This document shows positions 1 through 64,000 of a DNA stretch of 64,000 bases, piece after piece. Numbering within the stretch: the stretch's first letter is position 1; each line of letters starts with the position of its first letter. The stretch is from sequence record SRR22947727_2846. One strand, 5' to 3'. The notes under the pieces were generated by a model. The model was not told the origin of the DNA and made no database searches. It saw nothing but the letters and a program-made list of their open reading frames with translations. Made by a program: the position numbers and the translations under genes.

Positions 1-784
1 CAGCCCCCACCCTGCCGCCTTCACTGAGGACGTCATCGATGCCATGGCAGAGACCCCTCAGGTCATGCCCCAATTGCACATGCCGCTGCAATCAGGATCA
101 GACCGGATTCTGAAATCCATGCGCCGGAGTTATCGCTCCGAGAAATACCTGGGGATTTTGGACCGTGTGCGAGAGAAAATTCCTCACGCCGCGATCACGA
201 CCGACATTATTGTGGGGTTCCCTGGTGAGACCGAGGAGGACTTTGAGGACACGTTGAACGTTGTTCGGGCCTCCCGCTTTATGCAAGCCTTCACGTTCCA
301 GTATTCGATTCGGCCAGGAACTCCCGCGGCTGACATGGACGACCAGATTCCCAAAGAGGTTGTGCAGGAGCGCTACGAGCGTCTCGTCGCGCTGCAAGAT
401 CAGATTTCGTGGGACGAGAACCAGAAACAGGTGGGCTCCCTGGTCAATGTTTTGGTGGCCACCCACGAGGGTCGTAAAAATGACGCGACGAAGCGCCTGT
501 CGGGTCGCTCGGAGGACGGCCGACTGGTGCACTTCTCAATTCCACCAGCCAGCGAGACATCTCGACCCGGAGATGTCGTCACGGTCAGGGTGACCGAGGC
601 TAAGCCTTTCTTTTTGCTCGCAGACGAGCACCCCGGTGGAACTTTGGCGCTGCGGCGAACCCGCGCCGGTGATGCCTGGGATCGCTGGCACGCCGAAAGC
701 TGCGGAGCTCCCAGCCCGGAAACCACCAAGGGTGCTGTGAGCCTGGGGATGCCGGCACTCAAGGTTCCAGGCCACTCAGCCTGA
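1..784 (+). CDS. miaB: tRNA-2-methylthio-N6-dimethylallyladenosine synthase MiaB (5'-truncated by window edge)
   Basis: [28 protein letters not shown] and [11 protein letters not shown] radical-SAM methylthiotransferase motifs; C-terminal TRAM domain; directly upstream of miaA. Confidence 0.95.
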
Positions 785-1746
785 TGACGGCGCACGCTCA
801 GGCGCAGCCTGCGCAGCTTCCTCCCGTTGTCGCCCTTGTTGGCGCTACCGGGACCGGGAAGAGCGACCTCGCCATCGCTGTTGCCAAGGGGTTGGCTGAG
901 AAGGGTGTGACGGCGGAAGTCATCAACGCTGATGCGATGCAGCTCTATCGCGGAATGGACGTTGGGACGGCGAAACTTCCGGAAGCTGAGCGTCAGGGAA
1001 TTCCCCACCACCTTCTCGATGTGTGGGAAGTCAGCAGAGAAGCCAGTGTCGCTGATTACCAATCACTCGCCCGAGCTGCGATACGAGAGGTCCAATCTCG
1101 GGGCTGCGTGCCGCTTCTTGTGGGCGGGTCCGGTCTCTATGTCTCCTCGGTGCTCTATGAATTCGAGTTTCCGGGAACCGACCCGGCGGTGCGGGCGCGG
1201 TTGGAGGTGCGGGCAGAGTCCGAGGGTGTCCCCGCTTTGCTGGAGGAACTTGCGGCAAAAGATCCACTGGCCGCTGCGGCCATAGATCCTCAGAACACGA
1301 GGCGAGTTATCAGGGCTCTCGAGGTTATTGAGATCACAGGAAAGCCTTTTGGTGCGGGGCTAGATGCTGAGCACCGCCCCTGGCAGGAGCGCACGCTCGT
1401 GTTCGGACTCCATCGAGAGCGAGACGAGCTCGTCACAGCACTGGATAAGCGCGTTCGCTCCATGTGGGATCGAGGTTTCGTGGATGAAGTTCGGTCCCTC
1501 ATCCCCCAGGGAATTGAGAGCGGTGTTACTGCCTCAAGAGCGATCGGATACGAGCAAATTCTTGAGTATCTCGCCGGGGAGTTGAGTGAAGAGGATGCTA
1601 TCGAGAGCACTCAGTCGTTGACCAGGCGATATGCCAGGCGCCAAGTGTCCTGGTTCCGGCGGGATCAGCGAACCCAGTGGCTGACCAGCGGAGACAGCGC
1701 TGCACCTGACCTGGTGGGAAATGCCATTCTGGGAGCGCTCAGCTGA
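784..1746 (+). CDS. miaA: tRNA dimethylallyltransferase
   Basis: GATGTGKS P-loop; NADAMQLYRGMDVGTAK, VGGSGLY and TRRYARRQVSWF motifs. Confidence 0.97.
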   Translation: MTAHAQAQPAQLPPVVALVGATGTGKSDLAIAVAKGLAEKGVTAEVINADAMQLYRGMDVGTAKLPEAERQGIPHHLLDVWEVSREASVADYQSLARAAIREVQSRGCVPLLVGGSGLYVSSVLYEFEFPGTDPAVRARLEVRAESEGVPALLEELAAKDPLAAAAIDPQNTRRVIRALEVIEITGKPFGAGLDAEHRPWQERTLVFGLHRERDELVTALDKRVRSMWDRGFVDEVRSLIPQGIESGVTASRAIGYEQILEYLAGELSEEDAIESTQSLTRRYARRQVSWFRRDQRTQWLTSGDSAAPDLVGNAILGALS

Positions 1747-1763
1747 CGCTCTAGGCTTGGAGC

Positions 1764-2654
1764 ATGTCTCAGGCGCCCCTCATTGTCACCAAAGGTCATG
1801 GCACCGGCAATGACTTCGTGCTCTTTCATGACCCTGGGAACGAGCGACAATTGCGCACTGAGCACTACCGATGGCTGGCGGATCGCCACGTCGGGGTCGG
1901 GGGCGATGGAGTTATCAGAGCTGCCTCAACCGCGTCCTCACCCGAAGTCGCTTCCTTGCTGGAGCAAGAGCCTGATGCTCACTGGTTCATGGACTATCGC
2001 AACAATGACGGTTCGCTCGCGGAAATGTGTGGCAACGGTATTCGAGTGTTCGCTGAATACCTTCTTCGCGAAGGTTTAGTCACGCTGGAGCCAGGTTCCA
2101 CTCTCCCCATAGCCACAAGAGCTGGGATCGTCGACGTCACCCGAAGTGCGTCAGGCCAGTACCAAGCCGATATGGGGCGTTGGGGCTTCACCGGGGTGGA
2201 CCCCCTCGTCATGGCCCAAGGAGTCGACGTTGCAAGGCCCTCAGTGGCGATCACTGTTCCCAACCCTCACGTCGTGGTCGCCCTCGCCTCTGACGAAGAG
2301 TTGAAAAACCTGGACCTGACATCCAGGCCTCGTTTAGACCCGGAGCCCGACGCTGGCGCCAACATCGAGTTTGTTGTGCCCGGTGATCCTTTGGTGGTGG
2401 ATGGAGTTGGAGTTATCTCCATGAGGGTTTTCGAGCGTGGCGTGGGGGAGACCCGGTCCTGCGGGACCGGGGCGATCGCCGCCGCACTGGCGACCAGGCA
2501 TTGGGCTGGCGAAGGTGCGCCGAACCAGTGGCGAGTGGGAGTTCCTGGGGGGTCACTTGCAGTGAGGATGTTCGCGACAGAAGAGGGTGAGCACGTGAGC
2601 CTTTCGGGTCCCGCAGAGCTGGTCTTTACGACGAGCGTCGTGATACCCGAATAA
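1764..2654 (+). CDS. dapF: diaminopimelate epimerase
   Basis: [20 protein letters not shown] and [14 protein letters not shown] motifs with both catalytic Cys. Confidence 0.97.
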
Positions 2655-3240
2655 CTCGGAAACCTCGAGACGTTTCGAACCGAGACGCGTCAAAATCTCC
2701 CGCTCCGCCACCCGCGATCCATTCTTGGAGTGAATCGGCACCGAGCTTCTTGGCGACCACCAGCCATGCCTCACCCTCGGGTGTCAGCCGGGGGAGCCAC
2801 TGAGCCAGCAGTGAATGTAGCTCTTTCTTGCCCACCCGAATAGGAGGGTTCGACCAAATCACGTCGAAAAGGAGATCGCTCGGAACATCCTCGGGCGTGG
2901 CAAAACTGATCGAGCCGAGGTGAGCATTGGCTGCATTGTCTGTGGCGACCTGCAGGGCTCGCTCATTGACGTCCACTCCCCAGACGCTCGCGTCGGGGGA
3001 CTCGAGTGCGAGAGCAAGGGTAAGGGGACCCCAGCCGCAGCCAAGATCAAGAAAAGTCCCCGTCTCCGGGAGATGGGGGGCGTATTTGAGCAGTACGGCG
3101 GTCCCGGTATCCAGATGTCCGGGGCTAAAGGTGCCACTGGCGCTCTCCATCGTGACGGTGTGACCACGGAGAGTGAGGGTGAGGGGGGTTTTCCTCAGGG
3201 GAGCCTGGGGGTCCTCGGAAAAGTAGTGCTCTGTGCTCAC
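2626..3240 (-). CDS. class I SAM-dependent methyltransferase, RsmC/MTS-like
   Basis: N-terminal [17 protein letters not shown]-binding motif, SNPPIRVGK motif. Confidence 0.9.
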
Positions 3241-3310
3241 CCCCTAACCGTAGCCTTTTGCATAGAAATGCTGGATAGGCTGAAGAAGTTCGCTTACTAG
3301 GAGGACTTTC

Positions 3311-3625
3311 ATGAGCTTTGGTACCGCAATTGCCGCAGGTTTTCGTCACTATTCAAACTTCACGGGACGCGCGTCTCGTAGCGAGTTTTGGTGGTTCCAG
3401 CTCTTCCTCGTCCTCGGGAGCATTGGAACCAGTGCGATCTGGGAAGGCCTGAACGCCCTGTGGTTTGTGGCGACAATCATTCCTTACCTCGCCATTGGTG
3501 TTCGCAGGCTTCGCGACGCAGGGTTTAACTGGGCCTTACTGCTTCTCGGCCTGGTTCCCGTGCTCGGAACCATCACCGTCATCGTTCTGTGGGTGCAGCC
3601 CTCAAAGGTCGACGCTAGCTCCTAG
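3311..3625 (+). CDS. DUF805 family membrane protein
   Basis: FTGRASRSEFWWF and VRRLRDAG signatures; GGAGGA RBS. Confidence 0.9.
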   Translation: MSFGTAIAAGFRHYSNFTGRASRSEFWWFQLFLVLGSIGTSAIWEGLNALWFVATIIPYLAIGVRRLRDAGFNWALLLLGLVPVLGTITVIVLWVQPSKVDASS

Positions 3626-3679
3626 AATTGGCGCCTAAGCCCGGGCCATCGCCTTTTGAGATTGGAAGAGTAGTCCGCC

Positions 3680-5056
3680 ATGGTTTTTGCCATCATTAAT
3701 CCCGTATCTGGCGACATGGAAGATGAGTTCCCTGAGCACACTGAGGGAGAAGTTCAGGATCTCCTTTCACAAGCTCAGGACGGATTTCTCGCCCTAAGGG
3801 CGTTGCCGTTCGGAGATCGGGCCAGCCTGATGAATCGAGCTGCCGGTTTGATGGAGAGCGACAGTGACTCGCTGTCACCCGCACTCGTCCGAGAAATGGG
3901 GAAGCCTCTCGCCCAAGCGCAAGCTGAGGTGGCCAAATGTGTCCGAAACATGCGCTTCTACGCCGACAATGCCGAACGGTTTCTTGCCGACGAACTGCTG
4001 GAGGAGCCAGGAACGGTCAACGCCAACTCAGCCTGGGCTCGATACGAGCCGCTCGGGATCGTCCTGGCCGTGATGCCGTGGAACTTTCCCCTGTGGCAAG
4101 TCATGCGCTTCGCTGCTCCAGCCCTGATGGCGGGCAACGCAGGGCTCCTCAAACACGCGTCCAACGTTCCCCTCTCCGCGGAGTATCTCGGCTCACTTTT
4201 TGAGCGTGCTGGTTTCCCCCGGGGCAGCTTTGTGAATCTCAAGATTCCAGCCTCGCGAGTTGCTGGTGTCATCGATGACCCTCGCGTGCGAGCTGTCACC
4301 TTGACGGGATCAGAGCCGGCGGGGCGAGCTGTTGCTGAGCGGGCTGGTCGACAGATCAAGAAGGTTGTGCTGGAGCTCGGCGGATCCGATGCTTTCATCG
4401 TCATGCCCAGTGCTGACCTGGCTCAATCCGCGGTGACAGGCGTCAAGGCCCGGATGATCAATAATGGTCAATCCTGTATTGCTGCCAAACGCTTCATCGT
4501 TCACGAAGACATTTACGACGAGTGGCTCGGGTTGTTCGTCGAAGAGATGGACAAGTTAGTGGTTGGTGATCCGATGGAGGCGGGTGTTGATGTCGGGCCG
4601 CTGGCCACCCAGGGGGGCCAGCGCGAGATTTCGGAAATCGTCGAGGATGCCAAACAGAAAGGCGCTCGCGTCTTGACCGGTGGTGAGATGCCCGAGGGCC
4701 CAGGTTTCTACTATCCACCCACTGTGATTGATGGCATAACGCCAGACATGAGAATCATGATGGAGGAGACGTTTGGGCCAGTCGCAAGTGTTTATAGAGT
4801 CGGCAGTGTCCAAGAAGCCCTCGATATCGCCAATCAGACGACATTTGGGCTTAGTTCTGCGTTGTGGAGCACAGATTCCACCGAGCAGGAGCACTTCACA
4901 CGCGAGCTTCAGGCTGGGGCAGTATTCATCAACGGTATGACGATCTCGTTTCCTGAGCTGCCGTTTGGAGGAATCAAGGACTCAGGACATGGCCGAGAGC
5001 TCGGGATGCATGGCATTCGCGAATTCACCAACATCAAGACAGTTTGGAAGGGGTGA
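3680..5056 (+). CDS. gabD: NAD(P)-dependent succinate-semialdehyde dehydrogenase family aldehyde dehydrogenase
   Basis: MPWNFPLWQ, LKHASNVP, ELGGSD, NGQSC (catalytic Cys), EETFGPV and PFGGIKDSG motifs. Confidence 0.85.
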   Translation: MVFAIINPVSGDMEDEFPEHTEGEVQDLLSQAQDGFLALRALPFGDRASLMNRAAGLMESDSDSLSPALVREMGKPLAQAQAEVAKCVRNMRFYADNAERFLADELLEEPGTVNANSAWARYEPLGIVLAVMPWNFPLWQVMRFAAPALMAGNAGLLKHASNVPLSAEYLGSLFERAGFPRGSFVNLKIPASRVAGVIDDPRVRAVTLTGSEPAGRAVAERAGRQIKKVVLELGGSDAFIVMPSADLAQSAVTGVKARMINNGQSCIAAKRFIVHEDIYDEWLGLFVEEMDKLVVGDPMEAGVDVGPLATQGGQREISEIVEDAKQKGARVLTGGEMPEGPGFYYPPTVIDGITPDMRIMMEETFGPVASVYRVGSVQEALDIANQTTFGLSSALWSTDSTEQEHFTRELQAGAVFINGMTISFPELPFGGIKDSGHGRELGMHGIREFTNIKTVWKG

Positions 5057-5098
5057 ACTCTTCCTCGACCGTTGCCGTTGTCGACGGTGGGGCTGCAA

Positions 5099-6769
5099 AT
5101 GACAGGTTCGGAAATCTTTCCCCGGAGTCGGTCTGAACTCCTCGGTAATCTTCACGCCAATCCAGCCTGCCGGGTCCTCATCATCGGGGGAGGTATCAAC
5201 GGGATTGCGACGTTCCGCGATCTCGCCCTTCAAGGCGTTGACGTCACTTTGGTGGAGCGCTCAGACTTTTGCTCGGGAGCCACAGCTGCGTCCTCCCACA
5301 TGATTCACGGCGGCGTTCGCTACCTGGAGAACGGTGAACTTCGCCTCGTCAAAGAGTCCCTGATGGAACGCAACCGTCTCCTCGCTTCGGCTCCCCACTA
5401 TGTGAGACCACTGAAGACGACTATTCCTATTTTTTCGCTAGTTTCGGGATTGCTGGCTGCGCCCATTCGTTTATTCACGCATGCCCAAGGCAAGCCCAAA
5501 GAGCGCGGAGCGCTCCTAATCAAGGTCGGCTTGATGATGTACGACCTCTTTGGGCGGAACCAAGGCAAGATGCCTCGTCACAGCTTCCTGGGTCGCCAGA
5601 AGTCTCTCGCTCAAATGCCCCACATGAACCCCGACATCAAGTTCACGGCCACCTACTATGACGCAGCGATGGACAACCCTGAGAGGCTTGCGCTTGACGT
5701 ATTGCGTGACGGCGTGGAGTCAGGCACTCACGCCAGAGCGTTCAATTATCTCTCCGCCGTGGGCTTCGATTCTGGGGGAGTGGTCCTTCGGGATGAGCTC
5801 ACTGGAGACACTCTCACAGTCGCAGCGGACGTGGTCGTCAACACCTCAGGGCCCTGGACCGACCTCACGAACGAAGCGTTGGGGCAGAAAACCTCCTACA
5901 TGGGTGGGACCAAAGGCTCACATATCGTGTTGGACAATCCCATGCTGTTTGAAGCCTGTGATGAGCGGGAGATTTTCTTCGAAAACAGTGATGGACGCAT
6001 CGTGTTGATGTATCCGATCATGAACCGAGTGTTGGTGGGGACTACAGATATCCCCGTGGACATGCGGGATGAGATTGTCTGCACTGATGAAGAGGTGGAC
6101 TACTTCTTTGACCTTGTCTCCCGCGTCTTTCCCCACATCGAGATCAATCACTCCCATATTGTGTACCGCTACTCCGGTGTTCGCCCACTCCCTGCAACGG
6201 GAGATGTCAACCCCGGTGTGGTCTCAAGGGATTACAGAATCGTCGAGGGTGCGCTCGGTTCCACCCCTCTTCTTTCGCTGGTTGGCGGTAAATGGACGAC
6301 CTTTAGAGCTCTGGGTGAGCATCTTGCAGACGAAGTCCTCGAGCGTTTGGGTCAATCGCGCACACTGTCCACCGTTGATCTCCCTATCGGTGGCGGAAAA
6401 GATTTCCCGATGAGCCCGACTGAGTGCGCGCGATGGGTGGACGCCCATTCCGCGGCCCTCCCTCGAGAGCGTGTTGAGCAACTCTTAGGTCGCTATGGGA
6501 CATACGCGGACAGAATCATTTCTCACCTGGAGTCCTTTGGTGATGCGGCCTTGGCACATCACCCGGAGTATTCGAAGAGCGAAATCGAGTACCTCGTCAG
6601 GCATGAATGGGTTCATACTTTGGGTGATCTGCTCACAAGGAGGACAAGCCTGCTATTTCGGGGCGAAGCCTCGACTGAGCTGGTAAGAGAGATAGCTGGA
6701 ATCCAATCTGACGTGCTGGGATGGTCGAACGATCGCGTGCTTTCCGAGTTGCTCACGGTCAAGTCCTAG
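5099..6769 (+). CDS. glpD: FAD-dependent glycerol-3-phosphate dehydrogenase/oxidase family protein
   Basis: IIGGGING FAD motif; SSHMIHGGVRYLE, GVRPL and GGKWTTFR motifs; start uncertain (5072 TTG or 5099 ATG). Confidence 0.85.
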   Translation: MTGSEIFPRSRSELLGNLHANPACRVLIIGGGINGIATFRDLALQGVDVTLVERSDFCSGATAASSHMIHGGVRYLENGELRLVKESLMERNRLLASAPHYVRPLKTTIPIFSLVSGLLAAPIRLFTHAQGKPKERGALLIKVGLMMYDLFGRNQGKMPRHSFLGRQKSLAQMPHMNPDIKFTATYYDAAMDNPERLALDVLRDGVESGTHARAFNYLSAVGFDSGGVVLRDELTGDTLTVAADVVVNTSGPWTDLTNEALGQKTSYMGGTKGSHIVLDNPMLFEACDEREIFFENSDGRIVLMYPIMNRVLVGTTDIPVDMRDEIVCTDEEVDYFFDLVSRVFPHIEINHSHIVYRYSGVRPLPATGDVNPGVVSRDYRIVEGALGSTPLLSLVGGKWTTFRALGEHLADEVLERLGQSRTLSTVDLPIGGGKDFPMSPTECARWVDAHSAALPRERVEQLLGRYGTYADRIISHLESFGDAALAHHPEYSKSEIEYLVRHEWVHTLGDLLTRRTSLLFRGEASTELVREIAGIQSDVLGWSNDRVLSELLTVKS

Positions 6770-6869
6770 CTCGTTGACCATGGATATCTGGGTGCATTCC
6801 CGGCGGTTCTTCTTGTGTAGTGTTTCTGTGTTGGAGGTACGTTACGAAGAATGTCGAGGGTGACTCATA

Positions 6870-7916
6870 GTGACTAGCTCAGGGAGCCACGAGCCGGGAT
6901 ACGTCTCACTCCGTTCTGTCTCAAAGGCGTTTGGCGACGTCTACGCTGTCAACGACCTTGATCTCGACATCCAGTCAGGGGAGTTCTTCTCCATGCTGGG
7001 TCCCTCAGGTTCTGGCAAGACAACTGTCTTGCGCATGATCGCGGGCTTCGAGACAGTGACATCCGGGACGGTGCACATCGACGGTGAGAACATCACCGAT
7101 TTAGCTCCGTTTGATCGAACCGTTAACACGGTCTTTCAGGACTATGCGCTGTTTCCTCACATGACCATTCAGGACAATGTGGAATACGGTCTGCGCACGA
7201 GAAAAGTGCCGAAAGATGAGAGAGCTAGGCAGGCTTCGGAGGCCATCGACCGTGTGAAGCTCTCGCTCGTCGCGGATCGGCTCCCGCACCAGCTCTCCGG
7301 TGGCCAGCGCCAACGAATTGCTTTGGCTCGAGCGCTCGTTCTGCGTCCCAAGGTTCTGCTGCTCGATGAGCCCTTGGGTGCTTTGGACAAGCAACTTCGT
7401 GAAGAAATGCAGGTCGAGCTGAAGACAATCCAGCGCGAAGCCGGAATCACCTTTGTTTTTGTTACCCACGATCAGGAGGAAGCGATGCGCATGAGTGACC
7501 GCATCGCGGTCTTCAACGCAGGACGCATTGAGCAACTCGGAACACCCCACGAGGTCTATGAGAACCCAGCCACCGCCTTTGTTGCAGGCTTCTTGGGAAT
7601 CTCCAACCTCTTGGAAGGGGAGAAGGCGATGACGCTTGTGGGGCGCTCAGAGCTGGTCAATATCCGACCAGAGCGTATTCGTCTGCACGGAGCCGGGCAT
7701 AAGCCCGAGAAGGACTTCTCGAGCGTCGAGGGGGTTGTCATTGAGGTTGCCTACACAGGCGCCAACACCATCACGATTATCGAAAATTCCGCTGGAGTGA
7801 GGCTCATCTCCACCCAGCTCAATGAAGAGTTACCGGATCACAAAGATTCCTTTGTGGTCGGCGACAAAGTTGTCGCGACATGGCGCAGTGCGCATGTTGC
7901 GACAATTCCCCACTAG
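6870..7916 (+). CDS. ABC transporter ATP-binding protein, PotA-like (polyamine type)
   Basis: GPSGSGKT, VFQDYALFPH, LSGGQRQR, LLLDEPLGALD and THDQEEA motifs; C-terminal TOBE-like region. Confidence 0.92.
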   Translation: MTSSGSHEPGYVSLRSVSKAFGDVYAVNDLDLDIQSGEFFSMLGPSGSGKTTVLRMIAGFETVTSGTVHIDGENITDLAPFDRTVNTVFQDYALFPHMTIQDNVEYGLRTRKVPKDERARQASEAIDRVKLSLVADRLPHQLSGGQRQRIALARALVLRPKVLLLDEPLGALDKQLREEMQVELKTIQREAGITFVFVTHDQEEAMRMSDRIAVFNAGRIEQLGTPHEVYENPATAFVAGFLGISNLLEGEKAMTLVGRSELVNIRPERIRLHGAGHKPEKDFSSVEGVVIEVAYTGANTITIIENSAGVRLISTQLNEELPDHKDSFVVGDKVVATWRSAHVATIPH

Positions 7917-7946
7917 AACTGGCGAGAGCCAGGTGAAAGGAAACTG

Positions 7947-9107
7947 ATGAGAGGCAAGAAACTAGCGGCTCTGTCGCTATTTGCGGCATCAACCGTTGTC
8001 TTGAGCGCATGCTCCGGCACCGGTGAGCTCACTCTCGATGTGCCCGACGTTCCGATGGTTGAGGAACTGGGTGCCTTCGAAGGTGAACTCAACATTGTTA
8101 ACTGGTCAGGCTTCGTAGAGCCTGCCTGGACCGATCAGTTCACCGCTGACACTGGTTGCGTAGTGAACCCACGCGTGGCGGGCACCTCCGATGAGATGGT
8201 GACCCTCATGCGTACTGGTGAGTACGACATCGTGTCCGCATCGGGTGACGCCGCTCTCCGCCTCATCGTGGGTGGAGACGTGCAGCCTTTGAACATTGAC
8301 CTGATTCCTAACTTCAGCGATGACATTGCTGAGGGTATGAAGGGTCAGATTTATGACACGGTCAATGGTCAGCCCTACGGTGTTCCGATCGGCCGTGGCG
8401 CCAACCTGCTCCAGTACAACGAGGACGTCACTGGTGGCGCCCCCGAGAGCTGGGATGTTGTGTGGGAGTCTGACAGCCCCTACGCCGGCAAGATCACCGC
8501 GTATGACGCACCGATCTACATTGCTGACGCTGCTGTCTACTTGATGTACCACAACCCAGAGCTGGGTATTGAGAACCCCTACGCATTGGATGAGGCCCAG
8601 CTTGCCGCTGCGGTGGACCTGCTCAAGCAGCAGAACTCCATCATCGGTGAGTACTGGTCTGACCCAGTAGCGCAGATCACCTCCTTTGTCGGTGGCAACA
8701 CCGTCGTGGGTACCTCATGGGAAGTTCTTCGTAAGTTCGCCGCAAGCGACAACCTGAAGACCACTCTCCCTGTGGAGGGCTCCACTGGTTGGTACGACGC
8801 TTGGTTGGTCAGCTCCACAACAGGCAACGTCAACTGTGCTTACGCATGGATGGACTACACCAGCCGCGCCGATGTGAATGGTGCTATCGCCATGAACTTC
8901 GGTATGGCTCCGGCGAACGTCGCTTTCTGCGCAACCAGCGCTGAAGCACAGGCTCACTGTGATGAGTTCGCGGCCGAGGACGAGGAGTTCTTCTCCAAGA
9001 TCTGGCCCTGGACCACCCCCATTGAGCAGTGCATCGATGGACGCACCGACGTCAAGTGCACCAGTTTCCAAGACTGGACCAACGCTTGGCTCACGGTTAA
9101 GGGATAA
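7947..9107 (+). CDS. ABC transporter substrate-binding lipoprotein, PotD/YdcS-like
   Basis: signal peptide with LSAC lipobox; YDIVSASGDA and PVEGSTGWYD family motifs; AAGGAA RBS. Confidence 0.9.
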   Translation: MRGKKLAALSLFAASTVVLSACSGTGELTLDVPDVPMVEELGAFEGELNIVNWSGFVEPAWTDQFTADTGCVVNPRVAGTSDEMVTLMRTGEYDIVSASGDAALRLIVGGDVQPLNIDLIPNFSDDIAEGMKGQIYDTVNGQPYGVPIGRGANLLQYNEDVTGGAPESWDVVWESDSPYAGKITAYDAPIYIADAAVYLMYHNPELGIENPYALDEAQLAAAVDLLKQQNSIIGEYWSDPVAQITSFVGGNTVVGTSWEVLRKFAASDNLKTTLPVEGSTGWYDAWLVSSTTGNVNCAYAWMDYTSRADVNGAIAMNFGMAPANVAFCATSAEAQAHCDEFAAEDEEFFSKIWPWTTPIEQCIDGRTDVKCTSFQDWTNAWLTVKG

Positions 9108-9114
9108 AACCCCA

Positions 9115-9145
9115 GGTGGGGTGGGGCCCTAGGCCCCACCCCATC
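9115..9145 (+). other. GC-rich intercistronic stem-loop after the substrate-binding protein gene
   Basis: GGTGGGGTGGGGCC-CTA-GGCCCCACCCCATC forms a 14-bp stem with one G-U pair; no U-tract. Confidence 0.75.
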
Positions 9146-9169
9146 ACCCCCTCAGGAAGGCGATCGGAC

Positions 9170-10069
9170 ATGAGTACACAGGTGAAGGACTCTGTGTCGA
9201 GCTCCCAGGAGCACTCACGCCCGCTGTCGACCTACCTCTTTCAGCGCTCGAGGATTCGCCTCATTGGGCTTCTCGCACTGCCGATGACGTGGCTTGTGGG
9301 CGTCTATATCGTCTCCCTGTTCCTGCTTCTCATCACGGCGTTTTGGGTCGTCAACCCCTTCACGTCTCGAGTGAGTCCCGGATTCACTCTCGATAACTTC
9401 ATCAGCATCATTGCTGTCCCCGCATACCTCTCCACCTCGCTCCGAACCCTCGGAATGGCTCTTGCCGTCACGGGAATCTCCGTGGTGTTCGCGGTTCCCT
9501 TGGGTATCTACATGGCCAAGCTTGCGTCCCCGTTCATGAGGAACCTTCTCGCCGTGGCCATCACGTTGCCGTTGTGGGCGGGCTACCTGGTGAAGATCCT
9601 CGCCATGAGGCTTGTATTCACCGAAAACGGCTTCATCAACTGGGCTTTTGGGCCACTAGGAATTCAAAGCCCCGGTTTCAATATGTGGGTGGCCATCATC
9701 ACCCTGACCTACCTGTGGTTCCCGTATATGGCGCTTCCTGTGTTCACCGCAATCCGGCAGATTCCTAACAGCCTCTTTGATGCATCAGCGGATATGGGAG
9801 CAAAGTCGTTCACCACAATATTTCGTGTGGTGTTGCCTCTCATCGTGCCGGCCATTATTGCGGGCTCGGTTTTCACGTTCTCGTTGAGTCTCGGCGATTA
9901 CCTCGCCGCTCGCTTCACCGGGGGAGCGACCCAAATGATTGGGAGCATCATCGCCTCCAACATCAACTTGAACCCGCCGGTTGCGGCAGCGTTCTCCATG
10001 GTTCCCATTGCCTTTGTCGTGATGTATCTCATGGTGGCCAGACGCACCGGGTCGCTGGAGAGGATGTAA
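9170..10069 (+). CDS. ABC transporter permease, PotB-like
   Basis: multiple TM segments; EAA-like loop DASADMGA; FSLSLGDY. Confidence 0.9.
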   Translation: MSTQVKDSVSSSQEHSRPLSTYLFQRSRIRLIGLLALPMTWLVGVYIVSLFLLLITAFWVVNPFTSRVSPGFTLDNFISIIAVPAYLSTSLRTLGMALAVTGISVVFAVPLGIYMAKLASPFMRNLLAVAITLPLWAGYLVKILAMRLVFTENGFINWAFGPLGIQSPGFNMWVAIITLTYLWFPYMALPVFTAIRQIPNSLFDASADMGAKSFTTIFRVVLPLIVPAIIAGSVFTFSLSLGDYLAARFTGGATQMIGSIIASNINLNPPVAAAFSMVPIAFVVMYLMVARRTGSLERM

Positions 10070-10073
10070 ACGC

Positions 10074-10883
10074 ATGCTCCAGATGTCACGAACCGCGAAG
10101 GTGGGCCTGCTCGCCATCGTTGGGTTCATCTTGGCCTTTATGTACATCCCGCTTTTTGTGGTGATCCTCAACAGCTTCAATGAGGCCCAGTTGTCCTCCT
10201 GGCCGATTGAGAACTTTTCCTTCTACTGGTGGGAATTCGCCGCTTCCTATGAGCCCATCCGGTTGGCCCTTCTCAACTCGGTGATTGTGGCGACCGCCGC
10301 CATGGTGATTGCCTCACTCCTGGGGACCTTAGTTGCCTTTGCTCTCAACCGTTACGAGTTCTTTGGTAAGAGCACCGTTAACCTGCTGGTTGTGCTCCCC
10401 ATTGCCCTGCCGGGGGTTGTGACGGGTGTTGCTTTTTCCAACACCTACTCCAACTTCCTGTCTCCCCTGGGAATCGATATTGGCTATTTCGGACTGATCG
10501 TCTCGCATGCAACCTTCTGCATTGTCATGGTGTTCAATAACGTCTTCGCGCGCTTGAAGAGGATGAACCCCAGCTTGCAGGAAGCATCCATGGATCTCGG
10601 GGCTGGACTATGGGAGACGTTCCGGCTGGTCACGTTCCCCCAATTTCGGTCTTCCTTCATCGCAGGAGCGCTTCTCGCTTTCGCTCTGAGTTTCGATGAG
10701 GTGTACGTCACCATCTTCACCGCGCCTCCCGGTGTTGACACCCTTCCCCTGTGGATTCTCAAGGAAATGGCCAGGCCCAATCAGGCCAGCGTGGTCAATG
10801 TGGTGGCAACGGTCGTTATCTTGTTGTCTCTCATCCCGGTCTATATCTCGCAGCGCCTCGCGCGCGACGATGACCAGAGGTAG
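10074..10883 (+). CDS. ABC transporter permease, PotC-like
   Basis: multiple TM segments; EASMDLGA EAA loop; LLAFALSFDE. Confidence 0.9.
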   Translation: MLQMSRTAKVGLLAIVGFILAFMYIPLFVVILNSFNEAQLSSWPIENFSFYWWEFAASYEPIRLALLNSVIVATAAMVIASLLGTLVAFALNRYEFFGKSTVNLLVVLPIALPGVVTGVAFSNTYSNFLSPLGIDIGYFGLIVSHATFCIVMVFNNVFARLKRMNPSLQEASMDLGAGLWETFRLVTFPQFRSSFIAGALLAFALSFDEVYVTIFTAPPGVDTLPLWILKEMARPNQASVVNVVATVVILLSLIPVYISQRLARDDDQR

Positions 10884-10931
10884 GGAATATTTGGGGTAGG
10901 TCAACCGTTATGCCCTTCCAAGGAGGTCACC

Positions 10932-11174
10932 ATGAGTGAGTGGAACTACACCAAGTGCGCAAAGCCTTTCACCAGTGTTGACGAGGCGCGTGAGTACATG
11001 ACGTCTCGCGGCTTCGAGGGTCAAATCCTCGCCCGTGACAACGGGGGCTACACCGCAGTGTGTCCGACCTATCCGGAGGGTTTTTATCCTGATGCGATTC
11101 CGGTGGAAACGGTGACGGGATCAGCACCCCAGACACTGCCTGTAATTCAGCCAGCGGAAGCGTGTTGCGACTAA
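10932..11174 (+). CDS. hypothetical 80-aa protein with four Cys, ending ...EACCD
   Basis: strong AGGAGG RBS just upstream; fills the gap exactly; stop overlaps the convergent gene's stop by 4 nt. Confidence 0.75.
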   Translation: MSEWNYTKCAKPFTSVDEAREYMTSRGFEGQILARDNGGYTAVCPTYPEGFYPDAIPVETVTGSAPQTLPVIQPAEACCD

Positions 11175-12157
11175 AGACCCAGCAGTTTGTCGGTGTCCCC
11201 GTAGACCTCCATGGCGCCCACCTGTGCAACGGTGTCGAGGACTACGTGGCCGCCTGGATTGGTGTGGGTGAGGTGAATGACGGCGTTGAGCGTCTCTTCC
11301 ACCCGTTGATGCATGGCCTCTCTCACAGGGGCATGCAGTGCACCGCCTCCGGTCCGCTCGGCATCGATAGTGAGGGTCCCATCTGGACCCGAAAGCTCCC
11401 AATGGACATGGGTATCCGTGATGTCCAGACGCCGCTCGGTGGTTCGGTTGTAAGTGGTGAAACGATGGAGCCGCCCCGAGTGGTAGAGGCCGGCAATGAA
11501 ACCCCTAAAGGCCCCACCCCTCCACGGGATGATAGCCACTGAGCCGATGAACGACGCCTCTGGTGCCCCGTCAAGATGATTGGAGTGCAGCCAGACGTAC
11601 CCTTCGGGGAACGCTTTCCCCCAGTCCTTCTCGATGTACCCACGACCCCCACTGAAATCTGTCGGGGTGCCCTCCACGGACAGGGAGCCACCCAGGCCGT
11701 GCCCGAACGACACAATTCCGTGGAAGCATTCCATGAACGGAACAAGGCCGTACCACCCCATAATTCCTGGTTCCCGCAACGTCACCGGCCACGGGTTGAG
11801 GGGTGTGGTGAACTCTATGTCGCCGCTCAGCTGGGGCAGATTGAGTGTCACCCCGTGCGAGGAGAAATGGTTGTCCCCGACGGAGACGGAAAACTCAGTG
11901 CTGCTCGCCGCAAATTCGTCGACAGCGAACCGGTGGTACCAGGATCGTCCGCTCGCGCCATCCAACACTTGCACGAAGGCTTCGCGAGTGTGGCCGTCGA
12001 GGCCGAGGAAAACTCCGGGAATGACAGCCCAGCGTTGAGCGAGATTCTCCGAGACTAATTTGATGTACCAACCCTCGAAAAACTTAGTCCTCACCCCAGC
12101 TCCGTGGAACGCTTCGGGATTCTTCACTCCCCGGAAATAGTCCACTGGGCTTCGCAT
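11171..12157 (-). CDS. tocopherol cyclase family protein
   Basis: FFEGWYIK, PGIMGWYGLVPFMECFHG and GYIEKDWGKAFPEGYVWLHSN motifs. Confidence 0.85.
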   Translation of the reverse strand: MRSPVDYFRGVKNPEAFHGAGVRTKFFEGWYIKLVSENLAQRWAVIPGVFLGLDGHTREAFVQVLDGASGRSWYHRFAVDEFAASSTEFSVSVGDNHFSSHGVTLNLPQLSGDIEFTTPLNPWPVTLREPGIMGWYGLVPFMECFHGIVSFGHGLGGSLSVEGTPTDFSGGRGYIEKDWGKAFPEGYVWLHSNHLDGAPEASFIGSVAIIPWRGGAFRGFIAGLYHSGRLHRFTTYNRTTERRLDITDTHVHWELSGPDGTLTIDAERTGGGALHAPVREAMHQRVEETLNAVIHLTHTNPGGHVVLDTVAQVGAMEVYGDTDKLLGL

Positions 12158-12228
12158 GCCCCGAGGTTATCGCACAGGCGACGCTCCTCCTCCGGTCCCA
12201 CCCAGCATGGGGGCGTACTCTGGAGGCA

Positions 12229-13728
12229 ATGACCGACACAGCAGACCCGATTGATCGCATCCTCGCCCAGGAGAGCGAACCTGGGGCAAACGTCCGAGTA
12301 TTTGGTGGCGCCATCGGGGCGGCTCGATCTCCCTTGCGCGATGTCACCACGGGCGACATGGATTTGGAGGAGCGCCAAGCTCTTCGGCGCGTGAGCGGGC
12401 TCTCGACAGAGCTCGAGGACGTTACCGAGGTTGAGTATCGGGAGCTCCGCCTCGAAAAAGTTGTGCTCATCGGGGTCTACTCAGAGGGCACCGCTGTGGA
12501 GGCAGAGAATTCACTGAAAGAGCTTGCGGCACTGTGCGAAACGGCCGGGGCTGAGGTACTTGATGGCGTCATCCAGCGCCTTCCGCATCCTGACCCCTCG
12601 ACCTACTTCGGTAAGGGTAAAGCGCGAGAGCTCGCGGATGTGGTCAAAGAGGTTGGTGCAGACACTGTCGTCGCTGACACGGAGCTTGCCCCCTCACAGC
12701 GCCGGGCTCTTGAGGATGTCGTCAAGGTCAAGGTCATCGATCGAACCGCGGTGATTCTGGATATTTTTTCTCAGCACGCGAAGACCCGCGAGGGTAAAGC
12801 GCAGGTGGAGCTCGCACAGCTCCAATACCTCCTTCCTCGACTTCGCGGGTGGGGTGAATCGATGAGTCGGCAAGCCGGTGGTCAGGTTGGAGGTGCCGGA
12901 GCCGGTATGGGGAGCCGTGGGCCTGGTGAAACTAAGATTGAGTTGGATCGACGGCGCATCAACACTCGAATGGCCAAACTTCGCGCCCAAATCAAGTCGT
13001 TTGGGCCATCTCGAGAGACAAAGCGGGCCAACCGGCGACGCACCGGTATTCCGAGCGTGGCGATCGCGGGATACACCAACGCGGGTAAATCGTCGCTGCT
13101 CAATCGCATCACGGGCGCTGGTGTACTCGTTGAGGATGCCCTGTTTGCCACGCTGGATGCCACTGTGCGCAAGGCAAAAACACCGAGCGGGCGCGCCTTC
13201 ACCCTCACCGACACTGTCGGTTTCGTGCGCCAGCTTCCCCACGAGTTGGTGGAAGCTTTTCGGTCCACCTTGGAAGAGGTCTCGGCAGCTGATCTGATTA
13301 TTCATGTGGTGGATGCCACTCACCCGGATCCGGGTGCTCAGCTTCACACTGTCCGAGATGTGATGGCTGATGTTGGCGCCAGAGACATCCCTGAAATCGT
13401 GGTGTTCAACAAGGTCGACATGGTGAGCTCCGGGACCTCGATGATGTTGCGGGGTATGGAACCGGGAGCACTTTTCGTCTCTGCCGCAACGGGTGAGGGG
13501 GTGAGTGTGCTCCTGGACGAGATCGACCGCAGGCTTCCCGGCCCGACCATCCCGATTAAGGCACTGATTCCTTTTGAGCGCGGAGATCTTGTCGCACTGC
13601 TTCACAACGAGGCCATCGTTCACTCCAGCAGCTACGAGGAAGGCGGGACCCTGGTCGACGCCCTCGTGGAGCAACGCCACCTGGACAAGATCTCTCCTTT
13701 TGTGGTGGCGTCAGCCTCCGAGCTCTAG
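12229..13728 (+). CDS. hflX: ribosome-splitting GTPase HflX
   Basis: ILDIFSQHAKTREGKAQVELAQL, GYTNAGKSSL, LFATLD, DTVGF and NKVD motifs. Confidence 0.97.
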   Translation: MTDTADPIDRILAQESEPGANVRVFGGAIGAARSPLRDVTTGDMDLEERQALRRVSGLSTELEDVTEVEYRELRLEKVVLIGVYSEGTAVEAENSLKELAALCETAGAEVLDGVIQRLPHPDPSTYFGKGKARELADVVKEVGADTVVADTELAPSQRRALEDVVKVKVIDRTAVILDIFSQHAKTREGKAQVELAQLQYLLPRLRGWGESMSRQAGGQVGGAGAGMGSRGPGETKIELDRRRINTRMAKLRAQIKSFGPSRETKRANRRRTGIPSVAIAGYTNAGKSSLLNRITGAGVLVEDALFATLDATVRKAKTPSGRAFTLTDTVGFVRQLPHELVEAFRSTLEEVSAADLIIHVVDATHPDPGAQLHTVRDVMADVGARDIPEIVVFNKVDMVSSGTSMMLRGMEPGALFVSAATGEGVSVLLDEIDRRLPGPTIPIKALIPFERGDLVALLHNEAIVHSSSYEEGGTLVDALVEQRHLDKISPFVVASASEL

Positions 13729-14477
13729 TCCAGTAGCGCGTTACCTGCCAAGTACGCGGCACCCACAATGCCGGCGTTATTCAAGAGTGCTGCCGGCTTT
13801 ACGGGGGTTGCAATCTCGAGGAATGGGAAAAACTCGTCATGCTGTTTGGAAATCCCACCGCCAAGGATGAACAGATCAGGGCTAAAGATCCGCTCCACGT
13901 GGCTTAAATACCGGGTCAGGCGAAGTCCCCACGCCTCAAAATCGAGTCCTTCGCGCTCCCGCGCAGCATTAGACGCTCGACGCTCGGCGCCGCTGCCATC
14001 GATCTCCAGGTGCCCGATTTCTGTGTTGGGAACCAGGGTGCCATCAATCAAAAAGGCGCTCCCGATTCCTGTTCCCAGTGTCAACATGATGACAAGTCCA
14101 GATACTCCTTGGGCCGCACCAAACTGTGCCTCAGCGACTCCTGCAGCATCAGCATCGTTAACAAAGTGAATATCGCGCTCCAGTGATTGGGCAAAAGTCG
14201 CGGCCGCCGGAAAATCTATCCAGTCAGCGGAGACGTTTGCTGCTGACCGAGTGATTCCATGCGTAACAATCGCGGGGAAGCAGATTCCGGTGTGGTCAGC
14301 GGCCTTTCCCCCCAGGTCAGACAACAGTGTCTCGACAACGTCGAGAACATCACCGGGGTGTCCTCCCTCAGGGGTTGGGTATTTGATGCGCTCCGACACC
14401 AACTCTCCGGTGGTGAGGTCTACCCGGGCGCCCTTAATCCCGGTGCCACCGATGTCGATTCCCAGTGCAGTCGTCAT
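13725..14477 (-). CDS. ppgK: polyphosphate glucokinase (ROK family)
   Basis: [40 protein letters not shown] and NNAGIVGAA motifs. Confidence 0.93.
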
Positions 14478-15340
14478 GGCAGGGTCAGGATTTCCGCACC
14501 GGTCTCGGTCACGACCAGAGTGTGCTCAAACTGTGCAGAAAGAGACTTGTCTTTCGTCGTGACGGTCCAGCCGTCCTCCCACATATCCCAGTGGATTGTT
14601 CCCAGGGTCAACATCGGTTCAATGGTGAAGACCATCCCTGGAACCATGAGCTGGTCAAAAAGTGGTGCTGCGTCATAGTGGGGGATGATCAGGCCCGAGT
14701 GGAACGAGGATCCCACCCCGTGTCCGGTGAAGTCCCGAACCACTCCATATCCAAAACGATTCGCGTATGCCTCGATGGCTTTTCCGATGACGTTGATGTG
14801 GCGTCCCGGAGCGACAGCCTTGATTCCTCGACGAAGCGCCTCTTCCGTTCGTTCCACTAAGAGAGCCGCTTCCTCGGAAGCCTCTCCTGCCACAAATGTC
14901 TTGTTGAGATCCCCGTGCATGCCGTCTTTATAGGCGGTGATGTCGATATTGACCAGGTCGCCCTCCTGGATCACGGTGTTATCGGGGATGCCGTGGCAAA
15001 TTACTTCGTTGAGTGAGGTGCAACACGATTTGGGGTAGCCCCGATAGCCGAGAGTGGAGGGGTACGCGCCATGGGACACGACAAAGTCGTGCGCGATCGC
15101 GTCAAGCTGATCGGTGGTGACACCCGGTGCGACTGCCGCGCCAGCCGCCTCGATGGCTCCAGCTGCAATTTTCCCCGCAGCCCGGATGAGTTCGATTTCT
15201 TCCACCGTGTAGACGTCATCGCCCTCGTGTTCCCGGGGCGATTGTCGTCCCACGTACTCAGGTGCCACGATAGAGGAGGGCACGAGCCTCTGAGGCCCCA
15301 GAATCCCTGGAGTCAGATATCCAGTAGCGTCTCGAGGCAC
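14474..15340 (-). CDS. map: methionine aminopeptidase type I
   Basis: [29 protein letters not shown] and AQFEHT motifs. Confidence 0.97.
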
Positions 15341-15367
15341 ATGCCTAGTCTAAACAGGGGGAGCGAG

Positions 15368-15544
15368 ATGGCCGACCAGGATCAATGGTGGTACAACCAC
15401 AAAACGCGTGAGGTTGAGCAAGGACGCCAGTCGCTGGGTCTCCACCGGGATGGACCGTTTGCTACTCGCGAAGAGGCACTCCGCGCACCAGAAATTGCCC
15501 GAGAGCGATCACAGGCCTGGGAAGACGACGAACAAAAGTCCTAG
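15368..15544 (+). CDS. small conserved actinobacterial protein (58 aa), divergent from map
   Basis: [13 protein letters not shown]...[12 protein letters not shown] pattern, which I recall from this locus in Actinobacteria; GGGGAG RBS. Confidence 0.75.
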
Positions 15545-16356
15545 TCTTCGCGGAAACTGTGCTCTGGACCAGGGAAGGCCCCTGAGTTGATCTCACCGAT
15601 CCACGCGGACACGGCCGAGTGGAGATCTTTTTCCAGTGACGCGTACTGCTTCACAAACTTGGGCACTCGCGATGTTGAGAGCCCGGCGAGGTCCGTCCAG
15701 ACCAGAATCTGGCCATCAGTGTGAGCGCCCGCGCCGATCCCGATGGTGGGGATACGCAGCGCCTCGGAGACTTCTTTGGCCACCTCTTCGGGGACCATTT
15801 CAATCACCACGGCGAATGCTCCAGCCTTTTCCACAGCGAGCGCATCCTTCATCAGTTGCTCGCGGCCTGAGCCTTTTCCTTGAACAACATGTCCCCCCAG
15901 GCCGTGCTCAGACTGTGGTGTGAATCCGATGTGACCCATCACGGGCACACCGGCTCCGACGATGCGCTCGATGCTCGAGGAGGAGCGCTCACCGCCCTCG
16001 AGTTTCACCGCGTGGACGCCGGCCTCTTTCATGAACCGCACCGCGGTGTGAAGGGCGTCATCGGGGTTGGCTTCATAGGAGCCAAAGGGGAGATCGGCCA
16101 CTACGAGAGCCCGCTTCGCGGCGCGAACGACTCCCTTGCACAGAGGGATGAGTTCATCGGTGGTGACGGGCACTGTGGTGTCATAGCCAAACACCACATT
16201 GGCTGCTGAGTCACCCACAAGCAGGAAATCAACACCCGCGGCATCAAAGATTCCGGCTGTCAGAAAGTCGTAACTGGTGAGCCCGGTAATCCGGATGCCC
16301 TCAGCTTTTGCTGCAGCAAAGTGCCGAACTCGAACCTTTTTGGGTGCGTCAGTCAT
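15541..16356 (-). CDS. panB: 3-methyl-2-oxobutanoate hydroxymethyltransferase
   Basis: [29 protein letters not shown] and TIGIGAG motifs; true start taken as ATG 16356. Confidence 0.96.
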
Positions 16357-16366
16357 GCGTGTGAGC

Positions 16367-18115
16367 CTATCGCGAGGACGGAAAAGGGGTAGGTCTGCTC
16401 GTAATGGGTAGGCGGCGGTCTCTGCCAAACGCAACGCTCGAAATTCTGGGTCCAATTGCTCCCTGGCGTCGCTTCCACTCAGCCCTGGATACCAGGCCCA
16501 CGATTTCCTCGACGAGTGCTTGATCGAATCCTCGGTTCGTGATCTGAGGGACGTCAAGACCCTCCACAATCAAGAGTTCAAGAATGGCGTCGAGGACCGC
16601 GTAGTCAGGCAGGCTGTCCTGGTCAGTTTGGTCGGGCCTCAACTCGGCACTCGGAGGCTTCTCGATGGAACTCAGGGGGATAGGTGGCTGTCCTCCCGCC
16701 GCGAGTGCCTGCTTGTTGCGCCACCGGGCCAACTCCCACACCAGTGTCTTCGGGACATCCTTGATGGGCGCATACCCGCCCACAGAATCGCCATAAATCG
16801 TGGAATACCCGACGGCCAGTTCAGATTTGTTGCCGGTGGTGAGAACGAGGTGACCCTCTTTGTTCGACAACGCCATCAGGATGATCGCGCGGGCTCGGGC
16901 TTGAACATTCTCCGCGGCAAGCCCGCTCAACCCCAATTGAGTATCGAGGACGCTCACGACGTCGCCAATCGGCTCTACTCGATAGTTGATTCCCTGAGCC
17001 TCGGCCAGCGCTTCCGCGTCCCCGAGGGAATGCTCGCTGGAGTGGACGCTCGGCAAACTCACTCCGAACACTCGAGCTGCACCCAGGGCATCGACGGCAA
17101 TCGTTGCGCAGACGGCTGAGTCAATTCCGCCGGAGAGCCCCAGCATGACGGAGGGGAAACCGTTCTTGGTCACGTAATCCCGGGTGCCCGTGACGAGTGC
17201 TTGCCACAGAATTGCGTTGTCATCTTCCTCGGGGGCGCTCCGAGGGGGAAGTGGCTGATCACCAGGCCCGCGGATATCTACCTCACACAGCACAGTCTGT
17301 GAGGGCAACGCGACATCAAGTTCAGAGCGTGGAAGCTCGAGATCTTGGACGATGAGGTCCTCCTCGAACCGGGCACCCCAGGAAAGACGCTTTCCCGCGG
17401 GATTAACCACCATGCTGTCGCCATCAAAAACAAGGTCGTCCTGCCCGCCCACGAGATTGACGTAGGCGATGTGAGTTTTCATGTCCTTGGCGCGGGTGAC
17501 CACGAGAGGCTCACGTACTTCGTCCTTATCGCGCTCGAAAGGTGAAGCGTTCGGGACAAGAAGTGCACCCAGGGGATAGCCGGTGAGGCTTTCGACGGGC
17601 CCATCAGAGCGCCACAGGTCCTCGCAAATGACGATCCCGAGGTCAACTCCACCGGTCCGCACTATGAGGCCTTGATCGCCGGGGAGAAAGGTTCGAAACT
17701 CATCAAATACCGCGTAGTTGGGGAGGTGATGTTTGGCGTAGGTCGCATGAATTTTACCGTGAGCAAGAACTGAGGTGCAGTTCTTCGCCCGAGCAGGGTG
17801 GTGCAGGATTGTCGCCGAATCTTCCGCAGAGTAGGGACCATCGGGGTGCCCCACAATGACGGCCATGTCGCCCATTCCTTGGGTGTCCAGGGCTAGGGCG
17901 AAGGCGTCGAGCGCGTGGCGAGAGATCTCGAGAAAGTTATCGCGTAACGCCAGGTCCTCAATGGGATATCCCGTCAGGGCTAATTCACCTGTGAGGAAAA
18001 CCTGAGCGCCCTGGTCGTAGGCCTGCTGGGCAAGCTCTAAGAGACGCTCGGCATTGTGTGCCCGGTCACCCACAATCGGGTTTGTTTGGGCCATGGCCAA
18101 GCGAAGTCGGGGCAT
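16367..18115 (-). CDS. nadE: glutamine-dependent NAD+ synthetase
   Basis: N-terminal nitrilase domain (E, K, ICED); C-terminal [22 protein letters not shown] and PPSAEL motifs. Confidence 0.96.
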
Positions 18116-18169
18116 ACCAAGTAGCCTAATGGCAGGGTTTTAGCCCCTCCACATGGGTGCAAAGGATAT

Positions 18170-19510
18170 GTGATGGATAAGCAACGAGATTTTGTTTTGC
18201 GCACGATTGAAGAGCGCGGAGTGAAATTCATCCGCTTGTGGTTCACCGACGTCGTCGGCACCCTCAAAATGGTGGCGGTCGCGCCCGCCGAGATCGAAGG
18301 CGCCTTTGCTGAGGGCTTGGGAATCGATGGATCCTCCATCGAAGGCTTTACCCGAGCTTTTGAGGCTGACGTGCTCGCGCATCCTGACCCCACGACCTTC
18401 CAGATTCTGCCCTGGCGCGGTGAGATTGACCCCACTGCCCGCATGTTCTGTGACATCACGACTCCTGATGGTCAGCCCGCCGTCACAGATCCTCGTTTTG
18501 TTCTGAAGCGTCAGTTGGAAAAAGCCGCGGATTTGGGCTTCACCTTCTATACCCACCCCGAGATCGAGTTTTATCTCCTGAAGTCCAGTTCCTACGGCGA
18601 GAACGGTCCCGAGCCGGTGGATTCGGCAGGATATTTCGACAATGTTCCCGGTGGTAGTGCTCACGATTTCCGGCGTCGTGCCATTCGTATGCTCGAGGAC
18701 TTGGGAATATCGGTGGAATTCAGTCACCACGAGGCGGGTCCCGGTCAAAACGAGATCGACCTTCGCTATGCGGATGCGCTGACGACGGCGGACAACATCA
18801 TGACGTTCCGCACCGTTATCAAAGAGGTTGCCATCGAGCAGGGGGTCTATGCCACCTTTATGCCCAAGCCCATGGCGCACCATCCGGGTTCGGGTATGCA
18901 CACCCACATGTCACTCTTCGAGGGTGACACCAATGCGTTCTTCGACGCCGGTGGTAAGTACCAGCTCTCTGCAGTCGGACGCTCTTTTGTCGCGGGAGTG
19001 CTCAAGCACGCTCCAGAGTTCACGGCGATTACCAACCAGTTCGTGAACTCCTACAAGCGGCTCTGGGGTGGCCATGAAGCCCCTAGCTATGTCACCTGGG
19101 GCCACAACAACCGCAGCGCACTCGTGCGAGTCCCGCTCTACAAGCCGGGCAAGGGCCAGAGCGCTCGTATCGAGTACCGCGCCATGGACTCTGCCGCTAA
19201 CCCTTACCTCGCCTTTGCCGTTCTTTTGGCCGCGGGCTTGAAGGGTATTTCGGAGAACTATGAGCTTCCCGCCGAGGCCGAAGACACCGTATGGGAGCTC
19301 AGCGAAGGTGAGCGCCGGGCACTTGGATATGAACCGCTTCCCGCGAGCCTGGATAGGGCGCTGTCGTTGATGGAAGACAGTGAACTTGTCGCAGAAACAT
19401 TGGGCGAGCAGGTGTTCAACTATGTGTTGCTGAACAAGAAGCGCGATTGGAACACCTACCGCGCTCAGGTCACCCCCTACGAACTCGCCAGCAATCTCGA
19501 GATTCTCTAA
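18170..19510 (+). CDS. glnA2: glutamine synthetase type I paralog (GlnA2-like)
   Basis: DGSSIEGF, HHEAGPGQNE, ATFMPKP, GSGMHTH, NNRSALVRVP and ANPYLA motifs; adjacent to glnE. Confidence 0.9.
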   Translation: MMDKQRDFVLRTIEERGVKFIRLWFTDVVGTLKMVAVAPAEIEGAFAEGLGIDGSSIEGFTRAFEADVLAHPDPTTFQILPWRGEIDPTARMFCDITTPDGQPAVTDPRFVLKRQLEKAADLGFTFYTHPEIEFYLLKSSSYGENGPEPVDSAGYFDNVPGGSAHDFRRRAIRMLEDLGISVEFSHHEAGPGQNEIDLRYADALTTADNIMTFRTVIKEVAIEQGVYATFMPKPMAHHPGSGMHTHMSLFEGDTNAFFDAGGKYQLSAVGRSFVAGVLKHAPEFTAITNQFVNSYKRLWGGHEAPSYVTWGHNNRSALVRVPLYKPGKGQSARIEYRAMDSAANPYLAFAVLLAAGLKGISENYELPAEAEDTVWELSEGERRALGYEPLPASLDRALSLMEDSELVAETLGEQVFNYVLLNKKRDWNTYRAQVTPYELASNLEIL

Positions 19511-19521
19511 CTTTCCAGAGG

Positions 19522-22425
19522 ATGTCGCGGACTCCGTCACCCCTGTCATCGCTAGCGAAAGCTGGCTTTGCGAGGTTGGACGAAGCCAGAGTCCGTCTCG
19601 ACGCCCATGACTTCTCCGCAGAGGACTTTTCTGGAGCAGCCGACCCTGATCTTTCGCTCAAGACTGTCGCCGACTTAGCAGAGAAGGAACCCAGCCGGTT
19701 TCGAAAACTATGGTCCGATGGTGACCACCGAGAGTCCTTAGTCCTGCTCGCCGGGTCAAGCTCAGGACTGGGCGATTTTCTCAAGCGCCACCCCGACCAG
19801 TGGGACTTGCTCCACCAGCCGCTGCGCGCGCTCCCCAGTGACAGCGAGTACCTCGCGATTTTCAGGAAAGCGATCGCTGGGCTGGCAACGGAGAGCGCTG
19901 CCATGGCGCTGCGGGTCGCCTATCGTCGACAACTCTGTCGGCTCGCACTGTGGGACACCCGGCAGAGCTCACCGGTCTCCATTGTCGATCAGGTGGCCAG
20001 GGCGCTCGCGGATATGGCCTCAGCCGCACTCGACGCTGCGCTGGATATCGCCCGCGAACACCACAATCTGAGCGCCAAGGATGTGCCACTGGCCATCATC
20101 GGCATGGGTAAGGCCGGAGCAGCGGAGCTCAACTACCTGAGTGATGTCGACGTTATCTATGTCACCGATGTGCCAGAGGGCGGTGATGCGAGCTTTGTTG
20201 TCAAGAGCGCTGAGACCCTCGCTCGCGACACCGCCCGGTATCTCATGGAGTTCGGGGTGGAGCCCGGGCTGTGGGAAGTTGATCCCAACCTGCGTCCTGA
20301 AGGAAAAGATGGCGCGCTGGTGCGCACCCTGGAGTCACACGTGGCGTACTACGAGCGTTGGGCCCACGATTGGGAGTTTCAGGCGCTGATTAAGGCCCGA
20401 CCACTCGCCGGAGACCGTGCACTCGGTGCTGCCTATCGGGAAGCACTGGAGCCCCTCATCTGGCAAGCCTCGAGCCGGCCAGGCTTTGTCGAGCAAGTGC
20501 AGCGTATGCGTGAGCGCGTGACGGACAACATTCCTGCTGATCAAGTGGATTACCAAATCAAGCTGGGTCCTGGTGGACTTCGCGACATTGAGTTCACCAT
20601 TCAACTGCTCCAGCTGGTCCACGGTGCACACGACGAGACCGTGCGAAAACTGGATACCTTGGGAGCGCTCAGGGCTCTCAGCGAGGCGGGCTATGTCGGG
20701 CGCGCTGAGGCGGCTGAATTCGATCACGCCTATCGAACGCTTCGAGTACTCGAGCACCGAATTCAGCTAGGAGCATTAAAGCGTAGTCATGTGATGCCAC
20801 AGGGCGAAGAAGCGCTGCGCGTGCTCGCCCGGCACACGAGACTTGCCGACACAGCAGAAAGTCTCGTCGAGCACTGGCGAGGTATTCAGCGTTCCGTCCG
20901 CAGTCTGCATGAGCGCCTGTTCTACCGGCCGCTGCTTTCTGCCGTCGCCGGTCTCGAGGACCCGGGGGTCGAGCTCACCAGTGAGCAGGCGGCATTGCGT
21001 CTCCAAGCCTCAGGGTTTAGAAACCCTGAGGGTGCGCTCCACCACATTGGAGCCCTCACCCAGGGTGTTTCTCGACGCGCCGCCATCCACAAGACATTAT
21101 TTCCGGTCCTCCTCAAGTGGCTCGCAGAAGGAACTGACCCCGATGGTGGACTGCTCGCGTTCCGCCAACTCAGCGATGACTTGGGGGAGTCCCATTGGTT
21201 CCTTCGGATGCTGCGCGATTCATCCGGTGCTGCCGGGCGATTGATGACGGTGCTCGGCACCAGCGCGTTTGTGGCAAAACTCTTTGGTCGCGTCCCCGAG
21301 GGAGCAGCGTGGCTGGATAACGATGACGACCTTGTGCCGAGGGAGCTAGCGTCCCTGCGTGATGAGGTCCAGGCGACCCTCGAGCGCCACCAGGACAGTG
21401 AGGACTCGGCGAGAAAAGCCCTTCGAGGTTTCCGGCGCAGGGAACTGCTGCGGATTGCGCTCTCCAGCATGGTCGGGGTGAGCGACATCACGCAGGTCGG
21501 GAATGCACTGACGACCCTCTCCAGGGTTTTTCTCGAGGGAATTGTGGCTTTGGCCCGAACCCCCGATGACGGTATCGAGTTCGCCGTTATCGCGATGGGC
21601 CGACTTGGTGGCGCAGAGTTGAGTTTTGGATCAGATCTGGACGTTGTTTATGTGTTCAGGGATGCCGGGGCCGCAGAGCGGGCCCACAGTGTCGCGGAGC
21701 GCATCGTCAAGGACATCACCCGATTGAGCGAGGACGTCCTCTTCCCGGTTGATCTCGATGCTGGTCTTCGCCCTGAAGGCAAAAATGGCCCGATTGTGCG
21801 CAGCTTGGACGCCTATGCGGCCTATTACGAGCGGTGGGCACTCGGCTGGGAGGCGCAAGCATTACTGCGAGCAGCAAGTTACGTCGGAGACGAGGCGTTG
21901 ACCACTGATTTTCTCGACATGGCGGCGATGTATCGCTACCCAAAGCTGTTCCGCGAGGATGAAGCCCGGGAGATTCGGCGCATCAAGGCCCGTGTCGAGG
22001 CGGAGCGGCTTCCTCAAGGAGCGGATGCGTCCCGCCATCTGAAGCTCGGTCGCGGGTCTCTCAGTGACGTCGAGTGGGCCGTGCAACTGCTGCAGTTGCA
22101 GCACGGGCACGACTACCCCGATATTCGATCAGCCTCAACTCTGGAAGCTTTGGAACGAATCGACGACAACGGCCTCCTCGACCGACACGATGTCGAGCTT
22201 CTTCGGGAAGCATGGCTCTTGGCATCCCGCATTAGGACAGCGCTAGCTCTCTTTGGAGAGTCCTCGACAGATGTGCTGCCTAGTGACCGTGTGGGGTTGG
22301 AGGGTGCCGCCCGCCTCATGGGATACCCTCCACGAAGCGCGAGTGTGCTGGAGGAGACTTACCTCCGAGTCACCAGGCGCTCACGCGTGGTGTTTGAGCG
22401 CGTCTTCTACGTGCACGAGGCTTAA
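19522..22425 (+). CDS. glnE: bifunctional glutamine synthetase adenylyltransferase/adenylyl-removing enzyme
   Basis: two nucleotidyltransferase motifs (ELNYLSDVD, ELSFGSDLD); two LRPEGK motifs; KLGPGGLRDIEF. Confidence 0.96.
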   Translation: MSRTPSPLSSLAKAGFARLDEARVRLDAHDFSAEDFSGAADPDLSLKTVADLAEKEPSRFRKLWSDGDHRESLVLLAGSSSGLGDFLKRHPDQWDLLHQPLRALPSDSEYLAIFRKAIAGLATESAAMALRVAYRRQLCRLALWDTRQSSPVSIVDQVARALADMASAALDAALDIAREHHNLSAKDVPLAIIGMGKAGAAELNYLSDVDVIYVTDVPEGGDASFVVKSAETLARDTARYLMEFGVEPGLWEVDPNLRPEGKDGALVRTLESHVAYYERWAHDWEFQALIKARPLAGDRALGAAYREALEPLIWQASSRPGFVEQVQRMRERVTDNIPADQVDYQIKLGPGGLRDIEFTIQLLQLVHGAHDETVRKLDTLGALRALSEAGYVGRAEAAEFDHAYRTLRVLEHRIQLGALKRSHVMPQGEEALRVLARHTRLADTAESLVEHWRGIQRSVRSLHERLFYRPLLSAVAGLEDPGVELTSEQAALRLQASGFRNPEGALHHIGALTQGVSRRAAIHKTLFPVLLKWLAEGTDPDGGLLAFRQLSDDLGESHWFLRMLRDSSGAAGRLMTVLGTSAFVAKLFGRVPEGAAWLDNDDDLVPRELASLRDEVQATLERHQDSEDSARKALRGFRRRELLRIALSSMVGVSDITQVGNALTTLSRVFLEGIVALARTPDDGIEFAVIAMGRLGGAELSFGSDLDVVYVFRDAGAAERAHSVAERIVKDITRLSEDVLFPVDLDAGLRPEGKNGPIVRSLDAYAAYYERWALGWEAQALLRAASYVGDEALTTDFLDMAAMYRYPKLFREDEAREIRRIKARVEAERLPQGADASRHLKLGRGSLSDVEWAVQLLQLQHGHDYPDIRSASTLEALERIDDNGLLDRHDVELLREAWLLASRIRTALALFGESSTDVLPSDRVGLEGAARLMGYPPRSASVLEETYLRVTRRSRVVFERVFYVHEA

Positions 22426-22429
22426 CGGC

Positions 22430-22463
22430 CTGGTGGGCCCCATCCCACGATAGGGCCCACCAG
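22430..22463 (-). terminator. hairpin terminator between convergent glnE and glnA1
   Basis: CTGGTGGGCCC...GGGCCCACCAG inverted repeat; stem extends via a G-U pair on the minus strand. Confidence 0.75.
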
Positions 22464-22478
22464 AGTCTGTCTCTCGAA

Positions 22479-23903
22479 TTAGACGCCGTAGTACAGCTCG
22501 AACTCGAAGGGGTGAGGACGCTGCGCCATGGGCAGAATCTCGTTCTCACGCTTGAAATCAATCCAGGTTTCGATGAGGTCCTCCGTGAAGACACCACCGG
22601 CGAGCAGGAACTCGTGGTCGTTCTCCAAGGCAACGAGGGCTTCCTCGAGCGAACCGGGAACCTGAGGAATGGACTTAGCTTCCTCAGCGGGCAACTCGTA
22701 GAGGTCCTTGTCAACAGGCTCGTGAGGCTCGATCTTGTTCAGGATTCCATCCAGACCAGCCATCATCTGCGCGGCAAACGCGAGGTAAGGGTTGCTGGCG
22801 GCGTCAGGAGCGCGGAACTCGATGCGCTTAGCCTTCGGGTTGGTTCCGGTGATCGGGATACGAATGGCTGCCGAGCGGTTACCGGCCGAGTAGACCAGGT
22901 TCACGGGAGCTTCGAAGCCCTTGACCAGACGGTGGTAGCTGTTCAGGCTGGGGTTGGTGAACGCGAGAAGCGCTGGTGCGTGCTTCAGGATTCCACCGAT
23001 GTACCAGCGAGCGATGTCGGAGAGGCCGCCATAGCCCTTCTCGTCATAGAACAGTGGCTTGCCATCGTTCCAGAGCGACTGGTGGGTGTGCATACCGGAC
23101 CCGTTGTCTCCGAAGAGGGGCTTGGGCATAAAGGTAGCCGTCTTGCCCCACTGCAGTGCAGTGTTCTTGACGATGTACTTGAACTTCAGGATGTCATCCG
23201 CTGCGTTCACCATGGTGTTGAAGCGGTAGTTGATCTCTGCCTGGCCACCGGTTCCCACCTCGTGGTGTGAACGCTCCACAATGAGACCGGCTTCCTCGAG
23301 CTTCAGACAGATGTCATCGCGCAGGTCAGCAAAGTGGTCCACGGGGGAGACGGGGAAGTAGCCACCCTTGTAGGGGGTCTTGTTGGCGAGGTTTCCGCCC
23401 TCTTCCATGCGACCGCTGTTCCACGCGCCCTCGATGGAGTCCACTTCGTAGAAGCTGCGGTTCTGGCGCACGTCGTAACGTACGTCATCGAAGATGTAGA
23501 ACTCGGCCTCCGGGGCGAAGAACGCGGTGTCGGCGATGCCGGTGGAGGCGAGGTACTTCTCGGCCTTGTGTGCCACCTGACGGGGGTCGCGGCTGTAGAT
23601 CTCACCGTTACGGGGGTTGTAGATGTCGAAGACCATGATGAGGGTCAGCTCGTCGCGGAATGCATCCACATACGCGGTGGTGACATCGGGAATCAGCTGA
23701 AGATCGGACTCGTGAATCTGCTGGAATCCGCGGATGGAGGAACCATCGAACAGCTGGCCGACGGTGAAGAATTCTTCGTCAACCGAGTGGGCGGGAATGT
23801 TGAAGTGCTGCTGCACTCCAGGCAGATCGGTGAATCGGATGTCAAGGAATTTGACGTCCTTTTCTTTGATGTACTTCAGTACTTCCGAAGAGTTCTTAAA
23901 CAT
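22479..23903 (-). CDS. glnA: glutamine synthetase type I (GlnA1, adenylylatable)
   Basis: [36 protein letters not shown] and NRSAAIRIP motifs; DKDLYEL adenylylation Tyr. Confidence 0.98.
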
Positions 23904-23975
23904 GCAGTCACTCCTGTATTTCGTGGGATTGAGTGTGGTTGGGGTTCCAACCTGCCTTGAGAGTAACCCTGTGCA

Positions 23976-24013
23976 ATTTCTCGGTCATATCCGGATTGTT
24001 TCCTCTGTGTTAC
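23976..24013 (-). promoter_or_regulatory. tandem GlnR-box-like site upstream of glnA1
   Basis: minus strand reads GTAAC-n6-GAAAC-n6-GATAT-n6-GAAAT, matching the gTnAc-n6-GaAAc repeat consensus. Confidence 0.75.
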
Positions 24014-24040
24014 ATCAGCCTGGCAACCTACACTGGAGGG

Positions 24041-24433
24041 GTGGTGGACGAGGAGTATTGGCCGGGTAAGAAGTTTGGTCTTCCTCAGGATGGACCGAGG
24101 TCGACACCGACATATCTTCGTCGGGTCGCTGGGTTAGCTGTCGACTGGGCCATCGCTGTCGGAATTTCGGTGCTGTTCTTTGACTACAACGGTCTCTGGA
24201 CGCTGGCCATCTTCGTTGTCCTGCAGATGCTGGGGGGACTAATACTGGCCGGGTCTCCCGGTCATCTGGTCGCCGGGATGCGTATTGCGACCATCACAGG
24301 CGGCGCGCTCGGCGTTCTGCCACCCCTGATCCGGCCGTTACTCATCGCGCTCGTGATTCCCGCAGTCATGGTCGACGAGGATCAACGAGGAGCCCATGAC
24401 CGTCTGGTTGGAACGATTCTCGTTCGTCGTTAG
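24041..24433 (+). CDS. RDD family membrane protein
   Basis: YWPGKKFGLPQDGP, RRVAGLAVD and DQRGAHDR motifs; conserved position divergent from glnA1. Confidence 0.88.
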   Translation: MVDEEYWPGKKFGLPQDGPRSTPTYLRRVAGLAVDWAIAVGISVLFFDYNGLWTLAIFVVLQMLGGLILAGSPGHLVAGMRIATITGGALGVLPPLIRPLLIALVIPAVMVDEDQRGAHDRLVGTILVRR

Positions 24434-25134
24434 CGGGGTTTTGGAGCCCGAACCTTAGTCGGGTCGATGCCCTTGGGGACTGGTATGTTCGGCCCGCTCT
24501 TGAGGGAGTTCAGTCGGTGAGAGACCGCCAGGACTTCAGCTTTCCGCAACGAGTTCTTGAATGATTTGAGGGTCTTGTTGAGCTTGTGGAGTGGTGTCGA
24601 ATCGGCATCCGGTCCGACATACACAAAGTGCACCGGGATCTCGGGGACAGCTCGGAGGACAGCGCGGCGCTCATCCTCGAGCATCTTCTTGGTCTTCGTC
24701 TTGGAGCCTTCAGCAATCAACACGACCCCTGGCTTGCCCACTGCACGATAGACGGCATCCTGAGTTCTCGGGTTCACGGCAACAGGAAACTCACTTGCCT
24801 GCCATGCCCGGCGCAAAGCGCTACGCAAGACAGCGCCGACGGCGCCGGGTTGGCCGGAAATCTGCTGATACGCGGTGCGCTCAGCTCGTTGTCCGAGTAC
24901 CACGAGAGTCAGGAGAATCGCGAGCAGGATTCCCGTCGTGATGTAGAGAATCAGGGTGAGGATGCTACCCCCGGAAATGAGAATGGCGGCACCCACTCCG
25001 GCCACGATGGGCACAATGAACGTCAGCAAAAGGATGGGGACGAGAAGCTTGTCAGACTCCTTGGTGAGGTTGAAGATCTGCCAGAGCTGCTTGATCCGGC
25101 CAGGCTCTTTTGCCGATGAATCCTTTTTCGCCAT
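24430..25134 (-). CDS. DUF4191 family membrane protein
   Basis: two N-terminal TM segments; GQPGAVGAVL, GKPGVVLIAEG and PKGIDP motifs. Confidence 0.88.
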   Translation of the reverse strand: MAKKDSSAKEPGRIKQLWQIFNLTKESDKLLVPILLLTFIVPIVAGVGAAILISGGSILTLILYITTGILLAILLTLVVLGQRAERTAYQQISGQPGAVGAVLRSALRRAWQASEFPVAVNPRTQDAVYRAVGKPGVVLIAEGSKTKTKKMLEDERRAVLRAVPEIPVHFVYVGPDADSTPLHKLNKTLKSFKNSLRKAEVLAVSHRLNSLKSGPNIPVPKGIDPTKVRAPKPR

Positions 25135-25163
25135 GATGTCTACTCTCCTGGTGCCGGGGTGCT

Positions 25164-26591
25164 CTAGATGCCCAAGTCGGCGTCAAAGTCGCCGGCCTCG
25201 AGTCGATTCTTGACCATAGTCAAGAATCGCGCGGCATCGGCACCATCCACGATCCGGTGGTCATAGGACAAGGCAAAGAACACAGTCTGACGAATGGCGA
25301 TGGAATCGTCACCGTTGTGGGTCACCACGACCGGCTTCTTCTGCACAATTCCCGTGCCAAGAATCGCGACCTGAGGCAGGAACACCACCGGGGTGTCAAA
25401 GAGTGCACCTCTCGACCCGGTGTTGGTGACGGTGAACGTTCCACCGGCCAACTCGTCAGGGCTCAACGCGTTGGTGCGGGTGCGCTCGGCCAGGTCTGCG
25501 ATATCTTTCGCGATCCCCGCAATGGTCTTCTCTCCGGCGTTCTTCAACACGGGGGTGAGTAGACCACGCTCGGTGTCGACAGCGATAGAAATGTTCTCGG
25601 TCGCCGGGTAAACGATGGTCTCTCCCTCAACAACCGCGTTGATGATGGGGAACACGCGAAGGGCTTCCGCTGCGGCCTTCACGAAGAAGGGGAGGAAGCT
25701 GAGCTTCACACCGGTGACCTGGTGGAACTGGTCCTTGGCCGCCTGACGAAGCTCCGCGACCTCGGTGACATCAACCTCGACAACAGAGGTGAGCTGGGCG
25801 GTCTGCTGCATGGAGGCAACAGCACGCTCAGCGATGACCTTACGCAAGCGACTCATGGGCACTGAGGTGCCACGAAGAGCTGACGCCTCGACGACTGTCG
25901 GAGCAGCCGCCGGTGTAGGAGCAGCACTTCCGCCTGCCTTGGCAAGGACGTCCTCTTTGCGGATCCGTCCTCCGACACCGGTACCGGTAACGCTGGCCAA
26001 GTCGACACCGTGGTCGTTTGCGAGCTTGCGGACAATAGGCGTGACGTAGGGCATCGAACGGGAGCCCGTGGGAACCGGCTGTGGCAAACCTGCAGGAGCA
26101 ACCGGGGCAGCGGTAGGTGCTGGTGCAGGAGGAGCGACAGCAGGAGGAGCTGCAACCGGAGCTGGAGGGGCGACAGGCGCCGCCGCCGGTGCGGGGGGTG
26201 CTGCCACGGGTGGCGCTACGGGGGGAGCTACTGGAGCTGCGGGCGCTTCTGCAACGGGAGCCGCGACAGGCTCAGGCGCTGCTACGGGCTCTGGCGCGGG
26301 CTCAGCGGCCGGTGCGGCGGCTTCAGGGGCGACAGACGGGGCCGCGGCGCCACTACCATCACCGACGCGGACCAACACGGCACCGACCTCAACGGTCTCG
26401 TCCTCCGCTACAAGAATTTCTTCGATCACGCCGGCAATGGGAGAGGGAATCTCCGTGTCAACCTTGTCGGTCGAAATCTCCACTAACGGCTCATCGACGG
26501 CGACAGCGTCGCCAACGTTCTTCAGCCAGCGGGTCACAGTGCCTTCGGTGACACTTTCGCCAAGGGCGGGGAGGGTTACATCTTGACTCAT
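25164..26591 (-). CDS. sucB: 2-oxoacid dehydrogenase E2 dihydrolipoamide acyltransferase (SucB/DlaT) with a single lipoyl domain
   Basis: STDKVDTE lipoyl Lys; Ala/Pro linker; YVTPIVRKLA E3-binding domain; YDHRIVDG catalytic motif. Confidence 0.93.
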   Translation of the reverse strand: MSQDVTLPALGESVTEGTVTRWLKNVGDAVAVDEPLVEISTDKVDTEIPSPIAGVIEEILVAEDETVEVGAVLVRVGDGSGAAAPSVAPEAAAPAAEPAPEPVAAPEPVAAPVAEAPAAPVAPPVAPPVAAPPAPAAAPVAPPAPVAAPPAVAPPAPAPTAAPVAPAGLPQPVPTGSRSMPYVTPIVRKLANDHGVDLASVTGTGVGGRIRKEDVLAKAGGSAAPTPAAAPTVVEASALRGTSVPMSRLRKVIAERAVASMQQTAQLTSVVEVDVTEVAELRQAAKDQFHQVTGVKLSFLPFFVKAAAEALRVFPIINAVVEGETIVYPATENISIAVDTERGLLTPVLKNAGEKTIAGIAKDIADLAERTRTNALSPDELAGGTFTVTNTGSRGALFDTPVVFLPQVAILGTGIVQKKPVVVTHNGDDSIAIRQTVFFALSYDHRIVDGADAARFLTMVKNRLEAGDFDADLGI

Positions 26592-26627
26592 GGTGGTGGG
26601 TCTCCTTGTGAGAGGGGGTAAGGGTGA

Positions 26628-28001
26628 CTACATCGCGTGCAGGGGTTTGCCTGCGATGGCCATAAACGCTTCTCCGAGCGCTTCGTTTTGGGTGGGGTGG
26701 GCGTGGAGCAACGGTGCAACATCTTCGGGGTAGGCGTCCCAGTTGACAGCCACTTGGGCTTCACCGATGAGCTCACCCACGCGAGCGCCAATCATGTGCA
26801 CTCCAAGAATTGGTCCATCGACCTGGCGGATGACCTTGATGGATCCTGCGGTTTCCAGAATGTGGCTCTTGCCATTACCCGCAAGGTTGTAGTCATAGAC
26901 CGCGACTGCTGCGTCACCAAACTCTTCCTTGGCAGCTTTCTCGGAGTAACCGACAGAGGCGACCTCAGGCTCTGAGTAGGTGACCTTCGGAATGTTGCGA
27001 TCCACCACGACCATGGGGTTCAATCCAGCGAGTTCCTCGGCGACAAAAATACCGTGCTGGAAACCGCGGTGAGCCAGTTGGATGCCCGGCACGATGTCAC
27101 CGACAGCGAACACACCGGGAACGTTGGTGCGCAGGCGCTCGTCGGTGAGGACGTAGCCACGATCCATCGCAACACCGACCTCTTCGAAGCCCATACCGTC
27201 AGTCTTCGGACCGCGTCCGACCGCGACCAACAAAAGGTCAGCAGTCTCAGTGGTGCCATCTTCGAGGGTCACGGTCACACTGGCGTCATCCTGAGTGGCG
27301 GACTGGAAGCGCACTCCGGTGTGGAAGTTGATTCCGCGCTTGCGGTAGGCGCGCTCAAACTGCTTCGAGATTGACTCGTCTTCCGCGGGCACAAGATGGG
27401 GGAGACCCTCAATGATGGTGACCTCGCTCCCAAACGAGCGCCAGACGCTGGCGAACTCGACACCAATAACGCCGCCGCCGAGAACGAGCACCTTGTTGGG
27501 GATCCAGTCCAATTGCAACGCCTGCTCAGAGGTGATGATGCGACCACCAATGTCGAGACCAGGCAAAGACTTCGGGTAGGAGCCTGTCGCGAGAATCACG
27601 TTCTTACCGACCACGGTGTCCTCACCAACGGCAACAGTCGTGGGGGATACCAGCCGACCCGTTCCCTCGATAGTGGTGATGCCTCGAGCCTTGATGAGGC
27701 CCTGGAGTCCCTTGTGCTTGGAGGCCACAATGCCGTCACGGTAGGTGTTGACGGCAGGAAGGTCGACGCCCTCCAAAGTGGCGCGAACGCCAAACATGTC
27801 CGAGTGACGCGCAGAATCTGCCACCTCGGCAGCATGAAGAAGTGCTTTGGTGGGGATACAGCCCACGTGAAGGCAGGTACCGCCGACTTTGTCCTTCTCG
27901 ATGAGACCCACAGTCATGCCGAGTTGGCTAGCGCGCAACGCGGCGGCGTAACCTCCCGATCCTGCTCCAAGAACGACAAGGTCAAAAGTGTGCTCAGCCA
28001 C
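26628..28001 (-). CDS. lpdA: dihydrolipoamide dehydrogenase
   Basis: GAGSGG, GGTCLHVGCIPTK redox disulfide, GGGVIGVE and HAHPTQNE motifs. Confidence 0.97.
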   Translation of the reverse strand: MAEHTFDLVVLGAGSGGYAAALRASQLGMTVGLIEKDKVGGTCLHVGCIPTKALLHAAEVADSARHSDMFGVRATLEGVDLPAVNTYRDGIVASKHKGLQGLIKARGITTIEGTGRLVSPTTVAVGEDTVVGKNVILATGSYPKSLPGLDIGGRIITSEQALQLDWIPNKVLVLGGGVIGVEFASVWRSFGSEVTIIEGLPHLVPAEDESISKQFERAYRKRGINFHTGVRFQSATQDDASVTVTLEDGTTETADLLLVAVGRGPKTDGMGFEEVGVAMDRGYVLTDERLRTNVPGVFAVGDIVPGIQLAHRGFQHGIFVAEELAGLNPMVVVDRNIPKVTYSEPEVASVGYSEKAAKEEFGDAAVAVYDYNLAGNGKSHILETAGSIKVIRQVDGPILGVHMIGARVGELIGEAQVAVNWDAYPEDVAPLLHAHPTQNEALGEAFMAIAGKPLHAM

Positions 28002-28120
28002 GTGTGAGGGACTCCCTAATCAACGATTTTCGACAATAATCCGTCACGACCTCATACAGAGCCGGACGACAATCGCCCACCAGCCTACTACCTGATGACT
28101 ATGACCAAACAGGTGCGCTC

Positions 28121-29572
28121 TTAGGAGAGCACCACATCCAGAACTGTTCGAGTGAGAGCACCGGATGCTCCCTTGGGGGTGTACCCAAAAGCACCCGAGG
28201 AGTTGTGGGCTGGGCCTGCGATATCCAGGTGAGCCCACGGGATTCCCTCTCCCACAAACTCTTTCAAGAAGACGCCCGCCAGCAGCATCCCCCCGAGCAC
28301 CTCACCCGGTTTCGCATTCGCAATATCGGCAACATCCGAGGAGAGCAAGGAGCGAAGCTCGCGGGGCAGTGGCATACCCCACACACGCTCACCGACGCGA
28401 GCCGCTGAAGCCTCCACCTGAGCAACACCCTCGGGGGTGCCCATAAGCCCTGCATAGCGCTCGCCGAGCGCAATCCGCGCAGCACCCGTGAGAGTCGCGA
28501 TGTCAATAATGAGGTCCGGGCTCAGCTCAGAGGCGAGCGCGAGGCCATCCGCCATCACCAAACGACCCTCAGCGTCCGTGTTGAGGATCTCGACAGTCTT
28601 TCCACCCTTAATAGTGATGACGTCATTGGGCCTCGATGCACTGCCGCTCGGCATATTCTCCGCAAGACACAGGTACGCGGTGATGCTGGTGGTGGAGGAC
28701 AGGGCGCTTGCCGCCAAGGTGACGGCAGCCATGACCGCGGCGCCGGTCATGTCATATTTCATCCCGACCATGGCGTTCGGGGCTTTGAGAGAGAGGCCAC
28801 CAGAGTCAAAGGTGATTCCTTTACCCACCAGCGCGACATGGCGGCTCGGGGACGCAGGGCGGTAGCGCAGGATCATCAGACGAGGAGGATTCTGCGAACC
28901 CTTTCCGACGGCACTGATGCCCCCCATTCCTTCGGCGAGAAGCTTCTTCTCATCGAGAATCTCGATTTCGAGACCACTGCCACCGGCTAGAGACGTGATG
29001 TGGTCGACAAAGTTCACGGGATTCAACAGATTGGGAGGCATCGTGACCAGGTCTCGAACCCGCCAGACCGCCTCGGTAGAGACCATCGCTCGCGAGAGCG
29101 CGGCATCGTCACGGGATCCCAGGAACGCCAGGGTTGGCAGAGCTTCGTCGGCTGATTTACCGGGCTTCTGCACTCGGTGAGAGCCGAGGAGCGCACCCTC
29201 GACGACAGCTGCCAACGCGTCACCTGACTCGGCAAGAGCAAACACCACGCGCTCGCCCTTCGAAATCTGGAGAGCCGCATAGCCCGCCGATTCGCGAAGC
29301 CGATCCGCAGTGATCGCTTCGTCTCCCAAACCGGTGAACACGACGCTGCGGACATGAAGGCTCGCGGGTGGTCCTTGGCGCCACGCGCTATCGAGGGAGC
29401 CATCCGCGTCGATCGCGGCGGCGAGCAAGGTAAGCGCTTCTTGTGTGTCGCTGTCGAGGCCTGGCGCATGGACCACGGCACCGTTGTCGGTCTTCTGGAG
29501 TCCCACGACGAGAATGTCGCCGGAGTCCAAGGCGTTGGGGGAGTCAAGGAAGGAAGTAGTGGGCAGAGTCAT
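28121..29572 (-). CDS. pepA: leucyl aminopeptidase (M17)
   Basis: GKGITFDSGG, MKYDMTGAA, NTDAEGRL, ATLTGA and WAHLDIAG motifs. Confidence 0.96.
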   Translation of the reverse strand: MTLPTTSFLDSPNALDSGDILVVGLQKTDNGAVVHAPGLDSDTQEALTLLAAAIDADGSLDSAWRQGPPASLHVRSVVFTGLGDEAITADRLRESAGYAALQISKGERVVFALAESGDALAAVVEGALLGSHRVQKPGKSADEALPTLAFLGSRDDAALSRAMVSTEAVWRVRDLVTMPPNLLNPVNFVDHITSLAGGSGLEIEILDEKKLLAEGMGGISAVGKGSQNPPRLMILRYRPASPSRHVALVGKGITFDSGGLSLKAPNAMVGMKYDMTGAAVMAAVTLAASALSSTTSITAYLCLAENMPSGSASRPNDVITIKGGKTVEILNTDAEGRLVMADGLALASELSPDLIIDIATLTGAARIALGERYAGLMGTPEGVAQVEASAARVGERVWGMPLPRELRSLLSSDVADIANAKPGEVLGGMLLAGVFLKEFVGEGIPWAHLDIAGPAHNSSGAFGYTPKGASGALTRTVLDVVLS

Positions 29573-29653
29573 GACCTCATCGTATCGAGCGATTGGTTAT
29601 CGCCCTGGGCGAAGCCTCCCATTTCCTCACAGTGCGCTCGCTAGCATGGGCGT

Positions 29654-30586
29654 ATGTTCCGAGATGAGATTTTTCGCGAAGCCATGGAACTTTCTGACGT
29701 TCCTCGCGGCCTTCCCCTTGTCGCGGGTCTCACCGGTTTTGCCGATGCAGGTGGAGCTGTCAGCCAGGTCAATAAGTATGTGTTTGAGACGCTGGAGACT
29801 CAGCGCGTGGGGGCTTTCGTCAACGACCTGCTGGTTGACTACCGAGCTCGTCGTCCTCTCTTTCACTTCGAGGAAACGTCTCTGACCTCGTACGAGCCTC
29901 CACGGCTTTCTCTCGACCTTGTCAAAGACGAGTTGGGGTCTCAGTTCCTCTTTCTCTCAGGCTATGAACCTGATTTCCGTTGGGAGCAGGTGAGCGACGC
30001 CGTCCTCGACCTCATTGATGACCTTGCGGTGGAGAGCAGCTCCTGGGTCCACGCCATTCCGATGCCGGTTCCGCACACCCGGAGCCTGGGTGTGACCGTC
30101 AGCGGAAACCGCGAGGACATCACAGATGCTCTTTCGGTGTGGCGACCCACCACGAGTGTTCCGGGAACTCTGATGCATTTGATCGAATACCGCCTCCAAG
30201 AGGCCGGGCACCCCACTGCAGGCTTTGTGGTGTTGGTTCCCCATTATCTTGCCGACACGGAGTTCCCCGACGCCGCAATTGCAGCACTCCAGAGCGTGAG
30301 TCAAGCCACCGGCTTGATTTTTCCGACCGATGCTTTGCGTGAATCTGGTCGGTTGTTCCTGCAGGGAATTGCCGAGCAGGTGGAGGACAACCATGAGTTG
30401 CGGAAGCTGGTCGACACTCTCGAGAGTCGCCACGACTCCTATATGCAGGACAACCCCGTGCCCTCACCCCTGATGGGTGCCGACGGGGAGATCCCGAATG
30501 CGGATGACATTGCCCAGGAGTTGCAGAACTTTCTGGCCAAGCGCGGCGACCAAGAAGCACCGGGCGAAGGTCTCGACGAAACGTAG
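29654..30586 (+). CDS. PAC2 family (proteasome assembly chaperone-like) protein
   Basis: GFADAGG, DYRARRP, GYEPDFRW, IPMPVPHTR and VPHYL motifs. Confidence 0.9.
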   Translation: MFRDEIFREAMELSDVPRGLPLVAGLTGFADAGGAVSQVNKYVFETLETQRVGAFVNDLLVDYRARRPLFHFEETSLTSYEPPRLSLDLVKDELGSQFLFLSGYEPDFRWEQVSDAVLDLIDDLAVESSSWVHAIPMPVPHTRSLGVTVSGNREDITDALSVWRPTTSVPGTLMHLIEYRLQEAGHPTAGFVVLVPHYLADTEFPDAAIAALQSVSQATGLIFPTDALRESGRLFLQGIAEQVEDNHELRKLVDTLESRHDSYMQDNPVPSPLMGADGEIPNADDIAQELQNFLAKRGDQEAPGEGLDET

Positions 30587-30719
30587 GGCTCGCGGGGCTG
30601 GAGTGTCCGGTGTCGAGGTCGAATCGTGACATAATGTGGAGGAAGGCCCTGCGAGTTCACATCCGTGAAACTTGACAAGGGTTTTCTTACTGCCCGTCAC
30701 ACAGTGGAGCAGGTGGCTT

Positions 30720-32519
30720 ATGGCTCAACGCACACCGTCCGAATCTCGTGCGGGAAAAAAGCCACAGAAACAGAGTCTTCTGGATCGTGTCCGCGGTTTT
30801 GGGCGTGGTTCTTCACAAACTGACAAGAAAGCAGCACCAACACCTGTGACCCCAGCAGCGAAAAAGCCCGCCACAAAGTCCGCACCTTCGAAGCCTGCTT
30901 CCACCCCAGCAGCCAAGAAAACTGCCGCAAAGAAGGCTCCCGCGACTAAAGCGCCAGCGCAAAAGGCACCTGCAAAGAAGCCTGCACCTGCGAAATCCGC
31001 CGCCCCAGCTCCTGCGGCGAAGAAGCCTGCAGCGAAAAAGCCGGTTGCCAAGAAGCCCGTTGCCCAGAAACCGGCAGCGAAGAAGCCTGCAGCAAAGAAG
31101 CCTGCGGTGGCAAAGTCTGCTGCTCCCAAGACCGCAGCCGCCAAGCCGACTACGAAGGCTCCCGCGAAGAAAGCTGCACCAGCCAAGGCGTCGACCGCGA
31201 AAGCTGCCGCTTCCAAAGCTCCTGCAAAGAAAACTCCCGCGAAAGCGGCTGCCGCGAAGGCTCCAGCAAAGGCCACACCTGCCAAGAAAGCTGCACCTGT
31301 TGCTCCCAAGTCGAGCGGTGCCACACGGGGCAAAAAAGCTTCGTCTGCGGCCGGTGTTCTCGACGGCGATGGGGACGATGAGCCCGACGTCATCGAGGTT
31401 GAGGATAAGTCCGGTGACACTGAGACCGATGTAGTTCCTGACGCTGTCGCAGAGAAACTGGGTGCCGAGATCATTGCCGGGCTTGCGGAAGCTGCTCTGG
31501 ATGACGAGGACGAGGTCGAAAAAGCTGTGCTGCCGCAGGGCGCCCTCGTGCTCTCGAGCACAGATGACGATGATGCACCCATCATTTCCACGACAATTAC
31601 CGGCGCCACCGCGGATCCTGTCAAGGACTACCTGAAGCAAATCGGTAAAGTCGCGCTCCTCAATGCTGAGCAAGAAGTGGAGCTCGCGTTGCGTATCGAA
31701 GCCGGCCTGTTTGCGGAAGAGAAGCTCTCCTCGCTCACCGCGTCACAGCGCACTACGAAGCTCGCGCGTGAACTGCACGAGATTGCGAAGGATGGCCAGC
31801 GGGCTAAGAACCACCTACTGGGAGCAAACCTGCGTCTGGTGGTGTCGCTGGCGAAGCGCTACACCGGTCGAGGAATGCAGTTCCTGGACCTCATTCAAGA
31901 GGGAAACCTTGGTCTGATTCGTGCTGTCGAGAAGTTCGACTACACCAAGGGCTTCAAGTTCTCGACCTACGCCACCTGGTGGATCCGGCAGGCGATCACG
32001 CGCGCCATGGCCGACCAAGCTCGCACGATTCGTATCCCCGTGCACATGGTCGAAGTCATCAACAAGCTCGCTCGTGTGCAGCGCCAAATGTTGCAAGACC
32101 TCGGTCGCGAGCCCACGCCGGAAGAGTTGGCTCGCGAACTGGACATGACGCCCGAAAAGGTCGTCGAAGTGCAGAAATATGGCCGCGAGCCCATCTCCCT
32201 TCACACCCCCTTGGGCGAGGACGGTGACAGCGAATTTGGTGATCTCATTGAGGACACCGAAGCAGTGGTTCCTGCGGATGCAGTGGGATTCACCATGCTG
32301 CAACGCCAGTTGGAAATGTTGCTCGATTCGCTCTCAGAGCGCGAAGCCGGCGTGATTCGTATGCGCTTCGGTCTTGGCGATGGCATGCCCAAGACCTTGG
32401 ATCAAATAGGAGACACCTTCGGTGTTACCCGTGAGCGCATCCGCCAAATAGAGTCCAAGACGATGGCGAAATTGCGCCACCCGTCCCGCTCGCAGGCTCT
32501 TCGCGACTACCTCGAGTAG
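30720..32519 (+). CDS. sigA: principal RNA polymerase sigma factor (SigA/HrdB) with long Lys/Ala/Pro-rich N-terminus
   Basis: [49 protein letters not shown] and TRERIRQIE motifs. Confidence 0.97.
31017..31106 (+). repeat. in-frame 15-bp tandem repeat encoding (A-K/Q-K-P-A/V) x6 within the sigA N-terminus
   Basis: gcgaagaagcctgca-like units; protein reads [30 protein letters not shown]. Confidence 0.8.
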
Positions 32520-32524
32520 GCCCT

Positions 32525-33796
32525 GTGGGTAAGTTTCCCTCGTTCGTTATCGCGAAACTTTTGCGGTTTCTCACGCGATTGCGTGGAGGGGGCTCGGCGT
32601 TCCCCGGCCTTGCACTCCTGAGAATGCGTCCCGATGTTCTCTCGGAGACCCTCGGAGCACTGCCACGCGGCACTGTGTTTGTGTCAGGGTCGAATGGAAA
32701 GTCGACGACCACCACAATGATGGCGTCCCTGATGCGCGCTCATGGTGTCTCCGTATTCACCAATCCCGCCGGCGGAAACCTGCCACAGGGCCTGGCGTCC
32801 GCGGTAGTGGGCGCTGCCAGCGTCACAGGTCGTGTCTCTGCGGACATCGCTGTCCTCGAGGTTGACGAGGCATACGCGGGCATGATTGCCGATGCCCTCG
32901 CTCCTGACTGGGTGGTGTTGACCAATCTCCAAGTCGATCAGCTCAATCGCTTCGGTGAACCCGAGAACGTGTATCGAATGCTGCGTGATCTTGCTGCTCG
33001 TGCACGAGTAGGTGTGATCGTCAATGCTGCGGATGCCAACCTTGTGGCGTTGGGAGCTGAGGTAGCTGGTGACGGCTCAAGGGTCGAGTTCGTCGACCTG
33101 TCCTCAGATGCTCTCGCCAGCGCCGCTCACGGTGTCGTGGCGGCACCACTGTTTGCTGAGGCGCCGGAGAGACTCCCTGGTGATTCCCTCGCGACCTTGG
33201 TCTCGACAGAAGGCCAGCGGGCGACAGTGAGACTCGGTGGCAGCACTTTCGAGCTCGATCTCCCCGCTCCTGGTTTGCATTACGCCGTGGATGCTGCACT
33301 CGCGCTGGGATGCCTGGCTGCGGTCCTCGGGAAGCCCATCGACCTCGACGCTGTGGGCACGGCAATGAGCGCTGGAGCGCCGGTCTATGGGCGCGGCGAG
33401 GTCATTACCCACAAGGGCGCGCAGATAGCGCTCACGATGATGAAAAACCTCCCCAGTTTGCAGGTCAACATCGATGCGATGAGCCATTCGCCGGAGCTTG
33501 TCTGGGTTGCAGTAGACGAGGGGACCCCCGATCCCTCCTGGCTCTATGAAGTCGATCTGGGCCCGATCGACCATGTGGACGTCCTCACCGGCACCAAAGC
33601 GTGGCAGTGGGCTGTCTTCCTCGACTACCGAGGGATTCCTTATGGCCAGGTCATTGAAGACTCCGCGGAGGCCCTCGCCGCCGTGCGATCGATGGCTCTG
33701 GAACGAGGCGTCACGGTATCGGCCATCGTCAATTACGAGCAGATGATGCTTATTCGGCGGCTTGCCGGCTATAAAGAACTTGAGGGCGCGCGATGA
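32525..33796 (+). CDS. murT: MurT-type Mur ligase (lipid II isoglutaminyl synthase family, DUF1727 C-terminus), divergent
   Basis: GSAFPG, GSNGKSTT P-loop, LEVDEA, NLQVDQLNRFGE, YGRGE, KN and DPSWLYEVD motifs; followed by a gatD-like gene. Confidence 0.88.
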   Translation: MGKFPSFVIAKLLRFLTRLRGGGSAFPGLALLRMRPDVLSETLGALPRGTVFVSGSNGKSTTTTMMASLMRAHGVSVFTNPAGGNLPQGLASAVVGAASVTGRVSADIAVLEVDEAYAGMIADALAPDWVVLTNLQVDQLNRFGEPENVYRMLRDLAARARVGVIVNAADANLVALGAEVAGDGSRVEFVDLSSDALASAAHGVVAAPLFAEAPERLPGDSLATLVSTEGQRATVRLGGSTFELDLPAPGLHYAVDAALALGCLAAVLGKPIDLDAVGTAMSAGAPVYGRGEVITHKGAQIALTMMKNLPSLQVNIDAMSHSPELVWVAVDEGTPDPSWLYEVDLGPIDHVDVLTGTKAWQWAVFLDYRGIPYGQVIEDSAEALAAVRSMALERGVTVSAIVNYEQMMLIRRLAGYKELEGAR

Positions 33797-34524
33797 CCCA
33801 GTGGTTCACCATCGCGAGAGTTCTTCCCGAGCGTCTCGGGCTGAATGGAAGCTCGGCATCTGCCGAGATTCTCGCCATGACATTGCGCCAGATGGGCCAT
33901 GAGGCGTCCATTGTTGATATTCATGGTCCAGCTGACGCGCCCAGCACCGTTGACATCGTGACCATCGGTAGCGGCTCTACCTCGCAACTTGCCCCTGCGG
34001 CGACAGATTTGATCGCTCTCGTGCGAACTTTTCAGCATTGGAAGAATTCTGGGGCGCACTGGGTTGCCATCGGAATGGGCTGGGATCTCCTGGGGGAGTC
34101 CTTGATGACTGCAGAGGGAGACAAAGTCCCTGGCGCAGGAATTTTTCCCTCTCGTGCCGATTACCGCGCCGGGAGGTTATCGGGCGAGGTTCGAGGCTCT
34201 GACTTCAAAGGTCGCGAGAGCGCCGGCTATATCAATCAGGTTGGCACGACTGAGTTGAAGGACGATGTAGGGCCGCTCATGACGCTGGAGGGTGCGCCCG
34301 AGGGATGGCCTGAACAGGAGGGGCTTCGTGCGCCACAACTGTTCGCCACCAGGCTTGGTGGGCCAGCGCTGGCCCTCAATCCGCACTGGGCGCTCGACAT
34401 TGTGACCGATGTGCTGGCGTCACGCGGGCTACAGCCACAACTTAACGATTTTCACACCCGCGTTGAGTCTGCGGCGGCTCGCGCACGAGCGTTGATCGTC
34501 GGACGGCTTAGTTCTCGTCGATAA
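33793..34524 (+). CDS. gatD: GatD/CobQ-like type 1 glutamine amidotransferase homolog, catalytic residues apparently lost
   Basis: GatD layout and GPxLxxNP motif kept, but AIGMGWDLLG replaces AICGGYQLLG and TRLGGP replaces TYxHGP; 4-bp overlap with murT. Confidence 0.8.
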   Translation: MTQWFTIARVLPERLGLNGSSASAEILAMTLRQMGHEASIVDIHGPADAPSTVDIVTIGSGSTSQLAPAATDLIALVRTFQHWKNSGAHWVAIGMGWDLLGESLMTAEGDKVPGAGIFPSRADYRAGRLSGEVRGSDFKGRESAGYINQVGTTELKDDVGPLMTLEGAPEGWPEQEGLRAPQLFATRLGGPALALNPHWALDIVTDVLASRGLQPQLNDFHTRVESAAARARALIVGRLSSRR

Positions 34525-35581
34525 ATTTTCGCGGCACGTGGGGAGCGAGCGAGGCCACCACCTCATCGCCGATCGTGTTGGCCCACGAGGCCCAGTCCTC
34601 GGCGCGAGGTGACGCCCCCTGTGGGTCACCCCAAAGCGTGATCCACTCACCCACTGGCGGAAGGGGTGAATCGCCCTCGGAGTGAATGATGAGGTGATCG
34701 GCGTCCACCGTCTCTATGGGGTAGCGAACTCCGTGGTGGCTGACCCAGCCGAGGCCAGCCTGCGGGGGTAAGAGCCCATCGCCAAATCCCATTCCGAGCG
34801 TCGCCCTGTCGCCTTGTGGGCTGTGGGAGAGCACCTGAGCGTGAACGGACATCACGGGTTCGAAGCCCATGTCCTGAGCTGTGCGGTCATCGAAGGGTGA
34901 CACCCCGTACACGATGATGCCAATACGAACCATGTCGAGTCGGGTTTCAGGTAAGTCCGCTGCAGCGGCGGACGCCGCAATGTGAAGAAGGGACGGAGAC
35001 AGCCCCGCATCCCGAGCGATGGCGACAGCGTCCTGGAATCGTTGCAGGGAGGACCTGTCCTCCTCCAGTGAGGTGTCCGCAAGGTGGGACCAGATTCCGA
35101 CGACAGTGATGTGACCCTCGGCCTCCAGGGCAGCCGCGTGACGCACGAGTTCTGGCCAGTGCTCTGCCAATGCTCCGTTTCGGTGGAGACCAGTGTCGAT
35201 TTTGAGGTGAACACGGGTGTTCATCGCTGGAGCCTGTTCCACCAGAAGATCGAGTTGCCAGCTTCCAGAAATTCCGAGGTCCAGTTTTGCCCGAGCTGCG
35301 GCACCGAAGTCACTCGTGGGGGAGTGCAGCCAGCACAGCAGGGGTAAGTTCGGCTCGGTCTCCCGCAGGGCTATCCCTTGGGCGATGTCGAGTACGGCGA
35401 GAGCGTCGGCGCCCGCTTCACGGGCGGCGCGGGCGAGGGCCTGGGCACCATGACCATACGCCTCGGACTTGACCGCGATCATGAGCTGGGCATCACCGGC
35501 CAGCGTGTCCTTTGCGTGGGAAACGTTGGCCCGAAATGCCGGGAGCGAAATTTCCGCGTAGCAGCGAGGTGCTAGTTCCAT
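34508..35581 (-). CDS. alanine racemase family protein with intact PLP barrel and degenerate C-terminal domain
   Basis: AVKSEAYGHG (PLP Lys38), HLKIDTGLHRNG, WSHLA and DMVRIGIIVYG motifs; no VSYG Tyr motif. Confidence 0.88.
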   Translation of the reverse strand: MELAPRCYAEISLPAFRANVSHAKDTLAGDAQLMIAVKSEAYGHGAQALARAAREAGADALAVLDIAQGIALRETEPNLPLLCWLHSPTSDFGAAARAKLDLGISGSWQLDLLVEQAPAMNTRVHLKIDTGLHRNGALAEHWPELVRHAAALEAEGHITVVGIWSHLADTSLEEDRSSLQRFQDAVAIARDAGLSPSLLHIAASAAAADLPETRLDMVRIGIIVYGVSPFDDRTAQDMGFEPVMSVHAQVLSHSPQGDRATLGMGFGDGLLPPQAGLGWVSHHGVRYPIETVDADHLIIHSEGDSPLPPVGEWITLWGDPQGASPRAEDWASWANTIGDEVVASLAPHVPRKFIDEN

Positions 35582-36222
35582 ATTTTGACCACCCGGGGCG
35601 CTAGCTGGGCGATGAGGAGCGCCACCGGACGAGAGGACCACTGTGACCATTCGGTCACGCTGGGATCAGTTCCCCAGATGGTCACCACGTCACCAAGATC
35701 GGCCGATTCATCTCCGATGTCGAGAACCATCTGGTCCATGGCGATCCGACCGGCAACCCTGTGTCGGATGCCGCCGAGAGAAACTTCGCCTTTCATGGAC
35801 GCGCTTCTTGGCACTCCGTCGGCGAATCCCACGCTCACCAATGCCAGGGTCGTTTCAGACGTTGTTCGGTACTGATAGCCATAGGACACCGGAGTTCCCG
35901 CGGGCACACGCTTCAGGGACACGACATCGCCTTCCAGGGTCACGACGGGACGAGGCGCTTCCAGCCAGCTTGTGGAACCAGGGGCTTCCTGTGACGTGGG
36001 GCTCAGAACAGACGCTTCTTTGTCTGCGGGTGAGTGCAGCGCCTGCGCCACACCGGCATCGCGAGCCAGTGCGCTCACGCGCTCAATGCCCAGGCCGTAC
36101 GCGTTGCAGCGCAAGTCGGGGATGAGTTCCCGCGAGGCCAGTCCGGCAAACGCTTCAACGAGTGCCTCCTGGGAGAGCAGTGCTCGTCGCAGTGGGGCGC
36201 TCAGACTAGCTGGCGCGGTCAT
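35572..36222 (-). CDS. alanine racemase C-terminal-domain protein with vestigial barrel
   Basis: PVSYGYQY, VGFADGVPR and GRIAMDQ motifs; N-terminal remnant DLRCNAYGLG lacks the PLP Lys. Confidence 0.88.
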   Translation of the reverse strand: MTAPASLSAPLRRALLSQEALVEAFAGLASRELIPDLRCNAYGLGIERVSALARDAGVAQALHSPADKEASVLSPTSQEAPGSTSWLEAPRPVVTLEGDVVSLKRVPAGTPVSYGYQYRTTSETTLALVSVGFADGVPRSASMKGEVSLGGIRHRVAGRIAMDQMVLDIGDESADLGDVVTIWGTDPSVTEWSQWSSRPVALLIAQLAPRVVKIWN

Positions 36223-36439
36223 TCCGTAGGCGGTCTGTCTCGTCGTGCCACCCGACCACCTTGTCGCCTAGCGACTCGCGATACTTGGCCGCGTGGTGAC
36301 CGCAGAACAAAAGTTCACCGCTGGCAAGAGTGACGCGCACATAAGCCTGCGCACCGCAGCTATCGCAGAGGTCCATTGCTCCCAAGGCTGCGGGGGTCTC
36401 GAGGGGTGCTTCTGTTGTCTCAGGTGCTGCGTACGACAT
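36206..36439 (-). CDS. small putative zinc-binding protein (CDSC...FCGHH), conserved near parE in Actinobacteria
   Basis: DLCDSCGAQAYVRV...LLFCGHH pattern; GAGGAG RBS. Confidence 0.85.
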   Translation of the reverse strand: MSYAAPETTEAPLETPAALGAMDLCDSCGAQAYVRVTLASGELLFCGHHAAKYRESLGDKVVGWHDETDRLRNDRAS

Positions 36440-36616
36440 TTCTTCTCCTCGAGCTCGTGTGGGCTGTTGCACTATTCCACCACGCCTTCTTGTCATTCAC
36501 CTGCCAGACTCTCCCAGTTTCGCCGACCGCGTATTGCGCCTTCTCGGCGGTGCTCGGGGTGTGGCGGGGTGGTGAGCAATAGGCTCGGGACGTTAGTTCG
36601 CAAGGAAAGAGAGACC

Positions 36617-38698
36617 GTGGCCTCACAGGATTATTCCGCCAGGCATTTGACCGTACTGGAGGGTCTCGAGGCGGTTCGTAAGCGCCCGGGTATGTACATT
36701 GGGTCCACCGATTCCCGGGGTCTGATGCATTGTCTTTGGGAACTCATTGATAACTCAGTCGATGAATCTGTGGGTGGACACGGGTCGGACATTACGGTGC
36801 AAATCCATGCCGATGGCAGCGTGCAGGTGGGCGATCACGGCCGCGGGGTGCCGGTTGATATCGAGCCTCGCACCGGACTTACTGGTCTGGAGCTTGTGTT
36901 CACCAAGCTTCACGCGGGAGGAAAGTTCGGCGCAGGGTCATACGCCGCGTCCGGAGGACTCCACGGTGTTGGAGCTTCAGTGGTCAACGCGCTCGCAGAA
37001 CGGCTTGATGTTGAGGTCGATCGGGACGGAAAAACCTGGGGTATGTCGTTCCACCGCGGTGAGCCTGGAGTTTTCCATGACACACCAGAGGGTCCCTCAC
37101 CGAGCTCTCCCTTTGAACCTTTCGTGGACGGTAGCGAACTCACTGTCCTTGGCACTGTAAAGAAGGGGGTCACGGGGACCCGCGTGCGATTCTGGCCGGA
37201 CCCCCAAATTTTTGGCAAGGGCGCAGCCTTTACTCCTGCTGAGCTGACCGAGCGAGCCCGCCAAACAGCCTTCTTGGTGCCGGGCTTGGCTATTCATGTT
37301 GATGACCACACTTCTGGCGAGAACGTTCGGACAACGTTCTCGGCCGCGGGAGGCTTGGCGGACTTTATGGAGTTCCTCGCTCCTGATCAACCAGTGGTGG
37401 GTCCGTGGCACTTTCACGGCGAGGGCCAGTTCGAAGAGACTGTGCCGGTTTTGGATGACACCGGAAAGCTCGAGTCACGCGATGTTGTGCGGACTGCCGC
37501 GGTCGACGTTGTCGTGCAGTGGGGCACGGGTTATGACACAGTCCAAAAAAGTTTCGTGAATATTATCCAGACCCCCAAGGGAGGAACTCATCAGCAAGGG
37601 TTCGACCTTGCGCTGGTGAAGACCTTGCGTGCAGAGATCGAGAAGAATGCGCGAAAACTCAAGGTCGGAAAGGACAAGGTCGAAAAGGACGACATTTTGG
37701 CCGGCCTCACCGCAATTATTGCTGTTCGAGTTCCCGAGCCCCAGTTTGAGGGTCAGACCAAAGAGGTGCTCGGTACGCCGGGAATCAAGGCCATCGTGTC
37801 TCAGGTTGTCTCGGAGGAATTGGGCCAGAAACTGACCTCGAGCAAGCGTGAAGACAAAGCATTCGCTGCGCTCTTGCAGGAAAAAATTGTGGCCGAGATG
37901 AAGACCCGTGTCTCGGCGCGCGCGCTGAAAGAAACCCAGCGGCGAAAAAATGCTCTGGAGTCATCGACCTTGCCGACCAAGTTAGTGGACTGTCGGAGCA
38001 AGGAGACCGAGGGGAGTGAGCTCTTCATTGTGGAGGGAGACTCTGCTCTGGGAACCGCGAAACTGGCGCGTGATTCAGAGCATCAGGCACTTCTGCCGAT
38101 TCGAGGGAAAATCTTGAACACCCAGAAAGCCTCTGTTCAGGACATGCTCGATAACCAGGAGTGTGCGGCGATTATTCAGGTGGTCGGGGCGGGTTCGGGT
38201 CGGACGTTTGACGTGACCCAGGCTCGCTACGGAAAAATCATCATCATGTCGGACGCTGATGTCGATGGCGCTCATATCCGTACGCTCCTGCTGACGCTCT
38301 TCTTCCGTTACATGCGGCCCCTCGTGGAGGAGGGCCGAGTGTATGCGGCTGTACCGCCTCTTCATCGCGTCGTCGTGAATGGCCGGGGGAAAGCCCCTAA
38401 AGAAATCATCTATACCTACTCGGAGGACGAGTTGCGGAGTCTCTTAGACGCTCTGCAAAAACAAGGGAAGACCTATCAAGAGCCCATCCAGCGCTACAAG
38501 GGTTTGGGCGAGATGGATGCCGATCAGCTCGCGGAAACGACGATGAACCGCGACAACCGGATGTTGCGGCGAGTCCGCGTGTCCGATGCGGAGAACGCTT
38601 CTCGCGTCTTTGAACTACTTATGGGCAATGAGGTGGCGCCCAGACGAGATTTCATTGTCCAGGGACCGGGACTGGCGTCTGAGCGGATAGACGCTTAG
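36617..38698 (+). CDS. parE: DNA topoisomerase IV subunit B (GyrB paralog)
   Basis: [53 protein letters not shown] and QRYKGLGEM motifs. Confidence 0.93.
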
Positions 38699-41133
38699 CT
38701 TCGTTGCTCTCCAAGCGAGCTCACGCTGCCCTCAAGGTGCGCTCCGGAGGCATCCCGCTTGGAGGTCTCCTCCGGCAAGGCGACAGCCTGCCCGCGAGGG
38801 CCAATAGCGAGGGGTTGGTAGCCCACGAAGGCGCCAACAAGGACGTCTTCGCCCTTGAGGAAGGTGTGGGCCCTTACGCCTGACGTTGCGCGACCTTTGC
38901 TAGGGAATTCCGTCAACGGCGTGCGCTTAGCTCTCGCGGATTCGGTCCCGGGGAGAACCTCAGTAGATCCGGAGAGGGTAACGACTATCGCGCGCTCGCG
39001 TTCAACAGCAGCCATGGTGATCACTGCATGGTCCTCAGGGACTGTGACTCCCTGCATTCCGGCAGCGGGGAGACCCTGGGGTCTCACGAGGTTTGCCGGG
39101 AAATTCAACAGGGCGCCCGCGGAGGTCACCCAGACCAGATGGTGATCATCCGGTGCTATCGCCGCTCCGACGACGGTGTCGCCGTCTTTGAGGGACAGAA
39201 GACTGTGCTGAGTGCGCTCGGGTAGCTCAGAAAGGCTGACCCGCTTGACGACCCCGCGCTTGGTTCCCAGGGCGATCGTGGGTCCTTCCTCCAGAGTGAC
39301 AACCGCGAGAATTACCCCGTCAGCAGCGCTAAGACCGAGGTACGACTTCAGTGCCGTTCCCCCTGATAACTTCGGTGCCCGCGCATCAAGTATGGGTAGA
39401 TCCATCGGGGTGAACGTGTGTAAGACGCCCTGGCTCGTAATCGCCCCCAGCGACCCGCGCACGCGGGTCGTGAGCCGGGCAAGCAGCGCATCGTGGGGAG
39501 ACCGCTTGGTCGGCGCCGCTGCATCCTCGGAGATCTCCCTTCGACCCGCGAGGCCCGAAGCTGAGACCAGAACCTCGCACGGGCTATCACTGATCTCAAG
39601 GTTTTCTGGAGCTTGGGCTACACGGGGTGCACTGCGTGTTGCGCCCGAGAGGATTGTCCTGCGAGGAGTGTCGTAAGCATCTCGAGTTTCGGTGAGTTCG
39701 CTCTTTACGCTGGCGCGGACCAGGGCTGGGTCTGCCAAGAGCGCTTCGAGCGCCGAGATTTCCGCCACTAGTTCGTCGCGTTCAGTCTCGAGTTCGATAC
39801 GAGAAAACTTGGTGAGGCGGCGCAACCGCAGCTCGAGTATGTACTCAGTTTGCTCCTCCGAGAGGTCGAAGACTTCCCGAAGACGAAGACCCGCTGTCTT
39901 GGAGTCATCAGAGGCGCGAATGACCTGGATGACCTCATCGATATCGAGAATCGCGATGAGGAGGCCCTCCACCAGATGCAACCGGGCTTTGCGCTGGGCA
40001 AGCCGGTGGACTGATCGTCTGGTGACGACCTGAATTCGGTGGGCGACATACACCTGGAGCAACTCTCGCAGCCCCAAGGTCTGGGGTTGGCCTTCGACCA
40101 GCGCCACCGAGTTGATAGAAAAGCTTTCCTCGAGCGGAGTGAGTCGATAAAGCTCCTGAAGGAGCACCGCAGGATCAAAGCCGCTCTTCACACCGATCAC
40201 CAGTCGCAAACCGTGGTGGCGGTCAGTCAAGTCGGTCACGTCGCTAATTCCCACAAGCTTCTTGGCGTTGACGGCGTCCTTGATTTTCTCGATGACGCGT
40301 TCAGGGCCTACGAGGTAGGGGAGTTCAGTGACCACGAGCCCTGTTTTCCTCGGACCTACGCTTTCGATACTGACGGTGGCACGGGTCTTGAAGCTTCCCT
40401 TGCCGGTCTCATACGCTTCGCGAATTCCATCCAGGCCGACGACGGTTCCCCCGGAGGGCAGATCGGGACCGGGTACGAACCCCATTAGATCGTCCAGAGA
40501 GGCATCGGGGTTGTCAATCAGGTGGCAGGCCGCGTCGATGACCTCACCCATGTTGTGGGGAGCCATGTTGGTCGCCATACCGACGGCGATTCCACTGGCC
40601 CCATTGACGAGGAGGTTGGGAAAGGCAGAGGGCAGCACACTCGGTTGCAGCAGCTGGTTGTCGTAGTTGTGGACAAAATCCACCACGTCCTCGCCGAGGT
40701 CGCGCACCATCGCCATGGCTTCAGGTCGTAGTCGAGCTTCGGTGTATCGCGCTGCAGCGGGCCCATCGTCGAGCGACCCAAAGTTTCCATGGCCATCCAC
40801 CATCGGGACACGCATGCTGAAGGGCTGGGCTAGGCGGACTAGGGCATCGTAAATAGCGCTATCGCCGTGCGGGTGGAGCTTGCCCATGACGTCTCCGACG
40901 ACGCGGGCGGACTTCACGTGCCCTTTCTCAGGGGTGAGCCCCATCTGAGACATTTGGTAGATGATGCGGCGCTGGACGGGTTTCAACCCATCCCGCGCAT
41001 CGGGCAACGCCCTCGAGTAGATCACCGAGTAGGCGTACTCGAGGAAGGACCCTTCCATTTCGTCGGTGAGTTCGACGTCAACAATTCGTTCGGAGGGCTG
41101 GGAGCCAGAAGTCGTGTCGGTGAGCGCAGTCAT
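38695..41133 (-). CDS. parC: DNA topoisomerase IV subunit A (GyrA paralog)
   Basis: [33 protein letters not shown] (catalytic Tyr) and GIAVGMATN motifs; start taken as ATG 41133. Confidence 0.93.
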
Positions 41134-41145
41134 AGGATGGCGCCT

Positions 41146-42273
41146 ATGGTACTGCCCGGGACTGCCGCGACCGTAAGGCTTGCCGATGTCCTGTCCAGTT
41201 GTTGGAGCGCGCTTCAGGGTGAGGACAACCCCCTGTCCCTGTCGCCGGTCTCTAAAGCCGCCGTGCTGCTCGTCGATGGCATGGGGGCCCACAATCTCGA
41301 AGATCGCCGGGGGCATGCCCGATGGCTGACCGAGAAGTGGCGACAGCGATCGATCGTGGGGGATTCTGGTTTTCCGTCCACGACCGCGTCTGCTCTCGCC
41401 TCCCTGACGACAGGCCAGGTTCCAGGGGAGCATGGAATCGTCGGATATACGATCCGTGACCCGTCCTCCGGAGTGCTGATCAATCACCTCAAGGACTGGG
41501 AGCCCCACGTCAACCCGGCACACTGGCAGCGGTCTGACACCATCTTTGAGAAAGCTCGCGCAGCGGGAATTCCCTCGCTCTCGATGGGTGAGCGTCGGTT
41601 TGCTGGATCTGGGTTCACTCAAGCTGTCTGGCGCGGCGCCACATTCGTCGGCACCGACTCCTTGGACGAGCAGTTCACGACGTTGCGCAAGTTCTTTGAT
41701 GAGAATGACCACGGTGTTGCCTACCTGTATTGGCCGGCCCTCGATCGCACCGGGCACTCCTCGGGTGTGGGGTCTGATGCCTGGATTCGTCGGCTGGAGG
41801 ATCTTGATCAGCAACTTCGCGCGCTCGACTCGCTACTGGGCGACGATGAGGGGCTGATCATCACTGCAGATCACGGAATGGTGGACGTGCGAGATGACCG
41901 CAAACTGATGGTGACCGAGAACTCGGCCTTGCTCCATTCGGTAGCTGCGTGGGGTGGTGAACCGCGGGTGGCGCAACTCTATGTGGACAATCCAGCAGCT
42001 ACTGCGGACGTTGCAGATCGGTGGCGAGAGGCCCTTGGCGACGATGTTCTCGTTCTGACGCGAGACCAAGCAGTCGAGGAAGGGCTTTTTGGTGTGGTTT
42101 CTCCTGAGGTGATTCCTCGCATCGGAGATGTTCTGGTGCTTGCGGTCACGGAGCGAGCGTTCTACCGCTCCGAGGTGGCCTCAACTCAATCCATGCGGAT
42201 GATTGGGCAACACGGCTCGGTGACTCCGATGGAGCGAGAGGTTCCTGTTATTCCGCTGGGGGCGTGGATCTAA
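41146..42273 (+). CDS. alkaline phosphatase superfamily nucleotide pyrophosphatase/phosphodiesterase
   Basis: LLVDGMG, FPSTT (Thr nucleophile), [14 protein letters not shown] and GQHGS motifs; alternative start at 41137. Confidence 0.9.
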
Positions 42274-43247
42274 GCCGGATCGTCGTCACTTCGCGCGCCG
42301 AACACAATGTCATCCCAGCTCGGCATCTCCGGCCGCTTTTTCTTCGGGGGCGTGGGCTCGGGGTCATCGTCGTCCTCTGGGTCGGAATGCCCGCCGATTG
42401 GGGTCACAGAGGCTTCCCCTGAATCGTCTTCGACTAAGTGGATACCGCCCGTTGCTGGGTGGGCGCTCCGAGAATCCTCATCTGAGCCTGGCGCTGGTTC
42501 CCGCTCGCCCCTTTTGCGTCGGAGGACCTCCAGCAGATCAGCTGTGTCAGCCATTCGCCCGTCGTCCTCAGACCGACCATACGACACAGGCTCCAGGAGA
42601 GGACCAGTCTCGCCAAGATCTGAAGATTCGAAAATTTCGGAATCAAATCTGTCGGGCTCCGGCTCCGACGATGCAACAGCACTGAGTTTGGGGATCAGAG
42701 TGGTGGGCATGGGTTCGTGGCGAGACAGCACCGTGGCATCGTCGTTCAGCGGCTCTAGTACATGCTTGCGCTGGTGAAAAGACCATCGGGCGACGTGTTC
42801 AACGTCGCCTTCGTGGAAGGTCAGTTCGACAAGCCAGCCAGTTTCTTCCTTCCACGCACTCCACGCTTCTTCCGTGGCGGAGATTTCTTCGAGTCGCTCG
42901 CGTATCGAGGTCCCAAACGTCAACTCATCACCGCTCCTCGTTGTCACCGAGACGGCGAGAGCCTGATCGACAATGAAGCGTCGCTCCGCGAGGACAGCGC
43001 CCTCGAACTTTTCGATGTAGGAAACGTCCTCTCCGGTGAGATCGGCGACCTGCTGAGCGGTGAGACCGCGTCGGATGTGGGCCTGAATGTCTTTGGGGCT
43101 GACGCGGTGTGCGGCAGAACCGCCCGAGGACTTCTGGCGGAGAGCATCCCGCAACGCATCATTGACAGGTACGAAGTACCGCTGGCCGTCTTCAGACACT
43201 AAGACGAGCGAGTCGTTTTCGACCCCAACGACAGTGAGTGTGGTCAT
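42270..43247 (-). CDS. sepH: septation protein SepH (DUF3071)
   Basis: SPKDIQAHIRRGLTAQQVA HTH; EGAVLAER; acidic disordered tail ending PSWDDIVFG. Confidence 0.9.
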   Translation of the reverse strand: MTTLTVVGVENDSLVLVSEDGQRYFVPVNDALRDALRQKSSGGSAAHRVSPKDIQAHIRRGLTAQQVADLTGEDVSYIEKFEGAVLAERRFIVDQALAVSVTTRSGDELTFGTSIRERLEEISATEEAWSAWKEETGWLVELTFHEGDVEHVARWSFHQRKHVLEPLNDDATVLSRHEPMPTTLIPKLSAVASSEPEPDRFDSEIFESSDLGETGPLLEPVSYGRSEDDGRMADTADLLEVLRRKRGEREPAPGSDEDSRSAHPATGGIHLVEDDSGEASVTPIGGHSDPEDDDDPEPTPPKKKRPEMPSWDDIVFGARSDDDPA

Positions 43248-43461
43248 TGTTTGTGCACCGTCCTTATTTCCCGTGACTTTAGCTTGGCACGCCGTCGACC
43301 CAGATTTCAGAATATTCCTGGGTGTGGCGTCGCGTTATGTCGGGGCTTCGGGCTACTCTGTAGCCCGGTTGTGGGCCACGGTTTGCGGTTTACCTGGTTT
43401 ATCAGGCAAACTATCGCCGTCTTTCCCCACCACCCCAGCACTAAGGGAGTGAATTACCACC

Positions 43462-43755
43462 ATGGCAACGGATTACGACGCCCCGCGCAAGACCGAAGAA
43501 GACACTGAGTCCATCCAGGCGTTGCAAGAGCGGGTGCCGGACAAGCTCTCCGGCGTGGTTGATGCAGAAGATGCTGACAACTTGGGCTCTCTTGAGCTCG
43601 CTGGGCAGGACCTCGCCAACGTCGAGCTTGATGTCGTAGTGCTTCCGCCCCAGGCAGATGAGTTCACCTGCGTGGAGTGCTTCCTCGTGAAGCACCGTTC
43701 ACAGGTCGACCACGAGACCAAACTGGGTTCCGTGTGCCAGGAGTGTTCCCGCTAG
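43462..43755 (+). CDS. DUF4193 family protein
   Basis: MATDYDAPRK N-terminus; DEFTCVECFLVKHRSQ...CQEC. Confidence 0.93.
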   Translation: MATDYDAPRKTEEDTESIQALQERVPDKLSGVVDAEDADNLGSLELAGQDLANVELDVVVLPPQADEFTCVECFLVKHRSQVDHETKLGSVCQECSR

Positions 43756-44186
43756 TTCTTCCCCAGGGCTTTCTTCAGCTCTTCGGGTTTGCGCGTCGAC
43801 ACCAGCCAGTAGGGAGTGGGGTCTTCGGGGTCCTCGACCGCAATCTTTGCCACAGTGTCGACCCAAGGGCTGAGCCTCAGCCAGGCGAGGCCGTGAGCAC
43901 CGGGTCCTCTTTCGTGCCTCGCGGCATCGCCGCCATAGGCTGAAACGTCTCCAATGTAGCGCTGCTCTAGCGTGGCATTGCCCACCTGAAGCGCCCCCTC
44001 TGTGACGGTAATCACAGGAGAGAAGAGCCAGAGAGCTCCCACAGCACCAGCCCACATGGTCACTCCTGCCACTAGCCCAACGAGAGCGTTCAGTGGCAGA
44101 AATATGAGCATGGTGGCGGGTATCACGAGAGCAATGGACAGCACCATCCACCAGCTGGGAGAGAGCCGTTCTCGATAAGAGGTCAT
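43752..44186 (-). CDS. DUF3093 family membrane protein
   Basis: YRERLSPSWW, two TM segments, DPEDPTPYWLVSTRKPE. Confidence 0.92.
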   Translation of the reverse strand: MTSYRERLSPSWWMVLSIALVIPATMLIFLPLNALVGLVAGVTMWAGAVGALWLFSPVITVTEGALQVGNATLEQRYIGDVSAYGGDAARHERGPGAHGLAWLRLSPWVDTVAKIAVEDPEDPTPYWLVSTRKPEELKKALGKN

Positions 44187-44217
44187 AGACCTATTGCACC
44201 ACGTATACCCTGGAGGA

Positions 44218-44667
44218 ATGACGCACGAGCTCGCTCCGGAGGTATTGATTACCGGCGTTGAGCCAACCTACGCGCACCCCGGTGATGCCGGAGCTGATTT
44301 GCGTGCCGCATCAGCCCATGTCCTCCAACCGGGGGAGCGTGCGCTCGTGCCGACAGGAACTTCGATAGCTCTTCCACACGGTTTTGTCGCCTACGTGATG
44401 CCCCGAAGTGGGCTGGCGCTAAGGAACGGAATTGGCCTCGTGAACGCACCCGGGGTGATTGACGCTGGCTATCGAGGCGAAATTTCCGTGGTCATTATCA
44501 ACCACGACCCTCGCGAGAGCTTTAGCATTGAACCAGGTGATCGCATCGCTCAGCTGGTGATTTCACCGGTGGCGAGAGCGGTCTTTCAGCCGGTTACCGC
44601 CCTGCCCGGGAGTCAGCGAGACACAGGTGGTTTCGGGTCCACGGGTGTGCAAGGAGACAAAGAATGA
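44218..44667 (+). CDS. dut: dUTP diphosphatase
   Basis: DAGADL, PRSGLA, GVIDAGYRGE, DRIAQL and GGFGSTG motifs. Confidence 0.97.
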   Translation: MTHELAPEVLITGVEPTYAHPGDAGADLRAASAHVLQPGERALVPTGTSIALPHGFVAYVMPRSGLALRNGIGLVNAPGVIDAGYRGEISVVIINHDPRESFSIEPGDRIAQLVISPVARAVFQPVTALPGSQRDTGGFGSTGVQGDKE

Positions 44668-45287
44668 CCGATACCTCCACGACACTCACCGGAGGCGACG
44701 AGGAATATCCCAAGTCCGCCCCCGTCGACCGCGAAATCAATGGACCGCTCGACGAAACTGAGGCGGGATCAATTCGACCTTCTGTGGATCTCGGCGCCCT
44801 CCGCGTTGAACCCAAGCGTGGCATGCAGCTCCGGTTGGAGATTGACAAGAACAACAACCGGGTGATCGCTGTCACGCTGGAGCACGATGGCTCGACCGTT
44901 CAATTGCAGCCGTTTGCCGCTCCTCGCTCCAGCGGTCTGTGGCATGGAATTCGCGCCCAAATTATGGAGCAAGTTCGCAAGCAGGGCGGGACTGTTTCGG
45001 AGACAGAGGGTCCTTTTGGTCCTGAGGTTTCGGCAAAAGTCCCTGTTCAGACTGGCGGGTCATTTGGCACCCGAAATGTTCGGTTTATCGGCGTCGATGG
45101 ACCTCGATGGTTCCTGCGAGCCGTCATTGGCGGTCCCGCAGCAACAAACCCAGAAGCAGCAGACATCATTCACTCCATGATCCGCCGTGTGGTGGTGGTT
45201 CGTGGGAATACCCCTCTACCCCCAAGAGACTTACTTCCACTTCGTGTGCCACCCACAGGGGAGACACCCGGTGTGGAGGGTGCGTAA
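44664..45287 (+). CDS. DUF3710 family protein
   Basis: FAAPRSSGLW and RFIGVDGPRWFLR motifs; follows dut. Confidence 0.92.
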   Translation: MTDTSTTLTGGDEEYPKSAPVDREINGPLDETEAGSIRPSVDLGALRVEPKRGMQLRLEIDKNNNRVIAVTLEHDGSTVQLQPFAAPRSSGLWHGIRAQIMEQVRKQGGTVSETEGPFGPEVSAKVPVQTGGSFGTRNVRFIGVDGPRWFLRAVIGGPAATNPEAADIIHSMIRRVVVVRGNTPLPPRDLLPLRVPPTGETPGVEGA

Positions 45288-45289
45288 CC

Positions 45290-45976
45290 GTGGCTGAACC
45301 CCTCCCCGACGTGGCAGGAACAGGCCACTTGCGGGTAACCGGTTTGGGTGCACTGACACCCGGTGAAACACCCACTGTCGATGCTCTGTGGTCGGCCGTG
45401 GGGAAAACGCGAGGGCTTGTGGAGTCCCTGGCCCCAGGCCTTGGCTTCCTCATCACCTTCACTGTGACGGGAGAATTGGTCCCCTCCGTGACGGCACCAG
45501 TGGCGCTTTCGGTCGTGTTCATTGTTGTTCGTCTTCTCCAGAAAACAGCCCTGATGCCCGCGGTCGCTGGCCTGATCGGTATTGGAGCGTCTGCAGGAAT
45601 AGCGCTGTGGTCGGGGCGAGCAGAAGACAATTTTCTGCTGGGTTTTGGCGCCAATGTATTGTGGCTGACCGCGTTGCTCATCTCGCTACTCATTCGGCGA
45701 CCACTCTTGGGCTACCTCGCGGGGTCCCTGGCAGGGGATCCGCAATGGCGTGATCAACCCGGTACCAAGCACATTGCTGTCATTGCTACCTGGCTGTGGG
45801 CTGGCTTGTTTGCGCTTCGCCTGGTGGTGCAGGTGCCGCTCTACCTCTCGGCCTCAATTGGCGCCCTGGCGGCCGCGAAATTGATCATGGGTTTGCCCCT
45901 GTACGCAGCCTGGTTATGGGTGACTTGGTTGCTGTATCGCGCGGTCTATGGCTCCAAGGCCAGCCCAGCGCGGTGA
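45290..45976 (+). CDS. DUF3159 family membrane protein
   Basis: RGLVES, GRAEDNF, RLVVQVPLY and KLIMGLPLY motifs. Confidence 0.9.
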   Translation: MAEPLPDVAGTGHLRVTGLGALTPGETPTVDALWSAVGKTRGLVESLAPGLGFLITFTVTGELVPSVTAPVALSVVFIVVRLLQKTALMPAVAGLIGIGASAGIALWSGRAEDNFLLGFGANVLWLTALLISLLIRRPLLGYLAGSLAGDPQWRDQPGTKHIAVIATWLWAGLFALRLVVQVPLYLSASIGALAAAKLIMGLPLYAAWLWVTWLLYRAVYGSKASPAR

Positions 45977-45983
45977 TAGTATT

Positions 45984-46001
45984 TATCTTGATGTAAAGAT
46001 A
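45984..46001. promoter_or_regulatory. 18-bp palindromic operator upstream of acnA
   Basis: AT-rich inverted repeat TATCTT-GATGTA-AAGATA ending 29 nt before the acnA start. Confidence 0.65.
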
Positions 46002-46030
46002 CCGCGGACAGCGGCAGGTGAGGAGTAATC

Positions 46031-48721
46031 GTGGGTTCACTCAACAGTTTCCAGGCCAAGGACACTTTGGCAGTCGGGGATCGTCAGTACGAGATCTTCC
46101 GCACTGATGCTGTCGAAGGACATGAGACGCTGCCTTTTAGCTTGAAGGTCCTGTTGGAGAACCTGTTGCGCACCGAAGATGGCGCGAACATCACCAAAGA
46201 GCAGATCCAGGCGCTCGGCAGCTGGGACGCCGCTGCAGAACCCTCCACCGAGATTCAATTCACCCCCGCACGTGTCGTGCTCCAAGACTTCACCGGTGTT
46301 CCCTGCATCGTGGACCTCGCGACCATGCGTGAAGCCATTGTTGATCTTGGTGGCGACCCGAACAAAGTCAACCCACTTTCTCCCGCTGAGCTCGTGATTG
46401 ACCACTCGGTCATTGCTGACCTCTTTGGCCAGCCAGATTCGTTCGAGCGCAACGTTGACATCGAATATGAACGCAACGGCGAGCGCTACCAGTTCTTGCG
46501 CTGGGGTCAAACGGCCTTCAATAACTTCAAGGTTGTGCCGCCCGGGACAGGTATCGTCCACCAGGTCAACATCGAAAACCTGGCCAAGGTCACCTACACC
46601 AAGGACATCGACGGCGTTACTCAAGCTTTCCCGGACACCTGTGTGGGAACTGACTCCCACACCACGATGGTTAATGGACTCGGTGTCCTCGGGTGGGGTG
46701 TGGGCGGTATTGAGGCCGAGGCTGCGATGCTCGGTCAACCTGTGTCGATGCTGATTCCTCGGGTTGTCGGTTTCAAGCTCAGCGGATCTATCCCCACCGG
46801 CGTTACCGCCACCGATGTCGTACTCACCATCACGCAGATGCTCCGGGAGCACGGCGTGGTCGGGAAATTTGTCGAGTTCTATGGTGCTGGTGTCACGCAG
46901 GTGCCGTTGGCAAACCGCGCGACCATTGGAAACATGAGCCCTGAGTTTGGCTCCACGGCCGCCATTTTCCCGGTGGACCAGGTCACGTTGGATTACTTGA
47001 CTCTCACCGGTCGCACGGCAGAACAAATTGCCTTGGTCGAGGCTTATTGCAAGGCCCAGGGGCTATGGCACGACCCAAGTGTCGAGCCTCGCTACTCCGA
47101 ATACATGGAGCTCGACCTCGCCACCGTGGCCCCGAGCATTGCCGGACCACGTCGTCCGCAGGATCGTATTGAACTCGACCACGCGCGTGATCAGTTCCAT
47201 AAAGATTTGGAGAACTTCCTTTCCGAAGAGACGGCGCGCTCTGAGGTCCCCGTCACACGCGGGACCGAGACTTTCGAGATTGCCAACGGTGCCGTCACGA
47301 TCGCCGCCATCACGTCGTGCACGAACACGTCTAACCCCTCCGTCATGCTCGCCGCTGGTCTGCTCGCGAGGAACGCGGCGCTGAAGGGGTTGAAGTCAAA
47401 GCCCTGGGTGAAAACCACGCTCGCTCCAGGCTCCAAAGTCGTCACTGATTACTACGAAAAAGCCGGACTGATGGACGACCTAGAGGCCCTCGGTTTCTAC
47501 CTGGTCGGCTATGGCTGCACCACCTGTATCGGAAACTCTGGCCCCCTGGACGAGGAGATTTCCCAGGCTGTGAACGATCACGACTTGGCCGTGACTGCTG
47601 TTCTCTCGGGAAACCGAAACTTTGAAGGACGCATCAATCCCGACGTCAAGATGAACTACTTGGCGAGCCCCCCGCTTGTGATTGCCTATGCACTCGCGGG
47701 AACCATGGACTTCGACTTCGACACTCAACCCCTGGGTCAAGACTCGGGCGGACAGGACGTTTTCCTGGCAGACATATGGCCAGACGCTGCCGAGGTGCAG
47801 GCGACCATTGATTCTTCGATCGATACCGAGATGTTCACCCGTCAATACAAGACGGTGTTTGACGGTGACGAACGCTGGCAATCGCTCCCCACCCCGACCG
47901 GTGACACCTTTGAGTGGAATGCCCAGTCCACCTATGTCCGAAAGCCCCCCTACTTCGAGGGAATGACCTTGGAGCCTTCCGCGGTGAGTGACATCTCGGG
48001 CGCGAGAGTTCTTGCGTTGCTCGGTGACTCGGTTACCACCGACCACATCTCGCCGGCAGGCTCGATCAAGGCCGATTCCCCCGCGGGACGTTACCTGAGT
48101 GACCACGGAATTGACCGTCTGGATTTCAACTCCTACGGCTCGCGGCGCGGGAACCACGAGGTGATGATTCGTGGCACTTTCGCCAACATTCGCCTCAAGA
48201 ATCTTTTGCTCGACGGTGTCGAGGGTGGATTCACTCGTGACTTCACCACCGAGTCGGGTGACCAGGCGTTCATTTACGACGCCGCCGAGAGCTACCGCGA
48301 AGCGGGCGTTCCGCTGGTAATCCTCGCTGGTAAGGAATACGGCTCTGGATCCTCCAGGGACTGGGCGGCAAAGGGTACGAACCTTTTGGGTGTGCGGGCA
48401 GTCGTTGCGGAGAGCTTCGAGCGCATTCACCGATCCAACTTGATCGGTATGGGTGTTGTTCCACTCCAGTTCCCTGCGGGTCAGAGCGCCTCATCGCTTG
48501 GCCTTGATGGCACTGAAGTTTTCAGTGTTGAAGGTATTACCACGCTCAATGATGGTGTCACCCCCTCAACCCTTCGAGTGGTGGCAGTGCCTAGTGAGCA
48601 TTCAGCATCGGGACGAGAGGCCGTGAGCTTCGATGCCGTTGTTCGCATCGACACTCCTGCCGAGGCTGACTACTACCGCAACGGTGGGATCCTGCAATAT
48701 GTCTTGAGGTCTTTGCTCTAA
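46031..48721 (+). CDS. acnA: aconitate hydratase A
   Basis: [43 protein letters not shown] and [10 protein letters not shown] motifs. Confidence 0.98.
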
Positions 48722-48777
48722 GCGAGGTCCCAGTTTTCTGGTGAGTGTCATCAGAGAACACCTCATAGAGTGTAGAT

Positions 48778-50739
48778 ATGGCACTTCTCGATGCGATTAA
48801 TTCGCCTGCGGACCTCAAGAAGCTCTCTGGTACGCAGCTCGATGAGCTTGCGGCAGAGATCCGCTCATTCCTCATCGAGGAAGTATCGAGAACCGGCGGT
48901 CACCTGGGACCGAACCTTGGCGTTGTTGAACTGACCATCGCCTTACACCGGGTCTTTGATTCGCCTCGGGATCCCTTCATTTGGGACACCGGGCATCAGT
49001 CCTATGTTCACAAAATTCTGACAGGTCGTAAAGACTTTTCGGCTCTTCGCCAGAAGGGTGGCCTCGCCGGTTACCCTCAGCGCAGCGAATCGGAGCACGA
49101 CATCGTCGAAAGCTCCCACGCGTCGAGCTCGTTGAGCTGGGCAGAAGGAATCTCTCGCGCATTCCAGATGCAGCATGAAGAAGACCGCTTTGTTGTTGCG
49201 GTGGTGGGGGATGGCTCACTGACCGGAGGCATGACGTGGGAGGCGCTCAACAACATCTCACACGACAATGAGCGAAACCTCATCATCGTCGTGAATGACA
49301 ATGGGCGCTCCTATGCGCCGACCATTGGCGGGATGGCCAGGTTCCTCTCTGATGTTCGTTCTCGCAGCTCCTACCGGGCCTTCAAGAGCGGCACTGAGCG
49401 TTTCTTGTCGCTGTTCGGGATGCCCGGTAAAGCGTTGTATCGCGGTCTTCGTGGTGGAACCCGAGGGTTTCTCTCCCGTTTTGCCAACAATGAGGATCTC
49501 TACTCGAACCTGGACATCAAGTACTTAGGTCCGGTAGATGGGCACAACATCGAAGATGTCGAGCGAGTCTTGCAGCAGGCCAAAGATCGCAGCGCTCCCG
49601 TGATTGTGCATGTGATTACGGAAAAAGGTCGTGGTTATGCACCCGCTCGGAATGATGAGGCAGACCAGTTCCACGCGGTGGGACAAATTGACCCGCTGAC
49701 TGGTGAGGCCAGAGAATCCTCCGACGCGGTTTCGTGGACCCAGGTGTTCTCCCAGGAGATGGTGACCCTCGCCGATCGCAACGACAAAATTGTCGGTATC
49801 ACTGCTGCCATGTTGCGCCCCACAGGTCTTCATCAGATGGCGGCAAAGTATCCCGATCGTGTGCTGGATGTAGGTATTGCGGAGCAGCACGCCGTGGCGA
49901 GCGCTGCAGGTCTCGCCTATGGCGGAATGCACCCCGTTGTTGCCGTCTATGCGACCTTTATCAACAGAGCTTTCGATCAGGTCCTCATGGATGTCGCGCT
50001 GCATAGCGCTGGAGTGACGTTTGTGCTGGACCGTGCCGGTGTGACAGGCCCCGATGGCCCCAGCCACCATGGCATGTGGGATCTCTCCATCCTGCAGGTT
50101 GTCCCTCGCATCCGCATTGCCGCACCTCGCGATGCTAAGCGACTGCGGGAAGAGCTTGGCGAAGCTGTCGCCATTGATAACGCACCTACCGTGGTGCGTT
50201 TCCCCAAGGGTTCCGTGTCGCCCGAGATTGAGGCGGTTCGACGAACGGCAGACGGCGTTGACGTCATGGCCGAAGCCGCCCATAAAGACGTTCTCCTCGT
50301 TGCAGTCGGCCCTATGGTCCACATGGCGATGGAGATCCGCGAGAGGCTCGCGGCCCAGGGAATTGGTGCCACGGTCGTCGATCCGCGCTGGGTAATCCCG
50401 GTGGCCTCCAGCATTATCGATCTTGCTCGCGACCACCGCATCGTTGCGAGCATCGAGGATGGAATCCGGGTTGGGGGAGTGGGAACGCGTATTCGCCAAG
50501 AGCTTCGCGCAGCTGGCGTGGACACGGCGGTGGACGAAATTGGTCTACCTGACGAGTTCCTCGATCACGCCTCGCGTGGTGAAATTCTCGAGGACGCTGG
50601 CCTCACCTCGCAGCACATTGCGAGGAATCTTGTCGCGCAGGTTCTAGGAATGAAAGTCCCTGTTGCCAGGCCTCTTCCCGCCGAGGGCGACACGAATGAC
50701 AGCATCCGGGAAGCCTCAGAGGCAGACGGTAAGGCCTAG
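48778..50739 (+). CDS. dxs: 1-deoxy-D-xylulose-5-phosphate synthase
   Basis: GGHLGPNLG, DTGHQSY, GDGSLTGG, GIAEQHA and DRAGVTGPDGPSHHG motifs. Confidence 0.97.
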   Translation: MALLDAINSPADLKKLSGTQLDELAAEIRSFLIEEVSRTGGHLGPNLGVVELTIALHRVFDSPRDPFIWDTGHQSYVHKILTGRKDFSALRQKGGLAGYPQRSESEHDIVESSHASSSLSWAEGISRAFQMQHEEDRFVVAVVGDGSLTGGMTWEALNNISHDNERNLIIVVNDNGRSYAPTIGGMARFLSDVRSRSSYRAFKSGTERFLSLFGMPGKALYRGLRGGTRGFLSRFANNEDLYSNLDIKYLGPVDGHNIEDVERVLQQAKDRSAPVIVHVITEKGRGYAPARNDEADQFHAVGQIDPLTGEARESSDAVSWTQVFSQEMVTLADRNDKIVGITAAMLRPTGLHQMAAKYPDRVLDVGIAEQHAVASAAGLAYGGMHPVVAVYATFINRAFDQVLMDVALHSAGVTFVLDRAGVTGPDGPSHHGMWDLSILQVVPRIRIAAPRDAKRLREELGEAVAIDNAPTVVRFPKGSVSPEIEAVRRTADGVDVMAEAAHKDVLLVAVGPMVHMAMEIRERLAAQGIGATVVDPRWVIPVASSIIDLARDHRIVASIEDGIRVGGVGTRIRQELRAAGVDTAVDEIGLPDEFLDHASRGEILEDAGLTSQHIARNLVAQVLGMKVPVARPLPAEGDTNDSIREASEADGKA

Positions 50740-52886
50740 CTCACTCCCTTGATGGGAGGGGTGTGGAAAGTCTTTCCCCGCACCTTCTCGCTTGCGCCCA
50801 CGCGATCGAGGAATGGCGTGAGCCCTCCCATGTGGAAAGGCCACCCTGCTCCCAGAATCATGGCTACGTCAATGTCCTCGGGCCCCTCGACAACGCCTTC
50901 ATCGAGCATTCTCCCGACCTCATCCGCTAGACCGTCATACACTCGTGCCTTCAGCTCTTCGGCGCTGTAGCCGGGTCCTGCACCGATAAGACCCTGGGCG
51001 AACGAGCTCACCCCGGTGACTTTTTTCTTCGCGTCGCGATCGTAGATTCGACCGTGATCCACGAGCTTCCGCAACGCTTCGCTGGCGAAGAATCGCTCGG
51101 GAAACGCGCCGTGGTGGGTGTCCAGCACATGGGCGCCGACTTGGAGGCCGACCAGCTCCAGCAGAGCGAAAGGGCCCATCGGGAGCCCGAGGGGCGCTAC
51201 CGATTCATCGACAACTTCATACGGGGTGCCTGTCTCGATGGCGTGCATGGCCTCACCCAGCAGTTTTGCCAGCAACCTGTTGACCACAAAGCCGGTGGTG
51301 TCTGCGGTGACAATGGCTGTCTTGCGAAGTTTGTTCACCAGCGAGACCCCTGTTGCGATAGCAGCGTCAGAGGACTTCTCGGCCTTGACGACCTCCACGA
51401 GGGGCATCACGGCGACGGGGTTGAAGAAGTGAATGCCGACCATGCGTTCGGGGTGCTTCAACACTGACGCGATGTCACCAATGGAGAGCGAGGAAGTGTT
51501 AGACGCGAGGATGGCCTCCGGGGTGACGTGCTTCTCCAGTTCCTGGAAGACCTCTCGCTTGACCCCTATCTCCTCAAACACAGCTTCGATGACAAGGTCG
51601 CACGACGCGAAGTCCGCCATAGAGGTTGTCCCGTGGACTAACCCACGAAGCTTGTTCGCGGTGTCGGAGTGCAGACGTCCTTTGTCCAGGAGAGTGGTGA
51701 TTTCACCCTCCATCCAGGAAACAGCGTCCTTGACGCGCTCTTCTGAGATGTCGCTAATAACCACGGGTACCTCGAGGCGACGAAGAATCTGGAAAGCGAA
51801 CTGACGTGCCATCAGCCCGCCACCCACAACCCCCACCTTCGTAATAGGCCGCGCGTGCTCGCGATCCGGAGCCCCGGGAGTTACCTTGGCTCTTTTCTGA
51901 GTCAACATGAAAGCGTAAACACTCGCGCGGAACTGATCGCCCGCAATCAGCTCGGCAAGGACGTCGTCCTCGGCGGCAAAACCCTGGGCCTTCGTAGCCG
52001 ACTTTGCTCCGGCGAGCAGATCGAGTGCCGCGTAGGGAGATTTGGCGACGGTGCCGATACGCTCGCGCAACATTTTGCGGGCGGTGTTGACCGCGATAGG
52101 CCAGACTGTCGTGCGCTCGAGTGTGCTCGGCTGATGGGGTCGCTTGACCTTTCGTGTGCCCGCAACCACTTCATCGGCGAAGGCGATTGAATCCTCGAGG
52201 AATCGGGCTGCCGGGAACATTGCGTCGGCAATACCCATCTCCAGAGCTTGCTCTGGCTTCAGCGTCCGATTCATTTTCAGAGGGTTTTCCACCATCACTG
52301 TCAGTGCGTTCTTGATTCCAATGAGGTTGGGCAGTAGCCAAGCCCCTCCCCATCCCGGGATGAGACCCAAGAACACTTCCGGCAGAGCGAGTGCGGCGGC
52401 ACTCGCTGAAACTGTGCGGTAATCGGCGTTGAGCGCCACTTCGAGCCCGCCACCGAGAGCTAACCCGTTGATGAAGCAGAATGAGGGGACACCCATTTCA
52501 CCCAGCAGCCCGAGCGTTTGATGGCCAAGCTTCACCATGAGCACGCCAGTGTCCTTGTCGGGAATGTCGCCGACCTTGGACAGGTCTGCTCCGGCCGCGA
52601 GGATGAAGGGGCTACCGGTTATCGCAACCGCTTGAATAGCTCCCTGTGAGGCTTGCTGCTGGAGACCCAGCAGGGTATCGCGCAGTTCGACGAGGCCCTG
52701 GGGGCCGAGCGTGTTGGGCCTGGTGTGGTCTTTTCCATTGTCGAGCGTGACCAGAGCAAGAGTTCCTTTAGCCCGGGCGAGTGGAATGTGTCGAACGTAG
52801 CTGTGGGTGACGACCTCGTCCTTGGCGTGCGCTACCAGAGGGGAGAAATCGACACCGTCATACTGTGCCACCGCGCTCTTGGCCAT
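50736..52886 (-). CDS. fadB: fatty-acid oxidation multifunctional enoyl-CoA hydratase/3-hydroxyacyl-CoA dehydrogenase
   Basis: crotonase motifs (AGAD, GGGLE, LPEVFLGLIPGWGG); GGGLM, EAVFE, SNTSSL and HFFNP dehydrogenase motifs. Confidence 0.92.
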   Translation of the reverse strand: MAKSAVAQYDGVDFSPLVAHAKDEVVTHSYVRHIPLARAKGTLALVTLDNGKDHTRPNTLGPQGLVELRDTLLGLQQQASQGAIQAVAITGSPFILAAGADLSKVGDIPDKDTGVLMVKLGHQTLGLLGEMGVPSFCFINGLALGGGLEVALNADYRTVSASAAALALPEVFLGLIPGWGGAWLLPNLIGIKNALTVMVENPLKMNRTLKPEQALEMGIADAMFPAARFLEDSIAFADEVVAGTRKVKRPHQPSTLERTTVWPIAVNTARKMLRERIGTVAKSPYAALDLLAGAKSATKAQGFAAEDDVLAELIAGDQFRASVYAFMLTQKRAKVTPGAPDREHARPITKVGVVGGGLMARQFAFQILRRLEVPVVISDISEERVKDAVSWMEGEITTLLDKGRLHSDTANKLRGLVHGTTSMADFASCDLVIEAVFEEIGVKREVFQELEKHVTPEAILASNTSSLSIGDIASVLKHPERMVGIHFFNPVAVMPLVEVVKAEKSSDAAIATGVSLVNKLRKTAIVTADTTGFVVNRLLAKLLGEAMHAIETGTPYEVVDESVAPLGLPMGPFALLELVGLQVGAHVLDTHHGAFPERFFASEALRKLVDHGRIYDRDAKKKVTGVSSFAQGLIGAGPGYSAEELKARVYDGLADEVGRMLDEGVVEGPEDIDVAMILGAGWPFHMGGLTPFLDRVGASEKVRGKTFHTPPIKGVS

Positions 52887-54079
52887 TACTTCGCTCCCTT
52901 GTAGTGCGGGTTCTCCCAGATAACGGTGCCACCCTGCCCCAGACCCACACACATGGCGGTCAGGCCGTAGCGAACCTCGGGGTGCATCTCAAACTGGCGC
53001 GCGAGCTGGATCATTAGGCGAACTCCCGATGCAGCGAGAGGGTGGCCAAGCGCAATAGCGCCTCCCCACGGATTCACACGGGGGTCATCATCGGCGATGC
53101 CAAAGTGGTCTAGGAGGCTTAACACCTGAACGGCAAAGGCCTCATTGAGCTCGAAGAGCCCAATGTCCTCGATGCTCAATCCCGACTTCGCAAGTGCTTT
53201 TTCGGTGGAAGGAATAGGGCCTATTCCCATGACCTCGGGCTCGACGCCGGCAAACCCGAAAGACACCATCCGCATCTTCACCGTGAGTCCCAGCTCGCGC
53301 GCGACGTCCGCCGAGGCGAGAGCAGCCACTGTGGCCCCATCGGTCAAGGGGGAGGCGTTACCTGCGGTGACTTTGCCATGCGGGCGGAAAGGAGTCTTCA
53401 GGTCAGCGAGAGCGTCCATCGTGGTGGTCGGCCTGCGACCCTCGTCCTCGGTTGCCATCCCGTAACCCTCGTCACTAGGAAGTGCAACGGGAATGAGGTC
53501 AGGTTGAATGTGTCCTGCCTGGTAAGCGGCCTCCACTTTCTGCTGAGAGAGCATGCCGAAACGGTCGGCGCGCTCTTTGGTGAGCTCGGGGAAGCGATCA
53601 TGAAGACGCTCGGCGGTGATGCCCATGTTGAGGGCATCGGGGCTCACGAGTTTCTCCGCTAAGAACCGAGGGTTGGGATCAATGTCTCTCCCGAGGGGGT
53701 GACGTCCCATGTGCTCAACTCCACCGGCGAGTGCGATGTCGTAGGCACCAGCAGCAATCCCCCCGGCCAGGGTCGTCACAGCCGTCATGGCGCCCGCGCA
53801 CATGCGGTCAATCGCGAAGCCCGGAACGCTCTGGGGGAGTCCGGCGAGGATGGCTGCTGTTCGACCTAAGGTCAGACCTTGGTCGCCCTCCTGGGTGGTT
53901 GCCGCAATGGCAACGTCGTCAATCCGATCACCGGGTATCTGCGGGTTACGCTTCAGAAGACCAATGATGGCCGAGACAATCATGTCGTCCGCGCGGGTCT
54001 TCCAATACATTCCCTTCTCACCTGCACGACCAAAGGGGGTGCGAACACCATCAACGAAAACGACCTGGTTTCCCTGCAT
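52886..54079 (-). CDS. fadA: acetyl-CoA C-acyltransferase (thiolase)
   Basis: DRMCAGA, NEAFA, GGAIALGHP and MCVGLGQG motifs. Confidence 0.94.
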   Translation of the reverse strand: MQGNQVVFVDGVRTPFGRAGEKGMYWKTRADDMIVSAIIGLLKRNPQIPGDRIDDVAIAATTQEGDQGLTLGRTAAILAGLPQSVPGFAIDRMCAGAMTAVTTLAGGIAAGAYDIALAGGVEHMGRHPLGRDIDPNPRFLAEKLVSPDALNMGITAERLHDRFPELTKERADRFGMLSQQKVEAAYQAGHIQPDLIPVALPSDEGYGMATEDEGRRPTTTMDALADLKTPFRPHGKVTAGNASPLTDGATVAALASADVARELGLTVKMRMVSFGFAGVEPEVMGIGPIPSTEKALAKSGLSIEDIGLFELNEAFAVQVLSLLDHFGIADDDPRVNPWGGAIALGHPLAASGVRLMIQLARQFEMHPEVRYGLTAMCVGLGQGGTVIWENPHYKGAK

Positions 54080-54148
54080 CACAAACCTTCCATTCGGTCC
54101 TCCCATGCTAGGAGTACGGCGAACTCTTTTCGACCTGGTGAGGGTGCT

Positions 54149-55393
54149 CTACGACTGAGGTGCTTGTGTGGACGGCTGGGTTTGGCGGGCTTCCACAAAG
54201 GCGGTGTTCAGCGCCTCCGCCACCAGAGATATTTGCCACGGCCTGGCTCCCTTGTCGAGCAAGGCCGCGGAGATTGATTCAGTGGTGGCGGGGTGTGGCG
54301 GCTCCCAGCACAGGCGACGTAGGTAGTCCGGTGTGAGGAGGTTTTCCACGGGGATAGTCGTCTCTGCCGATACCTGCGCCAAAGCCTCCCTCGCGGCACT
54401 CATGCGAGCGGCTGCTTCAGGATTGCGATCTGGCCACACGCGCGGTGGTGGTGGCCCTTCTGACGGCGCTCTCGTATCGGGCAGGTCTTCGGTGGTGCGA
54501 CCACGCTCCATGGCAGCCCACCACCGTGGCAGTTCGGAGCGACTGGCACGCCCATGGAATTCCTTCAGTCCCGCAAGCTCGGCCTTAGAAGAAGGATTTG
54601 CGAGCACGGCTGCGATGAGGGATCGGTCAGGCACGAGACGCCCAGGGGCGCGATCGGAGGTCTCCGCTAGCTCTTCGCGAGCCAGCCAAAGCTCCCGCGC
54701 GATGGCGAGGGCCCTGGGGCCTCGGACCTGGTGGAGCCCAGAGAGCCGCCGCCAGGGCTCTGTTCGCGGGCGAGCTGGAGTGAGGGAGAGCTGAGCCTGG
54801 AACTCCTCCTGTGCGAGGTCCCACTTACCGGCCTCACTCAGAATCCGAGCAATTTCATCGCGTATCCGGGGCAGTAGTTCAACATCTAAGGCCGCGTAGG
54901 TAAGCCATTCCGGGGGGAGAGGCCTGGTGGACCAGTCTGCGGCTGAGTGCTCCTTCGCAAGAGAGAGACCGAGGATGTCTTCGACGACACCTTGCAACCC
55001 CACTTTGGGAAGCCCCGCAAGTCGAGCACCCAACTCAGTATCGAACAGTGTTTGCGGCTCGACACCCACTTCCCGAAGGCACGCGAGATCTTGGTGCGCC
55101 GCGTGAATGATCCATTCTTGATCGCCCAAAGTGTGGGTGATCTCACTGAGGCTACCGAGCGCTATGGGGTCGATGAGGTAGTTAGCCGAACCGGTGCGGT
55201 GAACTTGCACGAGGTAGGCACGGGATGAGTACCGAAACCCACTGGCTCGCTCAGCATCCAGCGCGAGTGGACCCTCTCCTGCAAGCAGATCATCGAGTGC
55301 ACGGTGAAAATCGGTGGAATCTTCGACCAGCACCACCGGAGCAAGGGGAGTAGCGAGCGGGAGTGGCTGAGCTTCCGGGGCGTCCTCCGTCAT
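54149..55393 (-). CDS. rnd: ribonuclease D (DEDDy exonuclease with HRDC domain)
   Basis: LDAERASGFRY, HAAHQDL, LFDTE, DWSTRPL and YAALDVE motifs. Confidence 0.93.
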   Translation of the reverse strand: MTEDAPEAQPLPLATPLAPVVLVEDSTDFHRALDDLLAGEGPLALDAERASGFRYSSRAYLVQVHRTGSANYLIDPIALGSLSEITHTLGDQEWIIHAAHQDLACLREVGVEPQTLFDTELGARLAGLPKVGLQGVVEDILGLSLAKEHSAADWSTRPLPPEWLTYAALDVELLPRIRDEIARILSEAGKWDLAQEEFQAQLSLTPARPRTEPWRRLSGLHQVRGPRALAIARELWLAREELAETSDRAPGRLVPDRSLIAAVLANPSSKAELAGLKEFHGRASRSELPRWWAAMERGRTTEDLPDTRAPSEGPPPPRVWPDRNPEAAARMSAAREALAQVSAETTIPVENLLTPDYLRRLCWEPPHPATTESISAALLDKGARPWQISLVAEALNTAFVEARQTQPSTQAPQS

Positions 55394-55983
55394 GAGGTGG
55401 CGCGACTGGGGGGAAGCGTTGCGACGCCCTCGTGTGTAGGGGGGAACCCCGCCAACATGCAAACAAACTCACTCCAGGCCTCAAGGTGTGGGCCGATGTC
55501 GTGTGTTGTGGGGCTCCACGACGCTCGCACCTCCACTTGGGCACCGGAGCCTTCTGCTTCCATTTCTCCAAAACCGGTGGAAACTACTGAGGTCGTGGTG
55601 CCAGCGGCATGGAAATACGATGCTCCCGAAGAATCCAGAGCATCGATCAGCCATGACCATGCGACGTTAGGCAAGAACTCGTCCTGGCCCATCAGCGGGT
55701 CAATGGGGGCTTGAGCGAACACCACCATCCGGTAGGCCGATTCCCATGCTTCTGGGACGCTGGGGTCATAGAGAAACACCAGTCGACCCGTCCCATATTC
55801 GTTGTCTGAGCTTGCATGCTGGGGCTCGACGTCAGCCGCCCAGGCCCTCTGAAAAGGGGCCAGGCCTTCAGGTGCGGCGGTCTCGAAAACGCGAAGCTCG
55901 CTCCGCAGGGAGGCCTCATCCGCTGAGGCCAACGCGTCGAGAAATTCCTGGGGAGCGCCCGGAAAGGCCGCATCGCTGCTCAT
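55390..55983 (-). CDS. DUF3000 family protein
   Basis: GTGRLVFLYDP, VAWSWL and EVRASWSP motifs; upstream of rnd. Confidence 0.9.
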   Translation of the reverse strand: MSSDAAFPGAPQEFLDALASADEASLRSELRVFETAAPEGLAPFQRAWAADVEPQHASSDNEYGTGRLVFLYDPSVPEAWESAYRMVVFAQAPIDPLMGQDEFLPNVAWSWLIDALDSSGASYFHAAGTTTSVVSTGFGEMEAEGSGAQVEVRASWSPTTHDIGPHLEAWSEFVCMLAGFPPTHEGVATLPPSRATS

Positions 55984-56010
55984 GGACCCAGGATACGGAA
56001 CCGCCCTATC

Positions 56011-56739
56011 TCACTGACTAGGGCGCGCCGCGGGAGCAATTTCGTGTCGGTAATAGAGCATTTTTGCGTCGTCTGTGAGTAGTGAGCGAAGTTCCCAATG
56101 CGCAGGGTCGCCAGGCCACCATGGAGGTATTCCCTGATGCTGATCTCGCGGGGGAGGAATTGTCGCGATGAGGAGCTCTGTCGTGAGAGGAGCGAAGAGC
56201 TCCCAGGTGATCTTGCCGCCCTCAACAAGCACGTGCCCGCCCACGGTTCTCGACAGAATGTCGTCGTGAAGGTCGCCAACTGTCCGAGCTGGGTCCCACT
56301 CCAGGTGCTCCCATGGGAGATCCCCGAGTGCCCTTCCCAGAGCATCAGCGTGCTCGGACGGTGCTGCCACCATCAGTCGTTCCTGACCGGCACCCCGACT
56401 GACTAGCTGGTGATCCCGGAGATCGCCGCTGGCGCAAAGAACAATCAGCGGTGTTGTTCGAGGCAGTGGCACTGGTTCGCTCCGCACAGTAGCGGCTCCC
56501 ACTACAACGGCATCAGCGCTCTCGCGGAGGATGCCGAGCAGTGCTCGATCGGCTCCCTTCGAGAGACCCTGGGATGAACCCTGTGGACTCACGGTCTCGC
56601 CGCTCGAGGTGGTGACCATGATGGCGCGCACACTGCCAGATCCTTCTGGCTGATACAGCTGCTCTATGGCCTGGCGCGAGTCCGCAACGCTCAGGTCATA
56701 AACCTCGGGCGGAGGCGGCAAGACCCGGTACAGGTTCAC
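56011..56739 (-). CDS. RibD C-terminal/dihydrofolate-reductase-like pyrimidine reductase family protein
   Basis: ADRALLGILRESADAVVVGAATVRSE and VLVEGG motifs; GTG start overlapping the sufE stop. Confidence 0.8.
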   Translation of the reverse strand: MNLYRVLPPPPEVYDLSVADSRQAIEQLYQPEGSGSVRAIMVTTSSGETVSPQGSSQGLSKGADRALLGILRESADAVVVGAATVRSEPVPLPRTTPLIVLCASGDLRDHQLVSRGAGQERLMVAAPSEHADALGRALGDLPWEHLEWDPARTVGDLHDDILSRTVGGHVLVEGGKITWELFAPLTTELLIATIPPPRDQHQGIPPWWPGDPAHWELRSLLTDDAKMLYYRHEIAPAARPSQ

Positions 56740-57185
56740 TCGCCCGCGCCCTGAAGGGCTAAACCTTCCTCCACTTGGCGCTTGATCCGCCACAGCATTC
56801 CTGACATTCCCCTCAGCCGCAGCATGCTGACGGCGTTCTGTAATCCCAACTGGAGCGGGAAGTCTGGGGGGACTGCGAGCACCTGGTCGGGCGACATCCC
56901 ATGAAGCCCCTGGACCAGAATGGACGCGAAGCCCCTGGTGGTGGGTGCTTCCTCAGGAGCTGTCGCATGAACAGTGACCTCTTCGGGGTTCGTCACTACG
57001 GTGATAAACACCGGGGACTGGCATTCCTCGACTCGCTCCCAGGCGTCAGGATCAATGAGTTCTTCAGGCACCACCGGGAGAGTGTCGGAAAACTCGAGCA
57101 GCAGTTGTAGCCGGTCAGGAACACTCAACGCCAAGAAATCTTCGCGGATGGCTGCCAGTGATGGCGGCAGGAAACTCTCTGACAT
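56736..57185 (-). CDS. sufE: SufE family sulfur-acceptor protein
   Basis: DRLQLLLEF, VEECQSPV, EAPTTRGFA and LRLRGM motifs. Confidence 0.9.
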   Translation of the reverse strand: MSESFLPPSLAAIREDFLALSVPDRLQLLLEFSDTLPVVPEELIDPDAWERVEECQSPVFITVVTNPEEVTVHATAPEEAPTTRGFASILVQGLHGMSPDQVLAVPPDFPLQLGLQNAVSMLRLRGMSGMLWRIKRQVEEGLALQGAGE

Positions 57186-57194
57186 CAGGCGGCC

Positions 57195-58088
57195 CTAGAG
57201 TGCCTCACCAGGCTGGTCACCGGTCGCGATGGGGACCCTCACGGCAGAACCCCACTCAGTCCACGACCCGTCGTAGTTCTTGACGTTTTCAAAGCCCAGG
57301 AGATACTTCATGACGAACCAGGTGTGGCTGGAGCGTTCACCAATGCGGCAGTAGGTGATGATGTCATCACCGGGTTGGAAACCCTGTTTCTCGAGGTAGA
57401 TAGTGACCAAGTCACTGTGTGACTTGAAGCGTCCATCCTCTTTCGCAGCAGTTGCCCACGGAATGCTCTTCGCGGTCGGGATGTGCCCGCCGCGCAGCGC
57501 TCCTTCTTCAGGGTAGGCAGGCATATGGGTGCGTTCTCCGGAGTACTCTTCTGGGCTCCGCACGTCAATGAGGGGCTTACCCAGGTGAGCCAGAACGTCT
57601 TCTTTGAACGCTCGAATTTCAGCGTCGTTGCGCTCCAGCACGGGATAGGTCGAGGGACTAGGAGAGGGGACTTCCCTCGTGAGGGGGAGTCCCTGAGAAA
57701 CCCAGGCGTCACGGCCACCATTGAGCAATCGAACATCGTCGTGTCCAAAAAGTGTGAATACCCACAGTGCGTATGCGGCCCACCAGTTGCTCTTGTCGCC
57801 GTAAATGACGACGGTGTCATCACGAGAGATGCCCTTCCTAGACATCAGGTCGGCGAAGGCCTCTCCCTGAAGGTAATCCCGCACAACGGGATCATTGAGT
57901 TCGGTGTGCCAATCAATTTTGACGGCGCCAGGGATGTGACCAGTGTCATAGAGCAGGACGTCCTCGTTCGATTCCAGGATGACGAGACCTTCCGCGCCCG
58001 CGTGCTCCTGCAGCCATTCCGTGGTGACGAGTCGTTCGGGGTGAGCGTAGTCCGCTAGTTCGGGTGAGGGGTCAGTGGGTAGGGTCAC
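57195..58088 (-). CDS. sseA: tandem rhodanese sulfurtransferase (SseA/CysA-like)
   Basis: [27 protein letters not shown] and YDGSWTEW motifs. Confidence 0.92.
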
Positions 58089-58187
58089 GGTACTCCTTCA
58101 GTGATGCGATGCGAGCGTCAGGCGAAGCCCGATACGCTGTGAATAGTCTTCCACCGCACCCTGAACACTATCGGGGAAAGCTAAGAA

Positions 58188-59234
58188 ATGAGTCAGGTCT
58201 CGGTGCCCATCACGTCGCTTCTCGATCGTCACCCGGTGATGTCCATCGACGCCATGTTGGCTCACTTCGTTCCCCCGGCACAGTTCGAGACCGCGAGCCT
58301 CGACTCCTACGTCCCTGACCCGGCTTATCCCTCGCAGGCCGAGGCTGTCAACAAGGCACGGGCCTTCGTGGCCGGTGCTCCCGCTTCTGGAGGCGGGTGG
58401 TTTCGATCCGGTGGGAAGAGCGCCCGTGGCGGAGTTAAACCAGGCATTTATCTTGACGGTGGTTTTGGTGTGGGAAAAACCCATCTCCTCGCAGCGATGT
58501 GGCATCTCATTCCCGGGCGCACCTATTACGGAACGTTTATCGAGTTCACCGCATTGGTGGGGGCGCTCGGTTACCGAGGTGCTGTCGATCACCTGAAGGG
58601 TGCGGCTTTACTCGCTATTGATGAGTTTGAGTTGGATGACCCCGGCGACACCATGGTGATGTCACGTCTGCTGGGCGAATTGGTGCAGTCGGGGACCAGG
58701 CTCGCTGCGACCTCCAACACACCTCCCGCCGCGCTCGGAGAGGGGCGATTTGCAGCCGAAGACTTCTTGCGAGAAATCACGGCACTCGCAGATAAATTTG
58801 AGACGGTTCGAATCGACGGCGAGGACTATCGAAAGCGCGATTTTGAGGGTCATGCTCAGGTTTTTTCGCCCGACGAGGTGGACACCGTGCTCTCGACGCT
58901 CAGGGGTGATGTTGCGGTCGATGACTTCGTTGATGTGATCAATCATTTGGCCACCATTCACCCCAGTCGGTTCGTGGGGCTGGTGGAGGGTCTTGCGGCG
59001 GTCTCCTGGCGTGGAGTAACACAGCTGCACAACCAGGCCCAAGCGCTCCGCCTTGTTGCCCTGATCGACCGTGTTTACGACGCCAGAATTCCGATTCTGG
59101 CAACAGGTCTCCCACTAGACGAGGTTTTTGACGACACCATGCTCGGTGGTGGTTATCGGAAGAAATATTTGCGAGCCACCTCCCGTCTGATTGCCCTCAC
59201 GCGACTCGGGGTAAACCCCCAGGGGAGTATCTAG
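58188..59234 (+). CDS. zapE: AFG1/ZapE family ATPase
   Basis: GIYLDGGFGVGKTHL, IDEFELDDPGDT and ATSNT motifs. Confidence 0.92.
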   Translation: MSQVSVPITSLLDRHPVMSIDAMLAHFVPPAQFETASLDSYVPDPAYPSQAEAVNKARAFVAGAPASGGGWFRSGGKSARGGVKPGIYLDGGFGVGKTHLLAAMWHLIPGRTYYGTFIEFTALVGALGYRGAVDHLKGAALLAIDEFELDDPGDTMVMSRLLGELVQSGTRLAATSNTPPAALGEGRFAAEDFLREITALADKFETVRIDGEDYRKRDFEGHAQVFSPDEVDTVLSTLRGDVAVDDFVDVINHLATIHPSRFVGLVEGLAAVSWRGVTQLHNQAQALRLVALIDRVYDARIPILATGLPLDEVFDDTMLGGGYRKKYLRATSRLIALTRLGVNPQGSI

Positions 59235-59283
59235 GTCGTCACCTAAACTGGGAGTCCCGAGTACCGCGAGGAGTCCATCCGCT

Positions 59284-60642
59284 ATGGCAGGTTCACCCAT
59301 GTCCACCTCTGGTCGCGAGCGCTACCTAGAGTCTCTGTGGATTGAGCGGATTCTGCAGCGTGAGACTGCGGGCGGTCTCATCATCGTGGGTGCGGCCTTC
59401 CTTGCCGTGATCCTTGCAAATTCACCTCTGGGAGATAGCTACTTCGGGCTGAGAGACACCTATCTTTCATTGGGGGCCGGAGATTTTGTCTGGAAGATTA
59501 GTGTGGGTCACCTCACTGCGGATGGACTCTTGGCGGTGTTCTTCTTTCTCGTTGGTCTTGAGCTGAAACGAGAGTTCGTCTCCGGGGAACTGAGGGACCC
59601 AAGGAAAGCGCTCGTGCCTGTGGTTGCGGCAATTGGTGGGGTCATTGTTCCTGCGTCTCTGTATCTCCTGATCACTCAGTCACTGGGCGTGCCAGATGCA
59701 GCTCGAGGTTGGGCGATCCCGATCGCCACAGACATAGCTTTTGCTCTCGCGGTTCTTGCCCTCGTGGGAACGTGGTTGCCCCTGGCGCTTCGAACCTTCC
59801 TGCTCACGCTCGCCGTGGTGGATGACCTCATCGGTATTACGGTCATCGCCATCTTTTACACCGAAGAAGTCGTGGTCTCGAATCTGTTCCTGTCGCTGCT
59901 GTTCGTCGCCATCTACGCCTTCTTCGCCCAGCGCTATCGAGAGTTCTTCCACGTGCGCGAGGGGGCCGCATGGGTCATCTTGTTCCCCATCGGGTTGATC
60001 GCCTGGTTCTTCATGTACAGCTCTGGAGTTCACGCCACTATCGCTGGGGTGTTGTTAGGGCTGACCGTGCCCGTGTTGAGGTCCAAGCGTGAGCGTCTGG
60101 CTCACCCTGACTCAGAGGACCCCGGCTTGGCTGAGGTTTTCGAGCACCGCTTCCGGGCGTTGTCTGCGGGCATTGCGGTTCCACTCTTCGCGTTTTTCGC
60201 CGCTGGTGTGAGCTTTGGCTCCGGTGTGGGCGAGTTTGTCACCCTGTTGGCATCGCCGGTATCACTGGGCATCATCGTCGCACTGGTGGTGGGTAAGAGC
60301 GTCGGCGTATTCATCACCACCTACCTCGTCACCCGCATTCCTGGCATATCACTGCCGAAGGGGATGGCATGGATTGATTTGTTTGCGGTCGCTTTGCTCG
60401 CGGGAATCGGTTTCACCGTCTCGTTGCTTATTGGTGAGCTGAGCTTTGGGCTGGGGACTGTCCTCGGAGATGAGGCCAAGATCGGCATCCTCGTGGGATC
60501 CGTCTTGGCAGCATTGATCGCGGCCCTTATTCTCACGGGACGTAACCGGCACTATCAGTCCGTTCACGTCAAAGAGACCGCGGACCTCGATGGCGATGGC
60601 ATTCCCGACATTTACCAGGACAAGCCCGAAACACAGTCTTAA
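59284..60642 (+). CDS. nhaA: Na+/H+ antiporter NhaA
   Basis: GLELKRE, GWAIPIATDIAF, LAVVDD, SGVHAT and GIGFTVSL motifs. Confidence 0.95.
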   Translation: MAGSPMSTSGRERYLESLWIERILQRETAGGLIIVGAAFLAVILANSPLGDSYFGLRDTYLSLGAGDFVWKISVGHLTADGLLAVFFFLVGLELKREFVSGELRDPRKALVPVVAAIGGVIVPASLYLLITQSLGVPDAARGWAIPIATDIAFALAVLALVGTWLPLALRTFLLTLAVVDDLIGITVIAIFYTEEVVVSNLFLSLLFVAIYAFFAQRYREFFHVREGAAWVILFPIGLIAWFFMYSSGVHATIAGVLLGLTVPVLRSKRERLAHPDSEDPGLAEVFEHRFRALSAGIAVPLFAFFAAGVSFGSGVGEFVTLLASPVSLGIIVALVVGKSVGVFITTYLVTRIPGISLPKGMAWIDLFAVALLAGIGFTVSLLIGELSFGLGTVLGDEAKIGILVGSVLAALIAALILTGRNRHYQSVHVKETADLDGDGIPDIYQDKPETQS

Positions 60643-60696
60643 CATTTGCGCGCTCTCTGAAATAGCTCGGTAACACGCGAGCACTTTCGGAGAAAC
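60628..60696 (+). promoter_or_regulatory. GlnR-box-like phased pentamers upstream of amt
   Basis: GAAAC-n6-TTAAC (60628-60643) and GAAAT-n6-GTAAC-n6-GCACT-n6-GAAAC (60659-60696). Confidence 0.6.
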
Positions 60697-60765
60697 CTTG
60701 ATGTCTCACACTGGGGGTCACGTGCACCTGTGCACGCCCATGACAGACATACAAGGGAGACAACA

Positions 60766-61986
60766 ATGGATTCAGGCCAGTTAGCCTGGGGAATCACAGC
60801 CACCGCTTTGGTGCTGCTGATGACCCCCGGCGTCGCTTTCTTCTACGGCGGCCTCGTCAAAGCGAAGAGCGTCGTCAGCATGATGATGATGAGCTTTGGC
60901 TCACTCGCCCTCGTCGGCGTTCTCTGGGTGCTTTACGGCTACAGCATGTCCGCTGTGGACAGCCCACTTCAGTTCGCCGGTAACCCTCTCGCCGCCTTCA
61001 GCCTTGAAGGGCTGGGTAACGAAGATCTCCTCGGAGCAGCTTTTGGTGCCACCTTTGCCATCATCACCGTAGCTCTGATTTCGGGTTCGATCGCAGACCG
61101 TGCTCGCTTTGGACCGTGGATGGTCTTCGCGGGTGTGTGGGCGACTCTCGTTTATTTCCCCGTCGCAGCCTGGGTCTGGGGCGGCGGTTGGATCCTTGAG
61201 CTTGGCGAACTGATGGGTGGCCTGCCCGGTGTCATTGACTATGCCGGTGGAACTGCCGTTCACATCAACGCAGGTGCTGCTGCACTTGCTCTCGCGATCG
61301 TGCTTGGCCGACGTGTTGTCTTCCAGAAGGGCGCTCACAAACCCCACAACGTTCCCTTGGTCCTCCTCGGTGCAGCCCTGCTGTGGTTCGGATGGTTTGG
61401 GTTCAACGCGGGTGCAGAGTTCCTCGCGGAGGGAATGCCCGGTGTCGGCCTGATCGTCGTCAACACCCTCGGCGCCACCGCAGCCGCGATTCTCGGCTGG
61501 ATGGTCGTTGAGAAGCTCAAGGATGGCAAGGCCACCGCTGTCGGCGCTGCTTCCGGTGCTGTGTCTGGTCTGGTTGCTATCACCCCAGCCTGTGCGAACC
61601 TGACTCCCGGATTCGCGTTGCTGCTCGGTGTTATCGCCGGCGCTGTGTCCGCGTTCGCCGTCGATCTGAAGTTCAAGCTCGGTTACGACGACTCCCTGGA
61701 CGTTGTCGGAATCCACCTTGTCGCCGGCATGATCGGAACTCTCTACCTCGGGTTCTTCGCCATCGACACGGGACTGTTCACCGGTGGTGACTTCGGCCAG
61801 CTCACGGTTCAGGCCATCGCTGCCTTCGCAGTGCTCCTGTACTCCTTCGTGGTCGCTCTGCTTCTTGGTTTCGCGATCGAGAAGACCATGGGCTTCCGCA
61901 TCACGAGTGAGGATGAGGTCGCAGGTATCGACAACATCGTCCACGGTGAAGAGGGTTACCAGCTCGAGGAGGACGCTCGCGTCTAA
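60766..61986 (+). CDS. amtB: ammonium transporter
   Basis: LMTPGVAFFYGGL, DYAGGTAVH, LLWFGWFGFN, GLVAITP and DDSLDVVGIH motifs; GGGAG RBS. Confidence 0.97.
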   Translation: MDSGQLAWGITATALVLLMTPGVAFFYGGLVKAKSVVSMMMMSFGSLALVGVLWVLYGYSMSAVDSPLQFAGNPLAAFSLEGLGNEDLLGAAFGATFAIITVALISGSIADRARFGPWMVFAGVWATLVYFPVAAWVWGGGWILELGELMGGLPGVIDYAGGTAVHINAGAAALALAIVLGRRVVFQKGAHKPHNVPLVLLGAALLWFGWFGFNAGAEFLAEGMPGVGLIVVNTLGATAAAILGWMVVEKLKDGKATAVGAASGAVSGLVAITPACANLTPGFALLLGVIAGAVSAFAVDLKFKLGYDDSLDVVGIHLVAGMIGTLYLGFFAIDTGLFTGGDFGQLTVQAIAAFAVLLYSFVVALLLGFAIEKTMGFRITSEDEVAGIDNIVHGEEGYQLEEDARV

Positions 61987-62000
61987 CTCAAATCACTCCG

Positions 62001-62032
62001 GAACGGGGTCAGTCTTCGGACTGGCCCCGTTC
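62001..62032 (+). terminator. intrinsic terminator hairpin after amt
   Basis: GAACGGGGTCAGTC-TTCG-GACTGGCCCCGTTC forms a 14-bp stem with a cUUCGg tetraloop. Confidence 0.85.
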
Positions 62033-62073
62033 TCGTGTCCGGCGGGGGCGTTGTCCGGGTCTATATTTGCGAG

Positions 62074-62709
62074 GTGCCTTCTAGCTCGACGCTAGCGTCG
62101 TTTCTTCTGCTCTCCCTCGTGGTGATTGTTGTTCCCGGACCGAGCGTTGTTTTTGTGATTGGTCGAGCAATGATTCTCGGAACCAAAGGAGCGATTCAGA
62201 GCGTCCTAGGAAATGCTGCCGGGGTCGGTGTGCAGATTGTGGGGGTTTCACTGGGAGTGGGGGTTCTTATCGCCTCATCCCCGGTCATTTTCGGCATCGT
62301 GAAGATCGTCGGATCGCTTTTCCTCGTGTATCTCGGAATCGATGGCATCCGGCACCGCAAAGACCTGCGGCTTGAACTCACCAGTGCGGCAACCGTCAGT
62401 ACCCGGAAAACGCTGGTGGACAGCTCCATCGTGGGTATTACCAATGCGAAGACTCTGGTGTTCTTCATCGCCACACTTCCGCTTTTTGTGGAGCAGGAAG
62501 GATTTGCACCACCAGTGCAAATGCTCATTCTGGGAGGCCTGTTCTTCGTTATCGGAATCGCGAGCGACATGGTGTGGGCGGTGGCGGCGGGTGGTGCTCG
62601 CGCGAGGCTCCTGGCATCACCGCGTGGTCTCGAATGGGTCCGCCTGGCGGGGGGAGTAGCTTTGGCCCTCTTGGGCCTCTATCTGGGGTACTACTCCCTG
62701 ACGTCCTAG
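62074..62709 (+). CDS. LysE/RhtB family amino-acid exporter
   Basis: PGPS, LVYLGI and NAKTLVFF motifs; multiple TM segments; GTG start 6 nt after TATATT. Confidence 0.9.
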   Translation: MPSSSTLASFLLLSLVVIVVPGPSVVFVIGRAMILGTKGAIQSVLGNAAGVGVQIVGVSLGVGVLIASSPVIFGIVKIVGSLFLVYLGIDGIRHRKDLRLELTSAATVSTRKTLVDSSIVGITNAKTLVFFIATLPLFVEQEGFAPPVQMLILGGLFFVIGIASDMVWAVAAGGARARLLASPRGLEWVRLAGGVALALLGLYLGYYSLTS

Positions 62710-63770
62710 TTTCCGCGTTCCGCCCGATCCACCTGAGCCCAGCTGTGGAAGGACACCGAGCAGTAATCCGGGATGAGGTCAGACGCCCCGAGTCCTGTTT
62801 TCTGGATATCCCGCAAGAACTGCGTCAGGTGAGGGGAGAAAAGGTTTCCAAAGGACCCGAAGGCCACGCGCTCGGGGAAATGGTGGACAAGATAGCTGCC
62901 GTAGGCCTCATAGTCACTTAAATCGCGTCCGATGGGGTCGGTGGACGCCTTCCACCATTCCAACAGCGATTCTGACCCTTTCGGGAACATCTGCCTCACT
63001 ACATCGCGTTGCATGAGCTGGTGATGGGTGACGTAGCTCAGCCGCAGTTTCTTCGGCACCCCAAAAAAACTCTTCACGTGCCGCATGAAATCCGAGTGAT
63101 ACTCATTGGCCACTTGAAGAAGTTGAACTCGATCCTTAGCGAACCAGGTCTTTTCCGTGAGGAGGATGGTGTCGGAATCCAGTATCAAGCTCGCTTCAGA
63201 CTCCGACTGCATGGCGGCGGACAGCTTGATGAGTTGTTGGGTCACCCAGCCGGCGTTTCTGTCACCGCGCCCAAACCTCAGGTTCAGTTCTTCGAGCAGG
63301 GGAGCTCCAAGAATGTCTTGGTCATAGAGCACCACGGCGTCAGGATTCGCTGCGAGAAGGCCCTGGAGCTGCTCCGCAGATCCCTCTCGAGCAAATCGCG
63401 GTCCGGTCTCGGTCGCATCTTTGGGAGTGATGAGAACTACTCGCGCCAAAGGGTTTCGAACGTTTCGCTTGGCATACTCCAACACCAGGGGAAGGGCTTC
63501 CAGGTCCTTTTCCACAAAAGGAATAACGAGCTCGATGGCAGGCAGGTTGCGAGAGCGGCGAAGCGGGTCGATCGGCTGACAGAGAGAAATCAGGGCGCGT
63601 GCCTCGAGAGGAAGATACTTTTTCCTCACCACAGAGCTGAGGTAGTCGGCACTTCTTCCGAGAAGCCCAAGGGCTCGGGAGTTTGTGAGCCGCAGAATTC
63701 GGCGGATTTGATTCAGAGCATTTTCGCGTCCGGTCGAGAAAGGCCTTGCAGAGTAAGGAGAAGACGGCAT
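62706..63770 (-). CDS. putative glycosyltransferase-like protein (DUF6492-like)
   Basis: IPFVEKD, GWVTQQLIKL, LDSD (DxD), SYVTHHQLM and SDYEAYG motifs; start uncertain. Confidence 0.65.
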   Translation of the reverse strand: MPSSPYSARPFSTGRENALNQIRRILRLTNSRALGLLGRSADYLSSVVRKKYLPLEARALISLCQPIDPLRRSRNLPAIELVIPFVEKDLEALPLVLEYAKRNVRNPLARVVLITPKDATETGPRFAREGSAEQLQGLLAANPDAVVLYDQDILGAPLLEELNLRFGRGDRNAGWVTQQLIKLSAAMQSESEASLILDSDTILLTEKTWFAKDRVQLLQVANEYHSDFMRHVKSFFGVPKKLRLSYVTHHQLMQRDVVRQMFPKGSESLLEWWKASTDPIGRDLSDYEAYGSYLVHHFPERVAFGSFGNLFSPHLTQFLRDIQKTGLGASDLIPDYCSVSFHSWAQVDRAERGN

Positions 63771-63867
63771 GGCTGAATCTGAGTTTCCATCTTTAGGGGA
63801 CGAGTCTCCGTGCCCGGGACCCTCCGCGGATAGTCTTTGGTGGGTAAGCCTATAAGAAGGGGGAGCA

Positions 63868-64000
63868 ATGGCCGAGAACAGACCTCTTGCTGTTTTCGCA
63901 CGAGGCGGAGCCATGTTCTCCAACCTGTGGGCTGTGGTCGGTTTTCTTGAATGGGCGGAAAAGAATGACCGCACACCAGTCGTGAGCTTCACGAACGCGA
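63868..64000 (+). CDS. N-terminus of a gene cut by the window edge, possibly a fucosyltransferase-like glycosyltransferase
   Basis: purine-rich GGGGGAG close upstream; open frame MAENRPLAVFARGGAMFSNLWAVVGFLEWAEKNDRTPVVSFTNA; not in the ORF track. Confidence 0.5.
   Translation, partial: MAENRPLAVFARGGAMFSNLWAVVGFLEWAEKNDRTPVVSFTNA

What the first reader, a model, noticed from the sequence alone, without database searches (positions are those of the whole stretch)
32525..36222. Candidate module for group B peptidoglycan cross-bridge synthesis: MurT + glutaminase-dead GatD + split heterodimeric racemase
Seen: murT-gatD (operonic with sigA) converges on two racemase paralogs with a 17-bp 3' overlap. 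GatD lacks its catalytic residues, and the two racemases have complementary losses. Known: MurT uses ATP to activate the alpha-carboxyl of D-Glu at stem position 2 of lipid II and amidates it with ammonia from GatD. Microbacteriaceae have group B peptidoglycan, where this same carboxyl carries a diamino-acid-containing bridge (D-Orn, D-DAB or Lys, sometimes via Gly). Inference: this MurT no longer receives ammonia from GatD and ligates the first bridge amino acid instead, GatD remains as a scaffold or substrate-binding subunit, and the neighbouring racemase pair supplies the D-diamino acid. I know of no description of this pathway but cannot search the literature.
Basis: partly seen in the sequence, partly recalled or inferred. 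Interest (0 to 1): 0.92.

Follow-up and report, generated by a model that had tools for sequence, protein, structure and literature searches.

The report
Candidate group-B cell-wall bridge ligase module
A tiny marine actinobacterium carries a cell-wall ligase whose ammonia-making partner is catalytically dead, next to a racemase whose active site is split over two genes, which together are good candidates for the still unidentified enzymes that build the unusual cross-links of this family's cell wall.

Summary
Window 32525-36222 (a Pontimonas-like Microbacteriaceae) encodes a MurT-like ligase, a GatD-like protein with Gly at both glutaminase catalytic positions (Cys94, His189), and, convergent with a 17-bp overlap, two alanine-racemase paralogues: AlrL keeps the PLP lysine but lacks the tyrosine segment, and AlrS keeps the tyrosine but has Arg for the lysine.

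None of 97 Microbacteriaceae GatD homologues has the nucleophile cysteine. All 58 alignable homologues from other actinobacterial families have Cys and His. The Cys-less set is one clade in the MurT tree. MurT keeps every ligase invariant, gatD is under purifying selection (dN/dS 0.07-0.10), and a model supports complex formation.

The sigA-parE slot is a cassette. In other genera a CofE-like ligase replaces murT-gatD (0 of 151 genomes have both), and an ATP-grasp ligase and the racemase pair come and go.

This supports amino-acid ligation to peptidoglycan rather than amidation, but nothing is shown biochemically. Also, 31 of 151 family genomes lack MurT and 11 lack both ligases.

No paper found links MurT to group B walls. 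This scan has noted the same theme before on other DNA. Verdict: a real, testable new variant of MurT/GatD.

The parts
30672..32519 (+). sigA (principal sigma factor), the upstream border of the variable slot. Its stop codon lies 5 nt before the murT start.
   Evidence: NF004561 766 bits. Junction read. sigA borders the slot in all 31 slot loci.
32525..33796 (+). MurT-like ATP-dependent ligase (MurT*), 423 aa. It has the P-loop GSNGKSTTT (residues 55-63; 32687-32713) and no Cys4 zinc ribbon (1 Cys in total). Family-specific changes are V137 and N141 (32933-32947) and a 3-residue-shorter loop DEGTPDPSW (residues 331-339; 33515-33541).
33793..34524 (+). GatD-like protein without glutaminase residues (GatD*), 243 aa. 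Gly94 (34072-34074) replaces the nucleophile Cys and Gly189 (34357-34359) replaces the His. Arg128 (34174-34176) and Asn148 are retained.
   Evidence: dN/dS 0.07-0.10. Complex model.
34508..35581 (-). AlrL, an alanine-racemase paralogue with the PLP lysine K38 (35468-35470) but lacking the ~16-19 residues that carry the catalytic Tyr (short segment 34775-34849). The longest ORF runs up to 35650.
35572..36222 (-). AlrS, 216 aa. It has a vestigial N-terminal barrel fragment with Arg38 (36109-36111) in place of the PLP lysine, plus a complete C-terminal domain with the catalytic Tyr114 (35881-35883). Its stop overlaps the AlrL start by 10 nt.
36293..38698 (+). Topoisomerase IV / gyrase B-like gene (parE-like), the downstream border of the slot.
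   Evidence: NF004189 737 bits. It borders the slot in the loci.

Best explanation
The locus is a cell-wall cross-bridge cassette.

MurT* is an active ATP-dependent Mur-type ligase descended from lipid II isoglutaminyl synthase. Like MurT, it most probably activates the alpha-carboxyl of D-Glu at stem position 2. Its partner GatD* can no longer make ammonia, so the acyl-phosphate is attacked by the amino group of an amino acid. In this lineage that would be the D-2,4-diaminobutyrate (or another D-diamino acid) that forms the group B bridge.

GatD* is kept as a non-catalytic subunit. Its former glutamine pocket (Arg128, Asn148) may hold the incoming amino acid.

AlrS and AlrL form an obligate heterodimeric PLP racemase with one composite active site (Lys and PLP from AlrL, Tyr from AlrS). 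It makes the D-diamino acid.

Shown here: the residue losses, their restriction to the family, conservation, synteny and the cassette variation. Inferred: the acceptor carboxyl, the nucleophile, the racemase substrate and both complexes.
For: 1. GatD* has Gly at Cys94 and His189. C94G and C94S abolish S. aureus activity (PMC6113224, passages).

2. No Cys occurs at that column in 79 of 79 loci, 8 of 8 and 10 of 10 from Microbacteriaceae; two of these, L115 and L182, are poorly aligned. Cys and His are both present in 27 of 27 and 31 of 31 alignable loci from other families. Four of 62 non-family loci could not be judged.

3. In a MurT tree (82 of 150 rows used), the 38 Cys-less rows form one clade with support 100. 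It is sister to ribbon-less Actinomycetales MurTs that have live GatD.

4. MurT* keeps K59, E112, D114, E115, N134, D138, R142, N167, R290, K307 and N308 in 88 of 88 sequences. It has fixed family-specific changes (R137 to V/I/L/F, N256 to D, a shortened DEGTPDP-SW loop).

5. dN/dS against L038 and L008: murT 0.06-0.08, gatD 0.07-0.10, alrL 0.06-0.09; alrS 0.11 (L038 only, the L008 comparison aligned only 15 codons).

6. Complex model: score 0.92, best of 3 controls 0.16. That mark was reached by 51 of 78 solved complexes and 2 of 108 mismatched pairs. The runs agree in at least 94% of contacts, and the partner's pLDDT is at least 91. MurT/GatD complexes have been solved, so this pass may reflect likeness only.

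7. The racemase pair sits beside murT-gatD in 67 of 70 judgeable loci, convergent in 60 and co-oriented in 5.

8. In the same sigA-parE slot, a CofE-like ligase replaces murT-gatD. Of 151 family genomes, 120 have MurT, 20 have the CofE-like gene and 0 have both. At least 7 genera hold both states. An ATP-grasp ligase (PF14397) joins either one.

9. The nearest genome (1.2 Mb) has MurC-F, FolC and MurT* as its only Mur-type ligases, no second MurT, and a separate housekeeping alr.

10. Relatives have group B walls with D-Dab: Rhodoluna (PMC4156110). Strain SYSU D00978 (locus L071) has Dab (PMC12275160).
Against: There is no biochemical evidence of any kind.

31 of 151 family genomes have no MurT, and 11 have neither MurT nor the CofE-like gene. 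G532 and G495 have an empty slot and only five Mur-type ligases. So this ligase cannot be the universal group B enzyme.

A conserved Asp (D336, in a DxSW context) could still be the MurT residue of the old catalytic triad, because the alignment there is ambiguous.

The His is retained in about 43% of family GatD homologues.

The genus most sampled (g2) has the racemase pair in 7 of 7 genomes. That is unexpected if the pair strictly tracked D-type bridges and the genus holds L-Lys types.

Clavibacter, L071 and L062 carry murT-gatD without the split pair. They have tandem complete alr paralogues elsewhere.
Confidence: 0.5

Rival explanations
1. MurT* is an amino-acid ligase with a different acceptor or donor. 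It might add the glycine spacer, act on another carboxyl of the precursor, or act on a wall-linked polymer other than peptidoglycan. The racemase would then serve that pathway.
For: The same evidence that favours ligation over amidation applies. The cassette varies in its number of ligases (one or two) and in whether the racemase is present, so roles could be distributed differently. Family wall types vary widely: B1alpha, B2beta, B2gamma and B10, with Dab, D-Orn, D-Lys or L-Lys (PMC7033078, Table 3).
Against: MurT is the only Mur-type enzyme known to activate the D-Glu alpha-carboxyl, and MurT* descends from it. In the 1.2-Mb nearest genome there is one unexplained ligase for one unexplained ligation.
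Confidence: 0.25
2. MurT* still makes D-isoglutamine, using free ammonia. GatD* is only a scaffold, and the racemase pair is an unrelated neighbour.
For: The ligase core is intact and D336 is conserved. An earlier scan note proposes this reading for a Clostridia lineage (e1-4671747).
Against: In group B walls the alpha-carboxyl carries the bridge (established chemotaxonomy; Gly-D-Glu and D-Ala-D-Dab peptides in PMC4156110). Linkage to the racemase is kept across genera, including co-oriented arrangements. A CofE-like amino-acid-type ligase replaces murT-gatD in the same slot, with 0 of 151 genomes having both. Residues near the acceptor site are remodelled family-wide.
Confidence: 0.12
3. The pair is a decaying remnant of MurT/GatD with no present function.
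For: GatD* has lost most invariant residues of the family. The genes are missing from 31 of 151 family genomes.
Against: dN/dS is 0.06-0.10. The ORFs are intact in 97 loci. The pair is kept in 1.2-1.8 Mb streamlined genomes. The ligase invariants are fully conserved.
Confidence: 0.03

Closest known systems
Lipid II isoglutaminyl synthase MurT/GatD (EC 6.3.5.13; S. aureus 6GS2, S. pneumoniae 6FQB, 9SQ9)
   Same: It is a two-gene operon with overlapping genes. MurT has a truncated N-terminus, a Mur ligase middle domain with P-loop and a MurT-type C-terminal domain. GatD has the class-I amidotransferase fold. A model predicts a complex through the MurT C-terminal domain.
   Different: GatD lacks Cys94 and His189. 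MurT lacks the zinc ribbon and has a 3-residue-shorter loop in place of the ADGxDxSW motif. The canonical Arg of the RDQLDR motif is replaced. Scores are 80 of 800 and 42 of 400 bits on the equivalog models.
Homodimeric PLP alanine racemase (for example Streptomyces lavendulae 1VFH, Geobacillus 1SFT)
   Same: The fold is the same. Lys comes from the barrel of one chain and Tyr from the C-domain of the other.
   Different: Here each gene keeps only one of the two catalytic residues, so only a heterodimer could have an active site, and only one. AlrS has lost most of the barrel. A separate complete alr exists in the nearest genome.
Aslfm/Racfm of Enterococcus faecium (D-aspartate ligase plus aspartate racemase for the cross-bridge). 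Recalled, and named in earlier scan note e1-4229923; not read here.
   Same: The logic is the same: a racemase makes a D-amino acid and a dedicated ATP-dependent ligase puts it on the peptidoglycan precursor.
   Different: The enzyme families differ (ATP-grasp and Asp/Glu racemase there). The acceptor is the Lys side chain there, not the D-Glu alpha-carboxyl.
CofE (F420-0:gamma-glutamyl ligase) and PF14397 ATP-grasp enzymes
   Same: These families supply the alternative genes found in the same slot in other Microbacteriaceae.
   Different: They are absent from this window and from the nearest genome. The match to CofE is weak and partial: PF01996 39 bits, TIGR01916 24 of 181.
Ornithine racemase OrnR (Fold III, catalytic Cys instead of Tyr; PMC13397332, abstract read)
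   Same: It is an alanine-racemase-superfamily enzyme for a basic amino acid that lacks the usual Tyr in the same chain.
   Different: OrnR replaces the Tyr with a Cys in its own chain. AlrL has no such candidate and is paired with a Tyr-bearing second gene.

Membership tests
Lipid II isoglutaminyl synthase subunit MurT (NF045635 / NF052464) | Score above the curated equivalog cut-off over the full length | tested here: not met
   80 and 70 bits against a cut-off of 800, and only residues 1-173 matched. All actinobacterial MurTs sampled also fall below this cut-off (0 of 301 above it), so the model is narrow.
Lipid II isoglutaminyl synthase subunit MurT | Mur ligase middle domain with P-loop GxNGKT and the Mg-binding Glu (S. 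aureus E108) | tested here: met
   GSNGKSTTT at residues 55-63 and E112, invariant in 29 of 29 and 88 of 88 sequences. The E108 role is taken from PMC6113224.
Lipid II isoglutaminyl synthase subunit MurT | MurT C-terminal domain (PF08353) with the conserved Asp (S. aureus D349) of the inter-subunit triad | tested here: inconclusive
   PF08353 scores 16.9 bits against a cut-off of 25. D336-P-S-W is conserved, but the loop is 3 residues shorter, so it is unclear which Asp was lost.
Lipid II isoglutaminyl synthase subunit GatD (NF045636) | Nucleophile Cys94 and His189 | tested here: not met
   Gly94 and Gly189. No Cys in 97 of 97 family homologues.
Lipid II isoglutaminyl synthase MurT/GatD | The two subunits form a complex | tested here: met
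   This is a model only: score 0.92 against a best control of 0.16. That mark was reached by 51 of 78 solved complexes and 2 of 108 mismatched pairs. A like complex has been solved, so this shows likeness.
Lipid II isoglutaminyl synthase MurT/GatD | Glutamine-dependent amidation of the D-Glu alpha-carboxyl of lipid II | not testable with these tools
   This needs an enzyme assay.
Alanine racemase (TIGR00492) | Both catalytic residues (PLP Lys and Tyr of the SYG motif) in one chain | tested here: not met
   AlrL scores 177 bits (cut-off 168) but lacks the Tyr segment. AlrS scores 94.5 bits and has Arg for the Lys.
Group B peptidoglycan taxon (Microbacteriaceae) | The organism belongs to the family, and relatives have chemically determined B-type walls | tested here: met
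   98% identity to a Pontimonas MAG. Rhodoluna has type B2beta (B10) with D-Dab (PMC4156110). The wall of this organism itself is not known.

The most novel reading that the evidence does not exclude
The sigA-parE slot of Microbacteriaceae is a mix-and-match cross-bridge cassette. Three unrelated ligase families (MurT*/dead-GatD, CofE-like, ATP-grasp) and a split racemase are swapped within genera. Its content would encode the family's wall chemotype. The number of ligases would equal the number of bridge residues (with or without a Gly spacer). Presence of the racemase would mean a D- rather than an L-diamino acid. Gene content would then predict B1/B2 subtypes that have been used in taxonomy for fifty years without known genes.
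Probability: 0.35. Interest if true: 0.9.

Novelty: new variant of a known kind. Interest (0 to 1): 0.8.

Why it matters
Group B peptidoglycan is cross-linked through the alpha-carboxyl of D-glutamate. It has been a taxonomic marker of Microbacteriaceae and some Firmicutes since 1972. In the papers I could search, no gene is assigned to the step that puts the bridge on that carboxyl.

A MurT descendant is the chemically obvious candidate, because MurT already activates this very carboxyl. The family-wide death of its ammonia supplier, the linked D-amino-acid racemase, and the in-slot replacement by other amino-acid ligases turn the question into a direct experiment: two or four proteins, ATP, a precursor and a few amino acids.

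It would also be a clear case of an amidotransferase complex evolving into an amino-acid ligase with a pseudo-enzyme subunit. The racemase would be a case of an active site divided between two genes.

Tried and rejected
- The window's own assembly is not held. I used the nearest genome, G001, instead.
- Schleifer and Kandler 1972 (PMC408328) is not held, so statements on bridge chemistry beyond the papers cited are recalled.
- Literature searches for MurT/GatD together with Microbacteriaceae, B-type peptidoglycan, Dab, D-Orn, homoserine or interpeptide bridge found no paper linking them. Searches were too broad to be useful.
- Searches for split or heterodimeric alanine racemase found 0 occurrences of those phrases. 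Supplements were closed.
- A search for a diaminobutyrate aminotransferase (TIGR02407) in G001 and three empty-slot genomes hit only generic class-III aminotransferases below the cut-off, so it decides nothing.
- I looked for an extra Mur-type ligase in genomes that lack the cassette and found none in G532, G495 or G500.
- I considered that low NCBIfam scores alone show divergence, and rejected this because all sampled Actinomycetes MurTs score below the cut-off.
- I considered the zinc ribbon as a defining loss, and rejected this because ribbon-less MurTs with live GatD exist in sister families.
- I could not relate cassette types to wall types.
Full report
WHAT IS THERE

The window is from a Pontimonas-like member of the Microbacteriaceae. 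Its MurT-like protein is 98% identical to one from a Pontimonas MAG, and all 79 best loci from named genomes are Microbacteriaceae or unclassified actinobacterial MAGs, apart from three Cellulomonadaceae MAGs, two Micrococcales MAGs and one record titled Streptomyces. The nearest held genome, G001, has 1.2 Mb.

The genes are:
- sigA, 30672-32519 (+)
- murT-like, 32525-33796 (+)
- gatD-like, 33793-34524 (+)
- alrL, 34508-35581 or 35650 (-)
- alrS, 35572-36222 (-)
- parE-like, from 36293 (+)

The sigA stop lies 5 nt before the murT GTG. murT and gatD overlap by ATGA. gatD and alrL converge with a 17-bp overlap. The alrS stop overlaps the alrL ATG by 10 nt. No terminator-like site lies between sigA and murT. 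Co-transcription is inferred, not shown.

Aligned to solved GatD structures (S. aureus, S. pneumoniae), the window protein has Gly94 at the nucleophile Cys94 and Gly189 at His189. Arg128 is kept. In S. aureus, C94G and C94S abolish lipid II amidation, and MurT D349N nearly does so (PMC6113224, passages read).

MurT* matches solved MurTs only over its first ~170 residues. It has one cysteine in total, so it has no Cys4 zinc ribbon.

AlrL aligns end to end with Streptomyces alanine racemase and has the PLP lysine, but shows a gap where the SYG tyrosine lies. AlrS consists of a vestigial barrel fragment with Arg in place of the lysine, plus a complete C-domain with the tyrosine.

IS IT MORE THAN CHANCE? 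GatD

At the nucleophile column there is no Cys in any Microbacteriaceae locus examined:
- 79 of 79 loci from named genomes (G, A or S)
- 8 of 8 further family loci (L115 is poorly aligned)
- 10 of 10 loci of other cassette types (L182 is poorly aligned)

In other families, Cys and His are both present in 27 of 27 alignable loci of the class sample. Three of those 30 loci could not be judged: L089, L090 and L097. They are also present in 31 of 31 alignable loci of the order sample, where L144 did not align.

In a MurT tree built from 82 of my 150 sequences (a subset chosen to thin near-duplicates), the 38 Cys-less rows are one side of a branch with support 100. They are sister to ribbon-less Actinomycetales MurTs whose GatD is intact.

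A second lineage exists inside the family. Its MurT has a zinc ribbon and its GatD reads FTHNALE in place of the AVCAGYQ motif, so it too lacks Cys and His. The closest named relatives of that lineage come from Schumannella soli, Pseudolysinimonas kribbensis and Galbitalea.

The His is kept in about 43% of family GatDs, and Arg128 and Asn148 in about 90%.

IS THE PAIR STILL FUNCTIONAL?

MurT* keeps every invariant residue of the ligase core in 88 of 88 family sequences: K59, E112, D114, E115, N134, D138, R142, N167, R290, K307 and N308.

It also has fixed differences from 62 non-family MurTs. The Arg of RDQLDR becomes V, I, L or F. N256 becomes D. The ADGxDxSW loop becomes DEGTPDP-SW, which is three residues shorter. 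Which Asp of that loop was lost cannot be told from the alignment.

dN/dS against two relatives (L038, L008) is 0.06-0.08 for murT, 0.07-0.10 for gatD and 0.06-0.09 for alrL; for alrS it is 0.11 against L038 only, because the L008 comparison aligned just 15 codons. dS is near saturation beyond these two relatives.

A complex model scores 0.92, against 0.16 for the best of 3 controls. That mark was reached by 51 of 78 solved complexes and 2 of 108 mismatched pairs. The runs agree in at least 94% of contacts, and the partner's pLDDT is at least 91. MurT/GatD complexes have been solved, so this shows likeness, not binding.

In the model, GatD* residues 128, 148 and 189-191 and MurT* residues 137, 140-141 and 335-342 lie in the interface. 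These are the positions that changed in the family. I treat that as a lead only.

THE RACEMASE PAIR

Across the fetched loci:
- AlrL has the lysine in 89 of 89 aligned sequences (4 are gapped).
- The tyrosine segment is short (0-20 residues) in 83 of 93 sequences. The other 10 are complete Alr paralogues.
- AlrS has the tyrosine in 77 of 77 (1 gapped).
- AlrS never has the lysine: R 62, other residues 8, gaps 8.

G001 has a separate complete alr (248 bits).

In alanine racemase, each active site is built from the Lys of one chain and the Tyr of the other. This is established for the family and visible in the alignments. It follows that only an AlrL:AlrS heterodimer could be active, and with a single site. 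That complex is inferred; I did not model it.

Searches for split or heterodimeric alanine racemase found no paper with those phrases.

LINKAGE AND THE CASSETTE

Of the 79 named loci, 9 end too soon to judge. Of the remaining 70:
- 60 have murT, gatD, then alrL and alrS on the opposite strand
- 5 have the pair co-oriented downstream (Labedella and others)
- 2 show alrL only
- 3 have no pair nearby (L062, L071, L081)

Those last three genomes carry two complete tandem alr paralogues elsewhere.

In five genomes of one genus that lack any MurT, the same slot between sigA and parE holds a CofE-like gene (PF01996, 39 bits), a divergent ATP-grasp gene (PF14397, 108 bits), and then alrS and alrL.

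Further slot types were found:
- murT-gatD plus ATP-grasp plus the pair
- zinc-ribbon murT-gatD plus ATP-grasp, without the pair
- zinc-ribbon murT-gatD alone
- CofE-like plus ATP-grasp, without the pair
- CofE-like plus a convergent pair
- an empty slot (4 loci)

Where the slot lacks the pair, the genome lacks it altogether. Eight of 10 such genomes have one alr hit, one has a second complete alr, and one has one hit plus a fragment.

In a sample of 151 family genomes:
- 120 have a MurT. In 10 of these only the N-terminal ~170 residues match, at 77-89 bits; this is the zinc-ribbon lineage.
- 26 have the ATP-grasp.
- 20 have the CofE-like gene.
- None has both MurT and the CofE-like gene.
- 11 have neither.

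At least seven genera contain both a MurT species and a CofE-like species. The exclusion is therefore not one inherited event, although related genomes are not independent.

READING

The glutaminase is dead throughout a family whose walls use the D-Glu alpha-carboxyl for the bridge. Yet the ligase is intact and conserved, is tied to a D-amino-acid-making enzyme, and is interchangeable in place with another carboxylate-amine ligase type.

The simplest account is that MurT* now joins an amino acid to the carboxyl that MurT activates. In this lineage that amino acid would be the D-diamino acid of the bridge. Rhodoluna, a close relative, has type B2beta (B10) with D-Ala-D-Dab and Gly-D-Glu peptides (PMC4156110). 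Strain SYSU D00978 (L071) has Dab (PMC12275160).

The family's chemotypes vary in D- versus L-diamino acid and in subtype (PMC7033078, Table 3). This parallels the presence or absence of the racemase and the presence of one or two ligases.

AGAINST

Nothing is shown biochemically. The gene set is not universal in the family: 31 of 151 genomes lack MurT and 11 lack both ligases. G532 and G495 also have no extra Mur-type ligase.

Ammonia-dependent amidation with GatD as a scaffold is not excluded. An amino-acid ligase acting at another step is a serious rival.

KNOWN OR NEW

Full-text searches found no paper that links MurT/GatD to group B walls or to Microbacteriaceae. Subscription journals and supplements were not searchable.

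This scan has noted the same theme before on other DNA:
- e1-4145639: MurT-like, dead GatD and split racemase in a freshwater actinobacterium
- e1-4229923: split racemase, ATP-grasp and CofE-fold ligase between parE and rpoD
- e1-4828694, e1-4239057 and e1-4711801: dead-GatD MurT systems with Dab genes or fused to an ATP-grasp
- e1-4671747: the ammonia reading

I reached the cassette result before reading these notes, and I treat them as leads.

VERDICT

This is a new variant of the MurT/GatD kind, joined to a split racemase, and it makes an old open question directly testable.

Noticed in passing
window 30672-32519: SigA has a long N-terminal extension (about residues 59-224) that gives weak sub-threshold matches to the basic low-complexity families HC2 and Extensin_1 (PF07382 31.7 bits, cut-off 40) before region 1.2 begins near residue 315.
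   Followed up: no
window 36293-38698: The parE/gyrB-like ORF, as listed from its first GTG, has about 108 residues before the family models begin to match. The true start may lie further downstream, or the protein has an N-terminal extension.
   Followed up: no
window 35572-36222 (AlrS residues 31-65): The vestigial barrel fragment of AlrS gives summed phmmer scores of 40-56 bits against TALE-repeat proteins in the PDB, with no single significant stretch. This looks like an artefact of many weak matches to a repetitive target.
   Followed up: no
L179 5221-7005; also L178, L180, L181, L192-L196: In other Microbacteriaceae the sigA-parE slot holds a 231-aa CofE-like gene and a ~340-aa PF14397 ATP-grasp gene instead of murT-gatD. 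A 362-aa ORF on the opposite strand of the ATP-grasp gene is spurious.
   Followed up: yes
L182-L185, L189-L191: A second MurT/GatD lineage occurs inside the family. Its MurT has a four-cysteine ribbon and the motif NLTRDSIKRNAHP. Its GatD has His at the Cys column and Ile or Leu at the His column. It occurs without any split racemase in the genome.
   Followed up: partly
L202/L206, L203/L208, L205 (genomes of L071, L062, L081): Clavibacter sp. VKM Ac-2872, strain SYSU D00978 and one uncultured Microbacteriaceae carry two complete alanine-racemase paralogues in tandem, each with both Lys and Tyr, instead of the split pair. The description of SYSU D00978 reports one alr-family gene as a vanT-like hit although the strain is sensitive to vancomycin (PMC12275160).
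   Followed up: partly
L197-L200 (G532, G495, G544, G541): Four family genomes have sigA next to parE with an empty or nearly empty slot. In G532, G495 and G544 no MurT, CofE-like or ATP-grasp match was found, and G532 and G495 have only five Mur-type ligases. How they build their bridge, or whether they have group B walls, is open.
   Followed up: partly
L123-L137 versus L138-L142 (order sample): Within the order there are two MurT types with live GatD: one with the Cys4 ribbon and one without. The Microbacteriaceae clade branches with the ribbon-less type.
   Followed up: partly

Follow-up and report, generated by a model that had tools for sequence, protein, structure and literature searches.

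MurT/GatD, the lipid II isoglutaminyl synthase (EC 6.3.5.13; PDB 6gs2, 6h5e, 6fqb, 9sq9, and 5n9m), is usually seen as a glutamine-dependent amidotransferase and an antibiotic target. Glutamine-dependent activity of the S. aureus enzyme was lost upon the substitutions C94G, C94S, C94A, and H189A and was severely reduced upon D349N (PMC3266927, PMC6113224, and PMC5871853). C94S is described as inactive (PMC6113224), and Arg128 of GatD as the residue that holds the glutamine (PMC5871853). The C94G mutant (Munch et al. 2012, PMC3266927) lost the activity with glutamine and kept synthesis from an external nucleophile; lipid II was still amidated with NH3 or NH4Cl at pH 8.5. GatD was still required, and MurT without GatD was inactive, while Table 2 of that paper gives no NH3-dependent activity at pH 7.5. 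In the related ligase MurE, the C-terminal motif D(D,N)P(N,A)/DNPR is reported to recognize the incoming diamino acid (PMC6113224).

The Microbacteriaceae are known as "peptidoglycan group B actinomycetes", and a ten-genus table lists nine B types and one unknown structure (PMC7033078). The wall of Rhodoluna is described as B2beta with D-Ala-D-Dab (PMC4156110), and that of Clavibacter as carrying a D-Dab bridge from D-Glu to D-Ala, with amidated D-Glu listed among the muropeptides of Clavibacter michiganensis (PMC9603630). The literature searched, in which subscription journals were mostly outside coverage, yielded neither a description of a natural Cys-less GatD nor a paper that ties MurT/GatD to group-B peptidoglycan; it also named no genes for making the 2-to-4 cross-bridge of group-B walls. 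ATP-grasp side-chain ligases, such as the D-aspartate ligase Aslfm of Enterococcus faecium, add branch residues in an ATP-dependent manner next to a dedicated racemase gene, and ATP-grasp enzymes in cell-wall pathways join amino acids, not ammonia.

Here, we analyzed a MurT/GatD-like pair in a 64,000-nucleotide stretch of DNA from a marine actinobacterium (sequence record SRR22947727_2846; hereafter, the window). It was confirmed that the pair has lost the complete glutamine-splitting triad while being strongly conserved, in this organism as well as in the sampled Microbacteriaceae. Judging from the sequences, the ligase half must use another nitrogen or amino-acid source, and that source may be the one behind the unusual cell-wall cross-link of this family. 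The family was assigned through the named loci recovered when genome contigs were scanned with a profile built from the MurT-like alignment. The nearest genome compared, G001, served as the reference relative.

Loss of the catalytic triad in the MurT/GatD-like pair

The features of the locus are as follows.

30672..32519, + strand: principal sigma factor gene (NF004561, 766 bits), the upstream boundary of the slot
32525..33796, + strand: murT-like gene, 423 aa, with a Mur-ligase middle domain and a MurT-type C-terminal domain
32687..32707, + strand: ATP P-loop GSNGKST (aa 55-61), aligned to GTNGKT of S. aureus and S. pneumoniae
aa 110-116 of the murT-like product: Mg-binding Glu in VLEVDEA, aligned to iEiDE of S. 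aureus and S. pneumoniae
33512..33541, + strand: VDEGTPDPSW motif (aa 330-339) in place of the canonical ..ND.YADGRD.SW, with a 3-residue deletion
33793..34524, + strand: gatD-like gene, 243 aa, with a class-I glutamine amidotransferase fold predicted to be catalytically dead; its ATG and the murT-like TGA share the sequence ATGA
34072..34074, + strand: GGA, encoding Gly94, where alignment to GatD places the nucleophile Cys94; Gly in 114/114 close homologues
34225..34239, + strand: GYINQ (aa 145-149), replacing the canonical GFENH by alignment to GatD
34357..34359, + strand: GGT, encoding Gly189 (motif GGP), where alignment to GatD places the catalytic His189; 113/114
34508..35650, - strand: alanine-racemase-family gene, 380 aa (TIGR00492, 177 bits), PLP lysine kept
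35572..36222, - strand: truncated racemase paralogue, 216 aa (Ala_racemase_C only, 106 bits)
36206..36496, - strand: DUF7455 gene (PF24254, 77 bits), the downstream boundary of the slot

In the profile comparison proposed with the original prediction, the GatD-like protein matched GATase_3 (PF07685) above the cut-off (38 bits against 27) and fell far short of the GatD equivalog NF045636 (42 bits against 400). Its AlphaFold model (pLDDT 92.9) had GatD chains as all nine of its best PDB matches (TM 0.78-0.83), so that model and domain match together indicate the class-I glutamine amidotransferase fold of the CobB/CobQ type. By phmmer against the PDB, AIGMGWDLLG was aligned to aiCggfqllg and tiCggyqflg, and TRLGGP to yfHgp and ylHgp, of S. 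pneumoniae and S. aureus GatD (E-values of 6e-9 to 8e-7), indicating that Gly94 and Gly189 coincide exactly in position with the catalytic Cys and His. Both assignments, as well as the GYINQ in the translated frame, had been made in the original prediction from the DNA letters, and all three were upheld. Two substitutions would be necessary to turn either codon into one for Cys (TGY) or His (CAY). Sequencing error had been judged improbable and indeed is, since Gly94 occurred in 114/114 and Gly189 in 113/114 full-length homologues (at least 45% identity), and the same protein is found at 99% identity in G001. The whole 243-aa protein contains no Cys, which leaves no alternative thiol nucleophile.

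The MurT-like protein was aligned over its full length with canonical MurT of other families (31-35% identity), and its best PDB matches were MurT chains (6fqb_A, 1.5e-22). The middle domain (Mur_ligase_M, 44 bits) and the C-terminal domain place it in the Mur ligase superfamily, with MurT_C at 16.9 bits, under the cut-off of 25, and 80 of the 800 bits that the MurT equivalog NF045635 requires. The MurT motif had been suspected by eye to be altered as well, and the PDB alignment bore this out: VDEGTPDPSW was placed against nanyaDgiDtsw with a 3-residue gap, and the deletion, over the canonical ADG, takes out the triad Asp (S. aureus D349). The proposal that a whole triad had disappeared from a full-length, retained gene pair therefore stands, as Cys, His, and the MurT Asp are all missing and selection keeps the pair. 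The changed motif sits where D(D,N)P(N,A)/DNPR lies in MurE. Like MurE and MurF, the MurT-like protein has the common middle (ATP) domain; unlike them, it lacks the N-terminal UDP-binding domain and has a GatD-like partner, and it would act on the alpha-carboxyl of D-Glu instead of a growing C-terminus.

The pair was compared with MurT/GatD of S. aureus, S. pneumoniae, S. pyogenes, and M. tuberculosis. Like these, it forms a two-gene murT-gatD unit with the GatD fold, the MurT P-loop and Mg-binding Glu, Arg128, and a predicted interface in which the MurT C-domain meets loop 189-197 and the C-terminal helix of GatD. Unlike these, it lacks Cys94, His189, and MurT Asp349, stays far below both equivalogs, and has changes in the FENH motif and in the oxyanion and lid residues of the GatD-like protein, here or in the family. 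Zinc-ribbon cysteines were absent from the MurT-like proteins of the family, although several canonical actinomycete MurTs lack them too, and the ribbon was thus rejected as a discriminating mark.

Distribution of the loss across Microbacteriaceae

Cys was found at position 94 in none of 110 distinct Microbacteriaceae GatD homologues, and the MurT Asp was deleted in all 36 family MurT-like rows. In contrast, Cys and His were canonical in all 62 homologues from the other actinomycete families examined (38/38 from other families of the same order and 24/24 from another 11 families within the class), and the triad Asp was present in 38/38 MurT rows from other families. The survey suggested by the original prediction thus separated the sampled Microbacteriaceae from every other family examined by the loss of Cys and MurT Asp. 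His189 was lost only in some lineages, such as Pontimonas, Okibacterium, Microbacterium, Curtobacterium, and others, that of the window included. A few family members combine Ser94 with His189 (1/31 in one set and 2/77 in another).

The remainder of the glutamine site was eroded unevenly. The oxyanion Gly60, D63, Q66, Q98, and Y187 are invariant in 39 canonical sequences and were not conserved in the family. E147 and H149 are likewise invariant in these 39; of the 110 family sequences, 75% have E147, 73% have H149, and 93% have Arg128. E147, N148, H149, and H189 are still conserved in most family genera, and E147, H149, and H189 have been lost too in the lineage of the window. The interface residues G190, P191, L193, N196, P197, and D201 were conserved in the 110 family sequences. 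In the MurT-like partner, the P-loop and Mg-Glu motif were intact in 74/74 aligned MurT rows, including the 36 Microbacteriaceae rows. Sixty-five positions, ATP-site residues among them, were invariant in 16 diverse family members.

The tree contained one Cys-less clade, with a node support of only 0.41, so the association with group-B peptidoglycan is a correlation at the level of the family and counts as one evolutionary event. The two MurT-like subtypes, VDEGTPDPSW and GSDVRDPSY, did not appear to split the genera by first bridge residue. Independent group-B lineages include Erysipelothrix, Eubacterium limosum, and Acetobacterium of the Bacillota, among others. Separately, Cys-less GatD-like proteins were also observed outside Microbacteriaceae, for example, P0248 from Bacillota.

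Selection, predicted complex, and the chromosomal slot

Pairwise dN/dS was 0.033 (dS 0.22) and 0.070 for gatD-like and 0.074 and 0.078 for murT-like, and genomes of 0.9-1.8 Mb still carry the pair. Mean identities of GatD-like and MurT-like were 0.43 vs 0.52 in the family and 0.46 vs 0.45 elsewhere, indicating that GatD-like evolves faster relative to its partner than in canonical pairs. Shortened GatD-like genes of ~200 aa were observed in Rhodoluna, Aquiluna, and the genome G012.

The predicted complex of GatD-like with the MurT-like C-domain reached an ipSAE of 0.92 (best control, 0.28), which may reflect likeness to MurT/GatD complexes that have already been solved; the mark applied to ipSAE is reached by 51/78 solved complexes and by 2/108 mismatched pairs. 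At least 98% of the contacts agreed between runs, with partner pLDDT of at least 92, and the predicted interface joined MurT-like residues 332 and 335-342 to GatD-like residues 189-191. With its catalytic residues absent, purifying selection acting on it, and the partner interface retained, the GatD-like protein has the sequence hallmarks of a pseudoenzyme. By analogy, the pair is best read as a naturally occurring equivalent of S. aureus C94G, which also carries Gly at the nucleophile position. However, C94G is a laboratory mutant whose remaining site is intact, whereas the Microbacteriaceae state is natural, ancient, and family-wide, with the MurT Asp deleted as well.

The order murT-gatD was found in 73/73 loci examined, with a 4-nt ATGA overlap here, and the order PAC2 - sigA - murT-like - gatD-like was conserved across the named Microbacteriaceae loci. 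A split racemase adjoins the pair in about half of these loci. In the window, its 380-aa member keeps the PLP lysine (AVKSEAYGHG aligned to vvKsnayghg) and has a 15-residue gap over vsYGhhy, so that the stretch with the catalytic Tyr is deleted. The 216-aa paralogue has an intact C-terminal domain with the Tyr kept (vsYGyqy vs vsYGhhy) and, in what is left of its N-terminus, Arg in place of the PLP lysine (dlRcnayglg vs vvKsnayghg). The housekeeping alr lies separately, elsewhere in the genome, in G001, G030, and G124. The racemase pair was not at the locus in Agromyces, Rathayibacter, Curtobacterium, and Rhodoluna, which need D-diamino acids too, an observation that counts against the bridge-amino-acid explanation given below.

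Roughly one in five of the sampled family genomes gave no GatD-like match, and in pair-less genomes an ATP-grasp ligase and a CofE-fold protein fill the same slot. ATP-grasp matches were found in 18/30 genomes without a GatD-like match vs 9/121 with one, and the ATP-grasp gene adjoins gatD-like in seven of the nine genomes having both. The MurT/GatD-like pair would resemble the ATP-grasp side-chain ligases in adding a branch amino acid to a peptidoglycan precursor at the expense of ATP, beside a racemase gene, although its fold is unrelated to theirs; a peptidoglycan role for the ATP-grasp enzyme of the slot is putative. Neither the pair nor the ATP-grasp gene was found in 12/151 family genomes searched. 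One of these 12, G012, yielded a degenerate pair by another route, and in G016 the slot was empty.

Candidate donors for the ligase half

The explanation that we tentatively favor, and rank first, is that the pair would work as an ATP-dependent ligase on a GatD scaffold that is indispensable but non-catalytic, with a group-B bridge amino acid as the most likely nucleophile. In this explanation, a two-subunit ligase has descended from the lipid II-amidating MurT/GatD, with its glutaminase half permanently dead. MurT-like would bind ATP and activate a carboxyl group of the lipid-linked peptidoglycan precursor; homology points to the alpha-carboxyl of the D-Glu in position 2. GatD-like would no longer make ammonia and would serve as a structural or allosteric partner, presumably kept because MurT needs it, as in S. 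aureus. With a dead glutaminase half, the nucleophile would not be glutamine-derived ammonia and would most likely be the first bridge amino acid, namely D-diaminobutyrate, D-ornithine, or glycine depending on the genus; the Microbacteriaceae bridge is attached at the same D-Glu alpha-carboxyl. Because the pair occurs in genera with differing first bridge residues (Dab, Orn, and Gly), one enzyme family would have to provide several specificities. The degenerate glutamine pocket, with Arg128 kept, may speculatively hold the bridge amino acid, and the split racemase next door would provide the D-amino acid.

A fuller version of this proposal is possible but doubtful: the pair would be the long-missing ligase for the bridge residue (D-Dab, D-Orn, or Gly) on the D-Glu alpha-carboxyl, with the glutamine pocket re-used to present the amino acid, the ATP-grasp/CofE cassette doing the same job elsewhere in the family, and the split racemase making the D-diamino acid. 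The loss of E147, H149, and H189 in the window's lineage fits a mere scaffold better than an amino-acid site. Furthermore, the 12 genomes in which neither gene was found count against a ligase essential to every group-B wall, barring a third solution.

The main rival donor is free ammonia, a reading less likely than the favored one. MurT-like would take NH3 for the D-Glu alpha-carboxyl of bridge-less stems, and GatD-like would be a structural partner only. The amidated D-Glu reported for C. michiganensis (PMC9603630) and the ammonia-dependent, GatD-requiring synthesis by S. aureus C94G at pH 8.5 (PMC3266927) leave room for such plain amidation, and the pocket in the window's lineage is degenerate well past Cys and His. 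However, the S. aureus reaction was not seen at pH 7.5 in the table cited above. The loss also matches exactly the sole actinomycete family that uses the D-Glu alpha-carboxyl for its cross-bridge. Arg128 and, in most genera, E147, N148, H149, and H189 are conserved, which a pure scaffold would not need, and the alternative occupant of the slot is an ATP-grasp ligase. In addition, marine and freshwater oligotrophs have little free ammonia around them.

It is improbable that the complex is non-enzymatic, acting as a lipid II-binding or regulatory module without ligation. The scores far under both equivalog cut-offs, MurT_C under its Pfam cut-off, and the faster evolution of GatD-like relative to MurT-like would suit such a module. 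Nevertheless, 36/36 family MurT-like rows keep both the P-loop and the LE.DE Mg site, murT-like dN/dS is 0.07-0.08, and the 65 invariant positions include ATP-site residues. Continued glutaminase activity through another nucleophile and base is very improbable: the Ser94 and His189 of a few members are a conceivable Ser-His pair, but C94S is inactive in S. aureus (PMC6113224), the window's protein has no Cys and Gly at both positions, the oxyanion Gly60, D63, Q66, Q98, and Y187 are unconserved, and the MurT Asp is deleted. Least credible of all is a decaying relic with neutral substitutions, for although shortened genes and pair-less genomes occur, gatD-like dN/dS is 0.03-0.07, 114 homologues show no variation at Gly94 and almost none at Gly189, the frames and the ATGA overlap are intact, and streamlined genomes keep the pair.

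A naturally glutaminase-site-free version across one bacterial family implies that GatD can survive as a pure partner subunit, and that the ligase chemistry of the Microbacteriaceae pair is uncoupled from glutamine. Annotation is affected too, as public records label such proteins "type 1 glutamine amidotransferase" or "GatD". The pair, the adjoining split racemase, and the alternative ATP-grasp cassette are three concrete candidates for building the group-B 2-to-4 cross-bridge, which is the defining chemotaxonomic trait of the Microbacteriaceae.

The triad-less gene pair of the window

The two genes are located on the same strand, and the start ATG of the gatD-like gene shares ATGA with the murT-like stop codon TGA.

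32525..33796, + strand: murT-like gene, 423 aa, 5′ neighbour of the gatD-like gene
33793..34524, + strand: gatD-like gene, 243 residues
34072-34074, + strand: GGA codon of Gly94, aligned to the nucleophile Cys (phmmer against PDB)
34357-34359, + strand: GGT codon of Gly189, aligned to the catalytic His (phmmer against PDB)

The GatD-like protein was matched by the Pfam family GATase_3 (38 bits), and the NCBIfam GatD equivalog models scored it at 42 and 38 bits, well below their cut-offs of 400 and 450. Similarly, the MurT-like protein matched Mur_ligase_M (Pfam, 44 bits) and scored 80 bits on the NCBIfam MurT equivalog (cut-off 800). Significant relatives of both proteins among PDB chains were GatD and MurT structures only (phmmer). 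The AlphaFold model of GatD-like (pLDDT 92.9) had GatD chains as its nine top PDB matches (TM 0.78-0.83), whereas other amidotransferases matched it far worse (TM 0.44-0.65).

The original prediction that glycines replace Cys94 and His189 (S. aureus GatD numbering), that GFENH reads GYINQ and that the MurT motif is altered was borne out by the phmmer alignments and the codons. In MurT-like, VDEGTPDPSW lies opposite the canonical ..NANYADGIDTSW, and a three-residue gap covers the triad-completing Asp (alignment to PDB MurT). The GatD-like protein contained no cysteine.

In an alignment of the query and its homologues of about 45% identity or more (114 full-length sequences in all), Gly94 was found in 114/114 and Gly189 in 113/114. 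Measured against closely related genes of named Pontimonas and Microbacteriaceae MAGs, the window's gatD-like gave dN/dS of 0.033 (dS 0.22) and 0.070, and its murT-like 0.074 and 0.078. This constancy and the low dN/dS speak against decay as the source of the lost residues, and likewise against sequencing error, which had been judged unlikely at the outset. In the nearest genome of those compared (G001, 1.2 Mb), the triad-less pair was the sole MurT/GatD, and a canonical MurT/GatD was not found there.

Loss of Cys94 and the MurT Asp in Microbacteriaceae

The GatD-like profile matched 121 of 151 family genomes and 85 of 101 genera. Among the best 30 loci plus the window, the residues at positions 94 and 189 were AH (11), GH (10), GG (6), GS, SH, SQ and AN (one each), with Cys94 absent from every sequence; five more family loci were GH (three), GQ and GY. 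A set of 80 organism-labelled loci identified the family as Microbacteriaceae, the named genera being Microbacterium, Curtobacterium, Leifsonia, Agromyces, Rathayibacter, Cryobacterium, Pseudoclavibacter, Herbiconiux, Rhodoluna, Aquiluna and others. A GatD-like gene was present at 77 of the 80, where 75 lacked Cys, one was a cut fragment and one, the sole Cys/His GatD, came from a MAG labelled Microsaccharimonas and was paired with a canonical MurT. The window MurT-like was 98% identical to that of a Pontimonas MAG in this set, which places the window in Pontimonas. Loss of His is lineage-specific: at the labelled loci, Pontimonas and Okibacterium were GG, Microbacterium and Curtobacterium GQ, and Agreia GK, and His189 was kept in Agromyces, Rathayibacter, Cryobacterium, Leifsonia, Herbiconiux and Pseudoclavibacter.

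Shortened GatD-like proteins (~195-208 aa, internal deletion) were encoded 3′ of an intact MurT-like at L064 (genome G012), L129 and L143 (Rhodoluna) and L153 (Aquiluna); in these streamlined relatives, erosion of the partner seems to have gone further.

Outside the family, GatD homologues from eight other families of the same order were Cys/His in 38/38 cases. Across the class, the 24 non-family loci scoring highest against the Cys-less profile, drawn from 301 genomes, were likewise all Cys/His; they represent 11 additional families and two that had been counted already. A GatD match was absent from 14 further families of the order in the genomes searched. A murT homologue lay upstream of gatD in 73/73 loci examined. 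The three-residue MurT deletion was found in 36/36 family rows, whereas 38/38 non-family rows had the triad Asp; all 74 aligned rows kept an intact P-loop and LE.DE magnesium site. Since Cys and the MurT Asp were missing in all family rows and kept in those examined from the other families, their loss is a shared and ancient trait of Microbacteriaceae. The proposed survey against other actinomycetes thus upheld the coordinated triad loss, Cys and Asp being gone throughout the sampled family and the window additionally lacking His.

In a tree of 227 GatD sequences, one clade of 122, all without Cys, united all family tips and 85 database representatives, with weak node support (0.41). Thirteen Cys-less sequences fell outside it, including P0248 from a Bacillota group, and four Cys/non-Cys changes were counted over the whole tree. 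In the global library, Cys was missing in 98/135 nearest 50%-cluster representatives.

A probable ligase with a non-catalytic partner

We compared 110 distinct family GatD-like sequences with 39 canonical GatD sequences. Y18, G60, D63, Q66, C94, Q98, E147, H149, Y187 and H189 were invariant in the canonical set yet not conserved in the family, while G59, G61, R128 (kept in 93% of family sequences), G145, N148, G190, L193, N196, P197 and D201 were conserved in both. In the S. aureus complex, the 189-197 loop and C-terminal helix of GatD are described as contacting MurT (PMC6113224). Relative to canonical pairs, GatD-like outpaces its partner in divergence (mean pairwise identity 0.43 vs 0.52 for MurT-like, against 0.46 for GatD and 0.45 for MurT elsewhere), which fits a lost catalytic constraint with a kept structural role.

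The predicted complex of the MurT-like C-domain (275-423) with GatD-like gave an ipSAE of 0.92 (best control, 0.28), a mark reached by 51/78 solved complexes and 2/108 mismatched pairs; because MurT/GatD complexes are already solved, this score shows likeness to them, not proof of binding by this copy. Runs shared at least 98% of contacts, with partner pLDDT of at least 92, and the predicted interface joined MurT-like 332 and 335-342 (the altered motif) to GatD-like 189-191, 194-197 and 220-238.

Direct experimental precedent is provided by S. aureus GatD-C94G, for which abolished glutamine-dependent amidation but unaffected NH3-dependent amidation by MurT at pH 8.5 is reported, MurT without GatD being inactive whatever the donor (PMC3266927). 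C94S, C94A, H189A and R128A are reported to abolish activity and D349N to reduce it severely (PMC6113224, PMC5871853). Given this mutant precedent, the natural pair is best read as an active ATP-dependent ligase, MurT-like, whose GatD-like partner would be obligatory but non-catalytic and whose nucleophile would come from a source other than glutamine. Our literature search turned up neither a natural GatD without Cys nor any study of MurT in group-B walls.

Candidate nucleophiles and the sigA-DUF7455 slot

We tentatively favour a bridge amino acid of group-B peptidoglycan as the nucleophile, because of wall chemistry, kept pocket residues, an adjacent extra racemase and an alternative ligase in the slot between sigA and the DUF7455 gene. 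The D-Glu alpha-carboxyl is the group activated by MurT and also the cross-link point of walls in the triad-less family. Rhodoluna, a close Pontimonas relative, is reported as B2-beta with D-Ala-D-Dab (PMC4156110), and a table of ten genera gives B types for nine and an unknown structure for one (PMC7033078). Within the pocket, Arg128 is still conserved, as are further residues in most genera. The racemase of the window is split:

34508-35650, − strand: racemase-family half, 380 aa, with the PLP lysine; 15-residue gap at the site of the catalytic Tyr
35572-36222, − strand: racemase-family half, 216 aa, the Tyr-bearing C-domain, with Arg at the lysine position

A heterodimer of these halves would form one complete active site. 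Of the named Microbacteriaceae loci, about half have such an extra, split racemase beside the pair, on either strand, and a separate full housekeeping alr lies elsewhere in G001, G030 and G124.

In two family genomes without the pair (G002 and G023), the slot holds a CofE-fold gene (F420_ligase family, PF01996) and an ATP-grasp ligase gene (PF14397); in G016, it is empty.

7861-8562 (+) and 8625-9644 (−): CofE-fold and ATP-grasp genes, locus L159, genome without the pair
9653-10351 (+) and 10380-11399 (−): CofE-fold and ATP-grasp genes, locus L161, genome without the pair
30672-31600, + strand: Ala/Lys/Pro-rich N-terminal extension (~300 residues, AAKKPA-like repeats) of the window's principal sigma factor
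36206-36496, − strand: DUF7455 gene of the window, small protein with a Cys-rich motif

Read on the other strand or in alternative frames, the sigma-factor stretch gives long spurious ORFs. The DUF7455 protein (identity about 50-60%) is kept family-wide at its position between the slot and a parE/gyrB-like gene.

The ATP-grasp gene was matched in 27/151 family genomes, namely 18/30 without a GatD-like match and 9/121 with one, and in seven of the latter nine it directly adjoins gatD-like. This inverse association is only suggestive, because the genomes are kin and not independent. In genus g34, G237 carries the pair (GQ type), and G035 and G127 have the ATP-grasp gene without it, which suggests a recent replacement within the genus.

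Several points count against a bridge ligase. The correlation with wall type amounts in practice to a single evolutionary event; genera with the pair have bridges starting with different residues; the pocket in the window's lineage is degenerate far beyond Cys and His; and 12/151 family genomes had neither the pair nor the ATP-grasp gene in our searches, one of them, G012, having a degenerate pair with a GatD-like open frame of 205 residues. Plain ammonia-dependent amidation of D-Glu by the pair, although somewhat unlikely, stays alive because amidated D-Glu is reported among C. michiganensis muropeptide modifications (PMC9603630). A non-enzymatic complex of the two proteins is improbable. Residual glutaminase activity in a protein without any cysteine, and neutral decay of genes with dN/dS of 0.033-0.078 and near-invariant Gly94 and Gly189, are scarcely credible.

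The bridge amino acid stays our tentative choice of nucleophile. The finding itself is best described as a MurT/GatD-derived ligase carrying a pseudo-glutaminase subunit, and public records name these Cys-less proteins glutamine amidotransferases or GatD.

Follow-up and report, generated by a model that had tools for sequence, protein, structure and literature searches.

A candidate heterodimeric racemase of the alanine racemase family encoded by two overlapping genes in Pontimonas and other Microbacteriaceae

Alanine racemase (Alr) is known from textbooks as a homodimer and serves as a target for antibiotics. In the canonical enzyme the C-terminal domain of each chain carries the second catalytic base, Tyr265′, together with Met312′/Asp313′. 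The related broad-spectrum, lysine and arginine racemases (Bsr/Lyr) are secreted. Among other enzymes, the trypanosome AdoMetDC is an active enzyme paired with a dead paralogue, the "prozyme", and the K69A and C360A mutants of ornithine decarboxylase (ODC) cross-complement each other. According to excerpts of PMC4542195, Tyr354 is the alanine-specificity residue and a phosphate ligand in Alr, and at its position VanT has Asn, BsrV has Pro, and two lysine racemases have Ala or Thr. The three architectures of Alr that are listed in passages of a paper from 2026 do not include a split one (PMC13726279), and no description of a split, heterodimeric or fused-pseudodimer alanine racemase was found in the literature searched. 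The words "racemase" and "MurT" are absent from the main text of the P. salivibrio genome paper (PMC6106888), the supplementary gene tables of which may list such genes.

In this work we have analyzed a window of 64,000 nt (the whole stretch of DNA under study), in which two overlapping genes, designated here B and A, were put forward in the original prediction as halves of one enzyme. Sequence comparison and structure modelling lead us to consider it likely (probability of about 75%) that B and A form a PLP-dependent amino-acid racemase, a member of the Alr family that is an obligate heterodimer and has a single composite active site, and the two proteins probably work only as a pair. This reading, already favored in the original prediction, draws its support from the reciprocal conservation of catalytic residues, the selection acting on both genes, their overlap, a predicted complex and the existence of a fused form. 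The coordinates of the relevant features are collected in Table 1.

Table 1 Features of the B/A gene pair and its neighbors (coordinates of the window)
Feature	Position (nt)	Strand	Description or basis
Gene B	35572-36222	minus	216 aa; barrel stub and complete Alr C-terminal domain; upstream of A
Gene A	34508-35581	minus	357 aa from ATG; intact PLP barrel and degenerate C-terminal domain
B stop/A start overlap	35572-35581	minus	10 nt, ATGGAACTAG
B residues 1-88	35959-36222	minus	Ordered remnant of the first beta-alpha barrel units; motif DLRCNAYGLG
B Arg38 codon	36109-36111	minus	Replaces the PLP lysine; alignment
B VSYG motif	35878-35889	minus	Alignment to 1vfh and translation
B Tyr114 codon	35881-35883	minus	Equivalent of catalytic Tyr265′; alignment and translation
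B AMDQ motif	35731-35742	minus	Met162-Asp163-Gln164, counterpart of Met312′/Asp313′; within GRIAMDQ
A Lys38 codon	35468-35470	minus	Schiff-base/catalytic lysine, VKSEAYGHG; invariant 25/25
A Ser254-Pro255	34817-34822	minus	Site of the missing 17-residue Tyr segment; alignments
A ETVDADH	34694-34714	minus	Degenerate counterpart of GRxxMDQ; alignment and translation
A TIGDE	34562-34576	minus	Alignments and translation
A Asp339 codon	34565-34567	minus	Position of alanine-specificity Tyr354; alignments and translation
DUF7455 gene	36206-36496	minus	Directly upstream of B; Pfam PF24254, 77.2 bits
MurT-like Mur ligase	32525-33796	plus	Convergent with A/B; profile matches, synteny
GatD-like protein	33793-34524	plus	Without catalytic Cys and His; convergent; profile matches, synteny

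The two frames, predicted to be intact, are both open on the minus strand in the ORF list, and the predicted 10-bp overlap between them is present in the window. With starts chosen by homology, a stop/start overlap is kept in all 28 usable orthologous loci, 23 of which have 10 nt in common and the other 5 have 4 nt, and B and A would be translated from overlapping cistrons. A longer version of A, starting at the open ATG at 35650, finds no support among the orthologues. The stop of the DUF7455 gene overlaps the start of B by 17 nt, so all three genes may belong to one operon. Among 11 syntenic loci of other genomes, 10 have the DUF7455 gene next to B, and in L035 it lies about 3.5 kb away. Synteny across genera extends over the whole order sigma factor, MurT-like ligase, dead GatD, A, B, the MurT-like and GatD-like genes being regarded as the context of the enzyme. 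No canonical alr is located within the 64,000-nt window.

For the alignments of both proteins the solved Streptomyces Alr 1vfh was used as the reference. Protein A gives a full match to Ala_racemase_N (Pfam PF01168, 173.9 bits, profile positions 1-220 of 220), a weak, N-truncated match to Ala_racemase_C (PF00842, 39.3 bits, profile positions 35-126) and a score just over the equivalog cut-off of NCBIfam alr (TIGR00492; 177.4 bits against 168). Its best solved matches are the Alr of S. lavendulae (1vfh) and S. coelicolor (5fac), with an E-value for Alr of 4.5e-54. Alignment and translation bear out that A retains Lys38 and the barrel motifs, has lost the VSYG segment and reads ETVDADH in place of GRxxMDQ. 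The barrel of the protein is of fold type III and includes the Schiff-base lysine as well as the Arg, His, Ser and Gly residues that bind PLP: it carries K38, Y42, K127, R134, H166, S204 and R219, which together with G221 and I222 are invariant in 25 of 25 copies. The gap at the Tyr segment, 17 or 19 columns wide, is found in all 25 aligned A copies; ADH replaces MDQ, with the Asp of MDQ retained. The Tyr base and the Met312′/Asp313′ pair are not found on the same chain as the barrel of A, and only A and B together supply the complete set.

The residues T336, I337, G338, D339 and E340 of A are likewise invariant (25/25), which means that the Tyr354 characteristic of alanine racemase is replaced by Asp339 in every copy. 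This Asp and the retained Asp of MDQ had both been overlooked in the original prediction. The Bsr/Lyr racemases have a small, non-acidic residue at the same position, A having Asp, and the matches of A to BsrV/Lyr in the PDB are weak (E 2.5e-17 to 1.4e-10). Membership of A in the VanT type was ruled out by its scores (142.9 against a cut-off of 460 for vanT-G-Cterm, 83.4 against 900 for vanT-CELN), by its domain content and by the presence of Asp rather than Asn.

Protein B gives a full match to Ala_racemase_C (106.5 bits) and scores 94.5 bits with the NCBIfam alr model, below its cut-off of 168. The description of B as a protein that keeps VSYG and GRIAMDQ, has lost most of the barrel and reads DLRCNAYGLG at the Lys motif is upheld by the alignment to 1vfh and by translation; where alanine racemase has a barrel with a Schiff-base lysine, B has a stub with Arg38. 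When B was modelled by itself with AF2 (mean pLDDT 88.5, pTM 0.85), the best Foldseek matches of the model were Alr chains (TMq 0.77-0.81), and residues 11-90 reached a pLDDT of 90-97. All 30 copies of B examined share six positions of the stub (D36, L37, R38, A41, G43, G45), V112, S113, Y114 and G115 of the Tyr loop, and M162, D163 and Q164. B is proposed to be the donor of the second catalytic base.

A complex of A, PLP and B was predicted with a score of 0.95 in each of three runs, the best of three controls scoring 0.00; the mark applied to this score is reached by 58 of 80 solved complexes and by 2 of 110 mismatched pairs. The runs agree in at least 90% of contacts, with a partner pLDDT of at least 91. 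The modelled interface comprises residues 38-40, 42, 129, 131-136 and 168-170 of A and 110-116 and 161-164 of B. As expected from the original prediction, the Tyr loop of B is placed on Lys38 of A, in the canonical head-to-tail geometry, and R38 of B contacts residue 294 of A, residues 294-295 facing the B stub. Such a result may reflect only likeness to the solved Alr homodimers, the existence of which makes a pass expected for any Alr-like pair.

In the proposed mechanism B and A would pair head to tail, as in the Alr homodimer. The barrel of A would bind PLP on Lys38, supported by Tyr42, Arg134, His166, Ser204, Arg219 and Gly221, and Lys38 would act as one catalytic base. The C-terminal domain of B would enter this barrel, with Tyr114 serving as the second base and Met162/Asp163 completing the pocket. 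The mirror-image site would be dead and structural, the B stub with Arg38 packing on the degenerate C-terminal domain of A. Judged by the sequences, at most one complete site is permitted per A:B pair, and we infer that the pair performs both binding and catalysis.

Gene B has been found at full length in 33 of the 37 genomes of the genus (Pontimonas in named records), and A follows it in 29 of 30 loci, the contig of the thirtieth stopping just past B. Outside the genus the pair occurs in at least 15 genera of the Microbacteriaceae, in each case with B ahead of A; this lower bound is drawn from 150 of 363 matches. Motif searches in 12 further pairs, 11 from other genera and one from a congener, detected the Lys motif in all 12 A copies and VSYG or MDQ in none; VSY[GC] and AMD[QY] were present in all 12 B copies, and Arg stands at the Lys position in 11 of them, the B copy of L041 giving no match to that motif. 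The A/B pattern is the same in every orthologue examined and is therefore far beyond chance. The claim of reciprocal loss instead of pseudogenisation agrees with these data, since 25 of 25 A copies lack the Tyr segment and 30 of 30 B copies have Tyr114, MDQ and Arg38.

For pairs with a finite dS, which reaches values above 1 in these comparisons, A has a dN/dS of 0.06-0.19 and B one of 0.10-0.27; for the degenerate parts it is 0.09-0.27 (C-terminal domain of A) and 0.20-0.53 (B stub). Both genes, degenerate halves included, are under purifying selection, and the relaxed selection that would have contradicted the original prediction is not seen in the range of 0.06-0.27. The frames are unbroken in 25 complete A and 30 B copies with identity down to 39%; a single A copy out of 29 (L028) lies in two separate frames, which could stem from decay or from an assembly error. 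The pair is also present in two single-contig genomes (G015 and G073). In a relative with about 94-95% identity, contigs from RNA libraries cover the entire stretch and run through both genes without indels; this is weak evidence, attesting only to presence in RNA libraries rather than to a transcript, its ends or co-transcription. The B/A arrangement is long maintained in Microbacteriaceae.

A separate canonical alr, the presence of which was a point raised in the original prediction, exists in the nearest genome (G001, 247.7 bits) and in 31 of 37 congeners. The A and B of this nearest genome are 98% identical to those of the window, and the organism of the window is therefore expected to possess a canonical alr too. 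In the G073 genome (0.9 Mb, one contig, 98% complete) the sole Alr-family gene is the B-then-A pair, located at the syntenic site. Four small Microbacteriaceae genomes have a single ordinary alr without the pair.

In two genomes (G078 and G174) the site normally taken by alr carries a fused A-B frame of about 600-630 aa, which is their sole Alr, and in a third (G145) such a fusion accompanies other Alr genes. The fused chain (L044-L046) has the order A then B and exhibits the same reciprocal loss as the pair: its first half has kept the Lys and lost the Tyr loop, and its second half consists of a short stub followed by VSYG and AMDQ, with Ser at the Lys position in L044. It differs from the pair in being one chain, A then B, with Tyr354 kept (TINYE), in contrast to two genes and Asp339. 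Its barrel nests inside the ordinary Alr1 lineage in the barrel tree (support 96/91 and 96/89), so the fused form is probably of independent origin.

A full-length second Alr of what we call the TIGDE type is encoded in tandem behind an ordinary alr in other Microbacteriaceae (L048-L052). It resembles A in the clade marks TIGDE, WSHLAD and AVLD and in grouping with A in the barrel tree; it is unlike A in being a single gene product with its own VSYG and AMDQ, and hence able to form an ordinary homodimer. In the barrel tree this type falls among the A copies with moderate support, which at face value requires several independent losses of the Tyr loop. In the C-domain tree the forks are weak (50/64), and for this reason no donor lineage is claimed for B. 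The pair would have arisen by duplication followed by reciprocal loss within the lineage of the TIGDE-type paralogue. Duplication with complementary degeneration appears to have taken place twice in Microbacteriaceae, once yielding two genes and once a fusion.

Since neither gene has the full set of residues defining a functional Alr, and one A copy (L028) lies in two frames, the genes might be taken for functionless remnants of a tandem duplication or for an assembly artefact. We regard this as highly improbable: decay is at odds with the low dN/dS over pairs with dS up to above 1 and with the intact frames in 25 A and 30 B copies down to 39% identity, and an artefact is at odds with the single-contig genomes. 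A pseudogene was ruled out by dN/dS together with conservation, and a single frameshifted alr was rejected because the gene for the C-terminal domain precedes that for the barrel, an order which no frameshift in one alr can yield.

Two further explanations grant function to the genes and dispute their partnership. Protein A could work without B, as a homodimer or monomer, using Lys38 with another base from the barrel or a one-base PLP reaction, B being a separate, non-catalytic protein. By itself A does exceed the NCBIfam alr cut-off, and an ornithine racemase of the Alr superfamily that lacks the Tyr is reported, in the part of PMC13397332 consulted, to use a Cys of its own barrel, so a barrel lacking the partner Tyr is not necessarily inactive. 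By count, the invariant Asp169 of A, three residues past His166, occupies the aligned position of this Cys. The full-length TIGDE-type paralogues have Asp169 and still keep the Tyr loop, however, and B has invariant Tyr114 and AMDQ (30/30) although it contains no complete barrel in which they could act. The two genes are always found together and overlapping, and the fused form joins both halves in one chain; we consider an independently acting A unlikely. Slightly less likely still is that B partners the canonical Alr1, instead of or besides A, as a regulator or half-site partner. The C-terminal domain of B shares about 40% identity with its counterpart in the canonical Alr from the nearest genome, and most genomes of the genus have both canonical alr and the pair, but G073 has the pair and no canonical alr, B is translationally linked to A while alr1 lies on another contig, and the complex model sets the B stub against the matching degenerate C-terminal domain of A. 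The heterodimer of A and B is the reading which we prefer.

The substrate of the heterodimer is probably alanine, bound in a pocket that the sequence suggests to be widened and more acidic. Turnover of alanine is probably retained, given the complete genome in which no other Alr-family gene accompanies the pair. Asp169, a second clade-specific acidic residue, lies in the modelled interface, and with Asp339 it suggests a widened pocket, in which polar or basic side chains could be accommodated as well. A tentative and rather doubtful extension is that B/A and its TIGDE-type cousins make the D-diamino acid of the B-type cross-bridge of Microbacteriaceae (D-2,4-diaminobutyrate, D-ornithine or D-lysine), working with the neighboring MurT-like ligase and dead GatD, the ligase attaching the bridge amino acid at the D-glutamate alpha-carboxyl rather than amidating it. 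It is suggested by Asp339 in place of the specificity Tyr and Asp169 in the interface, by the synteny across genera of the locus with the sigma factor, MurT-like ligase and dead GatD, and by D-Ala-D-Dab in the cell wall of a close relative (portions of PMC4156110); the available text of PMC8225329 names no dedicated Dab racemase for cell walls. It is weakened by the four small genomes with one ordinary alr and no pair, and by the genome in which the pair is the sole Alr-family gene and must cover D-alanine as well.

If true, the proposal would provide a natural two-base active site divided over two individually incomplete proteins, a clean case of complementary degeneration after duplication within one active site, and a natural one-site enzyme for the separate study of each catalytic base. 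Annotation pipelines will label A as "alanine racemase" and treat B as a mere fragment; with the pair or the fusion being the sole Alr in some genomes, metabolic reconstructions could wrongly call these genomes defective. Given the altered acidic pocket and the cell-wall neighbors, a connection with the unusual B-type peptidoglycan can be tested directly.

In comparison with known systems, A/B resembles the homodimeric Alr/DadX in its fold, in the PLP-binding residues of A, in the provision of Tyr and Met-Asp in trans and in the head-to-tail geometry of the model. It differs from them in consisting of two different chains with, as predicted from sequence and model, one complete and one dead site instead of two sites, and in having Asp where Alr has Tyr354. 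The replacement of Tyr354 is shared with the serine racemase VanT (Asp in A, Asn in VanT), from which A differs in lacking the N-terminal membrane domain and starting directly with the barrel; none of the replacements named for this position in the excerpts of PMC4542195 is acidic. Like AdoMetDC/prozyme and the complementing ODC mutants, the A/B pair would share a site over the dimer interface and need two different chains, but unlike in those systems neither chain is complete alone, and the pair is a natural, bacterial one with the features of a racemase.

Ala_racemase_N was matched in full by A, the downstream gene product (Pfam, 173.9 bits), in which Ala_racemase_C is weak and truncated (39.3 bits, profile 35-126), and Ala_racemase_C was matched in full by B, the product of the upstream gene (106.5 bits). 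On the NCBIfam alr model (cut-off 168) A scored 177.4 and B 94.5, and the best solved relative of both was the Streptomyces alanine racemase (Alr) 1vfh (E=4.5e-54 for A, E=5e-26 for B). In the window sequence the stop of B and the start of A overlap by 10 nt, ATGGAACTAG; the two intact frames with a 10-bp overlap of the original prediction are thus present as ORFs.

When A was aligned with 1vfh and the canonical Alr from the nearest genome, it was seen to retain Lys38, Tyr42, Lys127, Arg134, His166, Ser204, Arg219 and Gly221. A gap of 17 columns falls exactly at the site of the catalytic Tyr (VSYG), GRxxMDQ has turned into ETVDADH, and TIAYE into TIGDE, so that Asp339 occupies the Tyr354 position. 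The first ~88 residues of B align to the initial beta-alpha units of the barrel, the PLP lysine being replaced by Arg38 in the motif DLRCNAYGLG, and directly after this stub comes an entire C-terminal domain, in which VSYG (Tyr114) and GRIAMDQ are both present. Such a division, with Lys38 and the barrel kept in A and the Tyr loop and GRIAMDQ in B, had been predicted for both proteins and is seen in alignment and translation alike. Modelled alone by AlphaFold2, B is confident (mean pLDDT 88.5, pTM 0.85) with an ordered stub (block pLDDT 90-97, residues 11-90), and in Foldseek the model aligns across the full length of Alr chains (TMq 0.77-0.81).

Positions of the racemase genes, their neighbours and the fused racemase frames (window positions unless a locus is named)
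Feature	Location	Strand	Description
Sigma factor	30672-32519	plus	principal type
MurT-like Mur ligase and GatD-like protein	32525-34524	plus	adjoin the racemase pair
A	34508-35581	minus	ORF, 357 aa, downstream of B
B	35572-36222	minus	ORF, 216 aa, upstream of A
DUF7455 gene	36206-36496	minus	small protein with Cys/His motifs; stop overlaps B start by 17 nt
Fused frame	L044 3968-5857	minus	A-like and B-like halves, between glmS and tsaE-like genes (usual alr site)
Fused frame	L046 3983-5848	minus	A-like and B-like halves, between glmS and tsaE-like genes (usual alr site)
Fused frame	L045		A-like and B-like halves in a single frame of ~600-630 aa

The nearest genome compared, G001 (63% of sampled words common with the window), has the same pair, 98% identical, and a canonical alr on a separate contig (247.7 bits); the check for such a gene elsewhere, proposed with the original prediction, found a separate canonical-type match in 31/37 genomes of the genus. 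Full-length B occurs in 33 of these 37 and a partial copy in one more; no copy was found in the other three, G006 (59% complete), G010 (56%) and G012 (86%). A lies downstream of B in 29/30 fetched loci, the contig of the thirtieth ending just past B. Twenty-five of the 29 A copies are complete, three are truncated where their contigs end, and that of locus L028 is split over two frames. K38, Y42, K127, R134, H166, S204, R219, G221, I222 and D339 are invariant in the complete copies, and the Tyr segment is absent from 25/25 of them in the alignment; R38, Y114, M162, D163 and Q164 are invariant in 30 B copies. With starts chosen by homology, the stop/start overlap is 10 nt in 23/28 loci and 4 nt in 5/28.

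In 201 genomes drawn from the family Microbacteriaceae, full-length B-type matches were found in at least 16 genomes of at least 12 other genera, these lower bounds being counted among the 150 listed of 363 matches; the pair is also present in three further genera (g36, g108 and g57). All 11 loci fetched from other genomes have the order B then A, and the A/B residue pattern recurs in pairs of other genomes. At E <= 1e-30 full-length B was not found in 148 genomes from other families of the same class, four of them unpublished (G263, G288, G292 and G299). Of the other-family matches listed, only that in G331 begins before B profile position 89; it covers profile 49-215 in a 510-aa frame.

The neighbourhood consists of genes for the sigma factor, MurT-like and GatD-like proteins, then A, B and DUF7455 on the opposite strand, then a parE-like gene, and it surrounds the pair in 10/11 loci of other genomes and in the partly fetched L138, some flanks being cut. 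The DUF7455 gene directly adjoins B upstream in 10/11 syntenic loci of other genomes and for this reason may be co-transcribed with the pair. The MurT-like ligase scored 80 bits on the MurT model (cut-off 800); comparison of the GatD-like protein with solved GatD chains puts Gly at both the catalytic Cys and the catalytic His sites, and among nine aligned family homologues the Cys is absent from all and the His present in seven. Their sequences suggest a ligase whose glutaminase partner is dead. The sigma factor carries an N-terminal region of ~200 residues, in which Ala, Lys and Pro abound and AKKPA-like repeats occur, ahead of its conserved sigma-70 domains. The stretch is covered by contigs of four metatranscriptome libraries, from a relative ~94-95% identical; the A/B and B/DUF7455 junctions are each bridged by single contigs, and neither insertions nor deletions turned up in the contigs across the stretch. 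Since contigs cannot show a transcript, they give weak support for expression of the pair.

The complex was modelled from A, B and PLP jointly, with a separate alignment supplied for each protein. All three runs gave a complex score of 0.95, against 0.00 for the best of three controls; the mark for a pass is reached by 58/80 solved complexes and 2/110 mismatched pairs. Contacts agree to at least 90% between runs, with partner pLDDT of at least 91. The confident interface joins A residues 38-40, 42, 129, 131-136 and 168-170 with B residues 110-116 (Tyr114 loop) and 161-164 (AMDQ). The mirror site comprises, in the model, residues 36, 38-40, 42 and 64-66 of the B stub and 266-274 and 294-295 of A, with A 294 - B 38 among the close pairs named. 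Solved Alr homodimers exist, and the pass may reflect no more than likeness to them; as modelled, the A/B pair fits canonical Alr geometry, and the pass speaks to this fit, not to binding.

Among pairs whose dS was finite, Nei-Gojobori dN/dS spans 0.06-0.19 in A and 0.10-0.27 in B, and in the degenerate parts 0.09-0.27 (A C-domain) and 0.20-0.53 (B stub); these parts are constrained too. Decay of A and B into pseudogenes, already denied in the original prediction, is ruled out by the values for the two genes (0.06-0.27). That A works by itself, without B, we consider improbable; this reading is kept alive by an Alr-superfamily ornithine racemase which has no such Tyr and reportedly uses a barrel Cys (PMC13397332). 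The heterodimer of A and B that had been proposed is supported by residue complementarity, conservation and selection, the model fitting the canonical geometry, and we put the probability of this Alr-type architecture at about 75%.

Three kinds of relative bear on the function and origin of the pair. In the very small genome G073 (0.9 Mb, single contig, 98% complete) a B-then-A pair lying between parE-like and GatD-like genes (L138) accounts for every Alr-family match, and an ordinary alr was not found; the pair therefore presumably has to supply D-alanine there. It is divergent, B reading VSYC and AMDY and A reading TIDD at the Tyr354 position. The sole Alr-family match of G078 and G174 (99% complete) is one fused frame of ~600-630 aa, whose first half has the Lys and lacks the Tyr loop and whose second half is a short stub followed by VSYG and AMDQ; in G145 this fusion accompanies a full-length alr and a B/A pair. 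To judge by the gene content of G078 and G174, an enzyme with one site can be the only Alr of a genome. The fused form probably arose separately from the B/A pair, since its barrels nest inside the ordinary Alr1 lineage in the barrel tree (support 96/91 and 96/89) and Tyr354 is kept (TINYE). In loci L048-L052 an ordinary alr (TINYE or TIGYE) is followed in tandem by a full-length TIGDE-type alr, which retains VSYG and AMDQ, has the clade marks of A (TIGDE, WSHLAD, AVLD) and falls together with A in the barrel tree. From these common marks and the grouping, A can be placed as a derived member of the full-length TIGDE-type paralogue lineage; no source lineage was resolved for the C-domain of B. 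In L049 and L051 no stop separates the second alr frame from a tsaE-like P-loop protein, and the two may be fused.

Tyr354 is a reported determinant of alanine specificity, and its change to Asn raised serine racemisation 62-fold (PMC4542195). A and its full-length TIGDE cousins have an invariant Gly-Asp at this position and share a clade-specific Asp169 inside the modelled interface, because of which a wider and more acidic pocket is expected in A. Alanine is probably still a substrate, since G073 has the pair alone, and polar or basic substrates would be possible. It seems unlikely that the pair makes a D-diamino acid of the B-type cross-bridge: D-Ala-D-Dab in the wall of a relative (PMC4156110), the available part of PMC8225329, which names no dedicated Dab racemase for walls, and the neighbouring cell-wall genes (MurT-like, GatD-like) count for this idea, and four small family genomes with one ordinary alr alone, without the pair, count against it. 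A vanT resistance gene has been reported in a vancomycin-sensitive Microbacteriaceae strain (PMC12275160); A scores 142.9 bits on NCBIfam vanT-G-Cterm (cut-off 460), and such annotations may therefore be TIGDE-type racemases picked up as vanT.

Searches of the literature turned up no account of an alanine racemase that is split, heterodimeric or pseudodimeric, and the available part of PMC13726279 (2026) counts three architectures of Alr, namely canonical, VanT and MurF'-Alr. The pair is a variant within the alanine racemase family, split in two genes. At the Tyr354 position the reported residues are Asn in VanT, Pro in BsrV and Ala or Thr in two lysine racemases (PMC4542195), and A differs from all of these enzymes in having Asp.
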